Shown here: piece after piece, positions 1 through 4,416 of the stretch
Layout: each line of letters opens with the position of its first letter
How positions within the stretch are numbered: the stretch's first letter is position 1
Virus record (IMG/VR): IMGVR_UViG_2657245112_000032
Coordinates: 1-4,416 of that record
From: a virus
Lineage: Duplodnaviria > Heunggongvirae > Uroviricota > Caudoviricetes
DNA: 4,416 nucleotides
Strand: one strand, 5' to 3'
Translations under genes and position numbers: made by a program
Notes under the pieces: model-generated
Databases searched by the model: none
Told to the model about the DNA's origin: nothing
Seen by the model: the letters and a program-made list of their open reading frames with translations, nothing else

Positions 1-1
1 G

Positions 2-511
2 TTTATTGGTGAAGGTGATGCATACATTCCACCTCATACAGGTCTGCCTGCAAACAGTACCGATATTGCCCCGCCAGATATTCCGGCTGGCTTCGTGGCC
101 GTTTTCAACAGTGATGAGGCATCGTGGAATCTCGTTGAAGACCATCGGGGAAAAACCGTCTATGACGTGGCTTCCGGCGACGCGTTATTTATTTCTGAAC
201 TTGGCCCATTACCGGAAAATGTCACCTGGTTATCCCCGGAAGGGGAGTTTCAGAAGTGGAACGGCACAGCCTGGGTGAAAGATGCAGAAGCAGAAAAACT
301 GTTCCGGATCCGGAAGGCGGAAGAAACAAAAAACAGCCTGATGCAGATGGCCAGTGAGCATATTGCGCCACTTCAGGATGCCGTAGATTTGGATATTGCG
401 ACGGAGGAAGAGGCATCGTTACTGACTGCATGGAAGACATATCGGGTATTGTTGAATCGTGTTGATACAACAGTAGCATCGGATGTTGAGTGGCCAGTCG
501 CCCCGCAATAA
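2..511 (+). CDS. tfa: Tail fibre assembly protein (lambda Tfa / E. coli prophage TfaE-TfaR family), 5'-truncated by the window edge
   Basis: The reading frame is open from position 2 and continues through the listed ORF 95-511 (its first codon at 95 is GTG inside the frame, not the true start). Translation [42 protein letters not shown]...[20 protein letters not shown] matches, from memory, the lambda Tfa family almost along its length. Stop TAA at 509-511. GC about 53%. The true start lies upstream of the window. Confidence 0.85.
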
Positions 512-518
512 AAGGATA

Positions 519-546
519 AAGCCATCGATAGAAATATTGATGGCTT
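519..546. terminator. Hairpin between convergent genes (tfa on plus, acetyltransferase on minus); likely intrinsic terminator, strongest in the minus direction
   Basis: Inverted repeat AAGCCATCGAT (519-529) / ATTGATGGCTT (536-546), 11 bp stem with one G-U pair and a 6-nt loop AGAAAT. On the minus-strand transcript it is followed by a U-rich tail (UAUCCUUUUAUU). It lies 8 nt downstream of the acetyltransferase stop (555-557) and 8 nt after the tfa stop. Confidence 0.5.
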
Positions 547-554
547 CATGTACT

Positions 555-1127
555 CTATTTATACAATACAACACCGCTCTTTTTTGTTATATATGTGCAG
601 TTCGATGGTATATCTTTATTTATAAAAGACATTGCACCTATTTTTACATTATCCCCAATTTTACGTGATAATCCAATGATGCAACAATTAGCTCCGATAT
701 CAACGTTATTACCAATTTTTACTCTTGAACCAGGCATGTCACCATCTACCTGTCCAATGGTAGTATTCTGTCGCAAAACCAGATTTTCACCAGCATCAAC
801 AGCAAAATGAACAACAATTCCAGTATGATGGGGAATTGTTAAACCTTTTCCAATATTTGCGCCCAATCCAATTTCGCAACCAAATCTGTTAATTATATTA
901 TTGTTTAACTTTCTGGCTGCTTTCTTATGTAATTTATTGCCATTAATATACATTTCATTAGCCAGTCTCCACCAGAAAAGGAAATTCCGATTGCGCTGCT
1001 TCTTCTCTCTTAATAGTCGCCAAACATCCATTTTTTCACGCCTGATGATTTCAGCCATCCAGTAGCTCAATAGAGCTTTTGAATTCCCGAAGATGACAAA
1101 GTGAATAGCTATTAAGTAACATAACAT
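555..1127 (-). CDS. Hexapeptide-repeat (left-handed beta-helix) acetyltransferase, CysE/WcaB/NodL-like
   Basis: Minus-strand ORF of 190 aa. The C-terminal half has consecutive hexapeptide repeats ([LIV]-G-x-x-x-x: IGLGAN, IGKGLT, IGQVDG, IGNNVD, IGANCC, IGDNVK, IGAMSF) typical of LbH acyltransferases. Start is uncertain: ATG at 1125-1127 (190 aa) or in-frame ATG at 1056-1058 (MAEIIRREK..., 167 aa); neither has a strong SD. GC about 32%, far below the flanking genes. Confidence 0.75.
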   Translation of the reverse strand: MLCYLIAIHFVIFGNSKALLSYWMAEIIRREKMDVWRLLREKKQRNRNFLFWWRLANEMYINGNKLHKKAARKLNNNIINRFGCEIGLGANIGKGLTIPHHTGIVVHFAVDAGENLVLRQNTTIGQVDGDMPGSRVKIGNNVDIGANCCIIGLSRKIGDNVKIGAMSFINKDIPSNCTYITKKSGVVLYK

Positions 1128-1595
1128 ATTGCAACTGCCTATATTTTTTGGTTTCTATGTTTATATATTGACATTATAATTAAAACAATAATCATCAGTG
1201 TGTTACTGCGTTCCTGCTAAACTAAATCAACGCACAATGTAAACACAAATGTTAATTTTAAACTGAGCGCTAAAGGGATGTCAATATTGTATTGATAATG
1301 AGTTGCAAGATTGCCAACACTTTCTATATTTTTGGATGTAATAATTTATATTTTATCTATTTAGTGTTTCTTTAGACTTATTAAGGATGTCATTATTAAT
1401 TTATGGCTTGCCATTTCTATACATATCTGTTAAAAATTTTGACTTGTTTGTTGAAAATAGATTTAATTGATTGGTTTATTTTTACATGACGCTCTTTAAT
1501 ATAGCTTCAGGTATATATAAGCACAATGCATTATTTCCAGAGGAAATTAACAAAATTGTTAGCTCTTATTTGTTGAGCTTATAGATATTAATTAA
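1128..1595. promoter_or_regulatory. Very AT-rich non-coding region (about 20-30% GC), probable promoter/regulatory region of the acetyltransferase cargo gene and possible H-NS-type silencing target
   Basis: No ORF of meaningful length on either strand and stop codons are dense; sampled 60-nt blocks give 17-32% GC. Candidate sigma70-like elements exist on both strands: minus strand TTGTTT-17-TATAAA at about 1188-1160, plus strand TTGACT (1439-1444)-17-TTTAAT (1462-1467). Such matches are expected by chance in AT-rich DNA. Confidence 0.4.
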
Positions 1596-1614
1596 GGCCC
1601 GATTCCGGGCCTTT
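1594..1614. terminator. GC-rich hairpin, candidate intrinsic terminator (possibly bidirectional)
   Basis: AAGGCCCG-ATTC-CGGGCCTT: 6 G-C pairs plus 2 A-T pairs, 4-nt loop. Followed by TTT on the plus strand and by a UUAAUUAAUAU tail in the minus direction. It sits immediately after the stop (1617-1619) of the minus-strand small ORF and at the boundary between the AT-rich region and the GC-normal operon region. Confidence 0.5.
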
Positions 1615-1616
1615 CC

Positions 1617-1853
1617 TCATTCCGGCTTTTCGGGAAACGTTACTGGAAGGATGGAGGTATCCGTGGATTCGACTTTCTGCGCATAGAGAATCCACTCGGT
1701 TAATTTTTGTTTACCCTGAACGGAAATAATGCCTAGCCGTAACTGTGAGTCCCAGAGCTGAGTTTTATCCCTGACGAGCTGTAGCAGGCTTTGCTTTTCT
1801 TTTTCCGCTTGTTGTCTTTGCATGACCGGTTGAGAAGTTACTTTGCATACCAT
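1617..1853 (-). CDS. Hypothetical small protein (78 aa), divergent from the operon; coding status uncertain
   Basis: Minus-strand ATG at 1853-1851 (MVCKVTSQPVMQRQQAEKEK...PEKPE), stop TGA at 1619-1617, hairpin directly downstream. AGGAGG (complement of 1856-1861) lies only 2 nt before this ATG, which is suboptimal. Several rare codons (AGA, AGG, CTA, CGG). The listed 165-aa ORF 1617-2114 extends antisense through the holin-like gene with an S/T/P-rich translation, so I truncate it to the first ATG after the SD. Confidence 0.4.
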   Translation of the reverse strand: MVCKVTSQPVMQRQQAEKEKQSLLQLVRDKTQLWDSQLRLGIISVQGKQKLTEWILYAQKVESTDTSILPVTFPEKPE

Positions 1854-1881
1854 TACCTCCTGACAACGTAGGAGGGAACTT

Positions 1882-2211
1882 GTGCTTGACACACAGGAAT
1901 TAGCTCCAGTTGCTATTGCGCTCCTGCTTTCAGTAATTGGTGGGATAGGCACGTTCCTGATGGATGTCCGAGACGGTCGCCAGTCTGGCAATTTGTTAGG
2001 ATTGGTTACGGAGATCTTTGTTGCAGTGACAGCTGGCGCGGTGGCGTACCTATTGGGGCAACACGAGGGCTGGGAGTTATCAATTACGTACTTAATGGTA
2101 ACGATAGCCAGCAATAACGGTCATGAGGTGATTTCAGGGATGAAACGAGTGAATATCGATAGCATTCTGAATGTTCTTACAAGTTTGGTGAAAAAGGGAG
2201 GCGGGAAATGA
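1882..2211 (+). CDS. Small three-transmembrane membrane protein, holin-like (class I holin topology)
   Basis: GTG start at 1882 preceded by AGGAGG (1870-1875) with a 6-nt spacer; an in-frame stop at 1861-1863 excludes a longer N-terminus. 109 aa with three hydrophobic segments (LAPVAIALLLSVIGGIGTFLM, LLGLVTEIFVAVTAGAVAYLLG, WELSITYLMVTIASN) and a charged C-terminal tail ending KKGGGK. Loose resemblance to lambda S-family holins by memory. Stop TGA at 2209-2211 overlaps the next start (ATGA). Confidence 0.7.
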   Translation: MLDTQELAPVAIALLLSVIGGIGTFLMDVRDGRQSGNLLGLVTEIFVAVTAGAVAYLLGQHEGWELSITYLMVTIASNNGHEVISGMKRVNIDSILNVLTSLVKKGGGK

Positions 2212-2651
2212 TTGGCTGGGGTGTATGCGTTCTTGCGTTAGCCTTAGCCGATCGCTATTTGCTAAAACGCAAGGACATCACGCACTTAGAACTTGGTGAT
2301 GTGGAAATTAAACCGGGTTTCATCCGGGTGCCGTTCAAATACCGGTCTAAATTCCCGTTTTTGCGCGGCGCAACGGTCAGATATTGGATCCGCGATGTTC
2401 AGAAGCCGACGACAGTGATTGAAGGCGAACAACGTTGTCTGACGTCGGCTGAACAGGGCGAAAACAGTGAATGGTTGTACATACCCACTGAATATATGGG
2501 TAAAGGAGAGCGACTGTGGCATTTCAACGTCATGGTTACGCATGGCGACTCGTTCATTAACCCGTTGTATCGGATTTTCCCTGTTACTCAGCAAATCCGC
2601 AGAAGTTACGTAATAAATCTCGCACAGGATGTGTCAGATGACGAAAAATAA
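2208..2651 (+). CDS. Hypothetical protein with N-terminal signal peptide or membrane anchor (147 aa); candidate holin partner (antiholin-like) or periplasmic component
   Basis: ATG at 2208 overlaps the upstream stop by 4 nt (ATGA). GGGAGG at 2196-2201 with a 6-nt spacer. N-terminus MIGWGVCVLALALA followed by DRYLLKRKD (hydrophobic h-region, possible AxA cleavage site). No recognisable lysozyme catalytic motif. Stop TAA at 2649-2651. Confidence 0.65.
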   Translation: MIGWGVCVLALALADRYLLKRKDITHLELGDVEIKPGFIRVPFKYRSKFPFLRGATVRYWIRDVQKPTTVIEGEQRCLTSAEQGENSEWLYIPTEYMGKGERLWHFNVMVTHGDSFINPLYRIFPVTQQIRRSYVINLAQDVSDDEK

Positions 2652-3240
2652 GTATGCAACGGTCGATTTTGACCAGGTTAATGAAAAGGGGCTGAAATCC
2701 CTTATCGCGGCGATCAATAAAACCGGGGTTACGGTAATTGAGGTTGACTCCAGCAACCGCGCAACAACGAAAGATGGCGTTAAAGTTAAAACCGCAAAGC
2801 TGGTTCTTAACGACGGACAAATTCTTGCCATACAGGTAAACGATACTGGCGATATATCGTCTGTGAAACTGAATGGAAAAGCTATTCCTAACGCTCAGTC
2901 GCCGGATATCAAGACGCTTGGTACCGTCATGGGACAGGCGGCTCGCAAAAACTCCGCAAAATTCCAGAAATCACTGATCGCCAAAGCGAAGCGTGTTGCC
3001 AATCCGGTAGACAAGAAACCGGCAGTTAAATCCAACTTTCAGCGCCTGCAAGAGGCAAAACAGCGGAATGCTCAGGTGGTTGCCGCTTATAAATCAGCTC
3101 AGAACTCGGTGTCTTTCAATCAACAGCAGATCACTGATTTGCGGGGGAAGCTGGATAAGGAGACAGGCCGACTCAATAACGAAAAGGCCCGAAATGGCGA
3201 ACTCAAACGCCGTCTTAAGCAACTGAAAGCAGGAAATTAA
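2638..3240 (+). CDS. Hypothetical protein (200 aa) with a C-terminal coiled-coil/basic region; paralog of the downstream gene
   Basis: Preferred start is ATG 2638 (AGGA at 2626-2629, 8-nt spacer), overlapping the upstream gene by 14 nt; the listed ORF start at 2629 is in the same frame. The C-terminal about 80 aa are K/R/Q/E-rich with heptad-like spacing (QRLQEAKQRNAQVVAAYKSAQ...LKRRLKQLKAGN). The central domain is homologous to a domain in the next gene. Stop TAA at 3238-3240. Confidence 0.7.
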   Translation: MTKNKYATVDFDQVNEKGLKSLIAAINKTGVTVIEVDSSNRATTKDGVKVKTAKLVLNDGQILAIQVNDTGDISSVKLNGKAIPNAQSPDIKTLGTVMGQAARKNSAKFQKSLIAKAKRVANPVDKKPAVKSNFQRLQEAKQRNAQVVAAYKSAQNSVSFNQQQITDLRGKLDKETGRLNNEKARNGELKRRLKQLKAGN

Positions 3241-3241
3241 C

Positions 3242-4243
3242 ATGGAACAGTTCAATATCAATAAAGGGGTGACGATCAAGCCTGGGCTTGACGTGCTTCC
3301 CCCGCCAGTGACTGATGATGAATATCGCGCATTAATGGCCGGTGAGGACCGCTATCTGATGACGGAATCCAACACCCTGGAGGAAATCGAGGCTACGTTC
3401 TTCTATGACACGCCGATCCACTGGTGTGCTACGGATTTACTGGAGGCGATTAGTTCTACTCGTTTGCAGTTACACCGGACCATGCAGGCATTTGTCCGGG
3501 CATTGAACCAGAAGCTGAATGGTACCGGAATCTCTGCGGGGAGTGATAAAACGGGCGATGTGGCCCAGAGCGGCGCGCGCGCGATCGGCGGCGCTGAAAT
3601 TGGTCGGGCACGTAACGTTAACGGGCTGCCGGTCCTGCCAGCCATTATTCCGCTCAGTGATGGTCAGACTATCAGCATTCTGTTTCATAGCCCGACAGCG
3701 GAAAACCGGATCACCAATAGCGATACGCTGGTTGCTTTCCAGTTCTTACTGAATAAAAAAGACGTTACTCACACCGTTGCTCCGATGAGTGGACGTGATA
3801 TGACGCTGGCGCAGGTCACCATGAAACTTGCCAACCTTGCAGAGAAAAACTCGGCAAAATTCCAGCGTGCGCAGAAGAAGAAAAAAGCCCTTGTTGATGA
3901 AATAACCCAACTACAGGCTGACAGTGACCAGAAAGAGGATGCCATGAGCGACCTCGCGGATCAGGTGGCAGCGGTAGAAGGGCAGAAGGCAGATCTGGAG
4001 CAGAAAATTAACGCTGTTGCATCGGAAGCGGATTCTCTTTATGAAGAGAATGAGCGTTTGCAGACGGAGATTGATCAGCTCAATCGCACTGGTGGGCGCG
4101 ATACCATTGCTCCTGCGGGGATGACTGGTGGGTACTCTCGCGCGCTGACGGATCGCCTTGCCAGTATCAAAAATCGTATGCATATGAACGGGGAAGTGAC
4201 GCTCAGTACTGAGAGATCCCCTCATAATTTCCCCAAAGCGTAA
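3242..4243 (+). CDS. Hypothetical protein (333 aa) with a domain paralogous to the upstream gene, followed by an acidic coiled-coil
   Basis: ATG at 3242 lies 1 nt after the upstream stop; AGGA at 3231-3234 with a 7-nt spacer. Contains a Gly/Ala-rich segment (GTGISAGSDKTGDVAQSGARAIGGAEIGRAR), a domain alignable with the upstream protein (LSDGQTISILF...DMTLAQVTMKLANLAEKNSAKFQ), and a long predicted coiled-coil (ALVDEITQLQADSDQKEDAMSDLADQVAAVEGQKADLEQKINAVASEADSLYEENERLQTEIDQL). Stop TAA at 4241-4243. Confidence 0.75.
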   Translation: MEQFNINKGVTIKPGLDVLPPPVTDDEYRALMAGEDRYLMTESNTLEEIEATFFYDTPIHWCATDLLEAISSTRLQLHRTMQAFVRALNQKLNGTGISAGSDKTGDVAQSGARAIGGAEIGRARNVNGLPVLPAIIPLSDGQTISILFHSPTAENRITNSDTLVAFQFLLNKKDVTHTVAPMSGRDMTLAQVTMKLANLAEKNSAKFQRAQKKKKALVDEITQLQADSDQKEDAMSDLADQVAAVEGQKADLEQKINAVASEADSLYEENERLQTEIDQLNRTGGRDTIAPAGMTGGYSRALTDRLASIKNRMHMNGEVTLSTERSPHNFPKA

Positions 4244-4416
4244 CCATGTGTGAATAAATTTTGAGCTAGTAGGGTTGCAGCCACGAGTAAGTCTTCCCTT
4301 GTTATTGTGTAGCCAGAATGCCGCAAAACTTCCATGCCTAAGCGAACTGTTGAGAGTACGTTTCGATTTCTGACTGTGTTAGCCTGGAAGTGCTTGTCCC
4401 AACCTTGTTTCTGAGC

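Follow-up and report, generated by a model that had tools for sequence, protein, structure and literature searches.

Locus structure and composition

The DNA analysed here, which we call the window, is a 4,416-nucleotide stretch from a P1-like phage-plasmid of the pO111_2 lineage. It begins within tfa, a plus-strand tail fibre assembly gene (positions 1-511; Pfam Caudo_TAP, E = 5.6e-43) that is annotated as such in pO111_2 and in phage Ro157c2YLVW, and the first 67 nucleotides of which precede the window. A hairpin at 519-546 separates the stop codon of tfa from that of a convergent minus-strand gene (555-1127) that, from profile and structure matches, is predicted to encode a 190-residue left-handed beta-helix (LbH) acetyltransferase of family phrog_2154 resembling WcaB and serine acetyltransferases. 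Upstream of this gene is an orphan AT-rich noncoding tract (1128-1589, 26.6% GC), which probably provides a promoter and 5' leader in P1-like elements, with the best sigma-70-like promoter candidate on the minus strand at 1255-1284 (TTGACA, an 18-nucleotide spacer, and TAAAAT). The tract is followed by a region (1590-1616) that its identity to P1 marks as the ancestral P1 U/U' intergenic region, with a second hairpin at 1594-1614, and then, on the minus strand, by the surviving 3' portion of U', the alternative tail fibre assembly gene (1617-1821; Caudo_TAP, E = 4.1e-18). Comparison with P1 places a deletion joint at 1821/1822, running from the middle of U' to just past lydC. Beyond the joint lie the P1 late promoter LPdar (plus strand, 1835-1853; Lpa box AAGTTACTT, -10 TACCAT), mapped by identity from the P1 annotation, and a plus-strand operon (1882-4208; 98.5% identity to P1) that comprises lydA (1882-2211), lydB (2208-2651), hdf (2638-3240), and a truncated darA beginning at 3242. 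The end of an IS10-type insertion sequence of the ISVsa5 family, recognised by identity, interrupts darA (4209-4416); it is 100% identical to IS4-like ISVsa5 family copies found in 1029 E. coli genomes, and homology to P1 ends at 4211.

Positions 512-1616 have a GC content of 32.0%, compared with 49.2% in the remainder of the window (binomial z = -11.4), and the lowest GC content of any 1105-bp sliding window in 1617-4416 is 46.6%. The GC content of tfa (2-511) is 50.0%, that of the acetyltransferase open reading frame (ORF) is 35.1% (GC3 30.9%), and that of lydA, lydB, hdf, and darA is 47-53%. The original prediction, made from the letters of the window, described this drop with estimates that lie within about 3 percentage points of the measured values, and interpreted the segment as a moron: a single insert between the tail-fibre module and the operon, with an antisense acetyltransferase gene bracketed by hairpins. 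The antisense gene is indeed an intact 190-codon ORF without internal stops, and homology and structure matches agree on its LbH assignment. The segment is also accessory, being present in 65 E. coli genomes, while ~453-469 carry the P1-type dar operon; it is absent from P1 and P7. As expected of a moron, it is present or absent between genes that adjoin each other in those relatives that lack it, and the GC contents of the gene and the tract, 35% and 27%, compare with 47-53% around them. A conserved TTGACA-18-TAAAAT element and, past the stop codon, a stable hairpin followed by a T-rich stretch are candidates for a promoter and a terminator of its own.

Both hairpins fold as originally described. 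The left hairpin (519-546) has a dG of -16.4 kcal/mol on the plus strand and -17.0 kcal/mol on the minus strand (z = -3.7 and -4.7), with none of 200 shuffled sequences equally stable, and carries a T-rich tail on the minus strand only. It is likely to be a bidirectional terminator; a consensus terminator scan did not call it. Its core stem (AAAGCCATC/GATGGCTTT) is kept in all of the P2-like and myovirus copies, and the hairpin accompanies tfa and the acetyltransferase gene at every occurrence. The stem of the right hairpin (1594-1614; dG -14.6 and -16.0 kcal/mol, z = -2.0 and -1.8), GGCCCG/CGGGCC, is the same in P1 and pL9-1, where P1 is predicted to use it as the bidirectional terminator of its convergent tfa genes. 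The right hairpin is ancestral P1 U/U' sequence and marks no boundary of an insert.

Mosaic history of the segment

P2-like prophages in O104:H4, O111, and O157 chromosomes match positions 1-1119/1126, together with 678 bp upstream, at 91-96% identity; tfa, contiguous with the acetyltransferase gene, matches them at 91-95%. This homology ends at the start codon of the acetyltransferase gene, and defines a contiguous 1.8-kb cassette of fibre tip, tfa, and acetyltransferase gene that is also 87% identical to a different myovirus prophage. In the P2-like chromosomal copies, the acetyltransferase gene is antisense to the tail genes, has an unameliorated low GC content, and occupies the site between tail fibre gene G and sheath gene FI known as 'moron position 2' of P2-like phages (PMC3573123). 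On the other side, positions 1590-1821 are 86-87.5% identical to P1 L001 (3899-4130) and L006 (4001-4232), and the sequence from 1822 onward is that of P1 at 98.5% identity. Within 512-1616, only 1127-1589 is specific to P1-like elements. We are highly confident that the segment consists of three parts with different histories, both in this anatomy and in the history that it implies. The low-GC antisense cargo of the original prediction stands, but the single insert does not: the segment is a mosaic in which the gene forms one continuous block with the fibre tip and tfa.

The 1.1 kb of low-GC cargo lies between two tfa genes where P1 has 28 bp, a U-U' gap of the same length as in P7 and pL9-1, and this site is the middle of what was once the Cin-invertible C segment of P1. 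The U' remnant covers only positions 55-131 of the Caudo_TAP profile, whereas L041 and pLH09-a-D have a full-length U' (177 residues) at this site. The deletion at 1821/1822 removed the 5' part of U', Sv', cixL, cin, and lydC; there is no significant microhomology at the joint, and LPdar is intact 13 bp from it. Relatives include intermediates in which cin is intact, U' is full-length, and the cassette lies inside the C segment.

In this history, the acetyltransferase gene is old low-GC cargo, inherited with the distal fibre tip and tfa as the 1.8-kb cassette, and the cassette is exchanged among P2-like prophages, another myovirus prophage, and P1-like plasmids. The cassette was at first located in the middle of the C segment, between the two convergent tfa genes; in the lineage of the window, a deletion from mid-U' to the end of lydC then took out cin and locked the fibre in a single orientation. 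The AT-rich tract takes the place of the short P2-type leader exactly at the start codon.

The AT-rich tract and its candidate promoter

The AT-rich tract (1128-1589) is confined to P1-like elements, occurring in 65 of 5426 E. coli genomes at no chromosomal place, and in 33 plasmids and three phage records that represent two phages. An exact-pattern scan of 185,579 species-representative genomes did not find it, and distant blastn searches of E. coli genomes, plasmids, and phages, as well as pattern scans of IMG/VR and metagenomes, returned only P1-like elements and no donor. Each of its reading frames contains 8-20 stop codons, and the longest open stretch is 42 codons. Tandem and direct repeats are both absent from the tract, and Rfam gives no credible match, the only hit being to cyano_tmRNA at 17.9 bits, compared with a gathering score of 70 bits (E = 0.064).

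The AT-rich sequence had been expected to hold a promoter region, and a conserved promoter-like site was found. The candidate at 1255-1284 matches the consensus at 11 of 12 positions, in AT-rich DNA where promoter-like matches are frequent (11 found, 5.6 expected). Five alleles with overall identities of 89-100% share both hexamers unchanged, and the ~155 nucleotides between the candidate and the ATG are nearly invariant across them. The promoter-proximal half of the tract is likewise nearly invariant, whereas the distal half varies, and differences in leader length between alleles are limited to single bases in poly-A runs. The predicted 5' leader folds no better than shuffled sequences (z = +0.65). 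The candidate promoter most likely allows the gene to be transcribed in a lysogen independently of the flanking late operons. However, the ribosome binding site is weak (AGG) in the lineage of the window, compared with a strong TAAGGAG in the P2-like copies, and expression here may therefore be low. Silencing of the tract by H-NS, which was also part of the original prediction, is plausible. Phase variation of the kind seen for NeuO was considered and rejected, as there is no repeat tract and the only length differences seen between alleles are of one base, in poly-A runs.

The antisense gene encodes a predicted LbH acetyltransferase

Residues 13-190 of the protein match positions 3-181 of the 185 positions in phrog_2154 (E = 1.9e-83), a family that PHROGs labels "unknown function". 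A second allele, 36% identical and found beside a different tfa in other P1-like plasmids, encodes a protein (variant 2) that also matches phrog_2154 (E = 1.6e-77). The Pfam Hexapep score, 24.6 bits, is just under the 27-bit cut-off. With phmmer the protein matches serine acetyltransferases in the PDB (E = 1e-13), which are also the top Foldseek matches (probability 1.00, TM 0.6-0.69), while hhalign gives WcaB at 99.5% (E = 3e-23, 37% identity over the LbH domain) and CysE at an E-value of 6e-17 (29% identity). An AlphaFold model of the monomer (pLDDT 81, pTM 0.80) has five N-terminal helices followed by an LbH domain, with the pLDDT in the LbH part only 62-78. Judged by these profiles and the model, the protein is an LbH acetyltransferase by fold, and its family profile is nearer to WcaB than to CysE.

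The catalytic histidine is retained: H100 aligns with His158 of CysE and with the second histidine of the IHHG motif of WcaB, and at least 90% of 51 homologues keep it. The motifs FWWR and RQNTTIG are also conserved among these homologues. The protein is probably an acetyl-CoA-dependent O-acetyltransferase. The protein has no match to PF01757 (Acyl_transf_3), the membrane acyltransferase domain of phage O-antigen acetylases of the Oac, NeaT, and phiV10 type; the model is that of a soluble protein with helical and LbH parts.

Distribution and neighbourhoods of homologues

Of 5426 complete E. coli genomes, 530 (~10%) contain the 3' 520 bases of the segment, which make up most of the acetyltransferase gene. 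The hosts of the gene span many O types, among them O157, O104, O111, O26, and O103, which speaks against an acceptor tied to a single O antigen. The carriers include O157:H7, O104:H4, O111, and O26 pathogens, and the gene is also found on P1-like phage-plasmids that spread resistance genes.

In many types of phage, homologues repeatedly lie beside genes for tail fibres or receptor binding, or else at the edges of prophages. Their settings include P2-like prophages, Buttiauxella, and an HP1-like tail module; in Hafnia phage yong2 the homologue is convergent with tfa, in S. thermophilus phage 9871 it lies directly 3' of distal tail genes, and in Xenorhabdus it is paired with a family-25 (GT25) LPS-type glycosyltransferase beside a tail fibre gene. 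Many distant homologues stand alone at island edges with no glycan genes nearby, some are solitary at prophage edges or on a plasmid 3' of pilus-biogenesis-type genes, and a methyltransferase adjoins one homologue at P2 'moron position 2'. Among these neighbourhoods there is no constant operon partner that would name the acceptor, and most copies are solitary. The only glycan-related neighbours are the GT25 gene in Xenorhabdus and arn genes in Intestinirhabdus. The proximity of the arn genes may be coincidental.

Possible functions of the acetyltransferase

In the most likely function, the enzyme would act like WcaB at the cytoplasmic face and O-acetylate a sugar in an intermediate of an envelope glycan such as LPS core, ECA, or colanic acid. 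This acetylation would change the surface structure to which phages bind, and the lysogen would then exclude phages with the same receptor or display an altered surface antigen. Lysogenic conversion by the acetyltransferase, as originally proposed, is plausible in general. Envelope-glycan acetylation with an adsorption phenotype, which we suggest by analogy, is a tentative proposal to which we give somewhat less than an even chance, whereas the combined explanation of a mosaic history and an envelope-glycan acetyltransferase seems to us evenly balanced between right and wrong. If glycan acetylation occurs, it would affect host range, susceptibility to phage therapy, and possibly surface antigenicity, and would explain why the gene is inherited together with receptor-binding modules.

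A more specific and rather unlikely possibility is that phrog_2154 enzymes are receptor-modifying partners of the fibre tips with which they travel, forming an exchangeable 'adsorb-and-exclude' cassette in which the enzyme masks the receptor that the fibre recognises. Such a cassette would move among P2-like phages, P1-like phages, and other myoviruses, would have counterparts beside receptor-binding genes of Gram-positive phages, and would be located even inside a P1-like invertible host-range switch. A gene present in ~10% of E. coli genomes would then control phage susceptibility, and possibly antigenicity, and its target would be a conserved rather than a serotype-specific envelope glycan.

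The linkage to tail fibre genes could instead reflect a permissive late-operon end or physical co-transfer, rather than functional coupling. The gene would then be cargo, functional and of use to the host or to itself, at sites that tolerate insertions: late tail-operon ends, prophage ends, and the space separating two convergent tfa genes. Its substrate would be unrelated to the phage receptor, for example a xenobiotic or other small molecule, a signalling compound, or a metabolite with a role in defence. The solitary family members at island and prophage edges or on a plasmid fit this explanation, as does the unrelated cargo carried by different phages at P2 'moron position 2', such as Z/fun, NeaT, and the methyltransferase next to a homologue. 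The LbH class includes xenobiotic acetyltransferases, and the variant-2 protein has weak Vat/CatB matches. However, the best profiles are WcaB, EpsC, and CysE rather than xenobiotic acetyltransferases, PADLOC gives no defence match for the protein, and the adjacency to receptor-binding genes in unrelated tail architectures, including Gram-positive siphoviruses and the pairing with an LPS-type glycosyltransferase, exceeds what one shared hotspot would produce. We consider purely positional linkage unlikely; were the gene only a cargo acetyltransferase with no receptor link, the finding would be an ordinary one.

It is quite improbable that the protein is a serine O-acetyltransferase acting as an auxiliary metabolic enzyme, raising the supply of O-acetylserine and cysteine or inducing the CysB regulon in the lysogen. 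This is the name assigned by PGAP, and the nearest solved structures are all serine acetyltransferases. As in CysE, a helical N-terminal domain precedes the LbH domain, the catalytic histidine aligns, and a glutamate here aligns with the acidic residue Asp143. However, all scores against the NCBIfam models for EpsC, CysE, and WcaB fall below the equivalog cut-offs, with CysE at 65.6 bits versus 210.65 (TIGR01172) and 42.2 versus 397 (PRK11132), and WcaB, the nearer profile, at 56.5-56.6 bits versus 194.65-196 (TIGR04016 and PRK10191). We take the serine-binding residues of CysE to be Asp157-His158 and Arg192-His193 (E. coli numbering). The first pair (DH) is HH in the present protein, with histidine in place of Asp157, and the second is not conserved, GDRHP aligning with PGSR-V. 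In addition, the N-terminal helical domain is ~80 residues long compared with ~140 in CysE, and the protein ends ~35 residues before the CysE C terminus and so lacks its tail. A true CysE was rejected on these grounds, and in using the name "serine O-acetyltransferase" the databases most likely over-annotate the protein.

Finally, it is highly improbable that the gene is a decaying passenger and the tract the eroded remnant of a low-GC neighbour: the tract has no recognisable function or homologue, the ribosome binding site is weak, and the pLH09-a-D copy is annotated as frameshifted, but several adjacent genes of pLH09-a-D carry frameshift calls as well, an indication of assembly errors. In addition, the tract is held nearly constant in its promoter-proximal half while the distal half varies, the ORF is intact in hundreds of genomes, conserved motifs are retained, and a dN/dS of 0.07-0.26 across alleles (dS up to 0.46) indicates purifying selection and rejects a pseudogene.

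Comparison with known systems

The window contains the remains of the P1 C segment, in which Sv-U and U'-Sv' are arranged with cin: the tfa gene, the U/U' terminator, and the U' remnant correspond to its parts. Unlike in P1, one arm has been exchanged for a fibre tip and tfa of P2 type, and the deletion of cin, cixL, Sv', and lydC has left the fibre fixed. Comparative anatomy thus shows a remodelled P1 host-range switch that took in a P2-type fibre module with its cargo and then lost its invertase.

WcaB is the closest characterised relative by profile, and the two proteins share a His-His catalytic motif and a similar small size. The protein described here has an additional N-terminal helical region of ~50 residues with a conserved FWWRLANE motif, and its low-GC gene lies between phage tail genes on mobile elements rather than in the colanic acid cluster. 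According to annotation, the substrates of the WcaB pathway are Und-PP-linked sugars on the cytoplasmic side, and the neighbouring colanic-acid enzymes of WcaB are annotated for Und-PP-linked intermediates that already bear O-acetyl groups.

A parallel in genomic setting is NeaT, the product of an antisense cargo gene with 30% GC at P2 'moron position 2' (PMC3573123). NeaT is likewise an acyltransferase thought to modify the cell surface, but it is an integral-membrane Acyl_transf_3 protein (PF01757) of unrelated fold, and is rare, whereas the present gene occurs in ~10% of complete E. coli genomes. The gene described here is a common and already annotated type of prophage cargo that probably alters the cell surface; the paper on JL22 describes the reason for its presence as unknown (PMC9603915).

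NeuO is a soluble, acetyl-CoA-dependent LbH O-acetyltransferase carried as temperate-phage cargo (PMC3046976, PMC9659370, PMC13001214) by prophage CUS-3, where it adds acetyl groups to the K1 capsule, a surface polysaccharide bound by related phages, and protects the lysogen from K1 phage (PMC9659370, PMC13001214). Its acceptor is the polysialic acid of K1, and NeuO is phase-variable through 5' heptanucleotide repeats, which the present gene does not have. NeuO is not a close homologue: its structure has been solved, yet it contributes no chain to the 34 PDB sequence matches of our protein (E <= 0.001) or to the best 50 Foldseek matches listed. CUS-3 is a P22-like tailspike phage, in contrast to the myovirus-type elements with tail fibres that carry the present gene. 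As a prophage-borne enzyme that modifies the surface to which phages attach, NeuO is the best model for how the acetyltransferase may work.

The low-GC segment is part of a mosaic

Positions 1-4211 of the window share 98-99% identity with P1-like phage-plasmids, among them pO111_2 (E. coli O111:H- 11128), and with phage vB_EcoM-Ro157c2YLVW; from 1822 on, identity to phage P1 is 98.5%. As predicted, GC content falls sharply at 512-1616, to 32.0% versus 49.2% in the remaining window (binomial z -11.4), while the lowest downstream window of equal size has 46.6%. The tail fibre assembly (tfa) gene at 2-511 has 50.0% GC, the antisense acetyltransferase ORF at 555-1127 has 35.1% (GC3 30.9%), the AT-rich tract at 1128-1589 has 26.6%, and the genes downstream of the tract have 47-53%. 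The expected acetyltransferase ORF is uninterrupted and encodes 190 amino acids. Both hairpins of the original prediction also fold on either strand, the one at 519-546 with -16.4 and -17.0 kcal/mol (z -3.7 and -4.7) and the one at 1594-1614 with -14.6 and -16.0 kcal/mol (z about -2).

However, the segment did not arrive as one independent insertion with a hairpin of its own at each end, as had been proposed. Pairwise BLAST delimits four blocks instead. Block 1 (1-1119/1126 and 678 bp upstream of the window) holds the last ~200 tail-fibre codons, tfa, and the entire acetyltransferase gene. It shares 91-96% identity with chromosomal P2-like prophages (O104:H4, O111, and O157) and 87% with a myovirus prophage of an unrelated kind, and its homology ends at the acetyltransferase start codon. 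Matches to block 2 (1127-1589) are confined to P1-like elements: among 5426 complete E. coli genomes 65 have it, every time on plasmids; it is also present in 33 PLSDB plasmids and in two phages (3 phage records), and in 0 of 185,579 species-representative genomes. Block 3 (1590-1821) aligns at 86-87.5% identity with the P1 sequence between U and U' and with the 3' end of U'; its ORF fragment covers just the C-terminal half of the Caudo_TAP profile. Block 4, from 1822 onward, is P1 sequence starting directly past lydC. The hairpin at 519-546 is kept wherever the tfa/acetyltransferase cassette occurs, and the block boundaries indicate that it is part of this cassette, and that the hairpin at 1594-1614 represents the terminator ancestrally located between the convergent P1 genes U and U'.

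Two annotations in this region deserve comment. The Rfam family IS009 matches 276-474 (+), wholly inside tfa, over its full-length model (192 bits versus a gathering score of 117, E 1.7e-47); this probably reflects a family built from prophage tfa sequence and not an independent RNA gene. The 78-aa ORF at 1617-1853 (-), called "tail fiber assembly protein" or U' in relatives, is an artefact of fusion: the U' remnant supplies its 3' 205 nt, and its "start" falls within the LPdar promoter region of the other strand.

Deletion within the P1 invertible segment

The C segment of P1, which Cin inverts, has U and U' at its centre with 28 bp between them; Sv', cixL, cin, and lydC come after them. An intact segment is kept in plasmid pLH09-a-D, which also has cin and lydC, in a metagenome contig (L041), and in two IMG/VR contigs. 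In these relatives one arm comprises the fibre tip, tfa, acetyltransferase, and AT-rich tract, and the opposite arm carries full-length U' and Sv'. Their existence indicates that the window's lineage is a deletion derivative, which lost everything between the middle of U' and the end of lydC; the joint lies 13 bp upstream of the Lpa box and shows no obvious microhomology. The acetyltransferase entered the centre of the invertible segment as part of a tail-fibre cassette, and the deletion took out the invertase, locking the fibre in a single orientation. We regard this anatomy and history as well supported and very probably correct. Presence of the segment varies among related elements, as anticipated: the P1-type dar operon is found in about 453-469 complete E. 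coli genomes, just 65 of which have the segment, making it accessory.

The downstream operon is the P1 late operon lydA-lydB-hdf-darA, under an intact LPdar promoter (1835-1853). After about 322 codons, darA is cut by an IS10-type element of the ISVsa5 family (4209-4416, junction 4208/4209, end sequence CTGAGAGATCCCCTCATAATTT); close relatives have an intact darA of 1920 bp. Dar antirestriction is therefore probably defective in this P1-like element, with a possible polar effect of the insertion on ddrA and ddrB. The sequence GCTCAGTA at its flank resembles the IS10 target consensus. Several relatives (L004-L006, L011) have an IS200/IS605-type TnpB (InsQ) gene antisense between ddrA and ddrB, which is missing from pO111_2 and Ro157c2YLVW.

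The AT-rich tract and leader

The AT-rich tract is non-coding, with 8-20 stops in each frame; no repeats were found in it, and an Rfam search of it gave no credible match. Its best sigma-70-like candidate site, TTGACA-18-TAAAAT at 1284->1255 on the gene's strand (-), is identical across five alleles. The ~155 nt from this site to the ATG are near-invariant, and the distal half of the tract is variable, with indels. Two divergent alleles in P2-like prophages share another leader, about 100 bp long, with a GTG start and TAAGGAG as a strong ribosome-binding site. P1-like elements have it swapped out exactly at the start codon, and their gene starts with ATG behind a weak ribosome-binding site. 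H-NS binding to the tract is plausible on composition alone. An alignment of the tract alleles (A3) has one-base differences in poly-A/T runs at 1144-1149 and about 1480. The first run, six T on the + strand ~17 nt upstream of the ATG, lacks one base in the 93% allele, and the window differs from pO111_2 by one A in the second; such differences could influence expression or come from sequencing noise.

A WcaB-like acetyltransferase in tail-fibre neighbourhoods

The protein belongs to phage family phrog_2154 ("unknown function", E 1.9e-83), and PADLOC gave no match for it. Its closest solved structures are serine acetyltransferases (phmmer, 1e-13), as are the Foldseek matches (TM 0.6-0.69) of its AlphaFold model (pLDDT 81, pTM 0.80), which has five N-terminal helices followed by a left-handed beta-helix (LbH) domain. 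Scores fall far below the NCBIfam equivalog cut-offs for EpsC (77.5 versus 150 bits), CysE (65.6 versus 210.65), and WcaB (56.6 versus 196). When compared with a 51-homologue profile, E. coli WcaB ranks ahead of CysE (E 3e-23 and 37% identity versus E 6e-17 and 29%). The catalytic motif, I-P-H-H-T-G, likewise resembles I-H-H-G of WcaB, unlike L-D-H-A-T-G of CysE, and the Arg-His pair and C-terminal tail of CysE are absent. From these comparisons, databases probably over-annotate the gene in naming it "serine O-acetyltransferase". At least 90% of homologues retain the catalytic histidine sought by the original prediction (H100), along with the FWWR and RQNTTIG motifs; together with a dN/dS between alleles of 0.07-0.26 (dS up to 0.46), this indicates that the gene is functional.

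Of 5426 complete E. coli genomes, 530 contain the segment's 3' 520 bases, which make up most of the gene. They are chiefly chromosomal, and sampled chromosomal copies lie antisense in P2-like prophages between tfa (gene G) and other tail genes. This site is the "moron position 2" known from P2-like phages, occupied in CFT073 by the unrelated acyltransferase NeaT (PMC3573123). On the O157:H7 86-24 chromosome (L007, 4410-6000), an IS3-family pseudogene and plasmid-type parM/partition genes replace the tail fibre gene upstream of tfa; this P2-like prophage is therefore defective, with its acetyltransferase gene intact. Another E. coli P2-like prophage (L018-L020, 5617-6605) has a 67%-identical homologue between gpU and the tail fibre genes, then an 87-aa tfa fragment and a methyltransferase gene, an order in which several cargo genes are stacked at one hotspot.

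More distant homologues adjoin a tail-fibre gene at a P2-like prophage edge in Buttiauxella (69% identity), end an HP1-like tail module (55%), or are convergent with tfa and a tail-collar fibre in Hafnia phage yong2 (35%). In a Xenorhabdus bovienii prophage (L025/L026, 5001-6393), a 52%-identical homologue adjoining the tail fibre lies directly upstream, on the same strand, of a Glyco_transf_25 gene (family-25, LPS/LOS-type, 31% GC); the pair, placed between integrase and tail fibre, looks like a two-gene surface-modification cargo. The 31%-identical homologue of Streptococcus thermophilus phage 9871 (L049, 6007-6534), annotated "serine acetyltransferase", is on the same strand directly past distal tail/structural genes, ahead of the holin, and tblastn finds it in 20 S. 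thermophilus phage records including 9871 itself. Remaining homologues lie beside integrases, downstream of pilus-biogenesis-type genes on a plasmid, or as solitary chromosomal genes.

A second allele, 36% identical, adjoins a different tfa in other P1-like plasmids. In one such type (L004/L005; CP056621, NZ_CP033848; locus 3021-5058), this phrog_2154 gene overlaps the tfa 3' end, and a macro-domain protein (Pfam Macro 1e-19) lies between tail fibre and tfa. The catalytic motif of this acetyltransferase reads S-Y-L-N versus P-H-H-T, with the catalytic histidine absent at the aligned position.

Possible function

By sequence, the gene is an accessory, low-GC, and probably independently transcribed acetyltransferase. 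By analogy with WcaB and NeuO, the leading candidate function is O-acetylation of an envelope glycan intermediate, which would alter phage adsorption or antigenicity, a reading we hold only tentatively. Glycan-related genes are absent beside most copies. The position next to fibre genes may instead reflect merely a permissive site. A serotype-specific acceptor is disfavoured by the presence of the gene in hosts of many O types. The gene has already been annotated and noted: the JL22 paper states the reason for its presence as unknown (PMC9603915), and the homologue in C. rodentium phage phiNP is listed simply as a "fitness" gene (PMC6456863). A receptor-masking link to the co-inherited fibre tip, if true, would raise its interest. 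NeuO, a prophage enzyme, acetylates the capsule of K1 and gives protection from K1 phages (PMC9659370, PMC13001214), and a recent Klebsiella study independently proposes surface-sugar modification by prophage acetyltransferases (PMC13123978). By functional analogy, the gene would belong to a known kind of prophage cargo, the surface-modifying acetyltransferases.

Follow-up and report, generated by a model that had tools for sequence, protein, structure and literature searches.

Four closely packed plus-strand genes, first read as ending at position 4243 of a 4416-bp stretch of E. coli phage DNA, raise the question of whether they form an uncharacterised membrane-acting module, as the initial annotation proposed, or belong to an operon that is already known. 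The stretch analysed, here called the window, is an entire short-read draft contig, from a strain with assembly GCA_000948715.1, that ends 208 nt into an insertion sequence (IS), so that the far flank of the IS lies outside. Identified by their near-identity to phage genes of established function, the four genes are lydA, lydB, hdf and darA proper of a P1-type phage-plasmid, rather than genes that are merely "-like". Almost certainly, the window derives from a P1-type (Punavirus) plasmid prophage of E. coli and covers the promoter-proximal portion of its darA late operon, up to a darA gene that IS10 has broken.

The identification rests first on DNA. Positions 1822-4211 match P1, P7, SJ46, RCS47 and phi456 at 98.5-99.4% identity by Megablast, and the annotation of the subjects beneath the match is lydA/lydB/hdf/darA; for P1 and its P7 equivalent, in which hdf is named 'odaE', the DNA identity is 98.5-98.9%. 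The retained protein parts are 98-100% identical to those of P1 (LydA, 109/109 residues; LydB, 145/147; Hdf, 200/203; the first 322 codons of DarA, 316/322), and all four products exceed the cutoffs of their own family models, with Hdf and DarA also matching solved chains (9ukm_H and 9ukm_I). Nothing in the data speaks against the identification. One of two hypotheses offered earlier, that of a lydA-lydB pair joined to dar/hdf genes, is thus borne out in the strongest form, and the background given on P1 was correct: its holin and antiholin genes do lie in the darA operon, and Hdf is homologous to a fragment of DarA. The operon is therefore a known one, with published genetics for all four proteins and, since 2026, cryo-EM structures for Hdf and DarA (PDB 9ukm/9vz0), and the description "uncharacterised" does not apply.

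The layout is likewise that of P1 (AF234172 / NC_005856): genes of equal length follow one another in the same order, with the same junctions, behind the same promoter sequence. A late promoter, LPdar, is predicted on the plus strand at 1835-1853, upstream of lydA, with the -22 palindromic box AAGTTACTT (1835-1843) and the -10 element TACCAT (1848-1853) that are looked for in a P1 Lpa-dependent late operon; its coordinates were transferred from the annotation of AF234172 (locus position = window position + 2179), and the region 1822-1900 aligns with P1 base for base. Direct reading of the sequence confirmed the junctions described before, a 4-nt ATGA overlap between lydA and lydB (2208-2211), a 14-nt overlap between lydB and hdf (2638-2651) and a 1-nt gap between hdf and darA (position 3241), and a Shine-Dalgarno sequence was located for each gene: GGAGGG (1871-1876) for lydA, GGGAGG (2196-2201) for lydB, AGGA (2626-2629) for hdf and AGGA (3231-3234) for darA. 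The P1 annotation, LPdar-lydA-lydB-hdf-darA-ddrA-ddrB, agrees with the window in gene lengths and junctions as far as the window goes. The operon is not, however, the compact four-gene unit that it had seemed, for in P1 and in the nearest relatives a 639-aa darA is followed by ddrA and ddrB, whereas in the window darA is cut after codon 322 and ddrA/ddrB fall outside the contig. A scan of 1100-1950 found no intrinsic terminator; at 1594-1613 there is a stable hairpin (-14.6 kcal/mol), which has no T-run. A minus-strand 165-aa open reading frame (ORF) call that overlaps lydA should be removed from the annotation.

The position of the operon after a tail fibre assembly gene had been taken as unusual for a lysis cassette. 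The position itself was seen correctly, and it corresponds to the normal P1 layout minus the invertible C segment, cin and lydC, which lie upstream in P1 and whose place in the window is taken by a fixed tfa, an acetyltransferase gene of low GC content at 555-1127 and a U' remnant. This arrangement is shared. P1-like plasmids of Shiga-toxin-producing (STEC) and other E. coli (for example NZ_AP018809 and, from O111:H-, NC_013370) and phage vB_EcoM-Ro157c2YLVW are collinear with window positions 1-4208/4211 at 98-99.3% identity, and the collinearity takes in the tfa/acetyltransferase/U' remnant region.

The first gene, lydA (1882-2211, plus strand), has a GTG start and encodes a 109-aa holin. 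The protein matches Pfam PF16083 (Phage_holin_3_3) at 30.1 bits (cutoff 28.4) and PHROG 1527 'holin' with E = 4e-49. It had been described as having three transmembrane segments; Kyte-Doolittle hydropathy gives two clear segments above 1.3, at about residues 6-30 and 35-61, with a third (about 65-77) staying below the threshold, and the literature likewise predicts two transmembrane helices (PMC9025707). The C-terminus is basic (...KKGGGK). For the identical P1 protein, holin function, that is, lethal hole formation releasing or activating the endolysin, has been demonstrated (PMC9025707).

The second gene, lydB (2208-2651, plus strand), encodes the 147-aa LydA antagonist, or antiholin, which matches Pfam PF16084 over residues 1-147 of 147 with 344 bits (cutoff 28). 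It lies directly downstream of, and overlaps, a lydA-type gene, a pairing that recurs in the more distant elements JK004, L005/L006 and L008. Delay of lysis by LydB has been published for P1 on the basis of lydB amber mutants and plasmid constructs; the literature describes LydB as having no predicted transmembrane domain. An N-terminal signal or anchor had been proposed from the window sequence. Of that proposal the hydrophobic stretch holds up and is conserved in the family, an uncharged hydrophobic N-terminal run of 10-24 aa (median 16) being present in 41/41 full-length LydB relatives examined, at 22-67% identity; in the window's LydB the uncharged run comprises only 14 residues. The run is followed in the family by a near-invariant D/E-R and then a basic stretch, and the AF2 model of LydB consists of an N-terminal helix and a beta-sandwich (residues 24-137). 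Given the D/E-R and basic stretch, the positive-inside rule would place the beta-sandwich in the cytoplasm, beside the membrane. A composite proposal can be framed on these features, namely that LydB is a membrane-tethered antiholin whose cytoplasmic beta-sandwich domain might bind the cytoplasmic C-terminus of LydA, together with the use of DarA(1-322)::IS10, considered below, as a natural test allele; taken as a whole it is tentative and has somewhat less than an even chance of being right.

The third gene, hdf, occupies 2638-3240 on the plus strand and encodes 200 aa from the ATG at 2638. The start annotated in P1 corresponds to an alternative ATG at 2629, which would give 203 aa; the ATG at 2638 is favoured because AGGA 2626-2629 is suitably placed for that start only, and the 200-aa start is also used in JK004 and in the RefSeq record of Ro157c2YLVW. 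Hdf matches Pfam DarA_N (PF18788) at 77 bits (cutoff 27), PHROG 1620 'Hdf-like antirestriction' at E = 6e-80 and PDB 9ukm chain H 'Hdf' over residues 1-203 at E = 1e-121. Like other Hdf proteins it is about 200 aa long, combines DarA_N with a C-terminal helical domain and is encoded just upstream of darA. The suggestion that the third and fourth genes are paralogous was sound: BLASTP aligns Hdf and DarA with 31% identity over 90 aa (E = 3e-4), and both contain DarA_N.

Of the fourth gene, darA, only the 5' half is present (3242-4208, plus strand; codons 1-322 of 639), beyond which the reading frame stays open to 4243 in IS10. The fragment matches DarA_N (PF18788) at 146 bits (cutoff 27) and the NCBIfam model NF052326 anti_RE_DarA at 573 bits (cutoff 350) over profile positions 1-320 of 654, and residues 1-327 of 639 are matched in PDB 9ukm chain I. 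Similarity to P1 DarA is gone from residue 323. A Pfam search found no DarA_C domain in the window's DarA, whereas the L005/L006 homologues have PF18789; the ORF thus falls short of a full-length DarA, which has about 630-655 aa with DarA_C. The match ends early because of an IS10 insertion at 4208/4209. Positions 4209-4416 (minus strand) are an IS10/ISVsa5 end that begins with the terminus CTGAGAGATCCCC and contains the last 64 transposase codons (4225-4416) and the stop codon (4222-4224); all 208/208 nt are identical to copies annotated 'IS4-like element ISVsa5 family transposase', and the transposase C-terminus matches positions 284-337 of 340 of the IS4-family profile NCBIfam NF033591. Since darA homology ends at 4208 and 4209-4416 is IS, the 333-aa ORF consists of DarA residues 1-322 plus 11 residues from the IS10/ISVsa5 terminus, which also supplies the stop codon. 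The initial annotation, in treating the fourth gene as a 333-aa protein ending at 4243, overlooked this truncation. The window's darA is best read as a disrupted allele of a DarA family member.

It might be argued that the junction of darA with IS10 is an assembly chimera and that the real genome has an uninterrupted darA. The window is a full draft contig whose last 208 nt belong to a multicopy IS and have full-length matches in 1007/5426 complete E. coli genomes, and the junction is missing from every set searched: 5426 complete E. coli genomes, PLSDB plasmids, 50,697 phage records, GTDB representatives and JGI metagenome contigs. An exact match to the 333-aa protein was found in the window's own contig only. 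The best 20 plasmid matches end at 4208/4211 (one at 4188, its own record start), none with the IS10 junction, and darA of Ro157c2YLVW, unlike that of the window, is annotated at full length (639 aa). The break itself, however, coincides to the base with the start of the IS10 terminal repeat, similarity in the alignment to P1 and Ro157c2YLVW ending precisely at 4208/4209. It is preceded by the nonamer CGCTCAGTA (4200-4208), the presumed IS10 target, which adjoins the IS terminus; a complete IS10 is a 1.3-kb element flanked by a 9-bp target-site duplication, of which only the left copy lies within the window. This nonamer agrees with the IS10 hotspot consensus NGCTNAGCN at 5/6 specified positions and with the broader consensus NPuCNN-NGPyN (PMC4574204). 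Furthermore, the contig is recorded for 6 samples, and genuine insertions yield short-read contigs that run briefly into the IS and then end. A chimera is therefore unlikely, and a true insertion of IS10 in darA is the preferred reading.

Farther afield, three more distant elements keep all four genes in this order, again with junctions that overlap or abut, in keeping with the expectation of conserved co-occurrence. Cronobacter phage JK004 shows 60-80% amino acid identity to the window; for the 85-kb elements L005/L006 the values are 46% (LydA), 40% (LydB), 37% (Hdf) and 45% (DarA), and for L008 they are 35%, 33%, 28% and 38%, respectively.

The functions assigned to the genes are carried over from P1 on sequence identity, and the mechanism that follows is that of published P1 work, as it would apply to an element so nearly identical. 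LPdar would drive the operon late in lytic growth. LydA, with its two transmembrane helices, would build up in the inner membrane and trigger hole formation, and LydB would antagonise LydA, so that lysis is not early. The peptidoglycan-degrading partner would be the SAR-endolysin Lyz, encoded in an unlinked late operon that is shared with the pinholin LydD (for LydA, LydB and unlinked Lyz, PMC9025707); this location would account for the lack of an adjacent lysin, no endolysin or spanin being present in the window, as had been remarked. Hdf and DarA would be packaged into the prohead, where the two proteins are expected to sit in pairs on the inside of the capsid, at penton-hexon junctions, joined by alpha-helical tails that run in parallel. 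The Hdf-DarA pair would contact DNA, bias assembly to full-size heads and be needed to load DdrA, DdrB, DarB and Ulx, and its ejection with the DNA would afford protection from type I restriction enzymes (for DarA-Hdf pairs, their domains, the head-size effect and ordered Dar loading, PMC12810830).

Each half of this scheme has parallels. The S105/S107 proteins of lambda and T/RI of T4 likewise comprise a small membrane holin delayed by a dedicated antagonist; LydB differs in being encoded by a gene of its own rather than by an alternative holin start, forms a family of its own (PF16084) and is unrelated in sequence to S107 or RI. A further difference is that the endolysin and spanins of P1 are in other operons. 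T4 internal proteins (for example IPI*) likewise travel inside the head and leave it together with the DNA to counter host restriction. They have no sequence relationship to DarA/Hdf, which, unlike the T4 proteins, also act in head-size determination and form 55 ordered pairs on the capsid inner surface.

The four products constitute two functional pairs, one for lysis timing and one for capsid-internal antirestriction, and not the single stoichiometric unit at first envisaged. A single complex in which lysis is mechanistically coupled to capsid-internal protein loading could be invoked on the strength of the coupling-type junctions and a gene order kept to about 30% protein identity, and in its title Iida et al. 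1998 credits accessory genes of the darA operon with effects on antirestriction, transduction, head morphogenesis and lysis. Nevertheless, cloned lyz and lydA, with or without lydB, suffice for lysis and its delay without hdf/darA; virion proteomics and cryo-EM assign Hdf/DarA to the head; searching the proteomics paper for LydA/LydB gave no mention, nor are the two named among the virion proteins given as identified; and LydA is membrane-bound, as against soluble, capsid-packaged Hdf/DarA. Such a complex is very improbable. The other hypothesis raised at the outset, an abortive-infection or superinfection-exclusion system with the holin-like protein as membrane effector, has a negligible chance of being right, for although holin-like effectors are generally plausible in defence systems and the fourth protein has weak PADLOC matches to LmuB, JetC and PbeC (<=20 bits), these all fall on coiled-coil residues 154-306, score far below family level and resemble equally weak SMC, troponin and tektin coiled-coil matches, and are thus coiled-coil noise, while LydA, LydB and Hdf match no PADLOC-DB v2 model and the near-identical P1 genes are read from a late lytic promoter and their roles in lysis and antirestriction have been demonstrated.

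With the two pairs as the preferred reading, the consequences of the insertion would fall on one of them. Truncation at codon 322 would remove nearly all of the penton-binding domain, the second loop included, and the entire C-terminal domain of DarA (residues 383-639), and with IS10 in darA a polar effect on ddrA and ddrB is expected. IS10 carries an outward promoter, pOUT, which could rescue some ddrA/ddrB expression, and DarA(1-322) might retain partial function. We infer that the lysis pair is intact and that Dar-dependent antirestriction and control of head size are impaired or lost. The element is probably Dar-deficient, and as such is likely to be more sensitive to type I restriction and to form mostly small heads.

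As this is a textbook P1 operon, the value of the locus for discovery is small and its practical value lies in annotation: the 333-aa ORF should be recorded as an IS10-disrupted pseudogene or fragment of darA. What is new is minor, the darA::IS10 allele and the hydrophobic N-terminus across the LydB family. The latter is a small lead on the antiholin mechanism, and DarA(1-322)::IS10 offers a natural allele for testing the need for the penton-binding and C-terminal domains in head-size control and Dar loading.

The four genes under study are those of the late dar operon of phage P1, a system that is already known. In a megablast search of phage genomes, positions 1822-4211 match P1, P7, SJ46, RCS47, phi456 and others at 98.5-99.4%, and annotated beneath the match are lydA, lydB, hdf (odaE in P7) and darA, which follow one another in the P1 record as the late promoter LPdar, lydA (330 nt), lydB (444 nt), hdf (612 nt), darA (1920 nt), ddrA and ddrB. 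From 1822 through the lydA start the window equals P1 at every base, a stretch that takes in the -22 palindrome AAGTTACTT and the -10 element. LydA is identical to its P1 counterpart at 109/109 residues, LydB at 145/147, Hdf at 200/203 and DarA residues 1-322 at 316/322. Profile matches include Pfam PF16083 (LydA holin), PF16084 (LydB, 344 bits) and PF18788 (DarA_N), the PHROG entries 'holin', 'lysis determining protein' and 'Hdf-like antirestriction', and the NCBIfam equivalog 'antirestriction phage head protein DarA' (573 bits, cutoff 350); in PDB 9ukm, chain H is matched by Hdf and chain I by DarA. In light of this near-identity, the proposal of the initial annotation that a lydA-lydB-like holin/antiholin pair is co-transcribed with dar/hdf-like proteins was correct, and its four genes are real, except that the last is a fragment truncated by an insertion sequence.

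The described layout can be read directly from the ORF table and raw sequence. On the plus strand, lydA (1882-2211, GTG start, 109 aa) and lydB (2208-2651, 147 aa) share an ATGA overlap at 2208-2211, lydB and hdf (2638-3240, 200 aa) overlap by 14 nt at 2638-2651, and a single base, 3241, separates the hdf stop from the start of the fourth ORF, the 5' part of darA (3242-4243, 333 aa). The Shine-Dalgarno site claimed for each gene was found as a purine-rich plus-strand motif before all four starts: GGAGGG (1871-1876), GGGAGG (2196-2201), AGGA (2626-2629) and AGGA (3231-3234), respectively. The hdf start codon is ambiguous, with ATG 2629 giving the 203-aa form used by P1 and PDB 9ukm, and ATG 2638 the 200-aa form used by RefSeq Ro157c2YLVW, JK004 and the source assembly; because AGGA 2626-2629 overlaps ATG 2629, only 2638 has a ribosome-binding site that could serve it. 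The suspected paralogy of genes 3 and 4 is borne out by a DarA_N domain in each and by 31% identity over 90 residues in a pairwise alignment.

All four genes recur in this order, their junctions overlapping or abutting, in Cronobacter phage JK004 (LydA 72%, LydB 60%, Hdf 80%, DarA 78%), in the 85-kb P1-like elements L005/L006 (46%, 40%, 37% and 45%) and in the more distant locus L008 (35%, 33%, 28% and 38%), so that co-occurrence of the genes is conserved. In L005/L006, cin and tail-fibre assembly genes precede the module and ddrA- and ddrB-like genes follow it. In L007, a distant P1-like contig (Logan SRR22753362), the darA homologue at 2255-4161 is called as ORFs of 449 and 198 aa rather than one of 627 aa, which may reflect an independent disruption or a frameshift. 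The alternative that the operon is an abortive-infection or superinfection-exclusion system is unsupported: a PADLOC scan gave no match for LydA, LydB or Hdf, and for the DarA fragment only matches of <=20 bits to SMC-like coiled coils, comparably weak to those with troponin, tektin and SMC models.

Unusually, P1 carries the genes for the holin LydA and for LydB, which antagonizes it, in the late dar operon; the SAR-endolysin Lyz and pinholin LydD lie in a separate, unlinked late operon and the spanins in a third (PMC9025707). The location of lyz explains why no endolysin adjoins lydA and lydB. Phages with lydB amber mutations lyse too early, and lydB postpones the lysis that cloned lyz plus lydA cause, its mode of action being stated as unknown (PMC9025707). 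By near-identity, LydA and LydB would have the same roles here.

Searched with a profile, 1.84 billion representative proteins yielded 60 LydB clusters, and 41 full-length members (22-67% identity) were aligned. An uncharged hydrophobic run, variable in length (median 16 residues, range 10-24) and conserved in character, opens the protein in 41/41 members; after it come a near-invariant D/E-R and a basic stretch, the 12 residues starting with D/E-R carrying a median net charge of +3. An AF2 model (mean pLDDT 74.9) places a low-confidence helix at residues 3-18 before a beta-sandwich at 24-137; residues 1-20 correspond to window 2208-2270. This conservation supports the N-terminal anchor first noted and suggests a membrane tether, which qualifies the description of LydB in print as lacking a predicted transmembrane domain (PMC9025707).

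The second pair acts in the capsid. By cryo-EM, the P1 capsid carries on its inner surface, at penton-hexon junctions, 55 DarA-Hdf pairs joined by parallel alpha-helical domains and contacting DNA (PMC12810830); these domains are the coiled-coil tails recognized earlier on genes 3 and 4. Removal of either gene (darA or hdf) yields virions without any other Dar proteins and reduces full-size heads from ~80% to ~15%, and both proteins leave the capsid with the DNA and shield it from type I restriction (PMC12810830). Carried over from P1, these roles would apply to Hdf and DarA of this element. Since the lysis and capsid roles are separate in P1, the operon comprises two functional pairs that share a late promoter, not the single stoichiometric four-protein unit at first envisaged.

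Upstream of 1822 the window diverges from P1 and is collinear (98-99.3%) with phage Ro157c2YLVW and with P1-like E. coli plasmids, including those of O111, O26 and other STEC strains. The 3' part of the tail-fibre assembly gene (1-511) is followed by a minus-strand gene (555-1127) for a 190-aa hexapeptide-repeat acetyltransferase. This gene lies in an island of 27-36% GC that separates the tail-fibre assembly gene from the dar operon, with an AT-rich spacer at 1128-1600; P1 has the invertible C segment, cin and lydC in its place. The acetyltransferase, common to P1-like plasmids of STEC strains, matches PHROG 2154 and resembles EpsC, CysE and WcaB below every curated cutoff; it may be a lysogenic-conversion moron for surface polysaccharide acetylation. 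A 79-codon minus-strand remnant of the tail-fibre assembly gene U' (1617-1856), 79% identical to P1 U' over the final 78 residues of the latter, is fused directly to the LPdar region, within which its start codon lies, and Sv', cin and lydC of P1 are absent. It marks the scar left by the deletion of the U' 5' part along with Sv', cin and lydC. The assembly's 165-aa minus-strand call at 1617-2114 over-extends the remnant and overlaps lydA. Just past the remnant's stop is a stable GC-rich hairpin at 1594-1613 (AAGGCCCG-ATTC-CGGGCCTT, -14.6 kcal/mol, z = -2.6), followed by no T-run on either strand, which may be a leftover terminator.

The similarity to P1 and Ro157c2YLVW ends exactly after 4208 (...GACGCTCAGTA / CTGAGAGATCCCC...), and 4209-4416 matches copies of ISVsa5/IS10, an IS4-family element, at 100% identity and encodes the last 64 transposase residues on the minus strand. 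Thus, the 333-aa protein is not a native product, as had been assumed, but residues 1-322 of DarA, which natively has 639, plus 11 IS-encoded residues (TERSPHNFPKA) before a stop within the IS. An IS10/ISVsa5 end is inserted after darA codon 322 (window 4200-4416). The nonamer CGCTCAGTA adjoining the IS end agrees at 5/6 specified positions with the IS10 hotspot consensus NGCTNAGCN (PMC4574204).

By exact-protein look-up, the window makes up the whole of contig JXVQ01000198.1 (4416 bp) in draft assembly GCA_000948715.1, recorded for six samples. Copies of ISVsa5/IS10 matching the whole query length occur in 1007 of 5426 complete E. coli genomes, and the right-hand contig end is where a short-read assembler stopped within the repeat. 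The darA/IS10 junction was not found in the 5426 complete E. coli genomes, PLSDB, 50,697 phage records, GTDB representatives or JGI metagenome contigs; the allele therefore appears private to the source lineage. That the junction is instead an assembly artefact is improbable.

The cryo-EM model has DarA ordered over residues 70-382, with 383-639 as a flexible C-terminal domain (PMC12810830). Ending at residue 322, the IS10 allele would retain almost none of the penton-binding domain, lacking its second loop, and nothing of the C-terminal domain. In the operon ddrA and ddrB come after the IS, and polarity probably affects both genes. The phage is thus predicted to be Dar-defective and to form mainly small heads, with normal lysis genes.

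Follow-up and report, generated by a model that had tools for sequence, protein, structure and literature searches.

The stretch of DNA analyzed here (the window; 4,416 bases) is DNA of a P1-like phage-plasmid. Escherichia phage vB_EcoM-Ro157c2YLVW matches positions 1–4211 with 98.0% identity, and P1, P7, SJ46, and RCS47 match from 1821–1831 to 4208–4211 with 98.3–99.4% identity. Beginning at 1822 and continuing past the promoter and the palindrome under study into the start of lydA, the window agrees with P1 in every base, and the P1 annotation can therefore be transferred to the window (L001 coordinate minus 679 = window coordinate). The features of the locus and their coordinates are collected in table 1.

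Table 1. Features of the window around the lydA palindrome
Feature	Position	Strand	Remarks
Lambda-type tail-fiber assembly gene, 3' part	up to 511	+	
Hexapeptide acetyltransferase gene	555–1127	−	Not in P1
Spacer of 27–33% GC	~1128–1590		Sigma-70-like promoter matches on both strands
Truncated U' (tail-fiber assembly) remnant ORF, 78 codons	1617–1853	−	Caudo_TAP profile; P1 U' alignment
Deletion/recombination junction	1821/1822		P1 homology from 1822; cin, lydC, Sv', and the 5' half of U' missing
LPdar −22 box AAGTTACTT	1835–1843	+	9-bp inverted repeat, Lpa binding site; P1 annotation, L001 2514–2522
LPdar −10 hexamer TACCAT	1848–1853	+	P1 minus_10_signal, L001 2527–2532
Anti-Shine–Dalgarno arm CCTCCT (5' strand of hairpin)	1856–1861	+	Overlaps LPdar discriminator and putative start site
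Putative start of late lydA-lydB-hdf-darA transcript	1860–1862	+	Placed from the annotation
Spacer/loop GACAACGT	1862–1869	+	G1862-U1869 wobble possible; GACAA(C/T)G homologous to leaders of distant relatives
lydA Shine–Dalgarno AGGAGG (3' strand of hairpin)	1870–1875	+	6-nt spacer to GTG 1882
Second hairpin, CUUGUG (1879–1884)/CACAGG (1892–1897)	1879–1897	+	Encloses lydA GTG; predicted fold
lydA, holin, 109 aa, GTG start	1882–2211	+	Pfam PF16083; P1 annotation
lydB, antiholin	2208–2651	+	Overlaps lydA stop codon; P1 annotation
hdf	2629/2638–3240	+	
darA	from 3242	+	Interrupted by insertion sequence

The left part of the window includes DNA without a P1 counterpart (512–1616), which comprises the hexapeptide-repeat acetyltransferase gene and the AT-rich spacer. 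The Rfam family IS009 (RF02111) was matched at 276–474 on the plus strand with 192 bits (gathering score 117), wholly within the tail-fiber assembly gene. Directly 3' of the stop codon of the U' remnant lies a perfect 8-bp GC-rich hairpin (1594–1613; AAGGCCCG-ATTC-CGGGCCTT), which could serve to terminate transcription between the convergent genes; it was not called by the consensus terminator scan. With the genes lost at the junction (table 1), the tail-fiber segment can no longer invert, and the same junction layout is found in vB_EcoM-Ro157c2YLVW and approximately 10 other loci. At the right end, darA is interrupted by an IS4-family ISVsa5/IS10-like element, whose end occupies positions 4209–4416. 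P1 homology ends at 4208–4211, and the DarA frame continues into IS-derived codons as far as a stop at 4243.

An earlier reading made from the sequence alone (hereafter the sequence-only reading) had assigned the AGGAGG motif as the Shine–Dalgarno (SD) sequence of a holin-like gene starting with GTG at 1882. The P1 annotation and a match to Pfam PF16083 (holin superfamily III; 30.1 bits, cut-off 28.4) bear this out and identify the gene as lydA, the P1 holin gene. The predicted protein is 99–100% identical to LydA of P1, P7, and SJ46, and lydB, hdf, and darA come after lydA, the synteny expected for the LydA holin. In the Salmonella phage SJ46 (L004 1501), the lydA start is ATG rather than GTG, the leader and palindrome being otherwise identical.

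The palindrome CCTCCTGACAACGTAGGAGG occupies exactly 1856–1875, before lydA, with its AGGAGG arm followed by GAACTT and then by the GTG at 1882; the perfect CCTCCT-8 nt-AGGAGG inverted repeat had thus been read correctly in both sequence and coordinates. The remark that it could be extended with one mismatch also holds, the repeat arms reaching 9 nt with 89% complementarity (1853–1861/1870–1878). RNA folding gives a 7-bp stem of −10.7 kcal/mol, with a G1862-U1869 wobble pair next to the 6-nt loop. In read-through RNA of 200 nt, each SD base is predicted to pair with the CCUCCU arm with a probability of at least 0.99, and the leader folding therefore agrees with the suggestion that the SD would be buried in RNA containing both arms. 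The 32-nt piece folds with a z-score of −2.05, 8 of 200 shuffled sequences folding equally well. A search of Rfam at a permissive threshold gave no match near 1850–1900. A second predicted hairpin at 1879–1897 can form in late and read-through RNA alike. Its 3' arm consists of Thr-Gln-Glu codons that are conserved in all LydA relatives, so this hairpin may be incidental and does not lend itself to a covariation test.

The 5' arm of the palindrome lies at the late promoter LPdar, both signals of which are also carried by GenBank AJ000741. The 11 late promoters of P1 each contain a 9-bp inverted repeat as the binding site of the activator Lpa (PMC10695390). They need Lpa together with host SspA and are active late in infection only (PMC1891329, PMC10695390). 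Scanning the P1 genome for the motif gave LPS, LPdar, and promoters upstream of 23, prt, pacA, and lyz, which share one spacing between box and hexamer; in LPdar the −10 hexamer is 4 nt downstream of the −22 box. A generic −35/−10 scan gave no match at LPdar, which has no −35 element. We infer that transcription begins 7–9 nt past the −10 hexamer, in agreement with the center of the −22 box (1839 + 22 = 1861), which places +1 at either of the final two bases of CCTCCT or at the base right after the arm. A literature search for start-site transcriptomics of P1 yielded nothing usable. On this geometry, the late lydA mRNA should start at approximately 1860–1862 and lack the complete anti-SD arm, and would therefore be unable to form the hairpin.

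This placement bears directly on the version of the sequence-only reading in which the hairpin, as part of the main lydA mRNA, limits or postpones late translation of the holin. RNA with both arms is predicted to form a stable hairpin that covers the whole SD, and it is conceivable that promoters dependent on Lpa and SspA start atypically, the start site here being deduced from the annotation. However, inclusion of the whole 5' arm would require a start at or before 1856, at most 3 nt past the −10 hexamer, against both sigma-70 geometry and the “−22” naming of the box, and a scan of plus-strand positions 1437–1856 found no other sigma-70-like promoter. We consider a hairpin in the principal mRNA quite unlikely. 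A start mapped past 1861 had been named as the observation that would speak against the proposal; the placement at 1860–1862 comes close to this, although part of the range falls short of it.

Two other roles at the RNA level were rejected. The palindrome is not followed by a T-run on either strand, which excludes a terminator. An RNase III site or 5'-terminal stabilizer was dismissed on the geometric implausibility of a start at 1856, and the palindrome stem is too short for RNase III.

As a 6+6 bp inverted repeat centered at approximately +5 of LPdar, the palindrome might alternatively be a DNA operator over the start site, bound by a dimeric repressor of the dar operon. We found no common element downstream of the −10 hexamer among the P1 late promoters; only LPS and LPdar are partly alike past the hexamer (cttc-acaac), the other late promoters having no CCTCCT and nothing similar at this position. 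Moreover, the palindrome is the sole P1 copy at up to two mismatches, save one chance-level match, and is absent from the distant relatives described below. We know of no P1 regulator with such a site and regard an operator as very unlikely.

On the minus strand, the palindrome also provides an AGGAGG (1861–1856), and the sequence-only reading had suggested a shared divergent control element serving a small ORF. Two start codons follow this motif: ATG 1853, which opens 78 codons, and ATG 1848, which has an ideal 7-nt spacing and lies in another frame, opening 27 codons in the window and 17 in P1. The 78-codon ORF is annotated in one phage genome as “U' tail assembly chaperone” and comprises the C-terminal 68 residues of the tail-fiber chaperone U'. 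It aligns with P1 U' residues 100–177 at 79% identity and with positions 55–131 of the 131 positions of the Caudo_TAP profile. True homology begins only at residue 12, the first ~11 codons being antisense to the LPdar region, so the ORF is a chimera that arose through the deletion junction (1821/1822). The same ATG opens just 27 codons in P1, sequence past the junction varies by context, and the spacer between AGGAGG and ATG 1853 is 2 nt. The combination of a spacing of ~5–9 nt with an ORF conserved across relatives, as for a functional divergent gene, was not found, nor did a scan find a leftward promoter-like site near the palindrome. The divergent element fails on these grounds, and we judge a bidirectional ribosome-binding element highly improbable.

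Whether RNA containing both arms could arise depends on the sequence upstream of LPdar. The invariant block from promoter to lydA begins at approximately 1831 (GAGAAGTTACTT...), and at least six different upstream sequences adjoin it across P1-like elements. At 66 examined loci, the gene directly upstream is a co-oriented lydC homologue, with 30–100% identity to P1 LydC. In P1, lydC directly precedes the dar operon and has a putative early promoter, and both lydA and lydC are toxic when cloned (PMC9025707). A consensus scan between the P1 lydC stop and lydA found no terminator. RNA crossing the palindrome from upstream is plausible in P1, because of the co-oriented lydC, its putative early promoter and the terminator-free scan. 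With the stop codon of lydC 42 nt to the 5' side, ribosomes that finish translating lydC would leave the hairpin intact. In the window element, lydC, the main presumed source of read-through, has been deleted along with cin, and upstream RNA could therefore come only from the sigma-70-like sites of the AT-rich spacer or from the tail-fiber operon; no terminator-like site was found in a scan of the window. In one contig (L075, 1–60), unrelated DNA meets the exact 5' edge of CCTCCT (...GCAGGTCA joined to CCTCCTGAC...), so that the late promoter is gone and the entire palindrome is kept.

We computed the free energy required to unpair the lydA SD as a function of the RNA 5' end. Opening costs 9–10 kcal/mol when the 5' end is at or before 1856, 5.7–7.5 kcal/mol when it is at 1857, and 3.3–5 kcal/mol, the baseline, when it is at 1859 or later. 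For the region from −15 to +3 with 40 nt of coding sequence, the predicted cost rises from 8.9 kcal/mol in late RNA to 13.5 kcal/mol in read-through RNA. Even late RNA is not predicted to be fully open, as its SD and GUG can fold into a weaker alternative hairpin (−5.9 kcal/mol; G1868-U-A with U-G-C1885 and G1872-A-G with C-U-U1881), and for this reason the predicted contrast between read-through and late RNA is only ~4.6–6.5 kcal/mol.

Taken with the promoter geometry, these predictions lead us to favor, tentatively and somewhat short of calling it probable, a start-site-dependent gate on lydA of the type described for gene e of phage T4. The palindrome would combine a strong lydA SD with a complementary hexamer straddling the LPdar start. 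Lpa-dependent late transcripts, starting at approximately 1860–1862, would have no complete 5' arm and would be translated. RNA entering from upstream would carry both arms, fold into the 7-bp hairpin and bury the SD, so that little holin would be made from it. In P1 and most of its relatives, such RNA would derive from early transcription of lydC; in the window element it could come from the AT-rich insert or the tail-fiber operon. The translational gate on the holin suggested from the sequence is in this form possible for read-through transcripts only, since the main mRNA appears to begin without the complete anti-SD arm, and the hairpin would at most silence stray read-through transcripts. 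It is a fair possibility, held slightly more loosely than the gate itself, that in P1 and its many phage-plasmid relatives the firing of LPdar within the anti-SD strand guards against premature or lysogenic holin synthesis. We give the same cautious weight to a further part of this reading, namely that only Lpa-activated transcripts would have an open lydA site, with lydC or other read-through RNA remaining silent.

The principal alternative to a start-site-dependent gate is coincidence, that is, a strong SD that happens to lie near an unselected CCTCCT in the discriminator and initial transcribed region, with no regulatory role. An exact SD/anti-SD hexamer pair with so short a loop argues against chance, the pattern CCTCCT-N4–12-AGGAGG occurring once in the window and in none of 200 dinucleotide shuffles, as does the position of the putative late start, which splits the 5' arm just as in T4 gene e. 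LydA is furthermore a toxic holin whose gene usually follows a co-oriented non-late gene. Weighing in favor of coincidence, the z-score of the hairpin is only −1.4 to −2.05, and inverted repeats on SD sequences are not rare in P1: a perfect repeat of at least 6 bp places its 3' arm over the SD window in 7 of 92 genes, where ~3.0 would be expected from shuffling of the upstream 30 nt of P1 genes. The leader-only SD occlusion of lydA (12.3 kcal/mol) ranks fourth among the 92 genes (mean 5.4, standard deviation 3.3). It is exceeded by pmgC, ulx, and ban (L102/L103; 13–18 kcal/mol), which may be further structured or coupled initiation regions. The lydA hairpin is therefore unusual but not unique. 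Comparison with shuffled upstream sequences favors the gate in three P1-type contexts, where the native sequence occludes the SD more strongly and only 1, 4, and 7 of 100 shuffles reached its value; in the pyrimidine-rich context of the window itself, 16 of 100 did so, which weighs toward coincidence.

Conservation also bears on coincidence. We gathered 138 copies of the interval from the −10 hexamer to the start codon from IMG/VR, metagenomes, phages, and genomes, and 135 of these copies from the near-identical P1 clade are the same, leaving no covariation to test. The three variants are singletons, one of which adds a base pair (A1855C), one removes a base pair (C1856A), and the third lies outside the stem. 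More distant lydA lineages, with LydA 65–77% identical, occur in Salmonella salamae, Cronobacter/Klebsiella, and Pantoea. These keep the −22 box, the −10 hexamer (TAACAT, TACCAT, or TAAAAT, at unchanged spacing), the GACAAYG leader, and a G-rich SD. The CCTCCT arm is absent from all three, although promoter, leader, and SD are retained. Invariance within the P1 clade is uninformative in this respect, and conservation of the hairpin in related phages was not found. Nor do the distant lineages show an excess of SD occlusion, the native value being reached by 29–91 of 100 shuffled upstreams. Just upstream of the distant −22 box are pyrimidine tracts, for example TTACCTTTCC, to which the SD is paired in certain minimum-energy folds. 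The shuffle control gave no excess occlusion, so a relocation of the anti-SD was discarded as an explanation. On balance, we regard coincidence as a serious possibility, if a somewhat doubtful one.

Two further differences were seen among the distant lineages. The late-promoter box reads AAAGCACTTT in the distant P1-like elements (L084–L094, L098–L100). Their cin gene is on the same strand as lydA, 80–94 nt upstream, with no lydC; in P1, cin is divergent and lydC lies between cin and lydA.

LPdar, the SD, and lydA are already annotated in P1, and the locus is long known. The SD/anti-SD hairpin is not mentioned in the annotation of AF234172 or AJ000741, or in PMC9025707, and if functional it is possibly a fresh instance of a known control mechanism. 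A start-site-dependent gate, if real, would account for the ability of P1 to keep lydC, a holin paralogue transcribed early, before toxic lydA with no terminator between them, and would add a translational layer to the timing of P1 lysis, a subject still under study (PMC9025707). With such a gate, clones of lydA or the dar operon that include upstream sequence would yield far less LydA than the native late start. If the palindrome is a coincidence, nothing changes for the promoter, SD, and gene as annotated.

Among the closest known systems is the P1 LPdar-lydA region itself (AF234172, AJ000741), in which the sequence from 1822 is identical and the same promoter, SD, and gene are annotated; the window differs in having the U' remnant in place of lydC and cin. 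Anti-SD leader hairpins, such as those of RNA thermometers and riboswitch platforms, resemble the lydA palindrome in that CCUCCU pairs with the SD and blocks binding of the 30S subunit. In contrast, lydA has no sensor domain and no Rfam match, and its proposed switch is the choice of transcription start rather than ligand or temperature.

A parallel among holin genes is the sdi stem-loop of the lambda S holin gene, reportedly described by Blasi et al. in 1989. There too, a stem-loop in the RNA at the beginning of the holin gene is said to adjust the access of ribosomes and thereby the timing of lysis. The lambda structure, however, is said to reside in the normal late mRNA and to set the ratio of two starts, holin to antiholin, whereas lydA has one start, a separate antiholin gene (lydB), and a hairpin that its late mRNA is predicted not to contain.

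The T4 genes e, soc, 49, and I-TevI provide the precedent for control by start site. In their long early transcripts the SD or start codon is held in a helix, and late promoters located within the DNA encoding the 5' strand of the helix give rise to late mRNAs that do not contain this strand and are translated (PMC3014915). The two systems differ in several respects. The T4 promoters are of the gp55 type (TATAAATA), whereas that of lydA uses sigma-70 with Lpa and SspA. For T4 there are mapped 5' ends, structure probing, and a reported 100-fold effect, whereas the lydA start is deduced from annotation. The lydA stem is shorter (7 bp), with a predicted contrast of ~4.6–6.5 kcal/mol, and T4-type relatives conserve the structure whereas the distant relatives of P1 do not. 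Like T4 gene e, lydA is a lysis gene whose SD is predicted to lie in a helix in upstream-initiated RNA, and its −10 hexamer is next to the 5' strand, with the putative start at the 3' edge of that strand. If the gate on lydA is real, it would represent a second, independently evolved use of the gene e principle, acting on a holin in a temperate phage.

Follow-up and report, generated by a model that had tools for sequence, protein, structure and literature searches.

Several lysis systems in which a holin is restrained by an antagonist have been described. In phage lambda the S105/S107 pair provides a small inner-membrane holin timed by an antagonist from the same transcript; holin and antiholin come from one gene, the antiholin being longer by two residues, and the genes for the endolysin and the spanins lie alongside. 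In phage T4 the lysis genes are dispersed, and the holin T is timed by the antiholins RI and RIII, separate globular proteins thought to bind the holin; RI is periplasmic and SAR-anchored, and RIII is cytoplasmic. Phage 21 possesses the pinholin S21 together with a SAR endolysin. The closest described system is that of phage P1 (Schmidt, Velleman & Arber 1996; Lobocka et al. 2004; Bednarek et al. 2022, PMC9025707), where lydA and lydB share an ATGA overlap, are read from the late promoter LPdar and are followed by hdf and darA. In the account of Bednarek et al. (2022, PMC9025707), Lyz and LydD share one late operon, LydA and LydB belong to the dar operon, which is also late but unlinked to the first, and the spanins are encoded in a third; this arrangement is described as atypical. 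The holin and antiholin roles have been known since 1996 (Schmidt et al. 1996, as cited in that paper).

Here we describe a stretch of 4,416 nucleotides (hereafter, the window) corresponding to positions 1 to 4,416 of the IMG/VR virus record IMGVR_UViG_2657245112_000032, which carries the same genes as P1. The system resembles that of lambda in the pairing of a small inner-membrane holin with an antagonist from the same transcript, but LydB is an unrelated protein of 147 residues, predicted to consist of a helix and a beta-sandwich, and the endolysin gene is not a neighbor. It resembles that of T4 in having a separate globular antiholin and dispersed lysis genes; however, no sequence or fold relationship to the T4 proteins was found, and the predicted orientation of LydB, with an N-out anchor and a cytoplasmic domain, is unlike that of RI. 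Superinfection-dependent lysis inhibition is not known to be mediated by LydB. The likeness to phage 21 lies in the P1 proteins Lyz, a SAR endolysin, and LydD, a pinholin; these are encoded elsewhere, whereas the gene following lydA does not encode a SAR endolysin.

Identity and organization of the gene pair

The two genes at positions 1882–2651 encode LydA (holin) and LydB (antiholin) of P1, and thus represent a real but already characterized feature. Almost certainly they belong to a P1-like plasmid prophage and are its lydA and lydB, which open the late dar operon (lydA-lydB-hdf-darA and onwards), transcribed from the Lpa-dependent promoter LPdar; no observation speaks against this identification. 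A megablast search against phage genomes matched the window from position 1822 to 4208/4211 with P1, P7, SJ46, RCS47 and other Punavirus genomes at 98.5–99.4% identity, and the annotated features beneath this match are lydA, lydB, hdf and darA. A base-by-base comparison over 1822–2651 revealed five nucleotide differences from P1. Up to position 4211, the window also matches phage vB_EcoM-Ro157c2YLVW (98.0%) and about 20 P1-like plasmids of E. coli (about 99%). The order lydA-lydB-hdf-darA is the same as in annotated P1 and is also found in P7, SJ46, RCS47 and Ro157c2YLVW; a search for related loci with a family alignment returned only near-identical P1-like loci.

The gene lydA (1882–2211, plus strand) begins with a GTG codon and encodes a holin of 109 residues, 100% identical to P1 LydA, with one synonymous nucleotide difference in the gene. 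The protein matches PF16083 (Phage_holin_3_3, "LydA holin phage, holin superfamily III") with 30.1 bits and an E-value of 5e-7, just above the gathering cut-off of 28.4 bits, and PHROG 1527, holin, with an E-value of 4e-49. The gene lydB (2208–2651, plus strand, ATG start) encodes the LydA antagonist of 147 residues, 98.6% identical to P1 LydB (2 of 147 residues differ, A79T and S132R) and the same as the Ro157c2YLVW protein. LydB aligns with PF16084 ("LydA-holin antagonist") from residue 1 to 147 on profile positions 1–147 (344 bits, E 8e-104), and with PHROG 1898, lysis determining protein (4e-85). By word-indexed search LydB has few close relatives, with 16 matches that all belong to PF16084; when 1.84 billion representative proteins were searched with a profile, 60 clusters emerged, almost all of them 137–158 residues long.

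The junction of the two genes reads GGGAAATGATTGG, so that the lydB ATG (2208–2210) overlaps the lydA TGA (2209–2211) by 4 nt. Shine-Dalgarno-like motifs precede both genes, GGAGGG at 1871–1876 before lydA and GGGAGG at 2196–2201 before lydB, and translation of lydA and lydB is probably coupled via the ATGA overlap. A first-pass annotation, made from the sequence alone, had reported two ATGA-coupled open reading frames, the first encoding a small membrane protein; both are present as described and were correctly delimited. LPdar (1835–1853, plus strand), with its −22 box AAGTTACTT at 1835–1843 and −10 box TACCAT at 1848–1853, is identical to LPdar of NC_005856, base for base as in P1, the identity with P1 running from window position 1822 onwards.

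The third gene of the dar operon, hdf (2629–3240, plus strand), encodes a DarA_N-domain protein of 203 residues (PF18788, 1e-21; PHROG 1620, Hdf-like, 6e-80) with three substitutions relative to P1 Hdf; in Ro157c2YLVW the gene is annotated as starting from another ATG, located at 2638. It is followed by the 5′ half of darA (3242–4208, plus strand; codons 1–322 of 639; PF18788 DarA_N, 4.5e-43), collinear with darA of P1 and Ro157c2YLVW up to position 4208, where the homology ends. The remainder of the window (4209–4416, no strand assigned) comprises the terminus and first 208 bp of an IS10/ISVsa5 (IS4-family) element inserted in darA. It starts with CTGAGAGATCCCCTCATAATTTCC at 4209, like the reference end of IS10. 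Copies annotated as "IS4-like element ISVsa5 family transposase" match this segment in 1355 genomes of E. coli; the darA::IS10 junction itself was found neither in these nor in any record of the phage, plasmid and complete-genome E. coli collections searched. The lydA and lydB genes lie upstream of the insertion, which should leave them intact in function.

Apart from the interrupted darA, the window differs from reference P1 on the upstream side of the operon, where P1 possesses lydC, cin and the invertible C-segment. In the window these are replaced by a different tail fibre assembly gene of the lambda-gpK type (95–511), an acetyltransferase island and a tfa remnant. The island contains a hexapeptide-repeat O-acetyltransferase gene (555–1127, minus strand), EpsC/WcaB-like but below the equivalog cut-offs, and is AT-rich, with a GC content of 27–36% between about 450 and 1650. 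An AT-rich spacer of about 490 bp separates the acetyltransferase gene from the 3′ remnant of a U′-like tail fibre assembly gene (1617–1850, minus strand; PF02413 Caudo_TAP, profile 60–131 of 131, E 5e-18), which is annotated as U′ in Ro157c2YLVW. P1 homology begins exactly at 1822, inside this remnant, whose ATG is formed by the reverse complement of the LPdar −10 box. The pair had been placed after the tail fibre assembly gene, which is loosely true, although the acetyltransferase gene, the spacer and the remnant intervene.

With the exception of IS10, this layout is common to Ro157c2YLVW, including its upstream part, and to about 20 E. coli P1-like plasmids. The lineage comprising the window and Ro157c2YLVW appears to be devoid of the accessory holin LydC, since the sole LydC-like match in Ro157c2YLVW is LydA.

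Lysis timing and the distant endolysin gene

The functional evidence comes from the literature on P1 LydA, identical to the window protein, and on P1 LydB, which differs from it by two residues. The passages of PMC9025707 concerned with these genes report that cloned lydA is lethal and that P1 mutants in lydA leave E. coli unlysed in liquid culture, which identifies LydA as the main holin. In the same passages, which cite Walker & Walker 1980 and Schmidt et al. 1996, lydB amber mutants are said to lyse prematurely, and lydB to delay lysis brought about by plasmid-borne lyz and lydA.

None of the seven principal window open reading frames scanned against Pfam matched a hydrolase family, and a canonical lysis cassette, with a hydrolase gene beside the holin gene, was not found in the window. 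In P1 the SAR-endolysin gene lyz (20325–20882) and lydD occupy 20.1–20.9 kb, whereas lydA is located at 30854–31183; lyz belongs to its own late operon with lydD, encoding the pinholin, and lydE. A lyz gene at least 98.7% identical to that of P1 is present in 19 of 19 P1-like phage records. In Ro157c2YLVW, the closest phage relative, lyz lies at 13.9–14.5 kb and lydA at 24.2–24.5 kb, and the distance between the two genes in P1-like phages is about 8–10 kb. Judging from these near-identical relatives, lyz and lydD are expected to be present in the window's own genome. The first-pass annotation had noted no adjacent endolysin, in agreement with the Pfam scan. Its first explanation, a holin/antiholin pair set apart from its endolysin, proved correct, given the identity with P1 and the published roles and separation from lyz.

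On the best reading, LydA builds up in the inner membrane as infection nears its end and, on triggering, collapses the proton motive force and permeabilizes the membrane, and LydB, as a separately encoded antiholin, postpones this triggering. The hydrolase served by the pair is the SAR-endolysin Lyz, whose gene lies some 8–10 kb away in a late operon shared with that of the pinholin LydD.

A different function had also been proposed, namely that a holin-like protein has been repurposed as an effector of exclusion or abortive infection; the pair would then be a toxin with its cognate inhibitor, used by the prophage against superinfection rather than for progeny release. The holin-plus-antagonist layout is formally like that of a toxin–antitoxin pair, and the genes sit outside a classical lysis cassette, near anti-restriction genes and the moron-like acetyltransferase island. 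Nevertheless, searches of LydA and LydB against PADLOC defence models and NCBIfam produced no matches, and the promoter upstream is the phage late promoter LPdar and not a lysogenic one. The phenotypes reported in the passages cited above, with lydA mutants non-lysing and lydB mutants early-lysing, are those of lysis timing, and the pairing with the virion-protein genes hdf and darA is kept in distant phages. We consider a defence role very improbable and the proposal unsupported, and retain the reading of the pair as a holin and its antiholin.

The discovery value of the locus is nil, as the literature on P1 has covered the pair, its functions, the late promoter and the separation from the endolysin since the 1990s and took them up again in 2022. 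Its practical use is correct annotation: many P1-like plasmid records say only "phage holin family protein" or "hypothetical protein" for these genes.

Conservation of the locus in distant relatives

Six LydB relatives with 25–37% identity were placed on contigs. A LydA-type holin gene is located directly upstream of the LydB gene in all six, as well as in phage JK004, and at the holin/LydB-gene junctions of the six the spacing varies between a gap of 1 nt and an overlap of 11 nt. The upstream holins are 99–114 residues long; five of them match PF16083 with E-values from 1e-7 to 1.5e-3, and the sixth, on contig L093, is an uncalled GTG-start open reading frame with an obviously LydA-like sequence. 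Downstream of the LydB gene, each relative possesses a gene of 201–210 codons, with a DarA_N match in five of the six (two of them weak) and none recorded for L088. The next large gene contains DarA domains in four relatives (L085, L086, L087 and L093); in the other two it is unannotated or truncated.

The order lydA-lydB-hdf-darA is kept down to about 25% identity. Because diverged relatives share the succession of holin, LydB, Hdf and DarA genes, the position that had been called non-canonical is, by this comparison of gene order, the conserved and ancestral one for the family. The term applies only against a lambda-type cassette; for LydA and LydB the location is normal.

On contig L088, the holin gene is immediately preceded by a Peptidase_C92-like gene (E 2.6e-6), which could encode an adjacent endolysin.

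Predicted membrane topology of LydA and fold of LydB

LydA possesses two strong segments of transmembrane length, residues 9–27 (mean Kyte-Doolittle hydropathy 2.16) and 38–59 (1.88), a third stretch at about 64–79 that is short and weak (19-residue mean 0.78, 17-residue mean 0.69), and a basic C-terminal tail with five Lys/Arg residues. We compared nine homologues, comprising the window LydA, JK004 LydA, P1 LydC and the six syntenic holins found by synteny. Among them, the N-tail has a mean of 0 Lys and Arg residues and loop 2 a mean of 0.4, compared with 2.9 for loop 1 and 4.9 for the C-tail. In the distant homologues the third hydrophobic segment is of transmembrane grade (17-residue means 1.56–1.92), and in the family it ends in a conserved S/A-N-N/G-G motif. 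The charge pattern, together with the third segment of the distant homologues, favours three spans in an N-out/C-in, class I-like topology over two, a count resting on hydropathy and on the charge statistics of the nine homologues. Against three spans stand the values of 0.69–0.78 for the third segment in P1 LydA and the literature, as the passages of PMC9025707 on LydA describe a class II holin with two predicted transmembrane helices. Of the initial description of a three-span class I protein, two strong segments stand and the family data lean to the third, which is weak in LydA itself and is not established by hydropathy.

Modeling of LydB with AlphaFold2 from 8 sequences gave a model of moderate quality (pLDDT 74.8), whereas an alignment of 38 diverse sequences raised the pLDDT to 92.4, with a pTM of 0.83. 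In this model, LydB is an N-terminal helix (residues 2–19) followed by an Ig-like beta-sandwich (24–138), and not a hydrolase; structure prediction had been suggested as a check for a hydrolase fold in this very protein. No peptidoglycan-hydrolase signature was detected in LydB by Pfam, PDB sequence search or fold search, consistent with the earlier remark that the second gene has no lysozyme signature. Among viral predicted structures, a fold search yielded nothing beyond weak and uninformative matches to uncharacterized proteins (best E 1.8e-4, TM 0.6). The structural match between LydB and TMEM106B says nothing on topology, because the Ig-like fold is generic.

The N-terminal hydrophobic segment of LydB, already pointed out in the first-pass annotation, was seen as an uncharged run of 14 residues, MIGWGVCVLALALA; its best 19-residue hydropathy, 1.62, is borderline for a membrane span. 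The hydrophobic run is kept in 38 family members, with 10–24 uncharged residues and best 19-residue hydropathy of 1.1–2.6, and is longer in most relatives (15–24 residues, 19-residue hydropathy up to 2.6). Before the run, the mean net charge is −0.6, with one Lys/Arg in total over the 38 members, while the 12 residues after it have a mean net charge of +2.3. The window protein likewise has no Lys/Arg ahead of the helix and a basic segment behind it. A D/E-R-x-x-L-x-R motif, nearly invariant in the 38 members, is located at the end of the run.

According to the positive-inside rule, the basic flank of a membrane helix stays on the cytoplasmic side. Taken with this rule, the flanking charges suggest that the LydB helix is a reverse anchor in N-out/C-in orientation, holding the beta-sandwich at the cytoplasmic face. 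Insertion of LydB into the membrane is plausible on these sequence features, although it is at odds with the published prediction: according to PMC9025707, no transmembrane domain is predicted for LydB, its homologues include none with a known function, and its mode of action is unknown.

In a rival reading, the second gene would be a hidden endolysin gene. Its product has a Gly/Ala-rich N-terminal hydrophobic helix and no sequence annotation beyond its own family, and the gene shares an ATGA overlap with the holin gene, as could be expected of a cryptic ordinary cassette in which a holin (or pinholin) gene is joined to that of an endolysin, SAR-type or signal-anchored, with a hydrolase domain diverged past recognition. 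We give this explanation next to no credence, as the LydB fold, the charge polarity and the genetics exclude it; on the first two of these points the likeness to a holin plus SAR-endolysin arrangement, noted at the outset, also fails. LydB was considered as a SAR endolysin in its own right and rejected: such a protein needs a basic N-terminus, an N-in/C-out helix and a muralytic domain, whereas the charges of LydB are reversed and its predicted domain is an Ig-like beta-sandwich.

As an antiholin, LydB could alternatively be arranged like T4 RI, with an N-in/C-out anchor and a periplasmic beta-sandwich bound to a LydA periplasmic loop, or could be a purely soluble cytoplasmic protein whose helix is not an anchor. 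Lys/Arg residues N-terminal to the helix occur in 1 of 38 members and the C-terminal side carries about +2.3, a distribution for which the positive-inside rule disfavours N-in/C-out insertion. As for a soluble protein, the conservation of the hydrophobic run, and its length of 15–24 residues in most relatives, are unlike what would be seen in a dispensable helix. We regard these two arrangements, taken together, as unlikely.

Returning to the reverse anchor, we tentatively hypothesize that LydB represents a new structural type of antiholin, a proposal that we hold to be possible rather than probable. It would comprise an Ig-like beta-sandwich on the cytoplasmic face, an N-out reverse anchor and a D-R-x-x-L-x-R interface, and would clamp a three-span LydA via its basic loop or tail, with lysis timing functionally tied to the Dar/capsid-morphogenesis module. 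Within our main reading of the locus, LydB, tethered in the inner membrane by its N-terminal helix, N-out/C-in, and with its beta-sandwich in the cytoplasm, could hold LydA through the basic cytoplasmic loop (loop 1, residues 28–37) or the C-terminal tail (residues 80–109) of the holin, in addition to helix–helix contacts. This hold would last until LydA outnumbers LydB.

The residual interest of the locus lies in this structural and topological hypothesis for LydB, in the three-span LydA and in the deep conservation of the lydAB-hdf-darA module. The LydB model, the charge asymmetry and the synteny offer concrete handles on how an antiholin that is neither of the lambda nor of the T4 type works, and raise the question of why the LydA/LydB pair keeps company with the anti-restriction and capsid genes of the Dar system. 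If the hypothesis is true, the co-inheritance of the holin–antiholin pair with the head-internal-protein genes hdf and darA, maintained to about 25% LydB identity, would not be a mere accidental co-location.

Acetyltransferase island and its border

An AT-rich island (window positions ~512–1600; GC 27–36% vs. about 48% in the flanks) is located with tail-fibre genes on one side and the dar operon on the other. Within it, a minus-strand gene (555–1127) encodes a 190-aa hexapeptide-repeat O-acetyltransferase of PHROG 2154 (unknown function), an EpsC/WcaB/CysE-like protein scoring well under the equivalog cut-offs. The island is common to Ro157c2YLVW (vB_EcoM-Ro157c2YLVW, the closest phage relative) and about 20 E. 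coli P1-like plasmids, whereas P1 possesses U′, Sv′, cin and lydC at this site instead. The island looks like a moron, and its predicted enzyme is possibly a surface-polysaccharide acetylase.

Towards the dar operon follows a minus-strand ORF (1617–1850; 77 aa) matching positions 60–131 of the Caudo_TAP profile. As only the C-terminal half of such tail-fibre assembly proteins is represented, this ORF is a U′-type gene remnant. Just beyond its stop codon, at the border of the AT-rich island, a GC-rich hairpin (GGCCCG-ATTC-CGGGCC, 1596–1611) was read by eye from the sequence. It may act as a bidirectional terminator, since TTT follows it on the plus strand, and an A/T-rich run does so on the minus strand. 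At the opposite end of the remnant, its ATG (1848–1850) corresponds, in reverse complement, to a portion of the −10 box of the late promoter LPdar (TACCAT, 1848–1853). Identity to P1 begins sharply at position 1822; this point marks a recombination breakpoint, shortly 5′ of LPdar.

Lysis genes and the interrupted dar operon

No lydC-like gene was found 5′ of the holin gene lydA (1882–2211) in the interval 1128–1881, and a tblastn search of Ro157c2YLVW with P1 LydC likewise detected none, its sole match being LydA (31% identity). The lineage of the window and Ro157c2YLVW therefore seems to accomplish lysis by LydA, the antiholin LydB, the pinholin LydD and the SAR-endolysin Lyz, without the accessory holin LydC.

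The start of hdf, the gene following lydB (2208–2651), differs between records: the ATG at 2629 annotated in P1 gives a 203-aa product and a 23-nt overlap with lydB, vs. 200 aa from the ATG at 2638 annotated in Ro157c2YLVW. Further downstream, darA is broken by an IS10/ISVsa5 (IS4-family) terminus (4209–4416; junction at 4208/4209), leaving codons 1–322 of 639, and its reading frame runs for 11 codons inside the IS to a stop at 4243. This junction was absent from all phage, plasmid and complete E. coli genome records searched, so the insertion looks peculiar to the source strain. The interruption should result in a Dar-minus phage, possibly with a polar effect on ddrA and ddrB.

Gene order in diverged relatives

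All six sampled contigs with diverged LydB relatives (L085, L088, L091, L093, L094 and L096; LydB identity 25–37%) keep the order LydA-type holin, LydB, Hdf-like gene and large DarA-type gene. The L093 holin gene (2700–2999, GTG start) had been missed by the source annotation. DarA_N is recorded in the Hdf-like gene of five relatives, and DarA domains in the large DarA-type gene at two of the six listed loci.

One distant relative, L088, encodes a 181-aa Peptidase_C92 homologue (permuted papain-like amidase; 2056–2601; E 2.6e-6, 28 bits vs. a cut-off of 27) immediately 5′ of its LydA-type holin gene. The protein could be an endolysin adjoining the holin. If so, the P1 arrangement, with holin and endolysin apart, might be a derived state.

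Follow-up and report, generated by a model that had tools for sequence, protein, structure and literature searches.

The gene name hdf stands for 'homolog of DarA fragment'. In phage P1 (AF234172) and in Escherichia phage vB_EcoM-Ro157c2YLVW (NC_050153) the deposited annotation places hdf and darA next to lydA and lydB on the 5' side and ddrA and ddrB on the 3' side. The paralogy of Hdf and DarA is already known from annotation, from the Pfam family PF18788 and from a 2017 domain survey of polyvalent proteins, in which DarA-N is described as the N-terminal domain of DarA and as the sole domain of Hdf, and in which an as yet unknown counter-restriction activity is suggested for it (Iyer et al. 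2017, PMC5512222). The heterodimer of the two proteins is also known, having been solved by cryo-EM in 2025-26; the P1 entries PDB 9UKM and 9VZ0 contain both chains, H and I (Zheng et al. 2026, PMC12810830). According to that report, 55 DarA-Hdf pairs line the inner capsid surface at the penton-hexon junctions, where the pair forms a parallel helix bundle with complementary electrostatics and touches the packaged DNA. Besides its DarA_N domain, full DarA has a pro-region at the N terminus, an acidic helix, a domain that binds the penton and a C-terminal domain. The same DarA-Hdf pairing was reported in an independent preprint, tied to the large (T=13) versus the small (T=7) capsid (10.1101/2025.11.26.689930). 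[quoted passage not shown] CpmA and CpmB of SaPI1 resemble DarA-Hdf in being internal accessory proteins that change capsid size via the scaffolding network, an analogy drawn in PMC12810830, but show no sequence or fold relationship to them; small capsids are promoted by CpmA/CpmB, which do not stay in the capsid, and large ones by DarA-Hdf, which remain bound.

The window, that is, the whole stretch of DNA analysed here, comprises positions 1 to 4,416 (4,416 nucleotides) of the IMG/VR virus record IMGVR_UViG_2657245112_000032. Positions 1-4211 are collinear with Ro157c2YLVW at 98% identity, and positions 1822-4211 are 98.5-99.4% identical to lydA-lydB-hdf-darA of P1, P7, SJ46, RCS47 and phi456 (megablast against phage records). 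On these matches the source of the window is a P1-like phage (Punavirus), of which the lydA-lydB-hdf-darA region, 97-99% identical to that of P1, is covered. Genes 3 and 4 of an earlier sequence-only reading are hdf and darA, respectively, by the deposited annotation of P1 and Ro157c2YLVW (Table 1). The gene order lydA-lydB-hdf-darA is shared with P1, and hdf lies between lydB and darA, as expected of P1 Hdf. At the nucleotide level, P1 is 97% identical to the window in hdf and 98.7% identical in the first 966 nt of darA; the identities to P1 and Ro157c2YLVW range over 97-98% for hdf and 98.7-99.1% for darA. On the 5' side of lydA the window carries a tail-fibre assembly gene and an acetyltransferase gene, whereas P1 has cin, the C-segment and lydC. 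Ro157c2YLVW shares tfa, the acetyltransferase gene and a U' remnant with the window, but its darA is intact, whereas that of the window is interrupted. The genes lydA and lydB (1882..2651, + strand) are upstream members of the same late operon as hdf-darA.

Table 1. Features of the lydA-lydB-hdf-darA region in the window (positions are those of the window).
Feature	Position	Strand	Basis
lydA, holin	1882-2211	+	Pfam PF16083/PF16084 for the lydA-lydB pair; P1 annotation
lydB, holin antagonist	2208-2651	+	Pfam PF16083/PF16084 for the lydA-lydB pair; P1 annotation
hdf, head-internal protein, 203 aa (200 aa if the start is ATG 2638)	2629..3240	+	P1/Ro157c2YLVW identity, Pfam, PHROG
DarA_N signature motif in hdf, KNSAKFQ, AAAAACTCCGCAAAATTCCAG	2947..2967	+	Hdf residues 107-113 (203-aa numbering)
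Hdf alpha-helix domain, residues 135-203, net +9, partner of the DarA helix	3031..3237	+	Charge count; AlphaFold2 model; cryo-EM, in contact with the DarA helix (PMC12810830)
darA, first 322 codons only	3242..4208	+	P1/Ro157c2YLVW identity; PF18788; AlphaFold2 secondary structure
DarA_N signature motif in darA, KNSAKFQ, AAAAACTCGGCAAAATTCCAG	3845..3865	+	DarA residues 202-208
DarA alpha-helix domain, residues 215-283, net -12, partner of the Hdf helix	3884..4090	+	Charge; AlphaFold2; PMC12810830; 10.1101/2025.11.26.689930
IS10/ISVsa5-type (IS4 family) insertion sequence, terminal part, interrupting darA	4209..4416		Loss of darA collinearity; plasmid matches

In Hdf the DarA_N domain is followed by a basic linker and then by a long helix, likewise basic. 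The protein matches PF18788 (DarA_N) at residues 13-109 with 77.3 bits (E=1.1e-21), above the gathering threshold of 27 bits, and matches PHROG 1620, 'Hdf-like antirestriction', over its full length (residues 4-203, E=5.8e-80). It is identical to PDB 9UKM chain H at 198 of 200 residues. DarA, as encoded here, begins with an N-terminal pro-region (residues ~1-69). The DarA_N domain (66-204) comes next, then a long helix of acidic character (205-282), and the product reaches into the first part of the penton-binding domain. Its match to PF18788 covers residues 66-204 (146.4 bits, E=4.5e-43, the same threshold being exceeded), and it also matches PHROG 1926 (E=1.4e-203). The N-terminal domain, long helix and penton-binding region of this product are orthologous to those of P1 DarA, which is chain I of PDB 9UKM.

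The two genes had been read from their sequence as the products of an ancient tandem duplication, and BLASTP, Pfam, hhalign and Foldseek bear this out, both proteins containing a DarA_N domain and a homologous long helix. BLASTP aligned Hdf and DarA at 31% identity over 90 aa (E=3e-4), and the alignment includes the peptide pairs of the first reading, for example LNDGQILAIQV/LSDGQTISILF. Profiles built from 20 Hdf homologs and 25 DarA homologs were matched by hhalign with a probability of 97.6% (E=4e-12) over 148 columns, and since the match extends over Hdf 40-200 and DarA 121-285, the long helix is homologous as well as the globular domain. The homology of the two proteins is thus far above what chance would give. 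The range proposed earlier (roughly residues 20-125 of gene 3 and 80-215 of gene 4) is alignable but too short, as the alignment runs on through the long helices. The AlphaFold2 models have a mean pLDDT of 85 for Hdf and 72 for DarA, the latter reaching about 85-93 across residues 121-280, and each is predicted to contain helices and a beta-sheet of four to five strands. When the Hdf model was compared with the PDB by Foldseek, significant matches were limited to the experimental structures of DarA, 9VZ0_I and 9UKM_I (E about 7e-6, probability 1.00). The Asp (LxDGQ) and the Asn-x-basic motif (LNGK/LNKK) described for the family are present in both Hdf and DarA.

The long helices are of opposite charge, as had been read from the sequence. 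Residues 135-203 of Hdf include 15 basic and 6 acidic residues, and residues 215-283 of DarA include 6 basic and 18 acidic ones, giving net charges of +9 and -12. P1 has the same basic Hdf helix and acidic DarA helix; the helices of the window are near-identical to those of the solved 9UKM chains and complementary in charge. The earlier suggestion that the two proteins form a heterodimer through oppositely charged coiled coils is correct and was already demonstrated, because the P1 cryo-EM structures (9UKM/9VZ0; PMC12810830) contain DarA-Hdf pairs. For comparison, paired hdf/darA DNA was taken from five diverged contig lineages (L004-L008) and from Cronobacter phage JK004, whose two genes are annotated merely as hypothetical proteins. 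The order lydA-lydB-hdf-darA is retained in four of the five contig lineages; in L008 a resolvase gene lies directly upstream of hdf instead of lydB. The net charges of the Hdf and DarA helices are +9/-13 in JK004 and +9/-11 in L004, are weaker in L005 (+1/-6) and L006 (+3/-7), and show no complementarity in the Xenorhabdus-type locus L007 (-1/+1).

Translation and direct comparison confirm that KNSAKFQ is encoded in both genes by 21-mers that are identical at 20 of 21 positions. The single difference lies in the Ser codon (TCC versus TCG). The flanks are diverged, as had also been claimed, with 5/21 and 7/21 identities on either side of the 21-mer, which is the chance level. P1 has the identical KNSAKFQ patch and the same 20/21 pattern. 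The observation of a shared patch in hdf and darA is therefore correct, but it is an ordinary one and matters little as a discovery. When the window was searched for the 21-mer with up to 3 mismatches, these two copies were the only matches, where none were expected (200 shuffles). Near-identical 21-mers in the same orientation, 898 nt apart and without expected matches in the shuffles, could represent a repeated cis site for protein or RNA binding, or a translational signal, that happens to fall in both genes. This is scarcely credible, as each copy is read in frame and the two occupy homologous sites of their proteins, the nucleotide similarity vanishes in related phages that retain both genes and their order, synonymous variation of the darA copy occurs within the P1 clade, and the window holds no third copy at up to 3 mismatches. 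A repeated element at the nucleotide level was rejected on the basis of the pattern search of the window and the comparative data.

The conservation of the motif was followed in 63 Hdf homologs and 59 DarA homologs. In the DarA homologs the patch reads EKNSAKFQR, EKNTAKFQR, EKNSTKFQR, ERNSEKFQR or ERNSGKFQR, and homologs that are only 22-27% identical (e.g. that of Methylomonas) still read LAEKNSAAF[QAV]RAN. N203 is invariant among them, and E201 and F207 are conserved in at least 90%. The Hdf orthologs outside P1 read NNSVKFR, NNAVKFR, NNSQKFI, SNSLKFQ, RNTAKFS, GNSQKFT, RNSKKFT, QAAPAFA or AAAPAFA, with the Phe alone nearly invariant, and among the 63 Hdf homologs the exact KNSAKFQ is confined to a cluster at least 95% identical to P1. 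Because the Hdf orthologs outside P1 let the patch drift, the exact match between the two proteins is specific to the P1 lineage. A joint alignment of the Hdf and DarA domains has six invariant columns, namely D and Q of xDGQ, a second D, the L and N of LNxK, and the motif Phe. A profile made from this alignment found 1,059 representatives at E<=0.001 (exhaustive library), many of them in proteins of more than 1,000 aa. In 148 domain matches drawn from the best representatives of this search, the motif reads L (95%), A (82%), E (80%), K/R (96%), N (100%), S (93%), x, A/K (86%), F (98%), Q (50%) and R (68%). No other stretch is as well conserved as L-A-E-[KR]-N-S-x-x-F, either in the DarA lineage or in the DarA_N family at large.

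KNSAKFQ is thus the local spelling of the DarA_N signature L-A-E-[KR]-N-S-x-x-F, since the DarA homologs and the 148 matches share it. DarA matches the signature in full (LAEKNSAKF); in Hdf (AARKNSAKF) K, N, S and F are matched, but L, A and E are not. The PF18788 family has in common with Hdf and DarA the conserved Asp, the Asn-x-basic motif and the LAE[KR]NSxxF helix motif. Many of its members form part of multidomain proteins of great length (51 of the top 143 have at least 1,000 aa), whereas Hdf is a stand-alone short form, in most orthologs of which this C-terminal motif is relaxed. The strong constraint that the sequence-only reading ascribed to the patch holds for the DarA lineage and the wider family (N 100%, F 98%, S 93%) and not for the Hdf orthologs. 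Likewise, its conservation across homologs is found on the DarA side; on the Hdf side it is mostly limited to the Phe. To what was known, this adds in a modest way that KNSAKFQ is the local form of a family-wide motif, LAE[KR]NSxxF, placed where the long helix joins the DarA_N domain and relaxed in the Hdf branch.

The codons of the patch were compared in P1, Ro157c2YLVW, JK004 and L004-L008. Within one genome the hdf and darA copies agree at 20/21 positions in the window and in P1, and at 19/21 in Ro157c2YLVW, where darA alone has a synonymous change that makes the Phe codon TTT. The agreement is 13/21 in JK004 and L008, 12/21 in L006, 10/21 in L004, 7/21 in L005 and 3/21 in L007. If KNSAKFQ were encoded twice independently at the codon frequencies of the P1 dar operon, the two 21-mers would agree at 20 or more positions with a probability of 0.020. 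Identical residues have identical codons in 6/7 cases in the patch and in 15/40 cases elsewhere in the paralog alignment (Fisher p=0.024); this excess is mild, at a chance level of ~2%, and concerns a patch picked after the fact.

Gene conversion had been proposed as an alternative source of the identity. In such a micro conversion a darA tract of ~21 nt would have been copied into hdf, or the reverse, in the P1 lineage, homogenising the patch. The codon-identity excess would agree with this, as would the 20/21 identity in P1 and the window against at most 13/21 in JK004 and L004-L008, the restriction of exact KNSAKFQ in Hdf to the P1 cluster, and the second Lys codon, which is AAA in P1 hdf, matching darA, and AAG in the hdf of JK004, L004 and L008. 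However, the flanks of the patch are at chance identity, so that there is no homology to initiate recombination, and a tract of ~21 nt would be below the usual minimal pairing length for RecA-type recombination. The AAC and GCA states of P1 hdf also occur in L004 hdf and may be ancestral. Between P1 and JK004 the hdf patch has 7/21 differing sites, which is about the gene-wide rate, changes in one copy are not shared by the other within the P1 clade, as is evident from the darA-only change in Ro157c2YLVW, and the supporting p-value of ~0.02 is post hoc. Gene conversion is considered very unlikely, because the identity drops to 3-13/21 elsewhere and to 19/21 in the closest relative, and because the flanks are at chance. 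An equally low probability is assigned to the reading that a conversion or template switch, very short and not dependent on homology, rewrote the P1-lineage Hdf patch with darA as its source; if this were true, the partners of a heterodimer could exchange micro-segments of a shared hinge motif. The main explanation of the 20/21 identity is coincidence on top of protein-level constraint. A further modest addition is that the nucleotide identity of the patch is a lineage-specific coincidence and does not constitute evidence of recombination.

In the predicted models KNSAKFQ appears to sit where the globular DarA_N domain meets the long helix. The DarA model has the last helix of the domain at residues 189-202 and the long helix at 205-282, the sole break being N203-S204. 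The Hdf model places the motif within a single uninterrupted helix (91-121, 200-aa numbering), and a loop, PVDKKPAVKS, separates this helix from the long helix at 133-199. The AlphaFold2 secondary structure suggests that Asn-Ser may cap or kink the chain at the transition from the last domain helix to the long helix, and the models suggest that the invariant Phe may anchor the first turn of the long helix back onto the domain core. Purifying selection on this hinge between domain and coiled coil would preserve the patch. A hinge role would account for strong selection in DarA, whose long helix follows on directly, and for weaker selection in Hdf, which has the extra linker. In the Hdf lineage the hinge constraint would have been relaxed, the Phe excepted, and P1 Hdf would have retained or re-acquired the DarA-like form of the patch. 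The 20/21 identity would reflect the retention of mostly two-fold degenerate codons together with coincidence, with no recombination involved. The hinge role may apply to DarA only, because the motif of the Hdf model lies in an unbroken helix. It is considered highly probable that hdf and darA are old P1-like tandem paralogs, that the patch is a selected hinge signature and that its 20/21 identity stems from codon retention and coincidence.

The constraint on the patch had earlier been attributed to a protein interaction or a catalytic motif. The motif would then be an intermolecular interface (Hdf/DarA, capsid or DNA) or an active site, rather than an intramolecular hinge. The invariance of the Asn in the DarA branch would be consistent with this, as would the basic flanks (RK..K..K in Hdf, K..K.QR.QKKKK in DarA) and the counter-restriction activity suggested for the domain in 2017 (PMC5512222). 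Against it, in the cryo-EM report DarA and Hdf touch mainly through their helix domains, and the hexon is contacted by loop 102-116 and not by 202-208 (PMC12810830). Hdf orthologs without the Asn and Ser are still paired with DarA in a conserved gene order, and neither the Hdf nor the DarA model has a catalytic fold match. An interface or active site is considered unlikely, and the hinge signature is preferred. The examined sections of the structural report, together with a term search of it, contain no mention of residues 202-208 (PMC12810830). In Foldseek searches of the PDB, the Hdf and DarA models gave significant matches to DarA alone; the suggested catalytic motif found no support in them.

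The collinearity of darA with P1 and Ro157c2YLVW stops at position 4208. From 4209 onwards the sequence matches, at 98-99% identity, more than 1,100 plasmid records in which it is labelled 'IS4-like element ISVsa5 family transposase'. The frame of darA continues for 11 codons into the insertion sequence and ends at a stop codon at 4241-4243, so that the gene 4 product of 333 aa is made up of DarA residues 1-322 and 11 read-through residues. This 333-aa product does not represent a natural protein, since an insertion sequence has cut DarA at residue 322. It retains the DarA_N domain and the acidic helix and is without the remaining penton-binding domain and DarA_C. The rest of the penton-binding domain and DarA_C are not encoded in frame, because the IS10-type element cuts darA after codon 322. 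A Pfam scan gave no DarA_C (PF18789) match in the window protein, whereas P1 DarA matches at residues 411-472; a complete DarA of 639 aa with DarA_C is not contained in the reading frame of the window. For annotation, the value of this finding is that darA is insertionally disrupted in this element. If the element is still a functional phage, P1 genetics, as quoted in PMC12810830, predicts mostly small heads and the loss of the whole Dar anti-restriction cargo. The same darA::IS junction was not found among the complete E. coli genomes searched. The sequence CGCTCAGTA is a putative 9-bp target duplication of the insertion sequence in darA.

The Phe codon of the KNSAKFQ motif in darA is TTC in the window and TTT in the closest relative, Escherichia phage vB_EcoM-Ro157c2YLVW (6844-6864 of locus L002), and because of this replacement the hdf and darA copies of the patch are identical at 19 of 21 nucleotides in that phage. 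The two copies therefore drift synonymously, and independently of each other, within the P1 clade. The pattern of a basic Hdf and an acidic DarA long helix is weaker in distant lineages, with net charges (Hdf/DarA) of +1/-6 in locus L005 and +3/-7 in L006, and is absent from the Xenorhabdus plasmid locus L007 (-1/+1), where DarA is only 388 aa long; electrostatic pairing of Hdf with DarA may thus not be universal across the family. The DarA_N domain itself is widespread: a search among representatives of 50% clusters recovered 1,059 that carry it, and two of the top matches (within proteins P0123-P0265) each contain two matched stretches.

Two candidate starts of hdf were identified, ATG 2629 (203 aa, the form used by GenBank P1 and PDB 9UKM) and ATG 2638 (200 aa, used by RefSeq and most database homologs); from either one, hdf overlaps the end of lydB (stop 2649-2651). 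The darA ATG (3242) lies 1 nt past the hdf stop (3238-3240), which suggests that hdf and darA are translationally coupled. In several database Hdf entries (proteins P0020, P0044 and P0038) the P1-type gene is frameshifted or chimeric, and its C-terminal half is read out of frame; this suggests that some P1-like plasmid prophages carry an hdf pseudogene or were misassembled.

Features of the window and of the diverged hdf/darA loci
Feature	Position	Strand	Remark
Tail-fibre assembly gene	95-511	+	
Hexapeptide-repeat acetyltransferase	555-1127	-	within low-GC stretch
Remnant of U'	about 1617-1853	-	
End of IS10/ISVsa5-type (IS4 family) element	from 4209 (region 4200-4416)		interrupts darA
hdf of L005, L006, L007	about 4001-4630		darA downstream of hdf

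The darA gene is broken past codon 322, where the IS sequence begins CTGAGAGATCCCC. The 9 bp preceding the junction are CGCTCAGTA, a sequence similar to the target preference of IS10. None of the complete E. coli genomes in the searched collection carries this darA::IS junction. Upstream of lydA, the window carries the tail-fibre assembly gene, the acetyltransferase and the U' remnant where cin, the invertible C segment and lydC are found in P1; the layout of vB_EcoM-Ro157c2YLVW is the same as that of window positions 1-1853. This region looks like an acquired moron. GC content is 28-38% over positions 401-1600, compared with about 48-53% elsewhere.
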